Source: Promethearchaeota archaeon (GTDB taxonomy: Archaea; Asgardarchaeota; Lokiarchaeia; Sigyniarchaeales; SOKP01). From it: a stretch of 64,000 bases of DNA. Shown here piece by piece: positions 1 to 64,000 of this stretch. The DNA lies in contig JAEOTR010000046.1 in assembly GCA_016839705.1 (NCBI GenBank), forward strand, positions 1 to 64,000. Direction: 5' to 3'. The notes beneath the pieces are model-generated. The model was given only the letters and a program-made list of their open reading frames with translations, ran no database searches and had not been told where the DNA came from. Positions within the stretch are counted from its first letter, which is position 1. Each line of letters begins with the position of its first letter. A program made the position numbers and the translations under genes.

Positions 1-194
1 CTCTTTTAGAATGGTTGCTTCTCTTTTCGATACTTCTACATGTCGTTCCCTTAAATTATTTATCAGTGGTAATATGACTTTTCTTTAATCGCCCCCAATT
101 TTTTAATTTTCTATTTTTCAAATTTTTTTCTTTAAATACATCTCATAATAGTAATCGAGAAACAGTAAAATTTTTAAGAAAAAGTGAAAAGATA

Positions 195-1343
195 ATGAAA
201 CAAGTACTTTATACCTTAAAAATTAAGGAATCAGTTGAAGTAGAGGAGATTAAATTTGCATTAGATAAACTTTTATATGTTCCTGATTTTCAGTTGAAGG
301 AAAAAATAATCACAGAATTATGTACCTACCTTGCTTCAAAATTCTCCGATCCTGATTATAAACTTAAGGTTTTTATCGCTTACGCAGGGCTAGAAGTGTG
401 TGGATTTGTTATAACTCAAATTCATCCGACATATACAAGTTATAGTCGTAAGTGTGGGACATTTGGATGGTTAAATGCTGAAGATTTTGTAATATGCCAG
501 GAACTTATACGCAATTGTGAACGGTTTGTTAAAAAAAATAAAATTAGAAAATTGAGAGGAAATATCAATTTTCCGAAACATTTAGGAGGAATAGGGTTTC
601 AAACTATGGGATTTGAAGCCCCGATGATGTGTGGGATCGCTTTCAATGACCCCAAATCAAAAATAAGACAGTTTCTTGAGAGATTGGGGTATAATAACAA
701 TGCTGAATATTCATGCGTTCATGTTACTGATTCTTCGTGGGAAAAAGGTCAAAAAAAGCTAGATGAGAATATAAGACTCACCTATTTATCAATTGAACAA
801 ATGTTTGAAAGAAAAGAAGAGATCCTTGATATTATACGTGGATCCTTTCAGGTTTTATTACCCGACTCTTCTGGTGGTGATACTGGTTTTAATGAGATAC
901 TTGAATTCTACAAACAAATTCCTGATTCGTTTTATAAACTCCCTGACGACTTTGATCCATATCAATTTTCAAAGAGAAAAGAATATCGAGAGGCTTGGGA
1001 TAGTTGTGACCTAGAGAAAGTAGTTACTTGGGCTCCGTTCGCATTCGATAAGAACACTGATTTAATGGTTGGAGTTATATTTAGTATACCCAACTTGTAT
1101 CAATTGTGGTTAAATGAGCCTTTAACTCACACTAATGTTGATACTGCTATGGTTCATAAAAATTATGCAAGGAAGGGGATTTTTTCTAATCTAAACAATA
1201 TTGGTCAAATTACCTTAAGTTTCAATGGCATAAACTATGTGGAAGGAACAACGATATGGTCTAACAACGAAAAAGCCGTCGCTGCTATATTTCCCCATTC
1301 GAAACATCGTAGAAAACATGTAGTTTATCAAAAAAGAATATAG
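195..1343 (+). CDS. GNAT-family N-acyltransferase (YghO-like, tandem GNAT)
   Basis: 382 aa; GTFGW..., LRGNINF...GFEAPMM...FLERLGY and C-terminal VHKNYARKGIF acyl-CoA-binding motif, TIWSNN. Confidence 0.6.
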   Translation: MKQVLYTLKIKESVEVEEIKFALDKLLYVPDFQLKEKIITELCTYLASKFSDPDYKLKVFIAYAGLEVCGFVITQIHPTYTSYSRKCGTFGWLNAEDFVICQELIRNCERFVKKNKIRKLRGNINFPKHLGGIGFQTMGFEAPMMCGIAFNDPKSKIRQFLERLGYNNNAEYSCVHVTDSSWEKGQKKLDENIRLTYLSIEQMFERKEEILDIIRGSFQVLLPDSSGGDTGFNEILEFYKQIPDSFYKLPDDFDPYQFSKRKEYREAWDSCDLEKVVTWAPFAFDKNTDLMVGVIFSIPNLYQLWLNEPLTHTNVDTAMVHKNYARKGIFSNLNNIGQITLSFNGINYVEGTTIWSNNEKAVAAIFPHSKHRRKHVVYQKRI

Positions 1344-1398
1344 AAAATATCTGATTAAATTTTTCCTTTAAATATAAATAAAATAAGAGAAGCCCATT

Positions 1399-2604
1399 AT
1401 GACAGAAAGTTTAGTTAAAGAAGTATTTGCAAAGAAAGGACATGATATTTGTCAGAAATGTATTCTTATGGATGGTCCCTTTGGAGTAAGTATTAATACA
1501 AACGGACTCTGCAATTTTTGCGAGGACCCTACATTTGAGACTCCAACCTGGAAAAAAACAATAATTAGCAACTCTTTAAGAATAGAAAAACGAGAAGAAT
1601 GGAGGAATCTTGTTAAATACTGGAAAAAAGAATTTGGGACAGAAAGACATTGTTGTGTACTTGGTTTTTCAGGTGGGAAAGACTCAACCGCGCTTTTAGA
1701 CACATTTGTGAACGAATACCACCTTAAACCATTTTTAGTTACAGTAAATGTAGGTTTCATGACCAATGTAGCAAAGAATAACATCAAACAGGCTTTAAGT
1801 AAAATGGGTCTTGAAGACGATCATATTTTTATTGAGGATTCTTTTCAAACATTCACTAAGCTGTATAAATACTTTTTATCAGAATTTAAACCTAAATCTG
1901 ATGAAAAGTGCGTTTCTTTATCAATTTGCCATACATGTACTGATTTAATTCATACTGCACTTGTTAAAGAAGCGATGAAAAGAGATCTTAATTACGTTGT
2001 TGTAGGGTTTTCTCCTGATCAAATTGCTAGATATTTCTATGAAACGTTTCCTAAAGACACTTTAGAAGATGGTCTTCCTCATCCCAAAGCACATATTGAC
2101 AATCTCGATGAAGATGATCTTAGATGGTATCTTAGTTCAGATACTCCTTTGGAAAAAATTCCTAGAGTGCTTTATCCTTACCATGTGATCGATTACGACC
2201 AAAGTGAAATTATACAGAGGATTGAGTCAAAAGCTTTAATAGAGATTGGGAAAGGAGATCCTGTCTTAACGAATTGTCATGTAGTTATGACAGGCATGAT
2301 GTATGACTTATATCGGTTTGGAGGGGTCTCTTATTCATTTCAATATGCAGAATTAGTACGTCAACATGAGGACCCAGAGAACTGGAAGCAAGAAAGGAAG
2401 AGTTGGTTGAGAACAATGGTAAGAGTTGCCAAGGGGCTTTTAAATGGACAACTCTCGAAAGAAGGGATTAATATGGTACTTGATAGAATTGGCAAATCAC
2501 GACAAGAATTGATATCAAGTATCCAGCAGCAAGTAGATCAAGACCCAAATAAGGAGCAAATCCTGAGGAATATAGGATTGCTTAGGAAAGGAAGATTAAA
2601 ATAA
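1399..2604 (+). CDS. PP-loop ATP pyrophosphatase (N-acetyl-sugar amidotransferase-like adenine nucleotide alpha hydrolase)
   Basis: SGGKDS PP-loop; N-terminal CQKC..CNFC; internal CHTC; TNC near C-terminus. Confidence 0.65.
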   Translation: MTESLVKEVFAKKGHDICQKCILMDGPFGVSINTNGLCNFCEDPTFETPTWKKTIISNSLRIEKREEWRNLVKYWKKEFGTERHCCVLGFSGGKDSTALLDTFVNEYHLKPFLVTVNVGFMTNVAKNNIKQALSKMGLEDDHIFIEDSFQTFTKLYKYFLSEFKPKSDEKCVSLSICHTCTDLIHTALVKEAMKRDLNYVVVGFSPDQIARYFYETFPKDTLEDGLPHPKAHIDNLDEDDLRWYLSSDTPLEKIPRVLYPYHVIDYDQSEIIQRIESKALIEIGKGDPVLTNCHVVMTGMMYDLYRFGGVSYSFQYAELVRQHEDPENWKQERKSWLRTMVRVAKGLLNGQLSKEGINMVLDRIGKSRQELISSIQQQVDQDPNKEQILRNIGLLRKGRLK

Positions 2605-2610
2605 GCTATA

Positions 2611-2638
2611 ATTTTTCAATCTAATTTTTATTTTTTTT
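2611..2638 (+). terminator. U-rich archaeal terminator candidate
   Basis: Multiple T-tracts immediately after the stop of 1399..2604. Confidence 0.35.
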
Positions 2639-2835
2639 AATGGGTTTTGCATTATTAAGAATAATAAATTGTTCTACTGCGTATCGAAAAAAGGTTAAGA
2701 TATCATGCTAAAGATTATAAAATGAGATCCAAGAGAGGAAATTTAAGTTGAATAAAGTAATCAACCCTTTTCTTTAGTTTTAAAAACTTAAAAATTAGTT
2801 TGATTTAAATCTCTAAATAGAAATTACTAGACATT

Positions 2836-3657
2836 ATGGCAATTTCAAAAAAATCAACCTATAAAATAGTCTTATTAACGGGTATTTGCATAGGAATCAT
2901 TGGAGTTTTACTATTGTTTCTGTTAAATTTAACATTAATAATTAATGCTTTGAGAAATGTTGAAGGTCTATATCAGGTAACTCTTATTATCTTAATTCGA
3001 ATAGTCATATTATCGATAACAACATTCTATTTGTTAAAAAAATGGTTTAAACAAGAAGCGCAATATTTATCAGACATTCCATTCTTACTCAGCCTGTTTT
3101 TCCTCATTTTAACCTTTGGAAAAGCTATAGACCTATTTTGGGATATGACTTTTAATGTATTCAATGAGGATATAGTTCTACTATTGCTAAAAATACGGTT
3201 TATAACGATAGTTCTAGAAGTTGCTCCTTTGATATACTTGGGTTTAGAAATACTCTTTTTTAGATTAGAAGATAGATTCCAAAAATTAAAAAATAAAACA
3301 TTTGTAGATAAACTCAGATTCAGAATTATCCTCCTAATTGTACTCATCGAATTAATTGTCATTATTGTTATTCCAGAATATAGCTTATTAGGAACGTTAT
3401 TACCTGTCATCGTTATTCCATCATTATTAGGAATAGTATATATATTCTTTTTAGCCTATCGTTTGAATCGTCTCACAGTTGTTAAACCAAAAATTTTAAC
3501 TATTGGATTCTTTTTATATTTGATTTCCAACATTCTTAGACCTGTGATTCAAAATATTCTTGGTGAGAATGCAACTTATATCTCAATAGCTGAGCTTATA
3601 GACATTTTCGTATTTCTTGTAATATTTTTAGGACTATACAAAAAAACTAGTGGGTGA
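2836..3657 (+). CDS. Polytopic membrane protein (about 8 TM), function unknown
   Basis: 273 aa with regularly spaced hydrophobic segments. Confidence 0.7.
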   Translation: MAISKKSTYKIVLLTGICIGIIGVLLLFLLNLTLIINALRNVEGLYQVTLIILIRIVILSITTFYLLKKWFKQEAQYLSDIPFLLSLFFLILTFGKAIDLFWDMTFNVFNEDIVLLLLKIRFITIVLEVAPLIYLGLEILFFRLEDRFQKLKNKTFVDKLRFRIILLIVLIELIVIIVIPEYSLLGTLLPVIVIPSLLGIVYIFFLAYRLNRLTVVKPKILTIGFFLYLISNILRPVIQNILGENATYISIAELIDIFVFLVIFLGLYKKTSG

Positions 3658-3761
3658 AGATCCTCTCTTATTTAGAGTGTTTAGAAAAACTCTTTAAATT
3701 CCTAAAAGAATTTACATTTTATTTTTTAACCCTAATATTAAAAAAGAAATAGAAAAAGTAG

Positions 3762-4226
3762 TTAATTAATTCGAGGTTCATTTGATACCGTCTTAATAGG
3801 TCTTAAAACCACACAAACCCTTTCAACACTTTTCACATCTGCACGAGCACGAAAAGATTCTATTAAAGCATCTAATTCGACTATTTCTGGAACGTTAACT
3901 TTAACTAAAACTCCGCATTCTCCAGCGAGGAAATAAACCTCTTCACATTGAGGAAGAATCTGTGCTTCTCGTAATAATTCTTTTGTTTCTGCTTGAGTCT
4001 TAGGAATAAGAGTGAGGAATGCGATAATACATCTTTCATCTTCGCGGCATATTCTTATGGTAAATTTCTCTATGACTCCTTCTTCTTGAAGTTTGATTAC
4101 ACGTTTTCTCACAGTTGATTCAGATAATTGTACAATTGGATCTTCTGCTATTTCATGATATGGTCTTCTTGAATCTTCTAGAAGCATTTCAAGAATTCTT
4201 TTATCTTTCTCATCAAGATTTTTCAT
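3762..4226 (-). CDS. Lrp/AsnC family transcriptional regulator
   Basis: LDEKDKRILEMLLEDSRRPY..LSESTVRKRVIKLQEEGVI HTH plus RAM domain. Confidence 0.9.
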   Translation of the reverse strand: MKNLDEKDKRILEMLLEDSRRPYHEIAEDPIVQLSESTVRKRVIKLQEEGVIEKFTIRICREDERCIIAFLTLIPKTQAETKELLREAQILPQCEEVYFLAGECGVLVKVNVPEIVELDALIESFRARADVKSVERVCVVLRPIKTVSNEPRIN

Positions 4227-4296
4227 ACTTCTCCCTCATTTTCATTGGTTAAAAAAATTTATAATTTATATATAAAAAAATTATATTTTCTATTAT

Positions 4297-5256
4297 TTAT
4301 TTCACATATTCAGGGTAATCTCCAAGTAATGGAGCAAATAATCTCTCATATTCAACGGCCATACAGTGAATTCCTGCAGCTTTAGTTGTTTTCTTTATTT
4401 CATCGATGAATGGTTTGAAGAATTCGATGTTGATCTTATCAAGTGCGGCATACTTTCCCTGTTTGTTTCCCTTATTATCTTTCTCTGCTTTCTTCAATGC
4501 TTTAAGAAGATCCTTTGGAACCGACACACCAGGAATATAATTATCAAAATACCATGCTATACCGTGAGATTTTAAAGGAAAAACACCTAAAAGCACCGGA
4601 ACAGGATAGCGTTCAAGTTCTTTGAGAAAATTCTTTGCGATATCAATATCAAACGCGGTTTGAGTTTGAATGAAATCCACGCCTAGGTCTACTTTTCGAC
4701 CAACTTTCAAGATTTCAGGTTCAAGGTAAGGTTCAAGAGCATTTGGGTTAGCTACGCAACCATAGTTCATTTCAATCTTACCACCAGAGATTTGTTCTCC
4801 CTCATAGTCCGTTCCTTCGTCAATCATCTTTTTAAGTAGTTCACAGAATTGAGTACTATCAATATCATAAGAGGGGCGAGCTCTTTTGTTATCCCCTAGG
4901 GCCGTGTGATCACCTGTAAGTACCAAGATATTTTTCAACCCTAGCATTGCTCCACCAAGAACATCCCCAAAGAGTGCGACACGATTACGGTCCCGTACAG
5001 CTACTTGCCAAACCGCTTCAATTTCTGCTTCTTTTTGAACAAAATAGCTAGGTACCATGGAACACATATAAGCATCACCTTGAGGGCCATCAGTAACATT
5101 CGCCGCCACAATTCTCTTGGTTTTTTTCATTTCTTTAGCAGAATGAATGATTTCTTCAAGGTTTAGGATTTTCTTTGGTTCAAGCTCACCAGTAAAAACA
5201 AAATGTCCCTCTTCAATTGCTTTACATAAGTTACTATATGCGGGTCTTTTTGCCAT
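4297..5256 (-). CDS. metF: Methylenetetrahydrofolate reductase, flavoprotein subunit
   Basis: NVTDGP, RDRNR, LVLTGD, DFIQTQ, GIHCM motifs; directly downstream of metV. Confidence 0.9.
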   Translation of the reverse strand: MAKRPAYSNLCKAIEEGHFVFTGELEPKKILNLEEIIHSAKEMKKTKRIVAANVTDGPQGDAYMCSMVPSYFVQKEAEIEAVWQVAVRDRNRVALFGDVLGGAMLGLKNILVLTGDHTALGDNKRARPSYDIDSTQFCELLKKMIDEGTDYEGEQISGGKIEMNYGCVANPNALEPYLEPEILKVGRKVDLGVDFIQTQTAFDIDIAKNFLKELERYPVPVLLGVFPLKSHGIAWYFDNYIPGVSVPKDLLKALKKAEKDNKGNKQGKYAALDKINIEFFKPFIDEIKKTTKAAGIHCMAVEYERLFAPLLGDYPEYVK

Positions 5257-5257
5257 T

Positions 5258-5956
5258 TTACTTCTTCCCCCCCTCCTTTTCTTCTTTTATATTAGTATAG
5301 TCTTTATTGATTTGTAAGTATGCAGGGCTTGTAGATGACCTATAATCTCTTGCAGGTCTATATATTTTAAAGAGATCTAATCTGCCAAATTCTTTTAATC
5401 TCATATAAATATCAATCCACGCACAAGGATGGACATATCCTCCGACTTCACACTTTCCATCAACTGTACCTCCGCATGGTCCATTGTTTAAATGTTTAGC
5501 ACATCCCGCAATTGGACATACACCTCCAGTTACACCTAAAAGGCAGTTTCCGCAAGTCTCACAGTATTGAATAAAATCATTTTCACCACTATTTTGGACT
5601 CCACCGAACATGCTATTTTGTGCAGGGAAAGTCAGAATTTTATCCATGACTTTATTCATCATGACAACTCCAAGTCCACACGCTAAAGATACGATAGCAT
5701 CATAATCTTCTACTACAGGTCTTACTGTAGTAGCAACGATCCTATCATCACATTGCCTTAATATAGTCATAGCTTTCCATTTTAGTTCCTTACCTTCTGT
5801 TCTAGCTTTTAGCTCTAAAAGTTGGCCTAGAACTTTAGCTTCATTTACACTACGTGGTGGTTGACAACAACCATCGCATCCAGCTATGAGGATTTTATCG
5901 TATTTTTTCACCATAGCCCATATTTCGCTTATATCTTTTTGTTGTGTAATTATCAT
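5258..5956 (-). CDS. metV: MTHFR-associated Zn/Fe-S subunit MetV
   Basis: GCDGC, RQCD, ACGLG, CETCGNC..GGVCPIAGCAKHLNNGPCGG..CEV..CAW. Confidence 0.9.
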   Translation of the reverse strand: MIITQQKDISEIWAMVKKYDKILIAGCDGCCQPPRSVNEAKVLGQLLELKARTEGKELKWKAMTILRQCDDRIVATTVRPVVEDYDAIVSLACGLGVVMMNKVMDKILTFPAQNSMFGGVQNSGENDFIQYCETCGNCLLGVTGGVCPIAGCAKHLNNGPCGGTVDGKCEVGGYVHPCAWIDIYMRLKEFGRLDLFKIYRPARDYRSSTSPAYLQINKDYTNIKEEKEGGKK

Positions 5957-6045
5957 ATTACATAACTCCTTTTTCTCTTATTTTTGTTATTTTTTTTTGG
6001 TTTCATTTTTTATTAGCATTATTAGTGATTAAAAAAACATACCTC

Positions 6046-6936
6046 TTAGGTCGTTAATTTTTTAATTAAATTATTCGGTCTTACACTTCTATTCATTAAG
6101 CTGAGATCTTGAAGATCTACACCTAAAGCAATTGCCATAATTTCTGGTAAATAGAGAACGGGAATATCCAAGTCTTTTTCTGTCTTTCGAGAAATCAATT
6201 TTTCCTTTCTATCATACTGAGTTACACACGCAGGACACACAGCAATCAAAGCATCAACTTCTTCTTCAAGTTCACATAATTCTGTCATCTTATCTTCAAC
6301 TAACTTTTCTCCTATTTCTTCTTGTAATCGAGCGCAGAACCCGCAGCATTCTAATTTATTTGCGAATTCTATAGTTTTAGCACCTAGTGCCTTAAGAATT
6401 ATATCTATTTTTTCGGGTTTCTCTGGGTGATCAAAATTCATAATTTTACTAGGCCTTATGAGATGACAACCGTAATGAACAGCGAGAGTTAAGTTGTCGA
6501 GTGGTTTTACTGTTAGACTTTTTAATTTTTCTAGCCACTCTGGCTGACTAAACAATTCAACAAAATGATAAACTTTAGTTTTTCCCGTATACTTGTAATT
6601 GATTTTCTTGAGAATTCTATCAATTTTTTCTAGGTATTTCTTATCTTCCTCTAATAAGACACTTACTGTTTTTAATGTTTCATAACACCCTGAGCAGATC
6701 GTGAGTATATTCAACCCCATTTTTTCTGCTATTGCTAAGTTTCTTGCTCCTAAAGTAACCCATGTATCGATATTTAATGATTGTAAAGAAACTGGTTCAG
6801 GGCAACAGCTCACACCTACCATTTCTTTCAATTTAACATCTAAAATACTCGCAACATCTCTAAAAGCTTTCTCTAAATGTGGCATTTTTAGGGGTATTGT
6901 ACATCCTAAATATAGTGCAAGTTCTTCCATTTTCAC
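6046..6936 (-). CDS. hdrB: Heterodisulfide reductase subunit B-like
   Basis: Two CCG-type domains: YLGC..SCCP..CSGC and HYGCH..CCG..CPAC. Confidence 0.9.
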   Translation of the reverse strand: MKMEELALYLGCTIPLKMPHLEKAFRDVASILDVKLKEMVGVSCCPEPVSLQSLNIDTWVTLGARNLAIAEKMGLNILTICSGCYETLKTVSVLLEEDKKYLEKIDRILKKINYKYTGKTKVYHFVELFSQPEWLEKLKSLTVKPLDNLTLAVHYGCHLIRPSKIMNFDHPEKPEKIDIILKALGAKTIEFANKLECCGFCARLQEEIGEKLVEDKMTELCELEEEVDALIAVCPACVTQYDRKEKLISRKTEKDLDIPVLYLPEIMAIALGVDLQDLSLMNRSVRPNNLIKKLTT

Positions 6937-7463
6937 TTATCCTCCTTTTCTTTTGCGAGATCTCCTAATCCCGTCTCTTCTATTATAAATCTAATTTCAT
7001 CCAAATTAGGACCAATAAATTCTGGTAATCCCATTCTATTTCTCCTCCTATCTATATTATCTTTTAATCCACCTGTAAATGGTATCACAAATCCATTGTT
7101 ATAGATCGTAACCACCGTCCCTGAATATTCTTTAGGAATTCTACCTTCTTTGACTGACATATTTCGAAGAAGAGCAAGAATGAATGAATAATCCACATTT
7201 TTAGGGCATCTTTCAGTACATCTATGACATAGAGAACAGGTCCAAATGGCTTGACTTGAAAGAACTTCTTCTTTTAAGCCTAAGAGACAAGAAGCAACGA
7301 CTCTATGAGGTTGCATATCAACATATTCCGTTACCGTACAACCTGAGCTACATACTCCGCACTGAATACAGTTTAGAAGCGATTTAGCACCTACTTTTTT
7401 ACTAATTTCATAACGAAATTGGTGATCTAAATCATTAGCATTTTTCTTAATCATTTCTACCAC
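6933..7463 (-). CDS. hdrC: Heterodisulfide reductase subunit C-like
   Basis: CIQCGVCSSGC and CSLCHRCTERCP [4Fe-4S] motifs; overlaps hdrB start. Confidence 0.9.
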   Translation of the reverse strand: MVEMIKKNANDLDHQFRYEISKKVGAKSLLNCIQCGVCSSGCTVTEYVDMQPHRVVASCLLGLKEEVLSSQAIWTCSLCHRCTERCPKNVDYSFILALLRNMSVKEGRIPKEYSGTVVTIYNNGFVIPFTGGLKDNIDRRRNRMGLPEFIGPNLDEIRFIIEETGLGDLAKEKEDK

Positions 7464-7465
7464 TT

Positions 7466-10400
7466 TTACGCACCCTCCTTCGCTTTTTGTTTTTTTTCAA
7501 TTTTATCACCTGTTTTAGAAAGCGGTCCTAACTCTTTAACTAGATTTACGAATTCAGTGACAACTTGAGAAAATCGCTTTCCTTCAGATGCACTAACCCA
7601 CTCAAGGCGATATCTATCAGAGTTAATACCTACACTTTCAAGTATATCTTTTAGTTCATTATAACGTTGCAGCATATCATAATTACCTTCTAAATAATGA
7701 CAATCCCCAATGTGACATCCTCCGATAAAAACACCATCAGCACCTTCCAAGAATGCTTGTAAAATAAAGCTTTTTGGTATCCTACCAGTACACATAACTC
7801 TTATTGGTCGAATGTTAGTAGGGTATTGGAAGCGACTAACCCCACAAGTATCAGCTCCGGCATAACTACACCAATTACATAGGAAAGCTACAATTCTAGG
7901 TCTCTCGTCTATATACTCCCCTTTAACAGCTTCACGTATCATAGGGTAAATTTGATTATCTGCAAAATGGCTCATCGTTATGGCTCCTGCGGGACACGCT
8001 GCTGAACAATCTCCGCATCCCTTACATAAAAGAGGATTAGACTCTGAAACCAATATATCATTATCAAAGTTAACGCCAATAGCTCCAAAATTACAAACCT
8101 CTTCACATTTTTGGCATGCTATGCATAAAGCAGGATCTACAACCGAAATGAGTGGTTCATTCTCTACTTCACCTGAAATTAACGGAATCAATGCATGAGC
8201 TGCCGCACCACGACCTTGTGAAATTGAATCTGCAATTCCTTTAGGACCATGACATGTACCTGCTAGATAAATTCCATCCGTGGCAAAATCTACTGGTCTC
8301 AATTTAACATGGGCTTCTAGGAAAAAACCATTTTGATCCCGAGCACATTTGATCATTTCCCCCAATTTTTGTGTATCATGAGGCATTAAGGGTGTAGATA
8401 AGACCACTTTATCAGCTTCGATACTAAGGTCTGTCTGAGTTAATATATCTTTAACATTTACCTTTAACTTATCATTAATAGGATCTACAGTCGGATATTC
8501 ATTAAAACGAATATAATTTACATTTTCACGTGCTTTCCAATAATATGGTTCTTCATCAGTTCCCACACGGATATCTCGATATAAAACATAAATAGTGGAA
8601 TTTGGATATGTTTCCCTTACATATAAAGCATGCCTAATTGACTCTGAACAGCAAATTAATGAGCAATAGGACACCCCATTTCCACCTTCTGGTTGTCTAG
8701 ATCCCACACAATGTATAAAAACAAGAGTTTCCCCATCTTTTAGTCCATTATTTCTCAGTTTTTCAGACAGTTCTAGTTGGGTCATAACATTGTCAATTTC
8801 ACCATAGTGATACCATCCATTAGGTTTGTATTCGTATGCCCCTGTAGCAGCGATAATCGTGCCAACGTTTAAGGTTATATTTTTCTCTTCAGTATGATTT
8901 TTGATTCCAACTTTAAAATCACCAATCGAACCTTTCACATCAACAACTTCTGAATTTAAATAAACAGTAATATTTTTCTGTTCATTAAATTCCTTTAGTT
9001 TTGCTTCTAAGAACTCTTTTGAATCTATTCTGTCAAAATTAATTTTATAAATGAGGTTTAATTGACCGCCTAATTTCTCATCTTTTTCTACTAAATGAAC
9101 TTTAAATCCCTTATTGGCGATTTCTAAAGCGGCACTCATTCCAGCAATTCCCCCACCGACAATTAAAGCTTCAGGGATAACATTACCCTTGATTTTTAAT
9201 TCGGCTTTTTGAGCGGCCACACGAGCTACTCCCATCCTGACAAGATCTTTTGCTTTATCGGTTGCTCTAGGATTGTCATTCATATGTACCCATGAATCAA
9301 GCTCTCTAATACTTACGAAATTAAATAAATATTCATTCAAACCAACCTCTCTAATAGTCTTTTGAAATAGTGGTTCATGAGTTCGCGGAGTACATGCTGC
9401 AACCACAACCCTATTTAGGTTTAATTCTTCAATTTTTTCTTTGATTATATCTTGAGTCAACTGCGAGCAACTATACTTATTCTCCATTGAAAATACTACA
9501 TTTGGAAGAGTTTTTGCATATTCTACTAATGTTGGGATGTCCATGTATCCCGCAATGTTAATTCCACATCGACAGATGAATACACCAATACGAGGATCAT
9601 CCTTTGGATTTATTATTTTAAGAGGAGGCAATTCAACTTTTTTTTCTTCATCACTTAGAGGAACAGCATAAGTCGCTGCTAAAGCTGCAGCTCCACCCGC
9701 TTTTGCTACTGAATTTGCAATATCATCAGGGGATTGACATGAACCAGTTACATAGATTCCTTCTTTGGTAGAACGTAGATCTTCTGTGGAATCCATAGTT
9801 TTGAAAAATCCTAGCTCATTTTGTTCAATGCCTAATATCTCTGCCAATTGCTTTGCATCTTTGCGAGGAATAACTGCATTTGCTAGTACAACTAAATCAA
9901 ATTCACTAACTTCAACATCACCAGTGTCAAGATTTGCGTGTTTAACATAAAGGTTATGATTTTCTGGGTTTTCACGAACATCTCCGGGAATTCCTCTGTA
10001 ATAGATAAGGCCATATTCATCTTTAGCTCTTTCAATAAATTCCTCTTGATTTTTTCCGATTACCCGACTATCATTAAAAAAGATTGTAACTTTTGTGTCT
10101 GGGGAATGCTCTCTGGTGACAACACCCTCTTTGGTCTGATACATACAACAAAATTTCGAACAGTAGGGACACAAATCCATGTTTCTAGAGCCCACACAAC
10201 TAACAAAACCTATATTATGTGCATGTTCTTTATCTGAAGGTCGTAATAATTCTCCCTCAGTGGGCCCGGATGCGCTTAATAAGCGTTCATACTGCATAGC
10301 TGTGATAACATTAGGGTATTCTCCGTAATGATAACGATCCAGAACACTTGGATCTAAGAGATCAAATCCTGTAGCACAAATGATTGAAGCAACGTTATAT

Positions 10401-10951
10401 TCAATAATTTCGTCTTGCATTTCCCAGTCAATAGCTCCTGCTTCACATTCTTTTTCACAGAGTTTACATGCATTTTTTGTTAAATATAAACATTTTTCTG
10501 CATCAATGACGGCTTTTCGTGGCACAGCTTGAGGAAAAGGAATATACACCGCTGTTCTTAACCCCATGTTCTCCTCAAATTCACTGGGTATCTTTTTCAT
10601 TGGGCACTTCTCACTACATGCTCCACACCCAGTACATTTATCCCAATCAACATATCGAGATTTTTTAAGGACTTTAACTTTAAAATTGCCTGCCTCACCA
10701 GATACTTCTTTTACTTCAGAGTAGGTAAGGAGCTCAACATTAGGATGTCTAGACACTTCAACCATCTTTGGAGCAAGAATACAGATGCTACAATCTAACG
10801 TAGGAAAAGTCTTATCTAATTGCGCCATTCTACCCCCTACGGAGGAGGTTTTTTCAACTAAAATTACGCGATATCCCTGCTCTCCTAGAGTTAATGCTGC
10901 TTCGATTCCACTAATACCTGCACCGATAATTAAAATATTGTTTTTTTTCAT
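7466..10951 (-). CDS. hdrA: HdrA-like flavoprotein with two FAD modules fused to C-terminal MvhD
   Basis: GAGISG and GGGIAG FAD motifs, KTFPTLDC, several ferredoxin motifs, RIGVFICRCG, C-terminal FLCNWCSYAGAD..RVMCTGR..GCHIGDCHY (MvhD). Confidence 0.92.
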   Translation of the reverse strand: MKKNNILIIGAGISGIEAALTLGEQGYRVILVEKTSSVGGRMAQLDKTFPTLDCSICILAPKMVEVSRHPNVELLTYSEVKEVSGEAGNFKVKVLKKSRYVDWDKCTGCGACSEKCPMKKIPSEFEENMGLRTAVYIPFPQAVPRKAVIDAEKCLYLTKNACKLCEKECEAGAIDWEMQDEIIEYNVASIICATGFDLLDPSVLDRYHYGEYPNVITAMQYERLLSASGPTEGELLRPSDKEHAHNIGFVSCVGSRNMDLCPYCSKFCCMYQTKEGVVTREHSPDTKVTIFFNDSRVIGKNQEEFIERAKDEYGLIYYRGIPGDVRENPENHNLYVKHANLDTGDVEVSEFDLVVLANAVIPRKDAKQLAEILGIEQNELGFFKTMDSTEDLRSTKEGIYVTGSCQSPDDIANSVAKAGGAAALAATYAVPLSDEEKKVELPPLKIINPKDDPRIGVFICRCGINIAGYMDIPTLVEYAKTLPNVVFSMENKYSCSQLTQDIIKEKIEELNLNRVVVAACTPRTHEPLFQKTIREVGLNEYLFNFVSIRELDSWVHMNDNPRATDKAKDLVRMGVARVAAQKAELKIKGNVIPEALIVGGGIAGMSAALEIANKGFKVHLVEKDEKLGGQLNLIYKINFDRIDSKEFLEAKLKEFNEQKNITVYLNSEVVDVKGSIGDFKVGIKNHTEEKNITLNVGTIIAATGAYEYKPNGWYHYGEIDNVMTQLELSEKLRNNGLKDGETLVFIHCVGSRQPEGGNGVSYCSLICCSESIRHALYVRETYPNSTIYVLYRDIRVGTDEEPYYWKARENVNYIRFNEYPTVDPINDKLKVNVKDILTQTDLSIEADKVVLSTPLMPHDTQKLGEMIKCARDQNGFFLEAHVKLRPVDFATDGIYLAGTCHGPKGIADSISQGRGAAAHALIPLISGEVENEPLISVVDPALCIACQKCEEVCNFGAIGVNFDNDILVSESNPLLCKGCGDCSAACPAGAITMSHFADNQIYPMIREAVKGEYIDERPRIVAFLCNWCSYAGADTCGVSRFQYPTNIRPIRVMCTGRIPKSFILQAFLEGADGVFIGGCHIGDCHYLEGNYDMLQRYNELKDILESVGINSDRYRLEWVSASEGKRFSQVVTEFVNLVKELGPLSKTGDKIEKKQKAKEGA

Positions 10952-11550
10952 GATTTCTTTATTTCCTTAATTTTTTGTTTTAAATTGTGTAATAATACCA
11001 ATTTATTAGAAATATTTTATTGAATTTGAAAATTGTTTTTCAGTTTGATAATATAATATTAAATAATTAATTAAATCAATTAATGATTATCTCCGACAGA
11101 ATTCTATATAAATATTTTGTTAAACGACTAATTTTATTAAGATAATATCGAATTTTTAGTAGATGTGTGAATTATTGATCATAATTTTAGTAGAAAATTA
11201 TTAATTTTGCTCATCTACCAATTAATCATCAGTAGTAAATTCGAGTAATAAAACTGTCAAAAAATTAGTGAATACTGACTTTTTTGTGTATTAATAGGAA
11301 TAACTCACGAAATTGAAAAAACTAGTCTTGACCTAGATAATTCTCTTTTTCGATTTAATATTCAACTCAAAATAGATAAGAAAAATTGATAAGAAATTGA
11401 AGATTTTAATATTCAAAGTATAAACTAGTTATTATCTCTGTAATAAAAAGTTATAATTAGTATAATATCTGTATAATAAACCAAATTATAAGATAAAATA
11501 TGAAAAATTAATTGAGATACTTGCATTATTAAATAATTGGTGAAACTAAC

Positions 11551-12231
11551 ATTAAAATCGTCGTATCAGGTCCTTTGCAGTCGGGTAAGTCAAGTTACAT
11601 AAAATATCTAGATAATAATGCTCTAAATGTAGAAGCGAAGGGTAAAGACGAGAGATATTATACTGTGGGGATGGATTTAGGTTCGATAAAACTGAACGGA
11701 TTTGATTGCTATCTGTTTGGAACTCCAGGACTCCTTAGATTCTCAGTAATGAGAAATATAGTAACAAGTGGAAGTGATGGCATAATTTTCATATTTGATT
11801 CAGTTCATCCTGAAAAGGATGATAGTGCAATCGTCATTTTAAATTCTGTTAGGAAATTATTGCCTACCAATATTCCTGTTGTTTTTTTAGCTAACAAGCA
11901 GGATGTCGAGGGTGCTCGCCCCCCAGAAATAATTCGTCAGCAAAATTATTTACCCGAAAACAGTAAAATCTTTCCGACAAGTACAACAACTGGCCTAAAT
12001 ATTAAAGAATCAATAACCCATTTGGTGAATATTATTTATGAGGAATATTCATCACTTATACAAGTACTAAGAACTCATGAAAATGATATTCCTGGACTTG
12101 CTGAAGAATTAAAAAAAGATAGTATAGAAATTAAAAATTTGTTGAATAATCTTGAAATCAAGAGATTTATCGAAGTAGACAGAGTCCAAAAAACCTATAA
12201 AGTTCGATCAGGATTAAAATATTTAGTTTAA
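11551..12231 (+). CDS. Small GTPase (MglA-like) with C-terminal winged-helix-like domain; start reassigned upstream of the ORF-track TTG
   Basis: In-frame IKIVVSGPLQSGKS (G1) begins before 11575; TVGMDLG, LFGTPG, NKQD. Confidence 0.8.
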   Translation: MKIVVSGPLQSGKSSYIKYLDNNALNVEAKGKDERYYTVGMDLGSIKLNGFDCYLFGTPGLLRFSVMRNIVTSGSDGIIFIFDSVHPEKDDSAIVILNSVRKLLPTNIPVVFLANKQDVEGARPPEIIRQQNYLPENSKIFPTSTTTGLNIKESITHLVNIIYEEYSSLIQVLRTHENDIPGLAEELKKDSIEIKNLLNNLEIKRFIEVDRVQKTYKVRSGLKYLV

Positions 12232-12237
12232 CTTTTT

Positions 12238-14109
12238 TTAAACAATTTCGAGCGGTGAAACTTCATCTATTTCAAATTTATGTTGAAACTCAATTAATTC
12301 AGAGTTCTGTTGATTAAGAATATCCCAAAAAAATGAGGGTATATTGATTTCTTTTTCGTAGTTAGCTCTTATTCTTTTAAATTTCTGTAGAAGTTTCTCA
12401 ATTCGTATAGAAAATTGCTCAATATATTCATTTTCTTTATAAACTTTATTTAAATATTGCTTAAACAGATTTCTTAGATCTTTATATTTTGGGATATAAC
12501 CTATTGGTGTTTTAATGGCATCATAATCCCCGTGTGTCCTTCCTTCTGCCCAGATTACCCAACATAGTTTATCTAATATGCCGTTAAGATATTTATTGTC
12601 TTTACTTTTAAGAAAATAATTCATTGCGAATACTTTTGGAGGATAAGCTAAATCATTTCCAAATTTCTGATGGTTTTTAAAATAATTCCCTAATGGTACA
12701 ACTATAAAATCTAAATTTGCCATTGGTTGTGCGTTTCTGATTCCTTCTGTACCTAAGGTCTGTGCGGTGGTTTCAGATTCTATCGTGGCACCTAAGAACA
12801 CTCCATGCTCCCAATTAAGACTTTCCACTACTGGTGGCATTGTATCGCTATCTCGCCCACCATAGAAAATTCCGTTGATCGGTACACCTATAGGGTTGTG
12901 AAGATTTGGATCAGCGTTAGCTAATTCTTCAATACGGATTGTATAACGAGCATTAGGGTGTGCATGTGGGATCTCTATGCCATCAGTATCTTTTTTTCCT
13001 TTTCTCCATTTCCCAGAGAAATTCACACCCTCCTCTGGAATGATTCTTCCATCTCCAATCCAGTATGGTAACTTATCTTTGATTAACACATTTGAAAAAA
13101 TTGTTTCCCTAGGAGTTGTAATAGCCTCAAAGATAACTGGATCATTGTGTGAGTTAACATCCTTGATGATTCCAAATATCCCTCTTTCAATATTGACAGC
13201 ATGAGCATATCCATCTTCCCATTTCCGTAGATATGCAATATCATCTCCTAAGATAGTTTGACCAGGTAGCATTGCCGTAGCCGTTTTTCCACAACCCGAA
13301 GGATAAGCACCACAAGCATAAGTAATCCGATTTTTCCCTTTCGGGTGTATACCTAAAATAAAATAATGTTCTGCTAACCAGTCTTCGTTATTTGATTTAT
13401 TAATTGCTAGCCTTAACGCAAGTTTCTTCAAGCCAAGTGAATTACCGGCATATTGATTAAAGCATGATAAAACTCTATTCTCTTGCAAATCGATATAGAT
13501 CCTACGTTTGGTAAGATCTTCAGTAACAGGTGGAATTCCTGCCAATTTTCCACCGGAATGAATAAAATAGAAGAATTCATTGGAGCCTTTTAAATTTTTA
13601 AATTCTTCATAACCAGATCTATAAAGAAGATCTTCTGAATGAGCAACATAAAAAGAATCAGTCAGCTGTAGCGCAAGAATGGAAAATACAGAATTTTTTG
13701 GGCCTAAACAGAAAAATCGTATTAAACACTCACGATTTTTCATACACCCGTCCATAATTTCCATAATTTCTTCAAGCCCTTTTTCTCTATCTATTGTATT
13801 TATCCAAGGACTGGCATACTCACCTTTAGGGATTAATATTCTTGTATTTTTCTTATCTCTTGCCTGATCATGGTTTGACATTGTAAAGAACCCATCATAA
13901 TGGATAGTATGTCCTTCAATCTCCAATATTGCTTCTTCGCCAATTTCAATAGCCTTTAACCGAACGTATTCAATATCTTCCTCTGAGTCTGTAATTACCG
14001 TAATTTTTGCTGGCTTACATAGACTAACAAAATCTTTTACAATTTTTAAAATATGATTATTGTTTAAGGCCTTCAATTTTTCTAGATTGGGTAAATCTAT
14101 TCTCTCCAT
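12238..14109 (-). CDS. pckG: Phosphoenolpyruvate carboxykinase (GTP)
   Basis: YAGNSLGLKK, WLAEH, PSGCGKT, GDDIAY, AHPNARY, GGRDSD. Confidence 0.93.
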   Translation of the reverse strand: MERIDLPNLEKLKALNNNHILKIVKDFVSLCKPAKITVITDSEEDIEYVRLKAIEIGEEAILEIEGHTIHYDGFFTMSNHDQARDKKNTRILIPKGEYASPWINTIDREKGLEEIMEIMDGCMKNRECLIRFFCLGPKNSVFSILALQLTDSFYVAHSEDLLYRSGYEEFKNLKGSNEFFYFIHSGGKLAGIPPVTEDLTKRRIYIDLQENRVLSCFNQYAGNSLGLKKLALRLAINKSNNEDWLAEHYFILGIHPKGKNRITYACGAYPSGCGKTATAMLPGQTILGDDIAYLRKWEDGYAHAVNIERGIFGIIKDVNSHNDPVIFEAITTPRETIFSNVLIKDKLPYWIGDGRIIPEEGVNFSGKWRKGKKDTDGIEIPHAHPNARYTIRIEELANADPNLHNPIGVPINGIFYGGRDSDTMPPVVESLNWEHGVFLGATIESETTAQTLGTEGIRNAQPMANLDFIVVPLGNYFKNHQKFGNDLAYPPKVFAMNYFLKSKDNKYLNGILDKLCWVIWAEGRTHGDYDAIKTPIGYIPKYKDLRNLFKQYLNKVYKENEYIEQFSIRIEKLLQKFKRIRANYEKEINIPSFFWDILNQQNSELIEFQHKFEIDEVSPLEIV

Positions 14110-14253
14110 CTGAGTTCTATCTACAATTTTTCTGTAATAATTATTTCAATTGATTGTTAATGTGTTATTTGAAATCTTGTAGCTTTATTAATTTTATCGA
14201 CTCGTATATTCCTATTCTTAGAAATAGAGATTATGTATTCATAAAATTAAAAT

Positions 14254-14275
14254 AAAAAAAAAAGGAAAAAAAAAA
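14254..14275 (-). terminator. Poly-U terminator of thermosome gene
   Basis: A10-GG-A10 on + strand directly abutting the stop codon (U-tracts on - strand). Confidence 0.55.
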
Positions 14276-15865
14276 CTACATTCCTGGTGATTTAGAGCCT
14301 TTTGAGTTAATAATTCGATCTATTCGTAATATAAGGTTGGCTAATTCGCTTCCAGATTTGATTATATGGTTAACTAATTCAGCAGGTTCAACGATTCCTT
14401 TATTATAGTTATCCTCTATCGTATTAGTGATGGTATCAATTCCAATCCATTTATCAGTATCTGTTTTGTGAGCGGCTCTTAACTCGGTGAGTTTTTCTAT
14501 TTCTTCAAAACCCGCATTTTGGATTAATGTTTTAGGGATTTCTTCAAGTGCTAAGGCAAAAGCTGAGACTGCAAGTTGTTCCTTTCCACCAATTTGATTC
14601 GCATATAATCTAACTTGTTTAGCAAGTTCTATGTAAATCGCTCCACCACCAGCTACAACTGTTTTCGTGTCCATTACTTTTGCTATTACTGATAGTACAT
14701 CGTTTAATGAGACTTCTGCTGTACTAAGAATCTTATCGAGACCCCCTTTAAGTAAAATAGAAACTGATTTTGGATTTTTACATCCTGTTAATAGTGTATA
14801 CTCATCATCACCAATTTTTTCAAATTCTACCTTTGAGGCAAATCCTAAGTCATCTTCGGTTAAGGAGGTTAAATCGTCCACCAATTTTGCATCGACGGCT
14901 TTTAGAATTGATTTATAGTCGCTCTCCCCTACATTTTTAATGGCAGCAATTCCATCTCTAGCTAAATACGCACCAAATTTGTCAGAAATATCGCTACTAT
15001 TTATTACTACATTAACTCCTAGATCCTTAAAGATCTTCATATAATCAAGCAGAATTTTCTCTTCTTGGTCCAAAAATCTTTGAATTTCACTAGGACTAGA
15101 AATTTTGACTTGAGCATCAAACTCAGTTTTTTTCACATCTAATTTTCGTCTAATTACCGCGATCTTGGCATCTTTTATGACTTCAGGCATCATCGAATTA
15201 ACTTTTTCCTTTTGGATATATACACCGTTAATCAACTCTGTATCTTTTAGAGACTTACCGGGGGCTTTTACAATTTTCACATTAGAAACTTTATTAAAGG
15301 TTTTTCCATCATCATTGGATATATGCTTCACCGCTTCCAATGCTAAACTTGCGAAAAAATCCTTAAGTGTAGAAATTCCCTTAGCATTCATTGCTGTTTT
15401 AGCGACGTTTATTAAAACTTTATCATCATCCTTAGAAATTGTTTCAGCTATATTTTTGATTATTTCAAGGGATTTATCCATAGCTAATTTATACCCATGA
15501 ATAATCGGTTTAGGGTGGATACCTTGTTCAATTAAATCTAAAGCGTTATTTAATAATGCAGCAGAAAAAATTACTACAGATGTAGTCCCGTCTCCTATCT
15601 CCTCATCCATTGATTTGGCTACATTGACCATCATGTTTGCTGATATGTTTTCAATGTCAAGATTTTTCAATATCTCAGCACCATCGTTAGTAATCGTAAC
15701 ATCACCTAATGAATCAACCAACATTTTTGACATACCCTTAGGTCCCAGAGTTGATCGTACAGTCTCAGAAATTGCAACCATTGCTGAAATATTTTGTTTA
15801 CGAGCTTCTTTCTCTTGAATTTCTTCTGTTCCCTCTCTTAATATGATAATCGGAACGCCAGACAT
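14276..15865 (-). CDS. Group II chaperonin (thermosome/CCT) subunit
   Basis: STLGPKGM, ITNDG, GDGTT, VAGGGA, ILRID. Confidence 0.95.
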   Translation of the reverse strand: MSGVPIIILREGTEEIQEKEARKQNISAMVAISETVRSTLGPKGMSKMLVDSLGDVTITNDGAEILKNLDIENISANMMVNVAKSMDEEIGDGTTSVVIFSAALLNNALDLIEQGIHPKPIIHGYKLAMDKSLEIIKNIAETISKDDDKVLINVAKTAMNAKGISTLKDFFASLALEAVKHISNDDGKTFNKVSNVKIVKAPGKSLKDTELINGVYIQKEKVNSMMPEVIKDAKIAVIRRKLDVKKTEFDAQVKISSPSEIQRFLDQEEKILLDYMKIFKDLGVNVVINSSDISDKFGAYLARDGIAAIKNVGESDYKSILKAVDAKLVDDLTSLTEDDLGFASKVEFEKIGDDEYTLLTGCKNPKSVSILLKGGLDKILSTAEVSLNDVLSVIAKVMDTKTVVAGGGAIYIELAKQVRLYANQIGGKEQLAVSAFALALEEIPKTLIQNAGFEEIEKLTELRAAHKTDTDKWIGIDTITNTIEDNYNKGIVEPAELVNHIIKSGSELANLILRIDRIINSKGSKSPGM

Positions 15866-16078
15866 ATTTTTTCACGATATTATAATTTTTTTTAGTATTA
15901 AAAAAGTAAATTGTAACTTTTTATTTATATAGATCCCTAAGTCATAAATTTATTTGAATTTTATGAATTTTTAAAAAAAATAAAATATTCATATCTAGTC
16001 CTAACCAGGAAAAACAATGATATTTCTAATTAATAGTTATTAAAATAAACAAATTCACAGTTGATTCTTATTAAAAAC

Positions 16079-16537
16079 TCAAATTTCTACAAAAGAAGTG
16101 TTCTTGTATTCCTTAAGAATCATATTTGAATTTGTTCTTGTAATGTACTCTTTTTTGTTCAGTTCCCTTATGAAACTATGAATATCTTCTGCTTCTTGAA
16201 ATCTACATACTAAAGCTGCAGATTGTTCTCCTGTGGTGTGGAAAACGCTACAAACTTCGGGAATTTGAGAGATTTCACTAAGGATCTCTTCAGTAAACTT
16301 TCCATCACAGTTGATTCTAATCAGAAAAGATAATTTATATCCTAATTTAACATTGTTTAATCTTAAAGTATATCCTTCTATAATACCATTATCTCTTAAT
16401 TTAGAAATTCTGTTATGAATTGTCCCAATAGATATTCCCAACCTATCTTGAATTTCTCTGTAACTCGTCCTGGCATCTTCTTGTAATATTCTTATAATGT
16501 TTTTGTCTATGTCATCGAGAGCTTTCTCTTTTTTCAC
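16079..16537 (-). CDS. Lrp/AsnC family transcriptional regulator
   Basis: LDDIDKNIIRILQEDARTSYREI..RISKLRDNGIIEGY. Confidence 0.9.
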   Translation of the reverse strand: MKKEKALDDIDKNIIRILQEDARTSYREIQDRLGISIGTIHNRISKLRDNGIIEGYTLRLNNVKLGYKLSFLIRINCDGKFTEEILSEISQIPEVCSVFHTTGEQSAALVCRFQEAEDIHSFIRELNKKEYITRTNSNMILKEYKNTSFVEI

Positions 16538-16648
16538 AGAAGATCAACCCTTTCATAATTTAATATCTGCATTAAAACCAATATATTTTATTTTAAAAAA
16601 TATATAAAACTTTAGAAAAATCTCGCATTTGATGAAAATTGTTTAAAT

Positions 16649-17071
16649 TTATTTCTCATAAATGTCGTTTGGATCAAAAATTCTTGTACTATTCACCCTA
16701 AATTGCCCCTTGTCTAAAGTTTTATAAAAACACGAATAATACCCTTTATGACAAGCAGCTTTAATTTGTTTAACCTTTATTAAAATGGAATCATTATCAC
16801 AATCTGTTATAAAATCTTTAATCTCCTGAACGTGACCACTTGTTTCCCCTTTTTTCCACACTTTCTGTCGAGATCTTGAATAGTAGTGAGCCCACCCTGT
16901 TTCTAAAGTCTTCTCAATCGCTTGTTTATCAGCATAAGCAAGCATTAACACTTCATTACTAACTTCATCCTGTGCAATTACTGGTATTAGATTACCTTCA
17001 AGTTTCGAGAAATCTAATTGATCTATAATTTTTCCAATTTCAGTATGAGAAAATTTTTTCATAGTTATCAA
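16649..17071 (-). CDS. hisI: Phosphoribosyl-AMP cyclohydrolase
   Basis: YYSRSRQKVWKKGETSGH, DCDND, ACHKGYYSCF. Confidence 0.93.
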   Translation of the reverse strand: MITMKKFSHTEIGKIIDQLDFSKLEGNLIPVIAQDEVSNEVLMLAYADKQAIEKTLETGWAHYYSRSRQKVWKKGETSGHVQEIKDFITDCDNDSILIKVKQIKAACHKGYYSCFYKTLDKGQFRVNSTRIFDPNDIYEK

Positions 17072-17128
17072 AATTTATTATTTTGTATATATTTTGTTTA
17101 GTATCGAATATAAATAGATGAAGGAAAA

Positions 17129-18223
17129 ATGGGTAACAGCTTTAAACTTGACCCTTGGGGTTCTTCTGCACTTGCTGAAGAAGATTATACAAGATTAATT
17201 AAAGAGTTTGGAATTGAAGAGATTGATGATGCAACAAGGCTAAAAATGAATGATAATCGATTCATCAGAAGAAAAATTATGTTTGGGCATCGAGATTTAC
17301 AATATGTTTTTAAAGCAATCGAATTAGGACAACCCTGGGCGGTCATGAGTGGAATTAAGCCTTCAGGTCCTTTTCATCTAGGAACTTTAACAACAGCATT
17401 AGAAATTGTTGAATTCCAAAAAATGGGGGCGAAGGCATACTATTGCATAGCTGACGTCGAATCATGGGAGGATAATGGAATTCCATGGGAAGAAGCAGAA
17501 GATGATGCTATTGATAATTTAGCAGATATTTTAGCACTAGGATTGGATCCAAAAAATGCGTATATTTGGCGTCAGAGTGAAGAACCAATTGTGAAAGATG
17601 TTGTCTATAGAGTTAGTAGATTAGTAACACAAAATATGTTAAATGCCATTTATGGCGAGAAGACATTCGGACTTTACTTATCAGCACTGATACAAGTGGG
17701 TGATATCATTTTACCACAGATTCAAGATGTACCCCAACCAACCATAGTTCCTGTTGGTATAGATCAAGATCCTCACATACGATTAACTAGAGACCTCACA
17801 CGTAGATATTATAAAAATTTTTTCTTACCAGGGGCAACCTATCATTTTTTACTAGCTGGAATTGATGGCTCCGAAAAAATGTCAAAAAGGAATCCCAATA
17901 GTATGTTTAATTTTAATGAATCAACTGAATCTATTGAAAGAAAAATTAAAGGTGCCTTAACTGGGGGAAGAAAAAATAAAGAAGAACAACAAAAATTAGG
18001 TGGAGACCCTAAAATATGCATGATATATAAAATATTAATGTATCATTTTGAAGAGGATGACGAAAAGTTAGCTTCGGATTATGCAATGTGTATTACTGGA
18101 AAACTTTTATGTGGAGAGCACAAAAGAGATTGTGTTCAAAAAGTGTTAAAATTTATAGAACTACATCAAAAAAGAAAGGAAAAATTAATAGATAAAGCTA
18201 AAGAATTGCTCAACATTGATTGA
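17129..18223 (+). CDS. trpS: Tryptophanyl-tRNA synthetase (archaeal type)
   Basis: DPWG, FGHRD, PSGPFHLG, PVGIDQDPH, KMSK, LLCGEHK. Confidence 0.93.
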   Translation: MGNSFKLDPWGSSALAEEDYTRLIKEFGIEEIDDATRLKMNDNRFIRRKIMFGHRDLQYVFKAIELGQPWAVMSGIKPSGPFHLGTLTTALEIVEFQKMGAKAYYCIADVESWEDNGIPWEEAEDDAIDNLADILALGLDPKNAYIWRQSEEPIVKDVVYRVSRLVTQNMLNAIYGEKTFGLYLSALIQVGDIILPQIQDVPQPTIVPVGIDQDPHIRLTRDLTRRYYKNFFLPGATYHFLLAGIDGSEKMSKRNPNSMFNFNESTESIERKIKGALTGGRKNKEEQQKLGGDPKICMIYKILMYHFEEDDEKLASDYAMCITGKLLCGEHKRDCVQKVLKFIELHQKRKEKLIDKAKELLNID

Positions 18224-18249
18224 TTACTGTTTACTGTTGAAAGTGAAAT

Positions 18250-19173
18250 TTAAATTAACTCTTTTAAGATTTTGGATAAGTCATCAAGGAAATCTGGGAA
18301 CTTCTCCAAAAAATCTTCCTTTTTATCTTCTTTGGTAGCAACCGATACAAAAAAAGGCTCTTTACCTATTTTTAATCTATGTAAGTATGAAAATAGCGTA
18401 AATTCTGACGTAGATATGTCATGGTCTAGTTCAAATGTTTCTTCCTCCATCCTTTTTAGTAAAAAGAGATGTTCTTTAATGGATTCTAATAACTCGACAT
18501 AAATTTCTGGCTCTATATCACTATAATATTCAGAAACGATAATACCGTTACGATCAAAAACAATTAAAGCTTGACTGTTGAATTCCTCTAAATAGTTCTC
18601 TAATAACTCAGATAATTCAAAGAATTTTTCGTCAAAAACAGAAAGTCCATATGAAACTAATTGAACGATGGAAATAATATCATAAATAGAGGTCTGTTGA
18701 AATAAAATTTTAAATGTTGAATATTTATCTAATAGCTTCTCTCTTAATTTATCTATATTCTGTAAAATTTCTGTGTTCCCTCTTAAATCAGGATCATATT
18801 TATGGAAGGTAATTATTAAGGGAATATCCATTTTGTTTTCGGCAAAAAATGTTAAAATTGCATCTAAATACTCAAGAGAGTTCTCGAACCTTTCGGTGTC
18901 TTGGATATCGATTACATAAATAAGTAGGTCAGTCGCATCAAAATATACATCTTGATATTGCATGTAGATTTCCCGGTAAGTCGATTGGCCTCCCATGTCC
19001 CAGAATATTGTGTTGTTTCTGAGGAAGTTCATTTTATGATACTCTACTCTAATAGTTGGCTTCAGTTGAACAATATCCTTTTGAAAATCATATTTTTTAT
19101 CTAAAGCAGTTAATATTGACGTTTTACCCGCATTATCCAAGCCCGAAATCACAACTTTTAATAAAGATTCCAT
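18250..19173 (-). CDS. Rag/Arf-like small GTPase with C-terminal roadblock/longin-like domain
   Basis: GLDNAGKTS, PT, WDMGGQ, HKYD, TSIYD; C-terminal ALIVFDRNGIIVSE. Confidence 0.85.
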   Translation of the reverse strand: MESLLKVVISGLDNAGKTSILTALDKKYDFQKDIVQLKPTIRVEYHKMNFLRNNTIFWDMGGQSTYREIYMQYQDVYFDATDLLIYVIDIQDTERFENSLEYLDAILTFFAENKMDIPLIITFHKYDPDLRGNTEILQNIDKLREKLLDKYSTFKILFQQTSIYDIISIVQLVSYGLSVFDEKFFELSELLENYLEEFNSQALIVFDRNGIIVSEYYSDIEPEIYVELLESIKEHLFLLKRMEEETFELDHDISTSEFTLFSYLHRLKIGKEPFFVSVATKEDKKEDFLEKFPDFLDDLSKILKELI

Positions 19174-19465
19174 TAAATTTAACTCATAAACGTTTTTTAA
19201 CTTTAATAAAATAATAAATCATATCAATTTAAACTTCTTCGAATATAAAACCGAGTTTATAACATAATATTCTTCCTTTATTTGTTATATTGTCTGCTAT
19301 AATATCAAGATGCTATCTGAATATTACTCATATATGAATAATTTCATCTTTATTTGAGAATCTACTAAAAGAAAAGCGAATTGGAAGCAAATTAGATGAC
19401 ATATAAATGATATTTATATTTTTTAAAGGGAGTTCTGTCATTATATTCAATAATCTAATTTATAA

Positions 19466-19708
19466 ATGGGAGTGATATTGTTGATTGAAGTTAAGAATAG
19501 ATTTTTAGAAAATTTAGAATATCAAATAACTATGAATGAGAGATCTGAAGCAGTTTATAAGAAGATTCCTGTATTTTCTGAACAATTGAAACATTTTGAT
19601 AAGTCTGTTATGGATCTTAGAGACAAATTCGAAAAAATACATCTTCGGGAGAAATATCAAATAATAATTACAGAATTGGAATATTTAATAAACCAATCCA
19701 AAAAATAG
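19466..19708 (+). CDS. Hypothetical helical protein
   Basis: 80 aa ORF filling a gap; GGAGTGA SD-like element before an alternative TTG at 19481. Confidence 0.5.
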   Translation: MGVILLIEVKNRFLENLEYQITMNERSEAVYKKIPVFSEQLKHFDKSVMDLRDKFEKIHLREKYQIIITELEYLINQSKK

Positions 19709-19733
19709 TATATTATTCTTTATTTTTTTACAC

Positions 19734-20156
19734 TTAATCTCCAATAATAGTACAGTAAATCGTCCTTGATCGAGGTCTTTCATCACATTCGATAAATGCG
19801 ATCTGTTGCCAAGTTCCTAGTATAAGTTTTTTATTCTTAAATGGGAATGATTGAGAAGTTTTAATGAGAAAACTCCTTAAGTGACCTGCCCCATTATGAT
19901 CACCCCATGTTTTCGTATGAGCATATTGATCTCCATATGGTATTAATTTTTCGAGGAGTTCTTTAATATCATTTTGTACTAATCCTGGTTCATATTCAAT
20001 AGTAGAAATTGCTGCAGTAGAACCTGCTACGTGCACATTAACTATCCCAATCTTAATTTCACCTTTATTAAGTGAATTTTGAACCTGTTTAGTGATATTA
20101 ATCACATCGCAATATGCTTTTGATCTTAGTTCAAATGATTGAATATCTACTGTCAT
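19734..20156 (-). CDS. yjbQ: YjbQ/UPF0047 family protein
   Basis: GSTAAISTIEYEPGL, NGAGHLRS, LGTWQQI. Confidence 0.9.
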   Translation of the reverse strand: MTVDIQSFELRSKAYCDVINITKQVQNSLNKGEIKIGIVNVHVAGSTAAISTIEYEPGLVQNDIKELLEKLIPYGDQYAHTKTWGDHNGAGHLRSFLIKTSQSFPFKNKKLILGTWQQIAFIECDERPRSRTIYCTIIGD

Positions 20157-21205
20157 TATTTCTTTTTCCTTCTTTCACATTGGTTAATATTTTTAATTTG
20201 TTTTATTACAGAATGAGGTAAATTTTTTTCATTACCCTCCTTCAATGCGAGGATCTTTGCTAAAATAAGAAGTTCATTCTGGTTAAATCCTATAATGTTA
20301 GTCCAACCACTTGATTCTCCTGCTTCTATACATATAAAGTAAGGTGAATTTTTAAATTTTGAACATTTCTTATCTTTACATTTTTCACATATTTCAGGAA
20401 AGTAGTATACTTTCCCATTCTTGAGAAATAATGAAAATTTTCCGAAATTTTTATTAATTATTTTAATCCAATTTGGAGAGTCATATTCAATTTCTAAATC
20501 TAAACTCTGAATATAGGTATTTAAAAGTTCAAGATTGATGGGCTGTTGATTAGAATTTAAATCATGGGTCTCTGGTTCATAATAATCATTACATTCATCT
20601 CTTATAACTGAATGGCCAAATAAAGAATCGATATGGATAAAATCAATGATAATTTTGCTTTCCATTTCCTTTTCCTTTATTCTTTGTAAAAATAAGGATG
20701 ATATTTGTTTAAACATTTCAGTTTGATCAGAAATCTCAAACGTCTCAATTTTATGATCAAGTGTAATTGAAACAAAGGCTTCGCTGTTGAAATAAGAGTC
20801 TATAATATCCTTTTGAGAGAGATTTTCAAGAATAACACAAAAAACTAAGGAAATCTCCGGGGATATATGCTGAATTTCATCGACATACTGCTTTATTTGG
20901 CTAATCTTCTCCTCTGATACAAAAAATATTATAGCATCAGCACCGGAATAGAAGGTTTTTCTTAAAAATGCTCTATTTTGACCACAATCTATATTCCATA
21001 GAAGAAATTCAAATTTTTGATTAAATTTGTAGAAAAAATCAATTTTGCTTATATTTACACCAATATTATGCTTGTTTTCTATTGGTAAACAATTAGAACT
21101 CATTCTTTTTTGAAACTCATCTTTGTAATTTTCATAACCCCCGAGTATACATATCTTCTTTTTCATGTATACTTTAATTGGTTCAAGAGTCTCATAAGAG
21201 TGCAA
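20156..21205 (-). CDS. Degenerate Rab/Roc-like GTPase-fold protein with Cys-rich C-terminus
   Basis: KKICILGGYENYK, IGVNI, LWNIDCGQ, FYSGADAIIF; CEKCKDKKC. Confidence 0.65.
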   Translation of the reverse strand: MHSYETLEPIKVYMKKKICILGGYENYKDEFQKRMSSNCLPIENKHNIGVNISKIDFFYKFNQKFEFLLWNIDCGQNRAFLRKTFYSGADAIIFFVSEEKISQIKQYVDEIQHISPEISLVFCVILENLSQKDIIDSYFNSEAFVSITLDHKIETFEISDQTEMFKQISSLFLQRIKEKEMESKIIIDFIHIDSLFGHSVIRDECNDYYEPETHDLNSNQQPINLELLNTYIQSLDLEIEYDSPNWIKIINKNFGKFSLFLKNGKVYYFPEICEKCKDKKCSKFKNSPYFICIEAGESSGWTNIIGFNQNELLILAKILALKEGNEKNLPHSVIKQIKNINQCERRKKK

Positions 21206-21306
21206 ATTGACTTCCTCATAAAATATTTAAGCGAAATCCAAGAAATAATAAATTTTTTTATAAATTTTAATTTATTCTTTTTAAGGATTATTGCCTATAG
21301 AAATAA

Positions 21307-21726
21307 ATGATGAAAAAATTAGATGAGTTCTTAAAAAAAATACATGAGCCCAAATCCCAAATTCCAGAGTATGTAAGTATCATAGTAAAACCAGGTAAAA
21401 AGGTTTCCGATATTAAAATTAAGAAGGAAACTGCAAACATTTTAAAAGTTATTGCTCACGAAGAAAATAAAACAGGATGGTTTCTACATTCTGTACATAT
21501 TCCTTTAAAGAATTTAGGTTTAACTTTTGATTCTAAAGATAAGGAAATATTAGAATTTTTGTCTGAACCTTCTAGAATTAAAAACAAGTTAACCAGGGAT
21601 TATGTAGAAAAGATATTAAGAAAATATATATCTATTTTACCAGAAAAGAAAAAACATTTTTTTAAAACTGAACGATTTAGAAAAAAGAAAGAATTTAAAA
21701 CTGGAGCTCAACTAAAGGGATTCTAG
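21307..21726 (+). CDS. Hypothetical basic protein
   Basis: 139 aa ORF, no recognised motif. Confidence 0.6.
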   Translation: MMKKLDEFLKKIHEPKSQIPEYVSIIVKPGKKVSDIKIKKETANILKVIAHEENKTGWFLHSVHIPLKNLGLTFDSKDKEILEFLSEPSRIKNKLTRDYVEKILRKYISILPEKKKHFFKTERFRKKKEFKTGAQLKGF

Positions 21727-21765
21727 CATAGAATCAGTTTTTATTAAAATTTAGTAATTAACTTT

Positions 21766-22632
21766 CTAACTTCTTAGGGGCATCCCATTAAAACTAATAA
21801 TTTCTTTTGTTTTTGGTTTTCTCTCACGATAAGGATTTTTTCTATCTATTATTTTTCTACCAAATGTAAGATAACCTGTATGACCTATCATTCTTACTTC
21901 AGGATGAGTAGCATTTCTTTTAACTTGGATTTTTCTCTTAATTAATTCATAGGTATTAATTTCTATAAAATTTTGCTCTCTCAAAGCAAATGTTGTTTTT
22001 TTCACCTGTTCGATAGTAGGGGAGAAGGAAAGAATTGTACCGCTTTGTTTTAGATATAATTTTGCTTTTTGAATCGCATTCCAGGGTTCAGCAATATCTA
22101 AAACTACTGAATCTACATCAGTATGATTTAATTCGTCGGTTATTATGTTTCCATAATTAATTGACACAAATTCTTGCAGTCTTGCTGTTTCTATATTCTT
22201 CTTTGTTCTTCTCAATGATTTTTCTCGAATATCGTAGGAGAAAATATGTCCCTGAGGGCGAATATAATTCCCTAAAATACAGGTCAAAGCTCCAGAGCCA
22301 CATCCCGCTTCAATAACAATACTCCCGGGTTGGATGCCTGAGTAAAGTAAAACCATTCCAGCATCTTCGGGATAAATTATTTGAGTCTTTCTAATCATAT
22401 GTAATACATAATCAGAGATTAATGGTTTTAATATGTAAAATTTGTACCCTTGTGTTTCATAAGGTTTTGAGAATACGACTGTCCCAAATTTTTTACCAAT
22501 TATATCATCAAATTCAATAATTCCTTTATGAGTATGGAAAGTTTCTCCAGGTTTCACAGGAAGTATCCATCTTCTTCTGTCGTCAAGGATTAAAAAGACT
22601 AAATCATTTTCTTTTATTGTTTCAACGGTCAT
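21766..22632 (-). CDS. trmI: tRNA (adenine-N1)-methyltransferase TrmI/Trm61
   Basis: FHTHKG, RKTQIIYPED, EAGCGSGALT, LDIAEPW, FSPTIEQV, IGHTGYL. Confidence 0.93.
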   Translation of the reverse strand: MTVETIKENDLVFLILDDRRRWILPVKPGETFHTHKGIIEFDDIIGKKFGTVVFSKPYETQGYKFYILKPLISDYVLHMIRKTQIIYPEDAGMVLLYSGIQPGSIVIEAGCGSGALTCILGNYIRPQGHIFSYDIREKSLRRTKKNIETARLQEFVSINYGNIITDELNHTDVDSVVLDIAEPWNAIQKAKLYLKQSGTILSFSPTIEQVKKTTFALREQNFIEINTYELIKRKIQVKRNATHPEVRMIGHTGYLTFGRKIIDRKNPYRERKPKTKEIISFNGMPLRS

Positions 22633-22804
22633 TTTTCCGGTTGATTTTTACTATTGTTAAAGTACAAAAACTTTTAATTTTTTATCATTAGACTTTCTTT
22701 ATTAACTAATTTGATTACAAAAAATATATAAAACATACATTATTGCATTATTTAAACTGTTTAAATAAATTCCTTTTTATAAATACTCTGTAAAGTATGA
22801 ATTT

Positions 22805-23713
22805 ATGAGTAGAAACAATTCTAAAATCTCCCAAAATTCTCGCACGTCCTTTAGAGACCTTCAAATCTTAATCGAAGATTTACGTCAAAAAAGAGATAAT
22901 TTTAACCTTAAAACTAAAGATTTCATTAACGAACTCCAAGAAATTGAAACGGAAATTAACTCTAATTTAAAACTTGCAAAAGAAAAATATAAAAAGAAAA
23001 GAGATTATTGGAATGACAAAGTAAAAGAACTAAAGGACAAAAAACTTGAATATAAAACTCTTTTAGACACACTAATTGAAGAAAAAAAAACGGTTCAAAA
23101 AAATAATAACTCATCAATAAGGCCAATTTCTATAAAACAAGTAGAGCGGCAAATAAGCAATTTAGAAAGAAGAATTGAGACAGATAATCTTGATATAGCA
23201 GAAGAAAATAATATTATAGACAAAATTAAAGATCTAGCCGAATCCAAGCAACAATTTTTAGCTGCCCAACAAAATAGCGATTACTTCAAAATTGAAAGAA
23301 AAATAGAAATTGTTAAAATAAATCTTAATAGGATCTATGAGCAATTAAACAAGTGGTCTAATAAATCTCAAGAAAATCACGCGAAAATGTTAGATATTTT
23401 CAAGAAAGTCGATGAATTAAGAGAGCAGAAAAGAAAAAGAGAAGAAGATCTTATAGAAAACAAAAGGGCTGCTGACCGTTATCACGAACAATATTTACAG
23501 GTAATGAACCAAAGAAAGAAAATCTCGAAAGGGAAAAAACCTTATACCCCGAATAAAAAACCACCTGCAAGAATTAAACAAGGTAAAAATAAAAATGAAA
23601 TGATGGAAAAAATCAAAGAAAACAAGCTAGCAGAAGCAATAGAAAAACAAAAAGCAGGTAAAAAGTTAAATTTATTTGAAGCTCGATTAATTCTAGAAAA
23701 ATCTGAAAGATAA
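22805..23713 (+). CDS. Archaeal long coiled-coil protein (COG1340-like)
   Basis: Heptad-rich K/E/Q/N sequence; C-terminal AGKKLNLFE. Confidence 0.7.
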   Translation: MSRNNSKISQNSRTSFRDLQILIEDLRQKRDNFNLKTKDFINELQEIETEINSNLKLAKEKYKKKRDYWNDKVKELKDKKLEYKTLLDTLIEEKKTVQKNNNSSIRPISIKQVERQISNLERRIETDNLDIAEENNIIDKIKDLAESKQQFLAAQQNSDYFKIERKIEIVKINLNRIYEQLNKWSNKSQENHAKMLDIFKKVDELREQKRKREEDLIENKRAADRYHEQYLQVMNQRKKISKGKKPYTPNKKPPARIKQGKNKNEMMEKIKENKLAEAIEKQKAGKKLNLFEARLILEKSER

Positions 23714-23904
23714 TATTGAAATCTAGCAATATTAGTTTTTTCTCTTAATGAATTGTTTTACTGTTATTAGTGAGAGTTTAATGTAGGATTTATTTCTATT
23801 AAGTATAATTGCTCAAATCTTTAAAATTTCTGTCATAATATTTAATAAAATTGATGAGTTATTTTTTTATTAACTTTTAAATGTAAAGATGGATTTGTTT
23901 AAAA

Positions 23905-25233
23905 TTGCACAAAAAGGTAGCTGAAATCAGGGAATTAATGATCAAGCATCATGAATGGTTTAGAGAATCTATTCCTTTAATTGCATCAGAGAATATAACT
24001 AGTCCAGCTGTTGATGAAGCATGTTCTTGTGATTTTTCGCACCGCTACGCAGAGGGGTGGTCAGGCCAGAGAGTATATGCCGGTTGTTCATTCATTGATG
24101 AAATAGAGGATATCTGTATGGATCTCGCTAAAGAATATTATCAATGCATTCATGCAGATGTACGTCCCATTTCTGGAGTGGTCGCAAATTTAGTGATGTA
24201 TAATGCATTTACTTCAGATAATAATGGTAAAATGTGTTGTATGTCTATAGTCAGAGGTGGACATATCTCACATGGTCCAAGATACGCAAAAAGTGGAAGA
24301 GAAATTTTTGGAACTGCTGGAACAACTAGAGGAATTAATGTGGAATATTTAGCTTTTAACAACGATGAAATGAATCTAGATATTGATGCTTCTGCAAAGA
24401 TAATCAGAGATTTTAAACCAGAGTTAGTTTTATTTGGGGGATCATTGTTCTTATTCCCACATCCTGTAAAAGAACTAAGTGATGTTGCAAAAGAAATTGG
24501 AGCGAATGTAGGTTATGATGCTGCCCATGTAGCCGGATTAATTGGATCTGGATATTTTCAGGATCCCTTAAGAGAAGGTGCAGATGTAATGACAATGAGT
24601 ACTCATAAAACACTTCCAGGACCGCAGCATGGTGCTCTTGTATCGAATAGAGAAGATTTAATCGATAAACTAAGATCTTGTGCTTTCCCTGCTTTACTTT
24701 CTAACCATCATCTTCATAATGTCGCTGGTTTAGCAATAGCTTTGGCAGAAATGTTAGAATATGGAAAAGAATATCATAAAAATGTAATCGAAAATGCAAA
24801 AGCTCTAGGACAGGCTTTGCATGATCAGGGGTTAAATGTGTTAATGGAACATAAGGGTTTTACTGAATCCCATCAAATTGTAGTCGATATCACAGAGTTT
24901 CAAAAATCTATTGGGTTAGGTGGTGATATTGAGAGATTATTAGAAAAAGCAAATATTATTCTTAATCGCAACGGGATACCCTCTGATTTAACGGCAGGTA
25001 GACATTATCAAAATCCTGGAGGTTTACGGATCGGAACCTCTGAAATCACTAGACTTGGTATGAAGAAAGGCGATATGGTTGATATCGCTGAATTTTTTAG
25101 AAAATTGATGATAGAGAAGAAAGATCCAAAAATAATAAAAAAAGAAGTTGTTGAATTTAAGAAGGAATTTCAAGAAATTAAGTATTGTTTTGAGTCTTCA
25201 AATAAAGCATATGAATTTATGAGATTTTATTAA
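23905..25233 (+). CDS. glyA: Serine hydroxymethyltransferase (archaeal type)
   Basis: LIASEN, RYAEG, GGHISH, YDAAH, STHKTLPGPQ, GLRIGTSE. Confidence 0.95.
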   Translation: MHKKVAEIRELMIKHHEWFRESIPLIASENITSPAVDEACSCDFSHRYAEGWSGQRVYAGCSFIDEIEDICMDLAKEYYQCIHADVRPISGVVANLVMYNAFTSDNNGKMCCMSIVRGGHISHGPRYAKSGREIFGTAGTTRGINVEYLAFNNDEMNLDIDASAKIIRDFKPELVLFGGSLFLFPHPVKELSDVAKEIGANVGYDAAHVAGLIGSGYFQDPLREGADVMTMSTHKTLPGPQHGALVSNREDLIDKLRSCAFPALLSNHHLHNVAGLAIALAEMLEYGKEYHKNVIENAKALGQALHDQGLNVLMEHKGFTESHQIVVDITEFQKSIGLGGDIERLLEKANIILNRNGIPSDLTAGRHYQNPGGLRIGTSEITRLGMKKGDMVDIAEFFRKLMIEKKDPKIIKKEVVEFKKEFQEIKYCFESSNKAYEFMRFY

Positions 25234-25389
25234 TTTTCAATAACCTTTCTTTTTAATTCTTTAATCTATGGTAAGGTCTAAGCCTTCTGCATTACTTTAC
25301 GCTCAATAGATAACAATAAAACTTATCTTATATGATGAATTTAGGTGATCATTCACATTTTGTTATTAATTAATTTGTTCTAAACTATC

Positions 25390-26223
25390 ATGGATATCAA
25401 AGTCCTAGAAAAAACCGAACGTAAGTTAATATTCGTTGTAGAGGATATCTCAATTGAAATGGCAAATGCTATAAGAAGAATTGCGTTGTCTGAGATACCT
25501 GTTATGGCAATAGATGAGGTTATTGTATTAAAGAATGATAGTCCTCTTTATGATGAGATTATAGCTCATAGACTTGGTATGATTCCTCTAACTACAGACC
25601 TGGATTCCTATAAGCTACCACAGGATTGTGATTGTGGTGGCTACGGGTGTCCTCTTTGCCAGGTTTCGCTTACATGTGAGGTTATAAACACCACAAACGC
25701 ACCGTTAGAAGTTTATTCAGGTGATTTAAAATCAAATGACCCAAAAATAACACCTGTTGATTCACGAATACCTATAGTGAAAATTGATAAGAATGATCAA
25801 TTGATCCTTGAAGCTTATGCACTCTTGGGTAAAGCAAAAGAACATGTTAAATGGCAAGCTGTTTCTAATATTTTTTATAGATTCTATCCTGAAATTGAAT
25901 TTGATAGTAATAAATGTGCAAAGTGTTCAGACAAATGTCTTGTATCGAGAATGTGTCCTGAGAAATTATATGATTTTTCTAACGGGAAAGTACCCGTACT
26001 AATAGAAGATTATTGGAAAACCTGTACATTATGTAAATCATGTGAAATGGATTGTATAGAGGAGGCTGTAAAAATAAGAATTAAAGATAATACATACATT
26101 TTCTCTATTGAAAGTGATGGGGTTTTACCATTTAATGTAATTCTTCAAAAGACATTTGAAATCTTTTTAGAAAAAATTGATGAGTTTGTTGAAAGACTTG
26201 AAGCTCTTGAGATAGAATCGTGA
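25390..26223 (+). CDS. rpoD: DNA-directed RNA polymerase subunit D (Rpo3)
   Basis: ANAIRR, DEIIAHRLGMIPL, HVKWQ, IESDG; ferredoxin-like Cys insert. Confidence 0.95.
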   Translation: MDIKVLEKTERKLIFVVEDISIEMANAIRRIALSEIPVMAIDEVIVLKNDSPLYDEIIAHRLGMIPLTTDLDSYKLPQDCDCGGYGCPLCQVSLTCEVINTTNAPLEVYSGDLKSNDPKITPVDSRIPIVKIDKNDQLILEAYALLGKAKEHVKWQAVSNIFYRFYPEIEFDSNKCAKCSDKCLVSRMCPEKLYDFSNGKVPVLIEDYWKTCTLCKSCEMDCIEEAVKIRIKDNTYIFSIESDGVLPFNVILQKTFEIFLEKIDEFVERLEALEIES

Positions 26224-26290
26224 AATATCAAAAATTTATTATAATATCAAATATTTTGTATAATAATTAAAGTAAGAGTATTGATTCATT

Positions 26291-26647
26291 ATGTCTCATA
26301 AAATCACGGGTCCGAGCAACTATTACGTGAGAAAATTAATTAGAGATTTATGGAAAACTAGAATAAAGATATGGCGAAAAATCTCTAAAAAATTAGGTGG
26401 TCCTAGAAAAAATAAAGTTTCCCCAAATTTATACCGAATTAACAAAAAAACTAAAGAAAATGATGTCATTGTCATACCTGGTAAAATATTGGGGATGGGG
26501 GAATTAAATCATACTCTAACAATTGCTTGTTTAGAATGTTCAAATTCGGCAAGAAAAAAAATTATCTCTTCAGGAAGTAAGTTAATATCTATAGAAGAAT
26601 TATTAGAACAAAACCCAAAAGGAAGCGGTGTAAAAGTATTTTATTAA
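26291..26647 (+). CDS. rpl18e: 50S ribosomal protein L18e
   Basis: VIPGKILGMG, NPKGSGVK; rpoD-L18e-L13-S9 order. Confidence 0.93.
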   Translation: MSHKITGPSNYYVRKLIRDLWKTRIKIWRKISKKLGGPRKNKVSPNLYRINKKTKENDVIVIPGKILGMGELNHTLTIACLECSNSARKKIISSGSKLISIEELLEQNPKGSGVKVFY

Positions 26648-26674
26648 ACTAAATGAAAAGAGCGTGTTACTGTC

Positions 26675-27148
26675 ATGGTGATAGAATATCAATTAATCGA
26701 CGCAACTAATAAAATTTTAGGACGATTTTGCAGTCAAATCGCAAAAAAAGCGTTATTAGGAGAATATATTGTTATTATTAATGCCAAAGATGCTATTATA
26801 AGCGGAACTAAGAGAAATATTCATGAAAAATACTTAGCAAAATTGAACATTTCTACTGCAACCAATCCTTTGAAAGGTCCGTTTCACGAAAGAAGACCTG
26901 ATACTTTTATGCGAAGAGTTATAAAACAGATGCTTCCAAGAAAAAAATTTCGAGGAAAAGAAGCCCTTAAAAGAATCCATGTGTATATTTCAGATATCCC
27001 TGAACGTTTTAAAATAAGATATCAAAAAATTGTTCCTATTGAAATCGATTATGCTGATAAAAGACGTCTTTCTCATTACAATAAGTATATAACATTAGAA
27101 AATCTTTGCATGCGTATAGGATGGAACAAAAAAGAAATCGAGGCGTAA
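26675..27148 (+). CDS. rpl13: 50S ribosomal protein L13
   Basis: IDATNKILGR, GPFHERRP, MLPRKK..GKEALKR. Confidence 0.93.
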   Translation: MVIEYQLIDATNKILGRFCSQIAKKALLGEYIVIINAKDAIISGTKRNIHEKYLAKLNISTATNPLKGPFHERRPDTFMRRVIKQMLPRKKFRGKEALKRIHVYISDIPERFKIRYQKIVPIEIDYADKRRLSHYNKYITLENLCMRIGWNKKEIEA

Positions 27149-27154
27149 TAAATC

Positions 27155-27565
27155 ATGTCATTGAAAGTAGTACAAGCATCAGGTAAAAGAAAAAGCGCTA
27201 TAGCCAGAGCGGTATTAACTTATCCCTCTAAAGGTCAAATTAAAATTAATCGGGTTCCACTTCATCTGTATGAGCCTGAGATAGCACGGTTTAGGATCCA
27301 AGAAGTTCTTGAAATTGTGAATCATCCCAAGCTTGAAAAATGTGACATTGATGTACGAGTTAAGGGGGGGGGCATAATGGGGCAAACCGATGCGGTCAGA
27401 ATTGCAATTGCTAAATCAATTCAAAAATTTATAGGAACTAAGACAATTGAGCGAACATTTAGAGAATATGATGATTCTTTATTGAGTGGAGATTCTAGAA
27501 GAACTGAACCAAAGAAATTTGGCGGTAAAAAAGCTCGAGCTCGCAGACAGAAAAGTTTCAGATAA
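27155..27565 (+). CDS. rps9: 30S ribosomal protein S9
   Basis: GKRKSAIARA, GGGIMGQ, RRTEPKKFGG..ARARRQKSFR. Confidence 0.95.
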   Translation: MSLKVVQASGKRKSAIARAVLTYPSKGQIKINRVPLHLYEPEIARFRIQEVLEIVNHPKLEKCDIDVRVKGGGIMGQTDAVRIAIAKSIQKFIGTKTIERTFREYDDSLLSGDSRRTEPKKFGGKKARARRQKSFR

Positions 27566-27577
27566 TATTTAATTTTA

Positions 27578-28894
27578 TTAGGGAATCTTGATCTGAGCAC
27601 CTAATTTTGCTAGATCCTCTAAAAAAGAGGGATATGAATCTTTTACAATATGAATATTTCTAATTTTCGAATTTGAAGTAGCGTACAATGCAGCAATTGT
27701 ACATGCCATTGCTACCCTATGATCATTTTCATGATCAATAATTGTTCCTCTCAATTTATTACAATTATAGATTGTTAATTTATCATCTTCTTCTAAAACA
27801 TTAATTCCCATTTTAGTTAGCTCTCTTGCCATTGAAGAAATTCGGTCACTCTCTTTAAGTCGGAGGTGTTTAGCATTATAAAGAACGGTTTTTCCTTTAG
27901 CAAAAGCACCTACAACCGATAAAATTGGAAAAAGATCAGGAATATCATTACAATCAATCTCCAGTCCGTTTAAAGGATGTGAAGTTAGATCTCCGATTAT
28001 GATTACCTGTTTCTTTGTTTCGTCCACTTCGATATTTGCTCCCATTTCTTTTAAAATCTCAACTATTTTTTTATCCCCTTGGTGATTATTCATACTAAGG
28101 TTATTGATAACAATTTTTGTAGGATCATTCGATAAAACCGCCGCTGCTATAATAAATGCAGAGGAAGAGAAATCTCCAGGGATGTCATAAGATTGAGCTC
28201 TAAAATTCTGCTCAATTGTTATGTAAAATTTCCCTTTTTCAAAATTTTCTTGTATATTAATCCCAAATGTGTTGAGTACATCCAAAGTAATTTTAACATA
28301 AGGAACAGAAACTAAGGGAGTAGTTAGCTCAATTTCAACATAGTCTTTATCCTTACATGTTAATAAAGGGCAGATAAATAATAATGCAGTAATAAATTGA
28401 GAGCTAATATCTCCAGGGATGGTAACTTTTTTACACAAAATCTTTTTGCGTTTAATCTTTACAATATCCTCCGATAATTCGTATTTTGCTCCTAAAATTT
28501 TTAAAGCATTGAGTAGTGGGATAATAGGTCTTTTTCGCTTTATAAAATCTCCCGTTAAAACAAGACCCCCTTTAACAAGAAGGCTTAAAGCACAAAAAAT
28601 TCGAACAGTCGTTCCAGAGTTTCCACAATCAAGAGTATTATTGGTAGATTTAAATGATTCTTTATCCCTTTTAACGATGTAAGAGTTTTCACTTGATTTC
28701 ATTATTTTAACGCCTAAAGCCTTTAAATTTTTAATAGTTATATCAGCATCACCAGTGGTGATTGGATTTTTAATCACAGAAATCCCTTCAGCGAGACTTG
28801 CAGCAATAAAGGCTCTATGTGTATAACTTTTTGAACCAGGTGCTGTTATTTCACCCTTTAAACTTTTAAGTAATGGGTATATTTCAGTATCCAT
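27578..28894 (-). CDS. aroA: EPSP synthase
   Basis: PGSKSYTHR, CGNSGTT, SSQF, GDFSS, LRLKESDR, DHR. Confidence 0.95.
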   Translation of the reverse strand: MDTEIYPLLKSLKGEITAPGSKSYTHRAFIAASLAEGISVIKNPITTGDADITIKNLKALGVKIMKSSENSYIVKRDKESFKSTNNTLDCGNSGTTVRIFCALSLLVKGGLVLTGDFIKRKRPIIPLLNALKILGAKYELSEDIVKIKRKKILCKKVTIPGDISSQFITALLFICPLLTCKDKDYVEIELTTPLVSVPYVKITLDVLNTFGINIQENFEKGKFYITIEQNFRAQSYDIPGDFSSSAFIIAAAVLSNDPTKIVINNLSMNNHQGDKKIVEILKEMGANIEVDETKKQVIIIGDLTSHPLNGLEIDCNDIPDLFPILSVVGAFAKGKTVLYNAKHLRLKESDRISSMARELTKMGINVLEEDDKLTIYNCNKLRGTIIDHENDHRVAMACTIAALYATSNSKIRNIHIVKDSYPSFLEDLAKLGAQIKIP

Positions 28895-28963
28895 TAAATG
28901 ATAAATAGAAAATAATAGATATAATATTAATTAAATAATATTGTAAAATAAAAATTAAAAGAT

Positions 28964-30076
28964 GTGATTCTTGTGGTTGATAATTCTTTAGGAACTCTTT
29001 TTAAACTAACTTCTTTTGGTGAGAGTCATGGTGATGTAATAGGAATAATTATAGATGGCACTCCAGCAGGGATTGAGTTAGATTTAGATAACATTCAGAA
29101 ACAAATGGATATGAGAAAACCTGGACAATCACATCTCACAACCTCTCGTAAAGAGGAAGATAAAGTTAAAGTGTTATCAGGAATCTTTAACAATAAAACA
29201 ACAGGGGCACCTATTTGCTTAATTATTAAAAATGAGGATAGAGACTCTTCTGAATATGAAAAATTTAGAAATTATCTGCGACCATCGCATATAGATTATA
29301 CTGCATTAAAGAAATACGGAGGTTTTAATGATTATAGGGGATCAGGACGATTTTCAGGGAGAATAACTGCTGGATTTGTAATGGCTGGAGCAATTGCTAA
29401 ACAGGTATTACGAAAATTTGAGATAATGATATTTGCCTATACAAAGAGAATAGGAAATGTTATCGATGAAAATAGTTATGATGAAATCAAGATTGAAACT
29501 CTTTTGGAACTAAGAGAGAAATCTCTTGTCAGAGCGGTCAATACTGAAAAATCCAAATTTATGAAAGGCTTGGTTGAAGATGTAAAGATAGAAAGAGATT
29601 CGATTGGAGGAGTAATTAGTTGTATTATCCGTGGATTTCCTGTTGGAAAGGGTGGACCCATTTTTAATAGTCTTGAATCAAACATAAGTAAAGCAATTTT
29701 CTCAATTCCAGCAATTAAAGGTATAGAATTTGGAGCCGGTTTTAATGCAGCAAGTATGAAAGGGTCGGAGCATAATGATCCGTGGATACTCAAAGGTGGT
29801 AAGATAATAACAAGTAAAAATGATTCTGGGGGCATAATTGGTGGAATTTCAACAGGTATGCCTATTGAGTTTTCAATTGCCGTAAAACCGACTGCCTCTA
29901 TTGGTCTCCCCCAAAAAACAGTAAATATTGGCACAATGGAAAATACTGAAATTGAATTCTCTGGTCGTCATGACCCGTGTATAGTTCCTAGAGTAATTCC
30001 AGTAGTGGAAGCAATGGTAGCAGTTGTTTTACTTGATTGCTTGTTAATCGATGGATTTATTCCAAGAGTATTTTAA
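28964..30076 (+). CDS. aroC: Chorismate synthase
   Basis: FGESHG, RPSH, GRFSGR, SIPAIKGIEFG, GGIIGGIS, GRHDPC. Confidence 0.95.
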   Translation: MILVVDNSLGTLFKLTSFGESHGDVIGIIIDGTPAGIELDLDNIQKQMDMRKPGQSHLTTSRKEEDKVKVLSGIFNNKTTGAPICLIIKNEDRDSSEYEKFRNYLRPSHIDYTALKKYGGFNDYRGSGRFSGRITAGFVMAGAIAKQVLRKFEIMIFAYTKRIGNVIDENSYDEIKIETLLELREKSLVRAVNTEKSKFMKGLVEDVKIERDSIGGVISCIIRGFPVGKGGPIFNSLESNISKAIFSIPAIKGIEFGAGFNAASMKGSEHNDPWILKGGKIITSKNDSGGIIGGISTGMPIEFSIAVKPTASIGLPQKTVNIGTMENTEIEFSGRHDPCIVPRVIPVVEAMVAVVLLDCLLIDGFIPRVF

Positions 30077-30137
30077 TAATATAAAATTCTTAACCAATTA
30101 AAATAATGTAAATATGATTGATGAATCGTGATTCATA

Positions 30138-30380
30138 ATGACAGGGTCATTAAAAGAACAATTTATTAAAGAAGTTATAAAGATAATAGATAGATGGTCT
30201 TTTGAACAATGTGCCTGGTGTGATGATGGTACTATGGTTTCAATTGAGGGGATGCTTGATTTTAGATGCTCCAAATGTGGGGAAACAATGAATCCTTTAA
30301 AATACCTTGGAGCGATTGCAAAAAGTGTTTACAATTATAGAGACCAACTAGAAACTCATAAAGAATCCCCAGGGGATTGA
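30138..30380 (+). CDS. Small Zn-ribbon protein (possibly extended through UGA to 30539)
   Basis: CAWC..CSKC; frame stays open for 52 codons past the TGA. Confidence 0.65.
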   Translation: MTGSLKEQFIKEVIKIIDRWSFEQCAWCDDGTMVSIEGMLDFRCSKCGETMNPLKYLGAIAKSVYNYRDQLETHKESPGD

Positions 30381-30603
30381 CCCTATAGATTATCCTTAGA
30401 TGTTAGGGAAGATGGTAGAGGAAATCCTAAACTAATTGAAGTTTTTTTAGAGGAGAGAATAGATCCCGTAAAAGCCCAACCATTAATAAACTCACGATCA
30501 TCTCTCGAAAGTCATCTATTGACTTTTGCTGCTAATTAATCGCATTTAAAAAACATCATGGTTGAGATGGAAGTTTTTCACAAGGAAGCAGTGGATCTCT
30601 GAT
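30364..30603. ncRNA. Candidate structured RNA, family unassigned
   Basis: About 37% GC (89/240 over 30361-30600) versus about 12% just downstream; several nested helices found by eye. Confidence 0.25.
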
Positions 30604-30705
30604 AAATAATATAAGAATAAATTGTAAAAATTTTAGTTAAGTTATTAAAATTAAGATCATAAAATATTAAATAATCTAAACCAAATTTTTAATTTTTAAA
30701 ATATA

Positions 30706-30942
30706 ATGGACAGGAAAATCGATACTTCAGCCCAATTCATTGAATTTTACAAAAAAAAAGGGGATTACTTAGTATCTCTATCAGAAAACCACTTCAAGAA
30801 TATAGAATATCGAAAATGTCTTGAGCTATTAAATGAAGCCTATGGCATGTACAAGAAAGGAAACTATATTGAACTTGCGGAAAATACTAAACAAAAATTT
30901 ATGGAAATAAAAGAGAAATACTTTAAAAAGAACACAGGATAA
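30706..30942 (+). CDS. Small helical hypothetical protein (TPR/MIT-like)
   Basis: 78 aa amphipathic helices, YRKCLELLNEAYGMY. Confidence 0.6.
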   Translation: MDRKIDTSAQFIEFYKKKGDYLVSLSENHFKNIEYRKCLELLNEAYGMYKKGNYIELAENTKQKFMEIKEKYFKKNTG

Positions 30943-30948
30943 AATCAG

Positions 30949-31443
30949 TTAATTTATAATAGATTCTTTATTTAATCTCTTTTCAATATCTTCAATATGA
31001 GATCCTTTCCAGAAAATTTTATTACATTGTAAATTTGTGCATCTGTAGAATTCTTCTTGATTATTAAAAGAATCCTGTAAAACTAAATTTAAAATTTCGT
31101 TTTTATCTTGGACTTTACGTAATTTTGAATTACATATCGAACACTTTGCTTTTTCAGCTTTGAATTCAAAATTCAAGCTCAACTTTTCTTTAAGTTGTTG
31201 TAAGTAATTATAAATCCCTTCACCATGTAAATACAAACTTTTTTCAGAATACGTCTTATAAAGTAAAAGATCTTTTGTAATAATAAATCGATCATTTTCT
31301 TCAGCGTATTCTATTAATTTTTCATCTGGTACGGGATCAGTCATGAAAATTTCCGTCAAATCATTGGCATAAATTGTATCATACCCAAATATTCTTAAGA
31401 ACCGTGATAGTTTACCTAACATTGAATCAACTAAGAATTTCAT
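30949..31443 (-). CDS. Mut7-C (PIN-like) RNase domain protein with Zn ribbon
   Basis: MKFLVDSMLGKLSRFLRIFGYD (start reassigned to 31443), CSICN, C..CNKIFWKGSH. Confidence 0.88.
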   Translation of the reverse strand: MKFLVDSMLGKLSRFLRIFGYDTIYANDLTEIFMTDPVPDEKLIEYAEENDRFIITKDLLLYKTYSEKSLYLHGEGIYNYLQQLKEKLSLNFEFKAEKAKCSICNSKLRKVQDKNEILNLVLQDSFNNQEEFYRCTNLQCNKIFWKGSHIEDIEKRLNKESIIN

Positions 31444-31552
31444 ATACCAGAGCCTACTTTGTTTGTTAAATATTACAAGATGAAATATATTTAAAATATG
31501 TAATAAATTATATAACAGAAATTTTATCAAAAAAAAAGATTTTCAATTTCAT

Positions 31553-32083
31553 ATGGAAACTAAAGAACTGATCGAAAAAGTAATCCGATTTCATGGTCAT
31601 ATTTGTTCTGGTTTAGCAATTGGTGTTTTAGCCGCTAAATACGTGTTGGAACATGGTTATAATTTTTCTCCAAATGAAGAAGTAGTTGCTGTTGTTGAAA
31701 ATGATGATTGTAGTGTTGATTCTCTCCAGGTTCTATTGGGTACTACATTTGGTAAAGGAAATTTAATCCATCAGGACTATGGAAAACATAATTATTATTT
31801 CTATAATAGAGAGACAAAAAAAGGAATAAAAATGTCGGTTAAAGGGGGAGCACCTAAAGATAAAAAGCTTTCAAAACATGAAAGGATTCAGCAATTATTA
31901 AATTCTAAAGCAGAGGATATTTTTAATATTTATGAAATAGAATACAATCCTCCAGGATTAGCACAAATAGAAGAATCTATTGTATGCGATATTTGTGGTG
32001 AAAAAACGGCAAGTAGTAGAATCATGAGTTATAATAATTCTGATATGTGTATCCCCTGTTATAAGGCACAGAGAAAATTATAA
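31553..32083 (+). CDS. FmdE-family protein with C-terminal Zn finger
   Basis: FHGHICSG, DCSVDSLQ, TFGKGN, CDICGE..CIPC. Confidence 0.88.
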   Translation: METKELIEKVIRFHGHICSGLAIGVLAAKYVLEHGYNFSPNEEVVAVVENDDCSVDSLQVLLGTTFGKGNLIHQDYGKHNYYFYNRETKKGIKMSVKGGAPKDKKLSKHERIQQLLNSKAEDIFNIYEIEYNPPGLAQIEESIVCDICGEKTASSRIMSYNNSDMCIPCYKAQRKL

Positions 32084-32173
32084 AAAGGGTTATGAAAATT
32101 AAAATTATAAACTCTGAGTACTATGTTTATTTCTTTTACCTAAATGTAATTTGAAGACAAAATTAAAATGTAG

Positions 32174-32950
32174 ATGACAGAAATAATAGTCAGAAAAAAT
32201 AGGAAGGTATTACCTGGCGCAGGTCCATTTTACTTCGAAGGGAATAAAATAGGGATATTAATGATTCATGGTGGAGGCGGTGGTACATGTGCTGATCTTA
32301 AACCCTTAGCTGAAGAGTTACATACCAAATTTGGGTATACAATATACGTGCCATTGCTCCCAGGGTATGGAACTACACCGCAAGATCTAAAAAATGTTAC
32401 GATAAATGAATGGAAAAAAACACTCGATAGGGAAATAAGTCGTATAAATCAAAAGTGTGAGAAAATTATTGTGGGAGGGCATTCTATGGGAGGTGTTCTC
32501 ACCCTTATTTTTGCAAGTAGTTACTCTTTTGATGGCATTTTTACCATTTCAGCACCTTTCGGGATTAAAAGAATTGCAGCTAAATTCGCTCCTTTTTTTA
32601 AAATTTTTGTAAAGTTTTATCCATTAAAATGGAATGTGTTAGAAAAAGAAACTAATGGTAAATGGGTGGGATACAAGAAAATACCGCTTAATTTAGTGAC
32701 AAAGATTAATAAATTGTTAAAAGAAATGAAGCAAACTTTACCAAAAATAGATTGTCCCGCGATATTATTTCAAGGAGGATTAGATTTAGATATAAAATCA
32801 AAAAGTTTGAATGAAATTTTTAATAGGATTGGCTCAAAAAATAAAAGAAAGGTTTGGTTGGAGAATAGCGGTCATTCAATATTGGATAATCCAGATCATA
32901 CCCGAATCTTTTCAGAACTAGTTAAATTTATTAGTGAAATTTGTAATTGA
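32174..32950 (+). CDS. Alpha/beta-hydrolase (YvaK-like carboxylesterase)
   Basis: PFYFEG, LPGYG, GHSMGG, D, SGH triad. Confidence 0.85.
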   Translation: MTEIIVRKNRKVLPGAGPFYFEGNKIGILMIHGGGGGTCADLKPLAEELHTKFGYTIYVPLLPGYGTTPQDLKNVTINEWKKTLDREISRINQKCEKIIVGGHSMGGVLTLIFASSYSFDGIFTISAPFGIKRIAAKFAPFFKIFVKFYPLKWNVLEKETNGKWVGYKKIPLNLVTKINKLLKEMKQTLPKIDCPAILFQGGLDLDIKSKSLNEIFNRIGSKNKRKVWLENSGHSILDNPDHTRIFSELVKFISEICN

Positions 32951-32991
32951 ACAATGTTTTTAAATTATTTTTTACATTAGATGAATAACTC

Positions 32992-34224
32992 ATGATTAAG
33001 AATATCGAGAAAGGAAATACTTTAATAGTAAGAGGCCCCGCGAGAATAACGTTATTAGAAGGAGAATTAGAAGTTTTTGGGAAGAGAATTCTTTCTGAGA
33101 AAGGATCCTCAACACGAGATAAAGAAGATTTTGAAGCCCAAAATATGTTAATAATACCAAGTGCTCAGAGCTATCCTCTCTATTCCCAAGAGAATTCAAA
33201 AATAGATATCTACACAAACAAGGAGGAAAATCTAAATTTAATTAATGAAAACTCGATCGCTAATAAATGGATTGAAATTAAAGAGGAAGTGTTAAAGGAT
33301 CTAAAAAAAGAAAAAGAGTCTCCAATTAAAATAATGGTATTAGGTATGAGTAGCGGGAAAACTACGCTCATCAAATATTTAGCTAATAACTTTATCAAAG
33401 AAGGATTAAAAGGAGGATATCTTGATTCTGATCTTGGGCAGCAGATAATATATGTTCCTACAACAATCAACTTAGGCATTATTAAAGATTATATTGTTTC
33501 GAGTGAAGATATCAATTCTGATATGACTGAATTTATTGGGGCAACATTTCCTAAAGGAGATTATAAATATATTGTATCTATCTCCTCTAGGAAAATGATC
33601 GATGAGTTTATAGCGGAAAATAATGATGTTGATTTTATCTTAATAGATACTGATGGATGGATAAAAACTGAAGCAGGGATTATTTACAAGAATTTTTTTA
33701 TTAAAACTGTGGATCCTGATGTTTTAATTGTATTTCATGATGAATCCATCGAAGAACTAAGTGAAATAGAGAAAATAGCTACAAGTCAAAACACAAATAG
33801 AAAAATTTTCTTGATAAAAGGAGAAAACGAATATTTCTATGAAAAAGATAAGGAGGAAAGAAGATTTTTAAGGCAGAGTCAGTTTTCCAAGAAATTTGAG
33901 GAGTTTCGGAAAATGACAATACCTCTAAATGACATGAAATTTATAAAAATAGAATATGATAAGGAAAACGATGAAATATTTGAAAAGGAAATAGATATTA
34001 ATGAACTAGTAAACCTTCCCTATCATTATGTTATAATTGGCCTATTAACAGAAAATTCTGAATTAGTAGAAATTGGATTGCTTTTCACCATAAACATTGA
34101 GAAGAATTATATATTACTTTATTCAGATTTGAAATATAAACAACAGATACAAGTAAAAAAAATTTTACTTGGGAGCCTCAGATTATCTACAAAAGGTAAT
34201 CACCAAGGTTACTTATATTTATGA
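32992..34224 (+). CDS. clp1: Clp1/Grc3/Nol9-family polynucleotide 5'-kinase
   Basis: GNTLIVRGPA N-terminal domain, SSGKTT, DSDLGQ, IDTDGW, ERRFLRQ lid. Confidence 0.85.
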   Translation: MIKNIEKGNTLIVRGPARITLLEGELEVFGKRILSEKGSSTRDKEDFEAQNMLIIPSAQSYPLYSQENSKIDIYTNKEENLNLINENSIANKWIEIKEEVLKDLKKEKESPIKIMVLGMSSGKTTLIKYLANNFIKEGLKGGYLDSDLGQQIIYVPTTINLGIIKDYIVSSEDINSDMTEFIGATFPKGDYKYIVSISSRKMIDEFIAENNDVDFILIDTDGWIKTEAGIIYKNFFIKTVDPDVLIVFHDESIEELSEIEKIATSQNTNRKIFLIKGENEYFYEKDKEERRFLRQSQFSKKFEEFRKMTIPLNDMKFIKIEYDKENDEIFEKEIDINELVNLPYHYVIIGLLTENSELVEIGLLFTINIEKNYILLYSDLKYKQQIQVKKILLGSLRLSTKGNHQGYLYL

Positions 34225-34366
34225 TAGATTTTATGAAAAAGAATAACCAAAATTAAATTTTTCTTGTTCTTTTTTATTAACCTTTGTAGAAAGAGAGTTT
34301 AGTAAGGTAAAAAATTAAAAAAGAAGGTTATGATAGAATTATTAACTTGTAACTTTTCATGTCTGA

Positions 34367-35815
34367 ATGATTCTTATGCAAGAGGATCTGCTCACCAAAT
34401 TTCTTGAATTAATGTCTTCCCATATTACAGATACTGACCTTGAGTTAATCAAATTGGGTAACTCACTAGGTTTAGATTTAGTTTCTTTTGAAGAACTACG
34501 AGCTTCTCAACAAGATACTTTCATAGACAACATTAGAAATAAAGCGTTAGAAAAAATGGGTAAGAATCAAGATAATTTTCTTACAAAAAATAATTTTTTT
34601 TACTCCGGAAGTATTGATTTCATGGTGTCTGACGAACCTGAAGGTAAAAAATTCTTTCTTTTAGAAACTAATGGAGGATCCCATAGAGGTCTTTCAATTA
34701 TAACTAAAAAACAGCAATCGTTACTATATAATGGGTATCTTGAAGCGATCTACCAAGCTATAAATAAAAATGAAAGAAGAGACAATAAGGTTTTAATCTT
34801 AATTGGTGTACCTGTAAATGACTCATTAATTCACGAAAAAGTAATCATGATAGAATATTTTAGAAAAACTCTAAAATCAAAAGGATATAAGGTCAAAATA
34901 TTTAATAAAGATAACTTTGATGTTAATTTTAGAGCTGAAATCCTATTTTTAATAGCCGATTACTTGCAGTTATCTACTTCCCTCTCTTATTTTGAAAATT
35001 GGGTTAAATATAGAGGTGAAAATGTAAGTCTTTTAATTGGAGATGGAATTGCACGACGTATCAATAATGAAGCATTTATAAAACAGGTAAAGAAAGATAT
35101 TCTTAAAATTAAAACATTAATTGTAAATCCTATTTTCAGAGTAACTGACGATAAATCATTAACATATCTTGGGAGTTTTCTAAGTAAAGATATATTAAAA
35201 AAATACAATCTTAGATATCTATTATTTACAAAAGCTTTTGATGAAAAAGATTTGATCGAGAAGCTGAAGCATCTCATAAAAAGATATAAGAAGTCTTTTA
35301 TTATTAAACCTAGTGGAGGATCAGGTGGAGCTGGAGTGATTCCTGTTTCTAAAGATGAAAAACCAGCTAATTTTAGGAAGATTGTTGAAGAAAGTAAGAA
35401 AGAATTCTTCGATAAATTTATGAAAGATCGAAATCCATTTCCTTATACTATACAGGAGAAAGCAGATTTTTCTTTAATTACGTGGAGAGGAGGAACTCAT
35501 ACATTTGATTTGAGAATCTACTTAGCTCAAAATAAAGGGAGGGTTATCCCCATAGGGGGACTTGCACGAATTGCTCGTGGTAATTTTACTCTTGGTTTAG
35601 ATAAGCAAGAGTTTGTTGTTAATTTATCAGGATACGATGGTCAAATTGAAGTAGAACGCGGTATAGGTTTTTCAAAAAGCACTTGTAAACTCTTAAACTT
35701 AAGTGAAGAAGATTTTATTAATATGTTTAGCATAGGATGTGTGCTATTTGCTAACATTGTTAAATATCATAAAAAAATCATAAATTTTTCTGAATGGGAT
35801 AAAGTTATTGAGTAA
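34367..35815 (+). CDS. Circularly permuted ATP-grasp ligase (type-2-like)
   Basis: N-terminal SIDFMV..FFLLETN; C-terminal IIKPSGGSGGAGV, IQE, FDLRIY, GGLARIA, VVNLSG. Confidence 0.75.
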   Translation: MILMQEDLLTKFLELMSSHITDTDLELIKLGNSLGLDLVSFEELRASQQDTFIDNIRNKALEKMGKNQDNFLTKNNFFYSGSIDFMVSDEPEGKKFFLLETNGGSHRGLSIITKKQQSLLYNGYLEAIYQAINKNERRDNKVLILIGVPVNDSLIHEKVIMIEYFRKTLKSKGYKVKIFNKDNFDVNFRAEILFLIADYLQLSTSLSYFENWVKYRGENVSLLIGDGIARRINNEAFIKQVKKDILKIKTLIVNPIFRVTDDKSLTYLGSFLSKDILKKYNLRYLLFTKAFDEKDLIEKLKHLIKRYKKSFIIKPSGGSGGAGVIPVSKDEKPANFRKIVEESKKEFFDKFMKDRNPFPYTIQEKADFSLITWRGGTHTFDLRIYLAQNKGRVIPIGGLARIARGNFTLGLDKQEFVVNLSGYDGQIEVERGIGFSKSTCKLLNLSEEDFINMFSIGCVLFANIVKYHKKIINFSEWDKVIE

Positions 35816-35818
35816 GTC

Positions 35819-36985
35819 ATGATAGACAAAGACGGATTAAAAGAAATATTGAGTTTAAGGAATAGAAATGTTCTATTTGAAAAATTATTGAAGAAATTGA
35901 AGAAGTTTGCAGAATCAGAACATATAAGCTATGATGGATTCAAAACTCCTGAGGGGACAATACCTATAGTGATAATTGCAAAATCACTGATCCCTAAAGA
36001 TATTAAATATGTTAAATTTTTTATTGGAGCCCAACATAATGAATATAATGGCTTATTTGGAATTATTGAATTTCTTAATTTAATTGATAATTCAATTTTT
36101 TCTATTAATGAAGTGCTAAAAAATCAGCAGATTTTGATCTTAGCTCCTCTAATGAACCCATATGGATTTTTGAATCCAAGAAAGGACAACAAGTCAGGAT
36201 ATTATATTAGAAATGGGACAAATTTGAATCGCTATTGGAGGAGAACTTTCGCACCGGAGTACAAGAATGGTGATGATGATTTAAGTAATCGGCCAATTCC
36301 TGAACATACTAAAGTAATTAAAAATTTACTAGATCAATTTTGGAGAAGAGAGGAAATACAAATTTATATAATGGACTTTCATGAAACTTCACTTCTTCAG
36401 AGATTTTCGGAGGAATTGAATAGAAACTTAAAAAAAGCGTCAAATACTTATAAATTTGATCATTGGCTTAAGGAAGGAATAGTATATAACGTTATTAAAT
36501 TATATAATATAAAATTCACTAGAAAATCCCTATTTTATAAATGTACTCCTAAAGCCGATCATACTCATATAAATTTGACGATAAAACAACTTGATATGGT
36601 CTGTGAAAAACTCCAAGAGTACATTTCGAACAATTATGGAAAATTACCCTTCTATTTTTGTTATAGTAATAAAAGTAAGGAATTTTGTGAACGATTAGCC
36701 CAAAATGTTTATAAAAATTTGAAAGAAATATTATGGGAAACCTACTTTCCAGCATTTAATCATAATTTTAATGATCATGGTTGTTTTGTTAACATGAATG
36801 ATGTTATCAAAAGAAAAGGTGTATATTCGATTGAGTTAGAGGCTCCAAAGCAATTTTTTAACATTTTTGATGAAATTAAAAAATCTAAAACCGATTTCAG
36901 ATATTTTGATAAAAAAATTAGGGATGTGAATATGAATATTAAATTAGTAGTTGAATCCATAAAGGAAATGTCAACTCTCTACTAA
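35819..36985 (+). CDS. M14-like zinc carboxypeptidase/deacylase
   Basis: GAQHNE, PLMNPYG, NLNRYW, DFHE, SIELE; starts 3 nt after the ligase stop. Confidence 0.7.
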   Translation: MIDKDGLKEILSLRNRNVLFEKLLKKLKKFAESEHISYDGFKTPEGTIPIVIIAKSLIPKDIKYVKFFIGAQHNEYNGLFGIIEFLNLIDNSIFSINEVLKNQQILILAPLMNPYGFLNPRKDNKSGYYIRNGTNLNRYWRRTFAPEYKNGDDDLSNRPIPEHTKVIKNLLDQFWRREEIQIYIMDFHETSLLQRFSEELNRNLKKASNTYKFDHWLKEGIVYNVIKLYNIKFTRKSLFYKCTPKADHTHINLTIKQLDMVCEKLQEYISNNYGKLPFYFCYSNKSKEFCERLAQNVYKNLKEILWETYFPAFNHNFNDHGCFVNMNDVIKRKGVYSIELEAPKQFFNIFDEIKKSKTDFRYFDKKIRDVNMNIKLVVESIKEMSTLY

Positions 36986-37006
36986 TTTAATTGAATTTTT
37001 GAAATA

Positions 37007-37195
37007 TTAGATTAGGGGAACCAAGAATTTTGTTTCAGACTTTCCAAATTCATTTAGACAATCTATATGATAATAATAAATATTAGAATTCTCAAATATG
37101 AATTTGCCAGAACTCATGTTTCCTAAAGTAATTTGAAAAACATATTTTAGATTCTGATGGCCAATATTATTTCTACAAATTTCACATTTTAACAT
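37007..37195 (-). CDS. Small CxxC..HxxC zinc-finger protein
   Basis: CEIC..YYHIDC, 62 aa. Confidence 0.6.
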   Translation of the reverse strand: MLKCEICRNNIGHQNLKYVFQITLGNMSSGKFIFENSNIYYYHIDCLNEFGKSETKFLVPLI

Positions 37196-37286
37196 TATAT
37201 TAAGCCAATTAAAGACGATTTTTATTTCAAAGGATATTTAGAAAAGGAATATTTAAACTCACCAAAATATGTTTTAAAATTCTTGT

Positions 37287-38288
37287 CTACTCAGAATTTA
37301 AGAATTTAAGTGTTGCTCCAACCAAAGCACCTTCGTTTTTCTTCTGAGAATGACCTCCTTTTTTTAAAATTAATAAATTTTTCAAAGGTGATTCTAATAC
37401 TATCGAATTTTCTTTGAAATTGCTAAACCGGATTACTCTGTCGTTTTTACTGTGGATTAACATCACTCTTTTTGATAATTTCTCCCATTCCTCAGGAGAA
37501 AAATTGCTTTTTGTGTTATTAATAATTAGATAAGGAGAAAGTCTTTTGTTTTCTTCTTCAGTTGGGAGTAAATTTACACCTTTCATTAAATAACTTAGCC
37601 TCAATATTGGATTGAATTTTGGTAGGTTATTTTTATAGTAAGACATTGAAGAGATCGCTATAATCTTCCTTATTTCCATATTTTGAAACCCTGCACATAA
37701 AATAGTTAATGCTCCTATACTAAATCCTATACAATTGATTTTCAATGTTGAATAATCTCTATTAGATTGTACCCATTGTATTACGTCATTAAAGTCTTCA
37801 AGTCTTTTGAGAAAATTCCCCCTTTTCCCGGTCTTTTTAGATTTACCTGTTCCTCTGGCGTCATATACTAAAATAACATATCCTTGTAGTGCTAGAGGAT
37901 AATAGTAATATTGAAGGGATTCTTTTGTATCTGAAAAACCATGACAAATGAGGATTAGAGAATTTTTAGATTTAATTTTTGCCTGATTCTTGTGGTTAAT
38001 CAAGGTTCCTGAGAGGAATCCCTTAGAAACACTTATTTTTACTTCCTTTTCTTCTAAATCCTTTAGAGTTAAATCTAACCAGCGATCATACCAAAGGTCT
38101 CTAATTGACCAATAAATTTCAAAGGGGGTATATACGATCAAAAATGTTGTTACTGATAGTATAAAACATCGATTAAAAGCAACGGAGTAGCAAGGATTTC
38201 CTAACCAAATATTCACTCGCCAAATAAACCAACTAAAAAGAAAATCAATAAATATTAGAATAAGACGTTTAATATTATTTGATATCAC
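37287..38288 (-). CDS. Membrane-anchored alpha/beta-hydrolase
   Basis: Two N-terminal hydrophobic segments; CHGF, YDARGTG, GFSIG, HSKND, GGH. Confidence 0.8.
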   Translation of the reverse strand: MISNNIKRLILIFIDFLFSWFIWRVNIWLGNPCYSVAFNRCFILSVTTFLIVYTPFEIYWSIRDLWYDRWLDLTLKDLEEKEVKISVSKGFLSGTLINHKNQAKIKSKNSLILICHGFSDTKESLQYYYYPLALQGYVILVYDARGTGKSKKTGKRGNFLKRLEDFNDVIQWVQSNRDYSTLKINCIGFSIGALTILCAGFQNMEIRKIIAISSMSYYKNNLPKFNPILRLSYLMKGVNLLPTEEENKRLSPYLIINNTKSNFSPEEWEKLSKRVMLIHSKNDRVIRFSNFKENSIVLESPLKNLLILKKGGHSQKKNEGALVGATLKFLNSE

Positions 38289-38413
38289 GTTTTTTCACAA
38301 TACTTTTCCATTCACTTATTAGAAATAAAAGATAAAAAGAATAGCTAAACCAATTCCTTTACATTTTAAATTTAAGACTTAGAAATTAAAAAACTAATCG
38401 AATGGTCTATTAT

Positions 38414-38743
38414 TTATAGCTTTGCCTTATCCGGGGGGCATCCAAAATCATGTCTAACTTTACAATCTCGTTTAGTAGAACTCCCTTCACATGGAGCGCA
38501 TTTAGCTTTTCTCATAATAGCTTCAATTTCATTTATTTCATAACCAAATGATTCCTCCTCTGTTTCATCTACTAACATCTCATCTTCAATCTTGTCGAGA
38601 TCATATTCAACGTCATCATCTAGATTATCTTTCCAATCTTCTAAATCTAAAATTTCATCCCCATCCTCATCTACTTTCCCTTTTGGAATTTCGAGATCAT
38701 CTTCTTCAACTGGAGGACTCTTTTTTTTTGCCATGTTTTTCAC
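38414..38743 (-). CDS. Highly acidic low-complexity protein with C-terminal 4-Cys motif (ATG at 38734 also plausible)
   Basis: Long D/E-rich tract; CAPC..DC..GC. Confidence 0.7.
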   Translation of the reverse strand: MKNMAKKKSPPVEEDDLEIPKGKVDEDGDEILDLEDWKDNLDDDVEYDLDKIEDEMLVDETEEESFGYEINEIEAIMRKAKCAPCEGSSTKRDCKVRHDFGCPPDKAKL

Positions 38744-38877
38744 CTATATTAACTTTCTTTTTTACTATTGAAATTTTTTATATATAATCTTTGTTAAAAT
38801 TTAATTTTACTATTTTTTAAGAATATAAATTCGAAAATGTTTAAATTATGTTTAATGAGGGGGATTGATTATCAATC

Positions 38878-40980
38878 TCAATCGTTTCGGTGAAACTTAA
38901 ACTTCATTATTTCATCCATTTGATCCAGTAACACTTCATTTTCGTGTATCTTGTTTAAAAATATCTTAATTTCATTAAGATTTCGCTCTAACTCTTCAGA
39001 AGAGTACATAGTATATTTTTCAATCTGAAATCGGTGTAGAAGATACTTTACTTGAATTTTATTAACTCCATTTTCTGAATATAAAAATTCTCTTACCTTA
39101 TCGAAATTTTTGTTAGACCTCAAGTATAACTTATCTAAATATAATAGATTAACTAAAGAATCGCTAATTTTATTAGAAGTCTGTATTAGATTCACAATTT
39201 CGTCTTGAAACCGTTCTTTTAATGACTGCAACTCTTCTGTTTTAAATATATGCCTAGTATGAAAGTCGTATTGTAACTGGGAAAGGAATTGTAATATTTT
39301 ACCAAAGGAGGATAACACAAAAGGAAATTTTTGTGGTATGGGTAATCTTTTTATAAAACTTCCGTTAAATCTCAAGTAACCCCCTCCCATATGAAGAGAA
39401 CTAAACAAAGTTTTAAATATGGTATCCATTAATGCAGAGTTCATAATAACTAAGAGGCTAAATAATTGATCCTTGTTAAAAGAGGAAATTTTTACAAAAT
39501 ATAATCCAGTCACATTTGTGTATATTCCCGGGTCAAATGTCCAAGTCAATTCTTTAGCTACTTCCCTGAAGATTAACTTTTGACCCGTGAACTCTTTCCA
39601 TATATCTGCAAAATTACTTTGATATTTGAAATAAGAAATAGGAATTGTTCTTTTCGCTATTTTAATTAATTTATCAAACTTGATATGATATTTTCCCACG
39701 TTTCCTGTTCCTATCAATAATAGATCTTTTATTGATGTTGGATTATTACTTATATTATTAAGGTGCTTAGACCAGTTTATAAAGCCATACGGCCTATAGA
39801 TTATCTTTAAATCACGGATTGATTCCGAAAATGGTTTATAATTATTATATAAATATTTTACCAAATCAATTTGACCAGAAATAGGAATTACAAATGCCGG
39901 AACTTTTTCTATTAAGTTTTGAGGTAATAATTGTGGTTTGATTTTGCTGTCTTCGTTCAGTTCATTCAATTTTTTGTATTTCTTTATTAGCACCATATTA
40001 TTAGCATTCGTCAATGATTTTTTAAGAGTTAAAATTATGGGATATGCCGCAGTTCGACCAAAAATAGGAATTGAGGAAATATTGATAATTTCTTTTAACT
40101 CGGTATTGTTAATGAGTAATTTTCGGATTTGAATTCCGTAATCAGCAGCTAAAAATTTATTCGTAGTTATCATAGATAAAAACCCATTGTGTTCTTTTAA
40201 TACTTCTAAGGCTTTTTCGATAAAAACTATAGAGAGATCAAATAACCGATAGGCTGATTTAAACCTCTTTTTTAATTTCTTTTTATATTCACTTGATTTA
40301 ATTTTCTTATTTTCAACATAAGGAGGATTACCTAAGATAATATCATACTTTTCGGAATTAAATTCTAAGAGAAAGTCTAAATTAAATAAATTGAATTTGA
40401 TATCGAATGAGTTAATTATTCTGTTAATTTCCTCAAGATGTAAACTATTAACGGTTAGATTAGGAAGTACAAGATTCGGTATATTTTCAGAATAAAGCCA
40501 ATAACTTAATCTTAACTTTGTAATAATATAGGCAGATTTCTCAATTTCGATTCCATAAAGATTATTCTGGATAATATTTTTTTTTATTTCATATTCATCT
40601 AATCCCGAGTTGAGAATTCTGAAGAAGTTATAAAGTATTTTTGCAGTTGAAATTAGAAATCTTCCAGATCCGCATGCAGGATCCAATATTTTAATAGTTT
40701 GGAGTTTTTTAATTAAGCTATTTCTTAATTTATTGTTTTTAGATAAAATGCATTGTAATTCTTTGAAATATGAATCCAAGTTTGAAAATTTTGATAAGGT
40801 AAAAAATTCTTCAAGATACATTTTGATGACTTTTAAAACAATATAATTCACAAGAGGTTTTGGGGTATAAATAGCTCCTAAACTCCTATCTTTAGTCTTT
40901 TGGTCATCTTTTGCCTTATCAAAATCAATAATAACCTTATCAAGATAACTTAAAAAATCTGGAGCGGATATCTTATTCAT
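38878..40980 (-). CDS. Amino (likely N6-adenine) DNA methyltransferase, Eco57I/TaqI-like gamma class
   Basis: GAIYTP, ILDPACGSGRF, GNPPY, C-terminal target-recognition domain. Confidence 0.88.
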   Translation of the reverse strand: MNKISAPDFLSYLDKVIIDFDKAKDDQKTKDRSLGAIYTPKPLVNYIVLKVIKMYLEEFFTLSKFSNLDSYFKELQCILSKNNKLRNSLIKKLQTIKILDPACGSGRFLISTAKILYNFFRILNSGLDEYEIKKNIIQNNLYGIEIEKSAYIITKLRLSYWLYSENIPNLVLPNLTVNSLHLEEINRIINSFDIKFNLFNLDFLLEFNSEKYDIILGNPPYVENKKIKSSEYKKKLKKRFKSAYRLFDLSIVFIEKALEVLKEHNGFLSMITTNKFLAADYGIQIRKLLINNTELKEIINISSIPIFGRTAAYPIILTLKKSLTNANNMVLIKKYKKLNELNEDSKIKPQLLPQNLIEKVPAFVIPISGQIDLVKYLYNNYKPFSESIRDLKIIYRPYGFINWSKHLNNISNNPTSIKDLLLIGTGNVGKYHIKFDKLIKIAKRTIPISYFKYQSNFADIWKEFTGQKLIFREVAKELTWTFDPGIYTNVTGLYFVKISSFNKDQLFSLLVIMNSALMDTIFKTLFSSLHMGGGYLRFNGSFIKRLPIPQKFPFVLSSFGKILQFLSQLQYDFHTRHIFKTEELQSLKERFQDEIVNLIQTSNKISDSLVNLLYLDKLYLRSNKNFDKVREFLYSENGVNKIQVKYLLHRFQIEKYTMYSSEELERNLNEIKIFLNKIHENEVLLDQMDEIMKFKFHRND

Positions 40981-41135
40981 GGGATATTAAATAAATGATT
41001 ACATATTGTAGAATTTTTAATTACTCTTGTTTAAAACTTGCATTTCCTTATTAATAAAAATTATAGAAATAATAATAAAAGTAAGGAGTTAATTTTTAGA
41101 ATTAATTTAAGATTTCGCTATTATTTAAGTAGAAT

Positions 41136-42041
41136 TTGATTGGAAAAGCCTTTTTGAAGGAATTAATTGATTATCCCCATAGGTTGTCTGATTTGGGATT
41201 TGAAGAGGTTAGTAAAATTCTTAAAAGTGCCAAAAAAGACTTTGAAAATGAGTATTTGTTATTGGAATTCAATTTACGAAATCCAGAGAAAGAAATTTAT
41301 GTAATTGGAGATATCCATGGAAATTTAGAAACTTTATTAGAGTTATATGATATAATTAAAGCACAAAATCCAGAATTTGTAATTTTTTTAGGAGATATTG
41401 TTGATCGAGGTTCTAAGCAATTGGAGTGTTTATTGTTTATATTAACCCTAAAAGTCTTAAATCCCCAAAGATATTATTTATTAAGGGGAAATCATGAAAC
41501 TTTAGAAATAAATCAAAATTATGGGTTCTATCAAGAATTTTTAAATAGATTTAAAGATCCTCGTAAATTTATTGAAATATCAGCTGTTTACAACTCACTT
41601 CCAATTTGTGCAGTTATTAACAGCAAAATATTATGTCTTCATGGTGGCATTCCTCAAGATATACACATACTTCAAAAAATAAAGGATATTAGAACTACTG
41701 ATTTAAGTGATATATTTGAATCAATTGCACAAAGCTTTTTTCAGATAATGTGGAATGACCCTAAGATGAAAGTGAAAGGATTTACTGATAGTTTTAGAGG
41801 TCCGGGAATTAAATTTTTTGGTGAGGATGTTTTTGATAGCTTTCTAAAAGAAAACAATTTAGAATTGCTTATCAGAGCACATGAATGTTTCCCAGAAGGA
41901 TTTAGGTGGTTCTTTCAGAAAAGGTTGTTATCAATATTTTCTTCAACAAATTACCGAGGATCATTTTCACCAAATCCTGCATCCTATGCAGTAATTAGGA
42001 AAAATGTAATTATCCCAAAAATTGTGAATATGAAAGAGTGA
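41136..42041 (+). CDS. PPP-family Ser/Thr protein phosphatase
   Basis: GDIHG, GDIVDRG, LRGNHE, HGG, WNDP, RAHE, FSSTNY. Confidence 0.93.
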   Translation: MIGKAFLKELIDYPHRLSDLGFEEVSKILKSAKKDFENEYLLLEFNLRNPEKEIYVIGDIHGNLETLLELYDIIKAQNPEFVIFLGDIVDRGSKQLECLLFILTLKVLNPQRYYLLRGNHETLEINQNYGFYQEFLNRFKDPRKFIEISAVYNSLPICAVINSKILCLHGGIPQDIHILQKIKDIRTTDLSDIFESIAQSFFQIMWNDPKMKVKGFTDSFRGPGIKFFGEDVFDSFLKENNLELLIRAHECFPEGFRWFFQKRLLSIFSSTNYRGSFSPNPASYAVIRKNVIIPKIVNMKE

Positions 42042-42055
42042 TATTAACAATAATT

Positions 42056-42319
42056 TTATGTTATTTGTGAAGCATCTGGTTTTATAAAGAGAAGATTATT
42101 ACCACGGATGAATATTTCATTATATTTAGCCACGGGGCTTCCATCTAAAATTTCGGTGGCATCAGTTAGAATCATATTCATATACGCATCTATTTCCCTT
42201 AATAATCCTTTATATTCTGTACCATCTTTTAACCTAAGCAAAATGACACTATTCTGAGCTTGCTGTAAGATAGAAAGAGGATTTTTTGATCGTTGTTGAT
42301 TGTTATCTCTATTTGACAT
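42056..42319 (-). CDS. Sm/LSm family RNA-binding protein (SmAP)
   Basis: Sm1 LKDG.EYKG.L..IDAYMNMIL and Sm2 IFIRGNN. Confidence 0.92.
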   Translation of the reverse strand: MSNRDNNQQRSKNPLSILQQAQNSVILLRLKDGTEYKGLLREIDAYMNMILTDATEILDGSPVAKYNEIFIRGNNLLFIKPDASQIT

Positions 42320-42437
42320 TTTTAAACCTTTATTAAAAAATAATTAACTTTACATTTATTGAAAAGATAATTTAAAGTTAGATTTTTTTCAATTAAAACC
42401 TTTTTATCGATATGAAAAATAGAAAGTTTAAAATTAT

Positions 42438-43055
42438 ATGGTTTTTATAATGGGGAAAAATTTTAAGCCTTTAAGCAAGAAGCAAGAAATTATTAACAGT
42501 TATGATTCATCAGCAGGTTATTATGATAATAGATATAGAAAAATACAAGAAGAAAAATATGATATTATTCTCAATAATTATGATTTACTAGAGAAGCGAA
42601 TTTTAGACAATGGATGTGGTACTGGACTTTTAATCGAATATTTATTAAATTCTAAGATAAATCATCATATCTTTAAATGTAAATACGTAGCAGTGGATAT
42701 TTCATGGAAAATGCTGTGTAAATTTAAAAAAAAACTACTAAAGCTAAGAAATAAACCCAATGTGCTGTTTGTTTTATCAGACATGGAAAATTTACCTTTT
42801 CGAAATAATTCTTTTAACTTAATATTTTCACTTACTTCCTTTCAAAATTTACCCAATATTTTAAATGGAATTCGAGAATCCCTTAGGGTGAGTGTAAATA
42901 AAGGTGATATTAAATTTTCAATTCTAAGGAAAAAATTGGAGCTGGATGAGGTAAAAAATTTGTTAACTCCATTTGTCAAAGACCTTGAAGTAACAAATAA
43001 GGAAGATATTGAAGATATTATTATCCAAGGTATCGTGATAAAAGAACCTACCTAA
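42438..43055 (+). CDS. Class I SAM-dependent methyltransferase
   Basis: ILDNGCGTG, VDIS..M, DMENLPF. Confidence 0.85.
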   Translation: MVFIMGKNFKPLSKKQEIINSYDSSAGYYDNRYRKIQEEKYDIILNNYDLLEKRILDNGCGTGLLIEYLLNSKINHHIFKCKYVAVDISWKMLCKFKKKLLKLRNKPNVLFVLSDMENLPFRNNSFNLIFSLTSFQNLPNILNGIRESLRVSVNKGDIKFSILRKKLELDEVKNLLTPFVKDLEVTNKEDIEDIIIQGIVIKEPT

Positions 43056-43060
43056 TTCTA

Positions 43061-43939
43061 TTATATTTTATAAAAATTATTTATAATTTCCTCGGGGTTA
43101 CTTTCAACATTGAATTTCTTTAAAAAATAACTACAAACATTTACAATATCCCTTTCTAAAAATGAATAAGCATTAGGATGATCTCGAGAGACCCATTGTA
43201 ACCAATCAATGATGAGGATATTACCCTCTTCATCTAAAACAATATTAAATTCACCTAAATCTCCATGAATCATCCCAACATTTTGAAAAATTGTTTTCAT
43301 TTGTTTTATGATTCGATTAAAAATTTTTTGAGGTTTTTTAATATTCTTATGATAAACTAATTCTTTTCCTCTTAAATATGACATAATAATTACATGACGA
43401 TTATACTCTATGGGTTTTGGGGTGTTTAATTTCAAAGGGTGAATTTTTTCTAACGCTTCAAATTCTCTTTTAGCAGCAAGTCTATTAACATAAAGCCAAG
43501 AATAGTGACTTCTATTACCCAAAAGATCTCTATATTTTTTAATAGCTCTAAAACTAGTTCGTCCCATGCGATAAAACTTTGCTGCAAAGATATTTTCATC
43601 ATCATCAATACAACTATATACATCTGATTCTTTTCCCTTTCCAATTAAGGGCCCAAGCTGGCTAATCACATTTTTCTCAACTAATGTGTGTAGAGCAAGC
43701 AAATCATAAGCTTTTGAGTTAAGTGTATAAGCGATTTCAAATTTCGAAGCATCTCTTATTATAAGATCAAGCTTATGAACCTTATTTAAGCGAAACAATG
43801 TTTCCTCCATCTTATATCTAGAGTAAAATTTAATATTTTTAATGGTCACATATTTAGATCTTTTCATTCCAATCTCTATTGCCATTAAAATTCTAAAATC
43901 TTCTTTTTCCAAAGTAGGTAAAAGATTAGCGATCTCCAC
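43061..43939 (-). CDS. rio2: RIO2 atypical protein kinase
   Basis: N-terminal wHTH, GKGKESDVY, KFYRMGRTSF, IHGDLGEFNI, IIDW. Confidence 0.93.
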   Translation of the reverse strand: MEIANLLPTLEKEDFRILMAIEIGMKRSKYVTIKNIKFYSRYKMEETLFRLNKVHKLDLIIRDASKFEIAYTLNSKAYDLLALHTLVEKNVISQLGPLIGKGKESDVYSCIDDDENIFAAKFYRMGRTSFRAIKKYRDLLGNRSHYSWLYVNRLAAKREFEALEKIHPLKLNTPKPIEYNRHVIIMSYLRGKELVYHKNIKKPQKIFNRIIKQMKTIFQNVGMIHGDLGEFNIVLDEEGNILIIDWLQWVSRDHPNAYSFLERDIVNVCSYFLKKFNVESNPEEIINNFYKI

Positions 43940-43949
43940 GATTTCTCAG

Positions 43950-44732
43950 CTAGAATATATATTTTCGATAGGTTTTTAGAAAAGATATAAATTTGTATAT
44001 AGATGGTAGTTCAAAAATAACCACAGAGAAAAGATTAATTGATATGAAAACAATTATTTCACTTTTCAAAATATAGAAAATGGTTAATGTAGAACCGCTT
44101 TGGAACGTGAAGAGATAAATATCGAAATTTAAATACAGTATTAACCCAAAACAAATAATTAAACCAACAAGGGAGAAAATAATTATCTGGTTTTCAACCT
44201 CAATTAATCCGATAATTAAATTAATTGCTAAAAATAAAATTGTTAGCATAATAAAGATTCTGGAGGTATTTATCCATGATTTGAAAGAGGTATTCTGGAC
44301 TTCTAGATTTATGCTAGAAATTGGCCAAAGCAGAGCTGTGCTCAAATTTAATAAAGAAATTATTGGCATAATAATTACAGCTAAAATAGAAATGAAAAAA
44401 GCACGTATCGTCATAAATCTACTAATTATTAAAGAACTCACCCCCTCATTTTTTGCGGATTCCAACATAGCTTCAATTTTCTTTTGAATTTCAATAGGAA
44501 AATTTTTCTTTGTTAACATAAGCTGAATGTTGAGTTCAGGGAAATTAGAAATTAACTCTTTTAGCTGACCATACCCTATATTGTATCTTTGTCTGGTACT
44601 TTTTGATCCACTCCATAAATAGATCAATTCTTTTTCTTCATCCAAAATCACGCACATATCATGTGATAATAGTGCATGTTCTTCTTCTCTCCACTGAGAT
44701 TTGGAATCATCAAAAATGAATGTTCTCAGCAT
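43950..44732 (-). CDS. Gelsolin-like domain fused to four predicted TM helices
   Basis: LLSHDMCVILDEEKELIYLWSGSKS matches the gelsolin-repeat core; C-terminal half has 4 hydrophobic segments. Confidence 0.65.
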   Translation of the reverse strand: MLRTFIFDDSKSQWREEEHALLSHDMCVILDEEKELIYLWSGSKSTRQRYNIGYGQLKELISNFPELNIQLMLTKKNFPIEIQKKIEAMLESAKNEGVSSLIISRFMTIRAFFISILAVIIMPIISLLNLSTALLWPISSINLEVQNTSFKSWINTSRIFIMLTILFLAINLIIGLIEVENQIIIFSLVGLIICFGLILYLNFDIYLFTFQSGSTLTIFYILKSEIIVFISINLFSVVIFELPSIYKFISFLKTYRKYIF

Positions 44733-44824
44733 TTATCATCTAATTATCTTAACAAGAGGAAGTTTTTATTCTTTTCTATCATACATCAAGCAAATTAAAA
44801 CCTAATACTGACTTATGCTTATTA

Positions 44825-45739
44825 TTATCTTTTTTGGGACTGTTGATTAGCAAGTCTGATTTGAATTTCTTCCCAGATATTATTAATATACTCTCTATAG
44901 CTTTTAATAATCTGTTCATCCATAGAGGTAAATCTTTTCTGAAATTTCAGATATTCAGTTATAGGTTTTCGTCGAGATGCATCTATATATTTTTTACTAG
45001 GTTTAGATAACTTAAATTCTCCGTTAATTACTTCATAAAGGGGCCAAAAACCTGTTTCAGTTGCTAGTCTTCCGATTAAAATAGTATCCTTAGGTTCATA
45101 GCCCCATCCAGGTGGACATGGGGATAAAATATGAATATATTTAGTTCCTTTTATCTCTTTAGCTTTCTTAAATTTCTCGTATAAATCGAGAGGGTATGAG
45201 GCATTCGCAGTAGCAACATACGGGATATTATGTGCTTCCAATATCTTTGGCATATTCTTCTTGAGGGTAAGCTTCCCTTCAGGAGTCGTTGTAGTGCGGA
45301 CCCCTAATGGTGTTGATCCACTTCTTTGAACTCCAGTATTCATATAAGCTTCATTATCGTAACACGCATAAATAAAATTGGTACCCCTTTCTGCAGCTCC
45401 ACTTAAGGCTTGGATTCCTATATCAGTCGTACCTCCATCACCTGCAAAAGCAAGCACATTTATATCATCAGATAACCCTTTATCTTCAAGTGATGCTAGT
45501 ATCCCTGATGCAGAAGCACCTGTGGTTGCAAATGGAGTATGATAAACAGAAACTTTTGTAGTACAAAAACCCTGCATTCCATGCAGAACAGTTAGGCAAG
45601 ATGCTGGTACAGTTATGATTGTATTAGGACCTAATGCTTTAAGTGCAATCCTATAAATTAATGCCATGCCACATCCAGAGCACGCTCGAGTCCCGGGATA
45701 AATAAATTCTTCTTCAGGAAGATCCATAACATTTACCAC
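44825..45739 (-). CDS. porB: Pyruvate/2-oxoacid:ferredoxin oxidoreductase beta subunit
   Basis: ACSGC, GDGGT.DIG, DNEAYMNTG.Q, SPCPPGW. Confidence 0.9.
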   Translation of the reverse strand: MVNVMDLPEEEFIYPGTRACSGCGMALIYRIALKALGPNTIITVPASCLTVLHGMQGFCTTKVSVYHTPFATTGASASGILASLEDKGLSDDINVLAFAGDGGTTDIGIQALSGAAERGTNFIYACYDNEAYMNTGVQRSGSTPLGVRTTTTPEGKLTLKKNMPKILEAHNIPYVATANASYPLDLYEKFKKAKEIKGTKYIHILSPCPPGWGYEPKDTILIGRLATETGFWPLYEVINGEFKLSKPSKKYIDASRRKPITEYLKFQKRFTSMDEQIIKSYREYINNIWEEIQIRLANQQSQKR

Positions 45740-45745
45740 TATTTT

Positions 45746-47008
45746 TCACCCACTCTTAAAATAAGTTGATTCATCATAATCACCTAATTCATCTAATTGT
45801 AAACCCAAAAAATCCGTTTTATTTGTAAATAAACCTTGTTTAAATTCTTTCAAAGCTTTTTGAACACCAATAATAATGTGATCTGTTTTGACATCTCTGC
45901 CACCTAAACCAACAATAAAACCCTTAATGTTTGGTCTATTATTTAAACTATAGAGCGCAGCTTTTAACTCGTAAGATAAAACTCCCTCATATCCATATCC
46001 AATTTCTCGATCAAATACTATAATATTTTCTTTATCTTGGAAAAATTCCCTCAAATCCTCATGTGGGAAAGGTCTAAAGAGCTTAAGACTAACGATTCCT
46101 ATTTTCAATCCTTCTGATCTTAGCTTTTTTAATGCTACTCTAGCTTGAGAAGCAACCGATCCCATAGCAAAGATTATGGTATTAGCATCCTCTGTTTGAA
46201 TTGTTTTATAAATGCCATTTCCGTAAGATCTTCCGAATCTTTTAGCAAATTCATTATGAACTTCTTTAATAATATTAAAAGAATTTTCCAAAGATTTTTG
46301 AAGCGCGTATCTATATTCGTAGTAACCTGGAGCTGTTCCCTCTGAACGGGAGATAACTTGAGGAGTAGTTACTGGATCAACTCCTTTTACTTGAGAAATA
46401 TCAGATAAATTAATATGGTGGTCGAGAGGAGGTAAATACTCATCAATATCTTCTTGAGGTTCTAGTTTTACGGGCATTGCAGTGTGTGAAAGGATATACC
46501 CATCATAAGCACACACTACAGGAAGATATATTCTTGAATCTTCAGCAATTTTAAAAGCTTGGAGGTTTGTATCATAAATTTCTTGATTAGTTTCACAGAA
46601 CAATTGAATCCACCCTACGTCTCTAATAGTTACGAAATCTTGATGGTCTGTCCAAACTGACCACGGGGCACCTAAACTTCTCGTTGCCAAATTGAGGACG
46701 ATTGGTAATCGATTACCTGAAGCCCAAGGTAACATTTCATACATCAATTCTAAACCATGAGCAGAAGTTGCTGTAGCTACCCTGGAGCCTGTAGCAGAGG
46801 CCGCACATAAAACCGCCATTGCACTATGCTCCGATTCAACTTTTACAAATCTAGCGTTTAACTTACCTTCTGCGATAAATTCTGCGATTTTTTCGACGAC
46901 GGGGCTTTGAGGTGTGATTGGATAAGCAGAAACAACCCCGACTTTTGCTTGTCTAAATGCATGTGCTGCAGCGTGATTACCTGTTAAAATCATTATATTA
47001 TTACTCAC
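45746..47008 (-). CDS. porA: Pyruvate/2-oxoacid:ferredoxin oxidoreductase alpha subunit
   Basis: AYPITPQ, VESEHSA, GLGGRD; start reassigned to GTG 47008 overlapping the porD TGA. Confidence 0.9.
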   Translation of the reverse strand: MSNNIMILTGNHAAAHAFRQAKVGVVSAYPITPQSPVVEKIAEFIAEGKLNARFVKVESEHSAMAVLCAASATGSRVATATSAHGLELMYEMLPWASGNRLPIVLNLATRSLGAPWSVWTDHQDFVTIRDVGWIQLFCETNQEIYDTNLQAFKIAEDSRIYLPVVCAYDGYILSHTAMPVKLEPQEDIDEYLPPLDHHINLSDISQVKGVDPVTTPQVISRSEGTAPGYYEYRYALQKSLENSFNIIKEVHNEFAKRFGRSYGNGIYKTIQTEDANTIIFAMGSVASQARVALKKLRSEGLKIGIVSLKLFRPFPHEDLREFFQDKENIIVFDREIGYGYEGVLSYELKAALYSLNNRPNIKGFIVGLGGRDVKTDHIIIGVQKALKEFKQGLFTNKTDFLGLQLDELGDYDESTYFKSG

Positions 47009-47304
47009 CCTTTTTTCACCTCTTCCATTGAGATCGCTTTTGCGGGGCATTCCATCATACATATTCCACATCCCTTACAATAATTGAGATCGATCGTCGG
47101 AGGGATGGTTCTAGTAACAACTGCTTCTGGGCAATATAGCCAACAATTAAAACACGCATTTTTTCCCGATTTAACAGGAATACACTTCTTTAAATCTATT
47201 TTTGGCTTTTTAGAACTCCAAGTTCCAGTCTGACCTGCTTCAGCTATTACCGGTTTTTGAACGGAACCTAAAATTTTTTGATAATCTTTTTTTGAGTCTG
47301 TCAT
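47005..47304 (-). CDS. porD: 2-oxoacid:ferredoxin oxidoreductase delta subunit
   Basis: TGTW, C..CFNCWLYCPE, YCKGCGICMMECP. Confidence 0.9.
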   Translation of the reverse strand: MTDSKKDYQKILGSVQKPVIAEAGQTGTWSSKKPKIDLKKCIPVKSGKNACFNCWLYCPEAVVTRTIPPTIDLNYCKGCGICMMECPAKAISMEEVKKG

Positions 47305-47568
47305 CTCTACACTTAAAATCAGATTCTTCTAAAAAGTTTAACGTAGTGAAATTTTTAATTCTTACCATTTAGAAATATAGAAGTTTAAAGGGGATTTCCA
47401 TTTATTTTTCAATGTAAGTAAATAGAGGATAAGAACCGCTAGGTGATACATTCTTTTAAATAAGAAATAAATAGGTGTTAATTCATTAATCTATTAATTA
47501 TTTTACGCTAGTAGAAAATTGTAGAGCAACTTGAATTATGTGGATTAATCTTAAAAATCAAATAAAAA

Positions 47569-50253
47569 ATGGGAATTTCCGGGATTGATATGGTTTTTTC
47601 TAAAGAACTATTTATAGAAATAACTAATGAGATTAATGATTTAATCTTTATTTTAGATTTAGATTTTAGAATTGAGTATATGAACGAGAAGGTATACTCA
47701 AAACTATTAGGATATTCATATGAAGAATTGATTAGTAAAAAGATCAGTAATATCATCGATACTCACGATTTTGAAAAATTGAAAGAAAGTTTTGAGAGAA
47801 AGGATAACAGGTGTGAAAATTCAATTGATATCCAAATCTTATGCAAAGATGGTAAAAAATTATGGTTTGAGAGCAAGATTAAGATTATAACAAATAAGAA
47901 TGGGGAAAGGCGTATTCTTTTTATTTTAAAAGATATTTCGGAGAGAAAGCGAACGGAATTAATTGCTAAAGAATCAAAAGAAAAATATGAAAGTATAATT
48001 AAAACAATTAATGAAGGGTATTATGAGGTTGATCTAAAGGGAAATTTTACGTTTGTTAGTGAAGCGTTATGCAAATTTGTTGGATACACGCAAGACGAAT
48101 TGTTAGGGAAAAACTATACTATGATGACTGAGAGGAAAGCAAATAAATTAGTGTTTAAAACATTTAACACAGTTTTTAAAACTGAAATACAGAAAAATCT
48201 ATTTCAATTTCAGGTTATTAGAAAAAATGGGGAGAGAGCATTTTTTGAAACCTCTGTCTACTTGAAATATGCTACAAATGGTAGAAAAATTGGATTTTAC
48301 GGTATAGTAAGAGATATCACAGAAAGGAAAAAAGAAGAGGATTTAGAAGAGAAATTTAAAGTTGAACTTGCACAGACCGTAAGGCTGAGAACAAGAGAAT
48401 TAGAAGAATCTGAAGAGAAATATAGTAATCTCTTCCAACATTCAAATGATGGTATTTTCTTTCATGATTTGGAAGGAAATATTATTGATGTTAACCAAAA
48501 AGTGTTAGAACAATTCGGATATACCAAAACCGAAATATTGGCTCTTAATATTAGTCAACTCCATCCAATTAGCGAACTTGTAGAATCAAAAAAGGCTTTT
48601 GAACAAATTGCGAAAGATGGATATGTCAGGTTTGAAATTAACTTTAAGAAGAAGAATGGTGATATATTCCCCGCTGAAGTGTCTTCTAGTTTTTTTACTG
48701 TCGGTTCGGAGAGTTTTATCCAAGGAATTGTACGGGATATAACCACTCGAAAACAATCCGAATTAAGACTTAAGGATTCTGAAGAAAAGTATCGCAGTAT
48801 GATTAATAATTTAGATTTAGGATTTTATCAAGTGGATTGGCAAGGAAATTTATTAAATTATAATCCTGCTTTTAGTTCTTTGCTAGGATTTGAACCAAAT
48901 GAAAATTTATTAAAAGCTAATGTGAAACAGTTTTGGCAAAATCCCGTTGAGCGTAAGGCTTACCTAGATTTATTAAAAGACGAAGGGCTCATTAAAAATT
49001 ATATTGTACCTTCGCAAAAAAGGAATGGCCAAAAAATCATATTACAATTAAACTCTCATGTAATTACGAATGAATTTGGGGAACCCTTTAAGATTCAAGG
49101 GTTAATATCTGATATTACAGAAAAATTTGAGTTAGAACAAAAAGTGAAATTGTCTGAGAATAGGTATCGAAATTTAATAGAATCTGTACCCCTTTCAATA
49201 GCACTTGTTGATCAAACAGGTTTTGTTATTTATTGCAATCCTGCAACAGAGAAATTATTAGGATATAGTGAAGAAGAATTAATTGGTAAAGAATTTAGGA
49301 AACTTCCTGCAATAAATCAGAAGTATCTTCCAATGATGCTTGAACGGTTTCAAAAAGTTAGTAAAGGAGTAATATTACCACCGTTTGACGTGGAATTATA
49401 TAAAAAAGACGGTAGTGTAATTTGGATAAGCTATCAAACCTCATTAGTCAAGTTAGATGACGAGATTTTGATTCAGGCAGTTCTTAATGATATTACGGAG
49501 CGTAAAAGGGCTAATCTTCTTATTGAGGAGGAAATTCTAAAATTAAAAGAATTAGATCAAATTAGGAAAGATTTAATATCAAGAGTTTCTCATGAATTGA
49601 AAACTCCTCTTGTTTCTGTATGTGGCGCTTCTGAATTACTTTTAGAATTATTTAAAAATGAGTTAAAAACAGATATTATCGAATTAATTGAAATGATCGA
49701 GAAAGGTGGTACACGATTAAAACACTTAGTTGATAATTTACTTGATATAACTCGTATTGAATATAATAAATTTGAATTGAAAAGAGATATCGTCAATTTA
49801 AGTGAAATTATAAAAGACTGCGCAAAAGAGATGAGGTATCTGATAAAAATGCGAAAACTAGAACTTGTTTTCAACATTCCAGATGAATTACACGTAGAAA
49901 TTGATAAAATTAGAATGGAACAAGTAATATTGAATCTTTTATCTAATGCAATTAAAAACACGCCTCCCAATGGAAAAATTATAATGAAATTATATAAGAA
50001 AGGAGATTGGGCAGAATTTGCAATAAGCGATACCGGTATTGGTTTAACTCGAGAGGAAATGGATAGGCTCTTTACAAGATTTGGCAAGATCGAAAGATAT
50101 GGAGAAGGTTTAGAATATATTGATATTCAGGGTTCTGGTCTCGGATTATATATTTCCAAAGAAATTTTAGATTTACATGAAGGTCAAATTAGGGCGGAAT
50201 CTGCTGGGAGAGATAAAGGTTGCACATTTACAATAAAGATACCAATCAAATAA
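47569..50253 (+). CDS. Cytoplasmic multi-PAS (about 5) histidine kinase
   Basis: Repeated PAS/PAC ends (DISERK, DITERK); SHELKTPL, NLLSNAIK, DTGIG, GSGLGL. Confidence 0.92.
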   Translation: MGISGIDMVFSKELFIEITNEINDLIFILDLDFRIEYMNEKVYSKLLGYSYEELISKKISNIIDTHDFEKLKESFERKDNRCENSIDIQILCKDGKKLWFESKIKIITNKNGERRILFILKDISERKRTELIAKESKEKYESIIKTINEGYYEVDLKGNFTFVSEALCKFVGYTQDELLGKNYTMMTERKANKLVFKTFNTVFKTEIQKNLFQFQVIRKNGERAFFETSVYLKYATNGRKIGFYGIVRDITERKKEEDLEEKFKVELAQTVRLRTRELEESEEKYSNLFQHSNDGIFFHDLEGNIIDVNQKVLEQFGYTKTEILALNISQLHPISELVESKKAFEQIAKDGYVRFEINFKKKNGDIFPAEVSSSFFTVGSESFIQGIVRDITTRKQSELRLKDSEEKYRSMINNLDLGFYQVDWQGNLLNYNPAFSSLLGFEPNENLLKANVKQFWQNPVERKAYLDLLKDEGLIKNYIVPSQKRNGQKIILQLNSHVITNEFGEPFKIQGLISDITEKFELEQKVKLSENRYRNLIESVPLSIALVDQTGFVIYCNPATEKLLGYSEEELIGKEFRKLPAINQKYLPMMLERFQKVSKGVILPPFDVELYKKDGSVIWISYQTSLVKLDDEILIQAVLNDITERKRANLLIEEEILKLKELDQIRKDLISRVSHELKTPLVSVCGASELLLELFKNELKTDIIELIEMIEKGGTRLKHLVDNLLDITRIEYNKFELKRDIVNLSEIIKDCAKEMRYLIKMRKLELVFNIPDELHVEIDKIRMEQVILNLLSNAIKNTPPNGKIIMKLYKKGDWAEFAISDTGIGLTREEMDRLFTRFGKIERYGEGLEYIDIQGSGLGLYISKEILDLHEGQIRAESAGRDKGCTFTIKIPIK

Positions 50254-50300
50254 GAAAATTAAATTATCATAAAATTTGAAAAAAATATCCATCGCTAGAA

Positions 50301-52190
50301 ATGAAATACGATAGAGGAGAAATTGAAGAGAGTTATAAAGATTTATTTGACTATTCTTTAGATATAATTTATGTTAGCGATCTGAGAGGAAATTTTCTTG
50401 ATGCTAATGATATAGCATTAGAAAGGCTTGGATATAAAAGAGAAGAGGTCCTTAACATTTCCTTTTTAGATTTACTTGACAAAGATGAATTAATAAAGGC
50501 TTTTGAAGTAATCAAGGAAATAAAAAATACAGGAAAACAATCAAAACATAGACAGTATAAACTTAAAACAAAATATGGAGAGATCATATACGTGGAAACA
50601 TTTGGAATTCCATTGAGAAAGAGCGGTAAAATTTATGCCATTTTAGGTATTGGAAACGATATTACAGACATAAAGTTTGCTGAGCAAAAATTAATTGAAT
50701 CAGAAGAAAAATATCGACATTTATTTCAGAGTTCTCCTTTTTTTGTGGGATTAGTAGACTTAAACGGGGTATTAATAGATTGCAATGATATCGTAAATAA
50801 GCTTCTTTCGGTTCACACAAAAGAGGATATTATTGGAAAGAATTTTAGAGAAATCTTTGCAATAAATGAGAAGAATAATGATGTTATCCCACTATTTAAG
50901 GCACTTTTTAAGAAGATAATTCAAGGTAAAACTCCAGAACCTATTGAATTTAAGTTAAATCGAACTGTAGGAGACTTTTTATGGTTAAATTTACGTGGAT
51001 CACTCATAAATATTGAAAAAAAGAATTTAATTCAATTCATAATTCAAGATATTTCAGACAAAAAAAAAGCTGAACAAAAATTAAAGGAGTCCGAAGAAAA
51101 ATATCGGTTTCTATTTGAAGATTCCCCATTTTCTATAATTCTAATAAATTCTAGGGGTATAGTCATTGATTGCAATCCTGCAATTCTATTATTAGGGGAT
51201 TATGAAAAAGAAGATTTGATAGATATCCCATTTAAGGATTTGAAAATAATACCTGAGGAATTCCTTCAAACTTTAATAGATTTATTTACACGTTTCATTA
51301 AAGGAGAAGTTTTACACCGTATAGATATTCAGTTATATAAAAAAGATAGTAGTCTAATTTGGGCTAATTTACAAGCTTCTCTGGTTGAAGTTGGTGGTGA
51401 AACATTCGTTCAGGTAATTTTACATGATATAACTAAACGAAAGGAAGCAGAACTTTTAATAAACGAAGAGATCCAAAAGTTAAAAGATCTAGATCAATTA
51501 CGAAAGGATTTGATCTCGAGGGTGTCACATGAATTAAAAACACCCCTAGTATCTGTATTTGCCAGTTCAGAATATCTTTTAAGTGAATATAAAGATAAAT
51601 TAGGAGAAGATGTATTGGAATTAATTCAAATGATACAAAAGGGTGGAAATAGATTGAAGCATTTAGTAAATAACCTATTAGATATCACAAGAATTGAATA
51701 TAATAAATTCAATCTAGAAAAAGAGACAATTAACCTTTCTGAAATAATAATAGAATGTTCAGAAGAGATGAAGTACCTAATTAGGGGGAGGAAGCTTGAG
51801 CTTGAATTAAATCTTCCACAGAATTTATACTTAAAAATAGATAGAATAAGAATACAACAAGTTATTACTAATTTACTCCTTAATGCAATAAAAAATACCC
51901 CACCTTACGGGAAAATAATAATAATCCTTTGGAAAAATGAGGACTGGGTAGAAATTTCGATAAAAGATACAGGAGTTGGGTTAACCAAAGAAGAAATGGA
52001 GATAATATTTACCAGATTTGGTAAAATTGAAAGAGTAGGAGAAGGATTAGAATATATTGACATTCAGGGCTCAGGATTAGGATTATTTATATCAAAAGAA
52101 ATAGCTCAGTTACATGGTGGATTAATTACCGCAAAATCAGAAGGTAGACATAAGGGAAGTATCTTTACCATAAAAATTCCCTTTGATTGA
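50301..52190 (+). CDS. Cytoplasmic multi-PAS (about 3) histidine kinase, paralog of the upstream gene
   Basis: SHELKTPL, NLLLNAIK, DTGVG, GSGLGL; kinase core closely similar to neighbour. Confidence 0.92.
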   Translation: MKYDRGEIEESYKDLFDYSLDIIYVSDLRGNFLDANDIALERLGYKREEVLNISFLDLLDKDELIKAFEVIKEIKNTGKQSKHRQYKLKTKYGEIIYVETFGIPLRKSGKIYAILGIGNDITDIKFAEQKLIESEEKYRHLFQSSPFFVGLVDLNGVLIDCNDIVNKLLSVHTKEDIIGKNFREIFAINEKNNDVIPLFKALFKKIIQGKTPEPIEFKLNRTVGDFLWLNLRGSLINIEKKNLIQFIIQDISDKKKAEQKLKESEEKYRFLFEDSPFSIILINSRGIVIDCNPAILLLGDYEKEDLIDIPFKDLKIIPEEFLQTLIDLFTRFIKGEVLHRIDIQLYKKDSSLIWANLQASLVEVGGETFVQVILHDITKRKEAELLINEEIQKLKDLDQLRKDLISRVSHELKTPLVSVFASSEYLLSEYKDKLGEDVLELIQMIQKGGNRLKHLVNNLLDITRIEYNKFNLEKETINLSEIIIECSEEMKYLIRGRKLELELNLPQNLYLKIDRIRIQQVITNLLLNAIKNTPPYGKIIIILWKNEDWVEISIKDTGVGLTKEEMEIIFTRFGKIERVGEGLEYIDIQGSGLGLFISKEIAQLHGGLITAKSEGRHKGSIFTIKIPFD

Positions 52191-52208
52191 TTAATAGGTT
52201 AAATTGGA

Positions 52209-52796
52209 TTATATTATTCTTGCTAAGTTATACCCTTTTTCTATTAGTTCAAAATTAAATGTTCCTATTTTCTCACCCAAACGTTTTAAAACCACAGTTT
52301 TCAAAAAATCAAGTTTTAATTCTGGTAACCCTTTTGACAGTAATCCTAAGATTGGTGTATTTAAAACAGGATTCCCATCAATGGTTAAATTTTTATCGAG
52401 TGCCAATTTGCTAATATCCGCAACAATTACTTTTGTTTTTTTACTCAATTTATATCTATTCACAAAATATTCAGGTTCTCTTTCAGAGTTAATAATAAAG
52501 ACACCATCTTGTTGAAGAGAAGACACCATTTCTTGGTTTAAAACCGTTTCGTCAAATATCATTAAAATATTAGGATATTCTATTTGTGCTCTATCCCAGA
52601 TTGTGTTTACTCGAGAAAGCTTTGCATATGCTTGAACGGGAGCACCTCTCCTTTCGGCTCCAAATGAAGGATATGCATGAACATCAGCAAATTTTCCACT
52701 TAAATATGCAGCTTCGGCAATTAACTCTGCGCATGTAACTACGCCTTGTCCTCCTCGTCCATTAATTATAATTTCTATAATATCAGATCCATTCAT
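52209..52796 (-). CDS. porC: 2-oxoacid:ferredoxin oxidoreductase gamma subunit
   Basis: GRGGQGVVT, PSFGAERRGAPV, NTPILG. Confidence 0.9.
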   Translation of the reverse strand: MNGSDIIEIIINGRGGQGVVTCAELIAEAAYLSGKFADVHAYPSFGAERRGAPVQAYAKLSRVNTIWDRAQIEYPNILMIFDETVLNQEMVSSLQQDGVFIINSEREPEYFVNRYKLSKKTKVIVADISKLALDKNLTIDGNPVLNTPILGLLSKGLPELKLDFLKTVVLKRLGEKIGTFNFELIEKGYNLARII

Positions 52797-52984
52797 CTGT
52801 AATGATTATAAATATTGCTTTAAGTTACTTATTAAGAAGTTTATCGAATAATTTAAAATTTGTATATTAGAATCCCTTATGAAAATAAAACTATAGAACA
52901 ACAAAAGGTAATAATAATAAGAAGGGTAGGATATTATAAATTATTAAAAATCGGACTTCTATAATTAGCTGAAGTGATAATATC

Positions 52985-53833
52985 ATGAAAAATCAAACTG
53001 GGTACTTCGAAGGAAGAGAATTAACAAAACTATTCTATCAATATTGGTCTCCAGACGCAGGAGAAATTAAGGCTTATATAATTGGGATTCATGGTTGGGG
53101 CACTCATTCTGACAGATTGATACTCCCCGCCGAATATTTAACAGATAAAGGATATGCAGTTTATGCTTTTGATTTAAGAGGACATTACCGGAATAGTGGG
53201 GACACTCCGGGACACATTGAAAGTATAGATCATATCCAAAAAGATATCGTTCTCTTTATGGATGTGGTTCGTAATATCGCAAATGATAAGAAAATATTCT
53301 TGATTGGTCATTCTTTTGGTGGATTGATGAGTTTAATGTATGCTATTAATCACCCCGCATTATCAGGTGCATTGGTATCTTCTCCATTATTAGGTATGTT
53401 CATGAAATTGTCAATGGGTAAGAAAGTTATCAAATCAATATCAAAAAATATCGTTAAACTGGCACCTAATAAAATTTTAAATAATATAATTGATCAAAAT
53501 CAATTGACAAGCGATTTAAAAATATTGAGAAAGCACATTGCTGATAAAAATAAAATTGATATTATCTCGGCGAAATCAGCTACAGAAATTGATAAATATA
53601 CAAAATGGGTAATGGAAAATGCTTCAAATTTGATTTGTCCTGTATTGATAATGCAAGCGGGAAATGATAAAATAGTTGATAAAACGAAACCAAAACAATT
53701 CTTTGAGATAGTAAAGAGTAAAGATAAAAGTTATAAAGAATATGATGGATTTCTACATGAGCTATGGAATGAAAAAGGAAGGGCTCAGGTGTTTCAAGAT
53801 ATGTTTATATGGCTTGAAAAGCATATAAAATAA
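52985..53833 (+). CDS. Lysophospholipase/monoacylglycerol lipase-like alpha/beta-hydrolase
   Basis: IHGWG.H, DLRGH, GHSFGG, D, HELWNE. Confidence 0.88.
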   Translation: MKNQTGYFEGRELTKLFYQYWSPDAGEIKAYIIGIHGWGTHSDRLILPAEYLTDKGYAVYAFDLRGHYRNSGDTPGHIESIDHIQKDIVLFMDVVRNIANDKKIFLIGHSFGGLMSLMYAINHPALSGALVSSPLLGMFMKLSMGKKVIKSISKNIVKLAPNKILNNIIDQNQLTSDLKILRKHIADKNKIDIISAKSATEIDKYTKWVMENASNLICPVLIMQAGNDKIVDKTKPKQFFEIVKSKDKSYKEYDGFLHELWNEKGRAQVFQDMFIWLEKHIK

Positions 53834-53992
53834 ATTTCATCTAGTTTTAACATTTTGGGAGTCCCTCAAGAATAATAAAAAACCTCCCCATCTTCATTAT
53901 TATTGTTATTAAAAAATTAACAAATACAATTAATATAAAATCACGGTTATAATTGATTATAACAATCACCTTAACTCTCAAATAATTTAATC

Positions 53993-56878
53993 ATGGAGGA
54001 AATAGACGAAAGGAAACTCACTCCTATGTTAAAACATTGGTATTCTATTCGTAAGAGGTATCCTTCATCTCAGTTGATTGCTTATAGGATGGGGGACTTT
54101 TTCGAGTTCTTCTATGATGACGCTGAAAGAATTTCAAAGTTATTAGGGATAACATTAACGAAAAGAGGAGATGTTCCTCTTGCCGGTATTCCACATCATT
54201 CAGCTAAAAACTATTTCAACAACCTTATGAATCTTGGTCAAACATTAGTGATTGTTGACCAACTGGAAGATCCAGCAACTGTGAAAGGGAGAATAGTAAA
54301 ACGTGGCGTTACTCGAATCCTATCACCTGGTACGGTAACTGAACCTACTCTGCTAAATGCTAATGAAAATAATTACATTGCGTCTATAGTAAAGCAGAGG
54401 AAAGGTTTTGGAGTCGCATTTACAGATATTTCTACAGGAGAGTTTGTAACTACTGAATTTTCCTCTAAATTGGAAGATGCTCAAGAAAAATTGCTAAGTG
54501 TTTTTTCTCAATATGATCCTGTCGAATTAATTATTCCTCCCGAACTTAAACAAGATGAGAGATTTTTTATTATATTGACAGATTTAACAGGTGCAATTAT
54601 TAAAACATATCAAGAATACGTTTTTGATTATGACGAAGCATACAACTTAATAACACGCCATTTTAAAATTGTTAATTTGGAATCATTTGGATTAGAAAGT
54701 TTAGAGATGGCTGTTCAAGCAACTGGTGGCCTATTAGCTTTTTTAAAAGAAACCCAAAGAGATGTTATTCCAAATATTTTTAAAATTAGTGTAATTCAAG
54801 AGAAAGAAATTTTGCATTTAGATTATATTACTCAAAGGAATTTAGAGTTAATACATTCGTTATGGGATAAAGGGAAGGATGCTACTTTATATTCAGTGTT
54901 TAATCAGACCCATACCCCAATGGGTGCCCGATTATTAAAAAAATTTATATTGCAGCCTTTAGTAAAAATCGAACAGATAAACAACAGACTCAACATCGTT
55001 CAAAAATTTAAGGATGATATTTTCTTAAGATCTGATTTGAGGGAGGAGTTAAGAATTATAGGGGATCTTGAAAGATATATTAACAAATTAAATTATATTG
55101 GTCGCACAAATGCTCGGGATCTCATAAATATTAGAAATTCTCTGGAAAAAATCCCAAAAATTAGAGAATTGCTAATAAAAGCAGATATTTCAGAAATTTC
55201 ACAATTTATCAAGAAAATCAAGCCATTTGACGGAATAAAGGCCCTAATAGGGAATTCAATAAAAGAAAACCCTCCGATTAATATAAAAGAGGGTAATATT
55301 ATTAAAGATGGCTATGATAAGAAAGTAGATGAACTCAGAGATATGCTCTATAACGGAAAGAAATATGTGTTAGAATATGAACAAGAACAGAAGAAGAGGT
55401 GGAAGTTAAGCTCAGGATTAAAAGTTAGTCATAATAACATTCTTGGATATTATATCGAAATAACTCTAAGAACTATAACATCAATCCCAAAATTACCTGA
55501 GGAATACATAGAGCGCGCAACTTTAAAGAATGCAAAAAGATACACTACGAAAAAATTGAAAGAACTTGAAGAAAAAATAGTTAATGCTGAAGATCAAATC
55601 AATAGTTTAGAATATGAAATATTCAGTAAAATTAGAGAGACAGTGGAAAAAGAAACTGAAGATATTCTAGAAACCGCGCAAAATATTGCCGTTATCGACG
55701 TTTTAACGAGTTTTGCCGAAATAGCTGAAAAATATGATTATTGTAGGCCTATAGTTACAGATAATTCTAAAATAATAATAAAAGAGGGGAGACATCCAGT
55801 GGTAGAACAAATCAATATAACCGACAAGTTCATTCCAAACGATTGCTATTTAGACAATGAAACAGATCAGCTGTTAATAATTACCGGCCCGAATATGGCC
55901 GGAAAAAGTACTTTTCTTAGACAAGTAGCTTTAATTTGTCTTATCGCGCAGATGGGATCCTTTGTTCCTGCTAAATCCGCTACTATAGGTGTGGTGGATC
56001 AAATCTTTACGCGTATAGGTGCTTCAGACGATCTTGCTCGTAAATTGAGCACTTTTATGATTGAAATGACAGAAACTGCGAAAATCCTTCATTATGCAAC
56101 TTCGAAAAGTCTTATTATAATTGATGAATTAGGACGGGGAACGAGTACAAGTGATGGTCAAAGCATCGCAATGGCTACTTTAGAGAAACTAAATAAATTA
56201 AAGGTAAAAACTCTTTTCAGCACTCATTACCATCAATTAACAGAGATAAACCTACCAGGAGTGAAAAATTATCATTTAGATATCATTGAAAATGATGATG
56301 GGACTATAAATTTTGTTAGAAAATTAAAACCTGGGTCTACTGATAAATCATATGGTATTCACGTAGCAAAATTAGCAGGGATCCCTGATGAAGTTATTAT
56401 CAGAGCCTTTGAAATTCTTGAACAAATAGAACAAAACGATCCTTTTAGAACGATGGTTAGAGAAAATGGGAATATGATTTCATCTGACATGCATTATGAT
56501 AAGATTTTGAATGGAAAGAAAACAGAACTGGAAAGATTAAATCAAGAATTAAAATCTATAAAAGAGAAATTAACCGATTACGGTGACGATCTAGGAAGAA
56601 AGGAAAAAGAATTAGAAAAAAGAAGTGCTGAGATTAAGGAATCGGAGTTAAAAATAAAAGAGTTTAAAGCTAAAGCTTCTCAAACTCATACATTGAGAAA
56701 AAAAAAGTATGTGCAAACAAGTCTATTTGAACCTGTGGAAAAGAAAGCAGAACTATTCGATGAGGATTTACAGACATTAGTAGACTATTTCAAAAAATTT
56801 GATATCGATACTTTAACCCCAAATGATTTGAAACAAAAATTAATTGAACTTAAAAAGAAAATCGAAAATTATAGTTAA
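53993..56878 (+). CDS. mutS: DNA mismatch repair protein MutS (MutS1)
   Basis: TPML, RMGDFFEFF, GRHPVVE, TGPNMAGKST, STFMIEM, DELGRGT, STHY, SYGIHVA. Confidence 0.96.
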   Translation: MEEIDERKLTPMLKHWYSIRKRYPSSQLIAYRMGDFFEFFYDDAERISKLLGITLTKRGDVPLAGIPHHSAKNYFNNLMNLGQTLVIVDQLEDPATVKGRIVKRGVTRILSPGTVTEPTLLNANENNYIASIVKQRKGFGVAFTDISTGEFVTTEFSSKLEDAQEKLLSVFSQYDPVELIIPPELKQDERFFIILTDLTGAIIKTYQEYVFDYDEAYNLITRHFKIVNLESFGLESLEMAVQATGGLLAFLKETQRDVIPNIFKISVIQEKEILHLDYITQRNLELIHSLWDKGKDATLYSVFNQTHTPMGARLLKKFILQPLVKIEQINNRLNIVQKFKDDIFLRSDLREELRIIGDLERYINKLNYIGRTNARDLINIRNSLEKIPKIRELLIKADISEISQFIKKIKPFDGIKALIGNSIKENPPINIKEGNIIKDGYDKKVDELRDMLYNGKKYVLEYEQEQKKRWKLSSGLKVSHNNILGYYIEITLRTITSIPKLPEEYIERATLKNAKRYTTKKLKELEEKIVNAEDQINSLEYEIFSKIRETVEKETEDILETAQNIAVIDVLTSFAEIAEKYDYCRPIVTDNSKIIIKEGRHPVVEQINITDKFIPNDCYLDNETDQLLIITGPNMAGKSTFLRQVALICLIAQMGSFVPAKSATIGVVDQIFTRIGASDDLARKLSTFMIEMTETAKILHYATSKSLIIIDELGRGTSTSDGQSIAMATLEKLNKLKVKTLFSTHYHQLTEINLPGVKNYHLDIIENDDGTINFVRKLKPGSTDKSYGIHVAKLAGIPDEVIIRAFEILEQIEQNDPFRTMVRENGNMISSDMHYDKILNGKKTELERLNQELKSIKEKLTDYGDDLGRKEKELEKRSAEIKESELKIKEFKAKASQTHTLRKKKYVQTSLFEPVEKKAELFDEDLQTLVDYFKKFDIDTLTPNDLKQKLIELKKKIENYS

Positions 56879-57786
56879 GCTAAAACTACAGGTATTATAA
56901 ATACAATCGTGGTTAGATATATATAATAAACAGTTATTATCGATACTAGAATTATTCGATATAAATTCTTCCTCTCCTCATTTCTAATATTTTCCATAAA
57001 TATAATTAACAACAATCCAATAAACATTAGATGGGAAGGTTGTAACGCTTTCCAAATTATCGAATCGATTATTAAAAGACCCTGTATTTCACCATCACTA
57101 TATCCCCAATTAGTAATCATTTGGAGGAAATAATCAGGAAAAATCATATACGGAATGAATATAATTGCAAACGGAATTAAAAAATAGAACAGATCTTTCC
57201 ACTTAATTTTCCTTGCTATTAATAAAACTGGAATGAAAACTATCGCTGTTATTTTAAAAGTTGCTAGTGTAAAGAGAATACCTGCAAACCATTTTTGATC
57301 TCTTTCTAGATATACAAAAGAATAAAATAATAAGAAGGCAATAAGAAAATTAACGTTGTTGTAATAAGCGTCGATACTATAACCCACGATACCTAAAATA
57401 TAAAAAATTAGTAAATCTTTTTTATTTTTAAACATTTTAGGTGATTCTCGTATTATTAGGATAGTTAAAGCCAATCTTAACACATCCCAAACATACACAC
57501 TAACTAAACCCCCAGATGGAATAATTTTTATCGGTAAAAAGAGGAAATACCAGAAGTAAAGATAATAGGGAGGCCAATCAGATATTGATACATCATCATA
57601 AAAATTAACTAAACCGTTGTCCATACCTTCGAGCAAGATTTTAAAATCAATATCTTTAGTTTCCTTTATCCATGTTGAGATGTCAAAAAAATATAAGAAT
57701 ATCCTCAGAATTACAAAAGAAATTGTTATTATTGCTAAGATGTACATAACATATTTCTGAATCGGAATTTCTCTTTCATTATTCAT
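56875..57786 (-). CDS. GT87/DUF2029-like (GT-C) membrane glycosyltransferase
   Basis: Polytopic; DF after TM1, YYLYFWYFLFLP, NNVN, LATFK. Confidence 0.55.
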   Translation of the reverse strand: MNNEREIPIQKYVMYILAIITISFVILRIFLYFFDISTWIKETKDIDFKILLEGMDNGLVNFYDDVSISDWPPYYLYFWYFLFLPIKIIPSGGLVSVYVWDVLRLALTILIIRESPKMFKNKKDLLIFYILGIVGYSIDAYYNNVNFLIAFLLFYSFVYLERDQKWFAGILFTLATFKITAIVFIPVLLIARKIKWKDLFYFLIPFAIIFIPYMIFPDYFLQMITNWGYSDGEIQGLLIIDSIIWKALQPSHLMFIGLLLIIFMENIRNEERKNLYRIILVSIITVYYIYLTTIVFIIPVVLA

Positions 57787-57996
57787 AGCAGTATAGCTAA
57801 ATCATGTGTTCCGTTCTATTAAAATTACTTTGATATATTAAACCAGATTTAAAAGCCTTACTTATAGAAAAATCATTATTTGGATTTATTTAAACCTTAA
57901 TAGAGTATTATTTTATATTTGATGGCATTTGGAAATATAGTAACTTAATAGAATATTAATTTCTTAGGAATAAAATGCATAAATGCGGGTAATATC

Positions 57997-59859
57997 GTGA
58001 CGGAGAGGAAAATCAGAAAAATATTAGATGCTGAAAAGATAGCTGCGGGAGAAGTAGTTGAAAGACCAGCTAATATCGTAAAAGAGCTTATTGAAAATAG
58101 TATAGATGCGGGGGCTAAAGAAATTAGAGTGCTTATAAAGAATGCGGGGAAGACTTTAATACACGTAATTGATGATGGTACCGGCATCTCATCTGAGGAT
58201 ATAGAAATAGCGTTTGAGAGACATACGAGTAGTAAAATAAGTAATATTGAAGATCTTGATACTCTTTCCACTCTGGGGTTTAGGGGTGAAGCCCTCGCCA
58301 GTATTGCAGCAGTGAGTCAAGTTGAAATTATTTCACGGTCAAAAGAGAATGAAAGAGGAGTGCATTTAACTATAGAAGGAGGAAAAGTAAAAGAAAGAAA
58401 GGAAATCTCTTGCCAAGTCGGAACAGATATTAAAGTCAAAAATATATTCTACAATATCCCTGCTAGACAGAAATTTCTTAAAAAAGATTCGACTGAACTT
58501 AGTCACATTACAGATTTTATCCAGAGATACTCATTGTCGTTCCCTGAACTTCATTTCATTTACCGTCATAATGAGTTAGATATTTTGAACTGCCCTGCAA
58601 AGAATGACTTAAAAACAACAGTATTTCATATATATGGGAAAAATATTGCGAAATTTATGGAACCTATTAATTACGCAGAAAAGGACTCTCTTATTAAAAT
58701 TAAAGGATTATTAGGACATCCACAGATTTCTAAAAAAAATAGGAACTATTCAAGTTTATTCATTAATCGTCGTTATATTATCAGTGACGTTTTGTTTAGG
58801 GCAATTAAAGAAGCATATGAAGGAACATTAATGATAAGTAAATACCCTTTTTTTGTGTTATTTCTAGAAATTGATCCTTCAGTCGTAGATTTTAATGTAC
58901 ATCCGAAAAAACTTCACGTTAGATTTGAGAAAGAAGAAATTCTATATAATAGAATATACAATATAATTCGAAATTTTGTTGAAAATAACTTTATAAGAAA
59001 AGAAGCTAAATACATCTCCACTGAATTAGATCCTTACCTCCAAACTTATGAAGAAGAGTTAGATAAAGGCGTTAATAAAGTTGAGAGTATTAAGGTGGAA
59101 GGAAAAATAGCAAATGATGTAGTGGATATAACAAAACAAGAAATAGATAAGGCTCAAGACGGTGTCCAATTAAACTTATTAGATCAGATTATACAAAAAA
59201 AGAACGCTTCTGAGTCTTATATAAGAGGAAAATATATCATTTCCAAAGATTTTCCGCGACTTCGTTTAATTTCTTCTACTGGTCAATTAAGCAACAAGGT
59301 TTACATTATATTAGAAGGAATCAATGAAAATAATGAAGAAGGACTATTTATTTTGGATCAACATGCCGCAGCAGAACGAATTAAAAAAGAAAAATTCCTA
59401 AAGGATTATAAATCTGGGAAAGCAAGTAGACAAAAATTAATCCAGCCGTTTAGTATTGATGTTTCTCCTAGTGATAAAATATTTTTGGAGGATAATATAA
59501 ACGAAATTAAAAAGCTTGGATTTGATTTTGAACATTTTGGCGGAAATTCCTTCATTTTAAGGGAAATCCCAACTATCATGAATAAGATTCCTAATATTCA
59601 TATAATCAAAGAGATAATTAGCGATATCACGGAAATCGGAAAAGATAAAAGCTTTAAAGAAATTAAAGAAGAAATTATTAACTATTTGGCATGTCATAAA
59701 AGTATTAGAGGAGGAGATGATCTATCCTTAACTGACATTAGAAAGCTATTATTAGATTTAGCTGAATGTGAAGACTCTTATCATTGTGCTCACGGAAGAC
59801 CGACATTAAGATTTATATCCTTTAAAGAACTAGATAAACTTTTTAAAAGAACTGGTTAA
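57997..59859 (+). CDS. mutL: DNA mismatch repair endonuclease MutL
   Basis: IAAGEVVERP, ELIENSIDAGA, GFRGEALASI, DFNVHP, DQHAAAER, ACH, CAHGRP. Confidence 0.96.
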   Translation: MTERKIRKILDAEKIAAGEVVERPANIVKELIENSIDAGAKEIRVLIKNAGKTLIHVIDDGTGISSEDIEIAFERHTSSKISNIEDLDTLSTLGFRGEALASIAAVSQVEIISRSKENERGVHLTIEGGKVKERKEISCQVGTDIKVKNIFYNIPARQKFLKKDSTELSHITDFIQRYSLSFPELHFIYRHNELDILNCPAKNDLKTTVFHIYGKNIAKFMEPINYAEKDSLIKIKGLLGHPQISKKNRNYSSLFINRRYIISDVLFRAIKEAYEGTLMISKYPFFVLFLEIDPSVVDFNVHPKKLHVRFEKEEILYNRIYNIIRNFVENNFIRKEAKYISTELDPYLQTYEEELDKGVNKVESIKVEGKIANDVVDITKQEIDKAQDGVQLNLLDQIIQKKNASESYIRGKYIISKDFPRLRLISSTGQLSNKVYIILEGINENNEEGLFILDQHAAAERIKKEKFLKDYKSGKASRQKLIQPFSIDVSPSDKIFLEDNINEIKKLGFDFEHFGGNSFILREIPTIMNKIPNIHIIKEIISDITEIGKDKSFKEIKEEIINYLACHKSIRGGDDLSLTDIRKLLLDLAECEDSYHCAHGRPTLRFISFKELDKLFKRTG

Positions 59860-59892
59860 AAAATATATTTAACTATTTAAAAAACAAGGAAT

Positions 59893-60159
59893 TTATGCTT
59901 TTGAGAATGCTATAGCTTCAATACCTTGGATACCCTCAACTTTACCGAACAATTCTTCAAGCCTATCCGTACCGCCCCATTCTTCAGGATACCGTACGCG
60001 AACTCTCGCTTTTTTCAAGCCAAATGCAACAGGCATTATGTCATAGCGTTCAATAGCGCATGTATCAGGCAAAACTTTTGCTAAATTCCCTACAAATTCT
60101 TCAAAATCTACATCTGTTTCTTCTGGAACAACGTCGATTAATGCTATAAATTCTTTCAT
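59893..60159 (-). CDS. ef1b: Translation elongation factor 1-beta
   Basis: PVAFGLKK, GGTDRLEE; preceded by the usual Zn-ribbon gene. Confidence 0.88.
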   Translation of the reverse strand: MKEFIALIDVVPEETDVDFEEFVGNLAKVLPDTCAIERYDIMPVAFGLKKARVRVRYPEEWGGTDRLEELFGKVEGIQGIEAIAFSKA

Positions 60160-60185
60160 TTATATTATATCCTCTTAACAGTTCT

Positions 60186-60362
60186 TTAGGGGCCCTCAAA
60201 ATCACATTTCAAGCAGCGAAAAGAGTTTCCTGATTCTCTACAGCGCTCACATCTCCAAATTGTGACATCTCCACATTGAGGACAAGGAAAGTGTACAGCT
60301 GATTCGTATGGTGTTATAGGACGACCACACCCGAAACAAATATTCTTCTTATAAGAGCTCAT
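60186..60362 (-). CDS. Small Zn-ribbon protein (DUF1610/HVO_2753 family), absent from the ORF track
   Basis: Manual translation MSSYKKNICFGCGRPITPYESAVHFPCPQCGDVTIWRCERCRESGNSFRCLKCDFEGP; 4 CxxC; directly upstream of EF-1beta. Confidence 0.9.
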   Translation of the reverse strand: MSSYKKNICFGCGRPITPYESAVHFPCPQCGDVTIWRCERCRESGNSFRCLKCDFEGP

Positions 60363-60593
60363 GAAGTAATCAAATATAACTTAAATTAACCTTGGATTTT
60401 AAAATATGTACTAACTTTAATTATTTTTGGTTTATAATACTAAAATAGACTAAGAAAGTTTTTTATGGTTAAAAATTTAAAATTTACTTAAATAGCATTA
60501 ATGAAAATATTAATCAAAATTTAAATTAATCAATACTCTAGTTTGCATATAAATAAATACTTATTTTTAAATTTCCCATAGGAGAGAATTACG

Positions 60594-61124
60594 ATGCCAG
60601 AGAATAAAGTTAGAAAATATTTCTCACTAATAGAAGCATGGGCTTGGTGTGATATTTGTGAAGATATGATAGCATTAAGATTAGATAAAGATGAGATTAT
60701 TAGTGGATTAAAGATGGGCATTTATACGAAAGAGCACAAACATTATAATCTTTCCCCTGATCTGGAAGATCCCGACGATGCTTCCGGACAAGAGCATACA
60801 ATTTATATCTATATAAATGATAATTATGATATCACTGGAGTAAAATCATTTTTTGGGGAATCACCTACTACAGAAGAAATCGGTGCTGAATCTTTAGAAG
60901 CAGGTGATGAAGTAAGAATTCCTGTTATTGTAAAAGATATATCGCCAATGGCCGTACAACTGGGAATGCTAACAAAAGAACAGTTCAAAGTACTTAAAAT
61001 TTGTGATGGAATGAACACAATTGAACAAGTAGCCACAATTGCTCAAAGAAGCGTAGAAGATCTCGAAAAAATGATGGATCAACTCCGAAAAAAGGGATTA
61101 GTTCGAGTTATTAAAAGGACTTAA
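60594..61124 (+). CDS. Hypothetical protein: putative N-terminal metal-binding domain plus C-terminal wHTH
   Basis: CDIC..HKH..H; LTKEQFKVLKICDG..TIEQVA..LRKKGLV. Confidence 0.7.
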   Translation: MPENKVRKYFSLIEAWAWCDICEDMIALRLDKDEIISGLKMGIYTKEHKHYNLSPDLEDPDDASGQEHTIYIYINDNYDITGVKSFFGESPTTEEIGAESLEAGDEVRIPVIVKDISPMAVQLGMLTKEQFKVLKICDGMNTIEQVATIAQRSVEDLEKMMDQLRKKGLVRVIKRT

Positions 61125-61163
61125 TGTTAAAACCTTCTCTGTTTTTAAAATTAAATGTGCTCT

Positions 61164-62300
61164 CTATCTAGTAATCATTAAATCTTCCAGTTCTTGTTTC
61201 ATCTTCTTGATTTTTGGTTTTTCAAAATGTTTTCTTGCGGGGTTCAAGATATCAATGATTTTGCTTGAAACGCTATTTTTTAAGTCAAGTGGGTGGATAT
61301 TTTTGTTAAGATAAGCATCTTCCAATTCTTGATAAGTAAAAAATTCTAAGTCTCCCCCAAATTTTGTTGGTCTTTCGATTAGGAAATGAGAGTTATTTTC
61401 TCGAAAAATAATAAATTTCACCCAATCTAGAATTGGATTAAATAATACATTTCCCTCTGGGCAGAATGCAGAATTGATTTTTTCTTTAATTTCTTTGGGA
61501 CTATCATGAATGAATACGGCAGAATCAGGTAATGATTTACTCATTTTCATTTGTGACCATAGTTCTTTTAATTGATCATCATCTTCTATAGGCCAAATTG
61601 GTGGTTTTTGCAAGCCTAAGATCAAATGATTGTGAATACAAATTGGCTTAATTTTCATACCCTTTGAATTAAACAGATTATTCTTTTTCATTTTTAAAGC
61701 AACCTCTCGAGCAATCACATGAGCTTTCCTTTGATCATAACCAGCATGTGCGAAGTTTACGTTTTGGATAAAAATATCTGCTACTTGCATGGCAGGATAC
61801 AATAATTTTGCAAAATCAATATTTTCACCTTGTTTTTTTCCCATGATAGTAATGCTTCTTTGCATTCTGCTTAAAGTAGTGTTTTTACACACTTCGATAA
61901 CAGTTTCCCAGTATTCATCATTATTATGATACAATTCTGATCCAAGAGAAAATTTTACTTTGTTAGAATCAGCCCCAACACAAGACAAACCTGCTTTAAG
62001 CCCTTCTTTAAAATATCCAACAGCCATCTCTCTTATTTTTTCCATATCTCCCCCTAATTTATCATTAATCCAACTGTGCCAATCTGCAAGAAATATGGAA
62101 CAGTTAATTCCCGCATCAATAAAATCTTTGATTTTTCCCATACAAATAAGTCCTATACCTAAGTGTATTTTACCTGAGATTTCGAAGCCTATGTAGTGAT
62201 TTAGGGGAACTCCGGTTTCTAGAAGATGGAGTAAATCACTTTCAGTTAATATTTCCTCAGTTCCTTGTTTTATTAAGCTAATTTTATCTTGGATATCCAT
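61164..62300 (-). CDS. tyrS: Tyrosyl-tRNA synthetase (archaeal/eukaryotic type)
   Basis: YIGFEISGKIHLG, ADWH, YPAMQVAD, DQRK, KMSKS, AFCP, HPLDLK. Confidence 0.95.
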   Translation of the reverse strand: MDIQDKISLIKQGTEEILTESDLLHLLETGVPLNHYIGFEISGKIHLGIGLICMGKIKDFIDAGINCSIFLADWHSWINDKLGGDMEKIREMAVGYFKEGLKAGLSCVGADSNKVKFSLGSELYHNNDEYWETVIEVCKNTTLSRMQRSITIMGKKQGENIDFAKLLYPAMQVADIFIQNVNFAHAGYDQRKAHVIAREVALKMKKNNLFNSKGMKIKPICIHNHLILGLQKPPIWPIEDDDQLKELWSQMKMSKSLPDSAVFIHDSPKEIKEKINSAFCPEGNVLFNPILDWVKFIIFRENNSHFLIERPTKFGGDLEFFTYQELEDAYLNKNIHPLDLKNSVSSKIIDILNPARKHFEKPKIKKMKQELEDLMITR

Positions 62301-62568
62301 GTGAAAATAAAATAAAATAAGGAATAATAATTTTGTTGAATATGATTTAAGGTAAATATTTCTGGTTAATCAGAACCTTCAAATCACCAGCAATAATGAA
62401 TATAATAAGGAAAGTAGTTTTATTACTGAAAGTAGTAAATATCAAAACTGAAGAATTTGAATGACACTTTCGCATTGATTTAAATATGATATACACTATT
62501 TTCTTTACATAGATGTAAATTACATCTAAAAGAATATCCTTTAAAACAATACAAGGGATTTTGGGTTG

Positions 62569-64000
62569 ATGGAAAATAGATACAAAATTCGAGTTTTATA
62601 TATCTTAATTATAGTATGCTCAATTCCAATTATTTCTTGGGTGAATTGTAACAATCAAAATAATGATTTTGATAATGATAAGAATAAATATATCCATGAT
62701 TTAGATTCACAAATTAAACTTTCAAATAATCCTCCAAATAATAATTACTTTAAATATTATAAAGAAATAACTATAAATCATTTAAAAGTCTCTGATGACC
62801 TTACTAATTTTTCCCTGTTAGTTTCCATATTTGATGAAGATTTACATGATGATGTTCAATATGACGGGGACGATATTGCATTTGCAATAGATAATGAGTG
62901 GTTAGACCATGAAATAGAATTATTTCATCAAAGTTATAGCTCCACTCACGCGCAATTAGTCGCCTGGGTACGAATACCTTCACTTTCAAGTACTATTGAT
63001 ACTAAAATTTATATGTATTATGGAAACTCGACAATGGGGTCGCAACAAAATCCTAGTGGGGTTTGGAGTTCAAATTATAAAGGAGTATGGCACTTAAATA
63101 CAACTTTATTAGATTCAACTTCAAATGATAATGATGGTACAAACTATGAGGCAGATGATGGTTCAGCATATATAGCTAATGGTAGGGATTATGATGGGAG
63201 TAATGATTATTCAAATATGGGGTCAGATAGCAGTATAGATAACATATTTAATGGGGGTGCGACTATTTCGGCTTGGATAAAACCAGAGGGATGGGGTGGT
63301 GGTCAATATGGTCGAGTTTTAGCCAAATCATCTGTTACAGCTGGTACAGATGGATGGGTTATGTGTGTTGACGGAGAAGCAGATTCGGTTGATCATCATT
63401 TACTTTTTTATCGAGGTTTCGATAAGAATCCTTATAGAGGTCTTTGGTATACTCCTGCTGATTCTATAAGTCTTAATCAGTGGCAATATGTAGTTGTAAC
63501 TTATGACGATGGCTCAGATACTAATGTTCCTTCTATCTATATAAATGCCGGAGCGTCTCGCTCCCTTACACCAGAGCCCTCACCTAGCGGAGACGCTGTT
63601 GATGATTCTTCTCAAGAATTATATATTGGTAATTATGGAGGAGTACTTAAGGATCGGGCTTTTGATGGTATAATTGACGAAGTTCGTATATCGTCGGGGA
63701 TTAAGTCATCCGATTGGATTCAAACAGAATATAACAATCAATATGATCCTAATTCATTTTATACGGTTAGTTCCTCATTCGAAATTGATAAAGTTCCCCC
63801 GGATATTACGATAAACTTACCAACGAATAATACTTTATTTGGAAGTATAGCACCAAATTTCATCGTTGAAATAGACGATAATAATAGTATAAGTTCAAGG
63901 TGGTATCGTTTACTTAATGGGACAGCAACCACGATTAATACAACTTTTACGTCAAATGGAAGTATTAACCAAACACGATGGAATGAGATGGGAAATGGAA
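62569..64000 (+). CDS. Large secreted/surface protein with DUF2341 plus LamG/ConA-like domains, truncated by window end
   Basis: Manual translation MENRYKIRVLYILIIVCSIP (signal-like)..DIAF..LDHEIE..WVRIPSLS..IYMYYGN..VWHL..ISAWIKP..FDGIIDEVRIS; no stop seen before window end. Confidence 0.85.
   Translation, partial: MENRYKIRVLYILIIVCSIPIISWVNCNNQNNDFDNDKNKYIHDLDSQIKLSNNPPNNNYFKYYKEITINHLKVSDDLTNFSLLVSIFDEDLHDDVQYDGDDIAFAIDNEWLDHEIELFHQSYSSTHAQLVAWVRIPSLSSTIDTKIYMYYGNSTMGSQQNPSGVWSSNYKGVWHLNTTLLDSTSNDNDGTNYEADDGSAYIANGRDYDGSNDYSNMGSDSSIDNIFNGGATISAWIKPEGWGGGQYGRVLAKSSVTAGTDGWVMCVDGEADSVDHHLLFYRGFDKNPYRGLWYTPADSISLNQWQYVVVTYDDGSDTNVPSIYINAGASRSLTPEPSPSGDAVDDSSQELYIGNYGGVLKDRAFDGIIDEVRISSGIKSSDWIQTEYNNQYDPNSFYTVSSSFEIDKVPPDITINLPTNNTLFGSIAPNFIVEIDDNNSISSRWYRLLNGTATTINTTFTSNGSINQTRWNEMGNG

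Follow-up and report, generated by a model that had tools for sequence, protein, structure and literature searches.

Introduction

The characterised gelsolins of Asgard archaea, ProGel, 1DGelX and 2DGel, are all soluble proteins (PMC7444086, PMC9433394), as are the five gelsolin-homology (GH) proteins of Ca. Lokiarchaeum ossiferum (preprint 10.1101/2025.11.30.690169), in agreement with the remark on solubility made in the initial annotation of the locus described here. The published Asgard actin regulators comprise only soluble profilins and gelsolins, and the Asgard GH proteins studied so far all act on or bind actin (PMC7444086; preprint 10.1101/2025.11.30.690169). The simplest of the described systems is ProGel (PDB 7C2F; Akil et al. 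2020, PMC7444086), a free soluble protein made of a single GH domain of ~90 residues with a D...W-G motif. A crystal structure shows ProGel on actin, and at high concentration the protein bundles filaments; it hardly affects polymerisation, binds in a loose, cofilin-like pose, and has no calcium sites (PMC7444086). The Asgard 1DGelX and 2DGel proteins, and the eukaryotic gelsolin, villin, CapG and adseverin, contain the homologous GH domain (PF00626) and are likewise soluble, with extra GH repeats or a coiled-coil X domain, WH2-like linkers, and calcium sites. The gelsolin-like domain of Sec23/Sec24 (COPII), part of a large soluble coat protein, has a gelsolin-type fold without known actin binding (PMC7444086), and thus the fold by itself does not guarantee an actin-binding function.

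Cultured Lokiarchaeia form actin-filled protrusions and crawl (preprint 10.1101/2025.11.30.690169). No actin-membrane linker has been described for Asgard archaea in the literature searched, and a full-text search returned no account of a membrane-integral gelsolin-domain protein in archaea. The eukaryotic linkers use FERM, talin or calponin-homology domains, and not a GH domain placed inside a membrane protein. Here we analyse a gene from the window (the whole stretch of 64,000 nucleotides under study) for which the best-supported conclusion is a new gelsolin-family architecture, namely a ProGel-type head joined to four membrane passes and conserved within a single Asgard order.

Results

Gene and locus

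The protein consists of 260 residues, begins with an ATG codon and has the N-terminus MLRTFIFDD; the coordinates of its parts are collected in Table 1. Conservation across homologues and genomes rules out a spurious open reading frame. The TAG stop codon occupies positions 43950-43952 and the GTG start of the next gene, rio2, lies at 43939, which reproduces the spacing of 10 nt reported in the initial annotation. The identity of Rio2 is given by its Pfam matches (RIO1, E 9e-51; Rio2_N, E 6e-19). Judged by this short spacing, the two genes are probably co-transcribed. The AT-rich spacer on the 5' side possibly holds a putative promoter of the gene's own, and upstream of it lie the beta, alpha and delta genes of a 2-oxoacid:ferredoxin oxidoreductase (OFOR).

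Table 1. Features of the gene, the encoded protein and the flanking spacers, with positions in the window.
Feature	Position	Strand	Evidence
AT-rich spacer of 92 nt, 5' of the ATG, after the OFOR beta gene	44733..44824	-	sequence, ORF positions
Whole gene, gelsolin-homology head and four-helix membrane module	43950..44732	-	ORF list, translation; 260 codons + TAG
Gelsolin-homology (GH) domain, residues 1-96	44445..44732	-	Pfam, profiles, Foldseek, VIA
Linker, residues 97-105, with conserved R105 before helix 1	44418..44444	-	pLDDT <50 at residues 95-99
Predicted membrane helix 1, residues 106-135	44328..44417	-	AF2 helix; hydropathy peak 2.5
Predicted membrane helix 2, residues 147-178	44199..44294	-	AF2 helix, hydropathy
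Predicted membrane helix 3, residues 181-201	44130..44192	-	AF2, hydropathy, conservation
Loop 3, predicted to face outward, residues 202-222	44067..44129	-	AF2, invariant columns, low K+R
Predicted membrane helix 4 and basic C-terminal tail KFISFLKTYRKYIF, residues 223-260	43953..44066	-	AF2 helix 223-259
Spacer of 10 nt, stop codon to the rio2 GTG start	43940..43949	-	direct sequence reading

The gene order OFOR-beta, membrane-gelsolin gene, rio2, methyltransferase, Sm is found at all 30 of the 30 same-genus loci, with the same spacing to rio2, and at most of the 8 loci from other genera of the source family. At the loci of the L. ossiferum family, TFB takes the upstream place and rio2 is missing. 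Since the neighbours differ there, the adjacency to rio2 reflects stable vertical inheritance and not a functional unit, and we reject a functional link to rio2, the synteny being a feature of the family level. The Sm-like protein gene of the conserved block, downstream of rio2, is located at 42056-42319 (minus strand), and a PPP-type metallophosphatase, recognised by the motifs GDIHG...GDIVDRG...GNHE, is encoded at 41136-42041 (plus strand). The stretch was detected in four marine-sediment DNA runs of one study, with no RNA run listed.

The gelsolin-homology head

The N-terminal head contains the motif LLSHDMCVILDEEKELIYLWSGSKS at residues 21-45, so that the core pattern of gelsolin repeats assigned in the initial annotation to the first ~95 residues is indeed present. 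Within it, the D...W-G motif (the 'DWG' motif of PMC7444086) reads ILD31...YLW40SG42. Among 44 order-wide sequences G42 is invariant, D31 is kept in 34 and W40 in 28, the remaining ones having Y or F at this position; the only invariant residues are D25 and G42, both of the gelsolin core.

Taken as a single sequence, the protein matches Pfam Gelsolin (PF00626) over residues 19-65 with an E-value of 0.0067 and 16.7 bits, below the curated cut-off of 21 bits, and the phmmer match to ProGel (7c2f_B) is weak (E 0.087). The gelsolin match reaches E<0.1 for 9 of the 44 family members when these are searched alone. A profile of 32 close homologues run against the PDB places ProGel 7c2f_B first (E 0.001), followed almost exclusively by villin, CapG, adseverin, and gelsolin. 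With the 44-sequence order-wide profile the matches are villin (3e-11), gelsolin (3.3e-8), ProGel (8.3e-7), and Loki 2DGel (9e-4).

The AF2 model, built on the family alignment, has a mean pLDDT of 84.9 and shows the strand and helix order of gelsolin. The head comprises strands at residues 2-8, 13-16, 26-31 and 36-41, the main helix (47-62), a further strand (70-73) and a helix at 80-96. In Foldseek searches of the PDB, ProGel is the leading match (E 2.5e-5, TM 0.70 on the target, 87 columns of 88), and the best 50 matches are gelsolin-family domains throughout, with no Sec23/24 chain among them. VIA, which is independent of Foldseek, superposes 84 of 88 residues on ProGel with a Z-score of 10.3 and an rmsd of 2.5 Å, followed by adseverin with a Z-score of 9.4. 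An independent model of the L. ossiferum orthologue (pLDDT 87.8) shows the same architecture and again has ProGel as the best match (TM 0.73). The structural comparison of the head with gelsolin domains that had been suggested at the outset thus yields a gelsolin fold by AF2, Foldseek and VIA. On the basis of these models and profiles we firmly assign residues 1-96 as a genuine GH domain with ProGel as the nearest structure.

The mean pairwise identity across the order is 0.30 for the head vs 0.20 for the membrane part, and in the most distant members the profile match is confined to residues 2-93. With D25 and G42 invariant in addition, no other part of the protein is conserved as well across the order as the head.

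Membrane module and topology

The remainder of the protein folds, in the AF2 model, into four long helices (residues 106-260, pLDDT mostly >88) that coincide with four hydropathy peaks above 2, so the four hydrophobic helices proposed to follow the head stand on both lines of evidence. Helix 2 ends in a predicted cytoplasmic turn, E178-x-E180-x-Q182, which is kept in the source family in invariant or near-invariant columns. In helix 3, G196 and Y200 (G190 and Y194 in L. ossiferum numbering) are kept order-wide, and so is the LFxF motif of loop 3 (L207, F208, F210). The strand 218-222 of this loop pairs in the AF2 model with the strand 142-146 of loop 1, which gives a small two-stranded sheet. 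The polar and aromatic positions conserved in the source family are W153, S157, G175, E178, E180, Q182, L207, F208, F210, D225, and E241. The membrane part, with its sheet predicted to face outward, exceeds in size and in conservation what a simple anchor would require.

The protein lacks a signal-like hydrophobic segment at its N-terminus. The family mean number of K+R residues is 2.6 before and at the start of helix 1 (1.6 for residues 100-107), 0.2 in the turn between helices 2 and 3, and 3.7 in the C-terminal tail, where the mean of D+E is 0.1; all three segments are placed inside. On the outside, the means are 0.4 for loop 1, about 1.1 for the outer start of helix 2, and 1.1 for loop 3. 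In total, 6.5 basic residues fall on the proposed inner segments vs 2.6 on the outer ones. The orthologues of the L. ossiferum family have an extra C-terminal tail of 35-60 residues, which is highly charged and fits a C-terminus inside the cell. The positive-inside bias and the lack of a signal peptide make it likely that both ends of the protein, and hence the head, are cytoplasmic, as had been anticipated for the head in the initial annotation.

An N-x-S/T sequon (NLS, NLT or NIS) is found at the predicted outer end of helix 1 in most members of the source family (N129-L130-S131 in the source protein, positions 44340-44348), and two further sequons (NTS) are present in the source protein, in loop 1 and at the start of helix 2. 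The sequons may be sites of N-glycosylation, which would support the topology; the one in helix 1 is not conserved in the L. ossiferum family.

No specific known relative of the membrane module was found with VIA, NCBIfam or the ESM Atlas. The wide VIA search returned generic helical bundles only, with designed proteins at Z-scores of 12-15, values which are within the stated noise for helical bundles; NCBIfam gave no match; in the ESM Atlas a search by features led only to the family's own cluster, and one by structure only to generic helical bundles (TM up to 0.63). The talin rod bundles that appear among the generic four-helix matches in VIA (Z-scores of 10-11) are within the same noise.

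Family and distribution

A word-indexed search finds 89 close homologues, nearly all of 257-261 residues and all from Asgard MAGs; every one is annotated as 'hypothetical' and has no Pfam domain. An exhaustive HMM search of 1.84 billion representative proteins gives 93 matches, and all of the full-length ones (240-395 residues) carry both the head and the membrane module. The short matches begin at their own residue 1-3 and align to the middle of the profile, and look like contig-end fragments and not like membrane modules devoid of a head or fused to another partner.

In a scan of 400 genomes of the phylum the gene is present in 128, almost always as a single copy. It is found in 111/134 genomes of the source family (the source genome is counted separately), 12/14 of the L. 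ossiferum family, and 3/4 of a third family of the same order, one copy of which clusters with a protein labelled Sigynarchaeota; all other families contribute 1 of about 247 genomes. The fusion is thus a single-copy gene in 126 of the 152 genomes of one Asgard order and is essentially absent elsewhere. The NCBI MAGs that contribute homologues at 50-60% identity bear the labels Thor-, Hod-, Odin- or Hermodarchaeota; as the GTDB-based scan confines the family to one order, these organism labels appear unreliable.

The lone outlier (L044:646-1782, minus strand) is located on an 8-kb contig of another family. It lacks the first three GH strands; the second half of the GH domain (from MYIWNGPKS), the linker and the start of helix 1 are joined in frame to a 10-helix EamA-type transporter, and a second EamA gene adjoins it. 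With half of a GH domain on so short a contig, it probably represents a remnant of recombination or a chimera of the assembly, and we do not accept GH + EamA as a second architecture.

The orthologue in Ca. L. ossiferum is NEF87_002464 (UYP46179.1), annotated as hypothetical. GNAMCCOK_02486, considered as the L. ossiferum orthologue in proteomics, was rejected, as it is a protein of 54.8 kDa. A conserved C-terminal motif, [KR]P[ST]ILRD[KR]..V.[LM].EI, predicted to be cytoplasmic, follows a short helix in 13 of the 44 sequences. These belong to a subclade that includes L. ossiferum (L041:1764-1850, minus strand); the motif is missing from the source protein. By eye only, it loosely recalls the Asgard WH2-like LKDV/LRRV motif.

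Actin and gelsolin context

Three genes of the actin family are present in the source genome, together with five further GH proteins, which are soluble; none of the five contains a hydrophobic segment. The best of the actin-family genes (441 bits to Pfam Actin, a frame of 382 residues) is found on the same contig, contig 32, at 98134-99246 (minus strand), ~54 kb away and outside the window; it is not adjacent and no linkage is implied. A soluble two-domain gelsolin (2DGel) of 335 residues is encoded on contig 64 at 733-1737 (minus strand). An LLKDV WH2-like motif lies between its domains, and the protein further contains an acidic linker and, at the C-terminus, a CxxC...CxxC zinc-ribbon that corresponds to Pfam DUF7904 in the homologues. 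More than 100 homologues show 75-96% identity in domain 1.

The main helix in the head has a solvent-exposed face (residues 47-52, 55, 56, 58 and 59) that is basic and, by per-column entropy, moderately conserved in the source family. Across the order the same positions are essentially free, with entropies of 3.0-3.5 bits, whereas the buried positions of this helix are kept (G/A53, L60, F/Y64). We matched seven pairs of genomes by contig or by NCBI locus-tag prefix. In these, the identity to the copy of the source genome is 54-73% for the head vs 82-93% for 2DGel domain 1; the GH domains of 1DGelX/2DGel-type proteins are thus far more conserved in the matched genomes. The head diverges about 3x faster than the soluble 2DGel domain 1. 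The variability of the helix face across the order and the fast evolution of the head weaken the case for a classical actin grip.

Discussion

With respect to ProGel, the head is the same kind of single GH domain, at 19-21% identity, and both lack a complete calcium site. The differences lie in the context of the domain: in place of a free-standing protein of ~90 residues, there are 155 more residues with four predicted membrane helices, joined through a linker of 10 residues. For ProGel the contact with actin is seen in a crystal structure, while the head described here is known from sequence and from a model. The likeness to ERM proteins and to talin/integrin is one of function only, in the proposed coupling of cortical actin to the membrane, and that to tetraspanins and MARVEL proteins is one of topology only (four passes, cytoplasmic ends, two outward loops); our searches found no relation in sequence or fold to any of these.

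Our tentative preference, held at somewhat less than even confidence, is that the head docks Lokiactin at the membrane, with low affinity and helped by its confinement to the membrane plane. The protein would span the membrane with both termini in the cytoplasm and carry a ProGel-type head at the N-terminus, which the linker of ~10 residues would hold against the inner face of the membrane. In the membrane, the four helices would form a bundle, the two outward loops making up the small sheet of the model. The head would bind the sides of filaments or their subunits weakly, as soluble ProGel does, and being held in the plane of the membrane would make up for its low affinity. In this way the protein could tether or organise actin at the membrane, both in the cell body and in protrusions. 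The contact with actin is suggested by fold homology with ProGel alone. Docking is favoured by the closeness of the fold to an actin-binding protein, found again for the L. ossiferum orthologue, by the likely cytoplasmic topology with the head as the best-conserved part, by the presence of actin-family genes and soluble GH proteins in the source genome, by the tight and stable fusion of the two parts in the full-length proteins among the 93 matches, and by the vacancy left in the literature searched for an Asgard actin-membrane linker. Against it speak the free helix face and the fast divergence of the head, the score of the single sequence below the Pfam gelsolin cut-off, the elaborate membrane module, and the restriction of the family to one order, while actin is found in all Asgard lineages. 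UYP46179.1 is also missing from the Lokiactin Co-IP list, which names five GH proteins (preprint 10.1101/2025.11.30.690169), the authors of which warn that membrane proteins are under-represented by the method. A more far-reaching form of the docking model, in which the protein is the first dedicated Asgard actin-membrane coupler, the gelsolin head holding Lokiactin and the outward mini-sheet contacting the cell surface, appears rather doubtful.

The same observations can be read differently, and it is quite possible, though less likely than not, that the gelsolin fold was repurposed for another partner, and that the main function lies with the four-helix module and its outward mini-sheet, which would act as a tetraspan-like organiser of surface or membrane proteins, or as a small channel or sensor. 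A head that evolves ~3x faster than the actin-constrained 2DGel domain 1 of the same genomes, with a main-helix face unconstrained across the order, fits this reading, and Sec23a is cited as a gelsolin-like domain without shown actin binding (PMC7444086). The four long helices with their conserved polar and aromatic positions in the source family, and G196, Y200 and the LFxF loop, kept order-wide, point in the same direction, as does the missing Co-IP entry, which for a membrane protein is weak evidence. However, ProGel and other actin-binding GH domains are the closest in structure, Sec23/24 being absent from the best 50, every Asgard GH protein tested so far binds actin, and the resemblance of the membrane module to generic helical bundles only suggests no alternative activity. 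It is unlikely that the protein is instead a membrane-localised regulator of actin assembly, the head of which binds monomers or filament ends and sets where filaments start and stop, for example at the tips of protrusions. The position of the head within ~10 residues of the membrane would suit such a role, and the [KR]P[ST]ILRD tail motif of the L. ossiferum subclade loosely recalls the WH2-like motif that follows 2DGel domain 1; yet this likeness was noted by eye only, the source protein has no C-terminal motif, and ProGel, the closest relative, barely affects polymerisation and binds in its loose cofilin-like pose. The variable helix face and the fast evolution of the head count here too.

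A calcium-responsive membrane sensor, acting through the type-2 calcium site of gelsolin, seems to us very improbable. D25, invariant in the 44 sequences, aligns in the HMM alignment with the type-2 site aspartate of gelsolin repeats; we tentatively take it to be this residue from the gelsolin G1 numbering and from that alignment. In the L. ossiferum orthologue the main helix begins with AEERE, which in the alignment resembles the EER of gelsolin G3. In the source family, however, the start of this helix is basic (GSKSTRQRY, with T46-R-Q-R49 in the source protein; consensus GPKSKKxKFRK), and the site, which requires both the aspartate and a helix-start glutamate, lacks the latter; ProGel, the closest structure, is also without calcium sites. 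Because basic residues replace the helix-start glutamate, the head in the source family is probably unresponsive to calcium.

A conserved, single-copy and membrane-integral GH protein is a concrete candidate for the attachment of Lokiactin to the membrane, and the presence of NEF87_002464 in the cultivable Ca. L. ossiferum makes this candidate directly testable. If the protein is a coupler, the protrusions and the crawling of Lokiarchaeia would depend on a gelsolin-domain linker, a design without a known eukaryotic user. If the head binds no actin, the protein would represent a prokaryotic recruitment of the gelsolin fold for another membrane-proximal role, which would bear on the diversification of this fold before eukaryotes.
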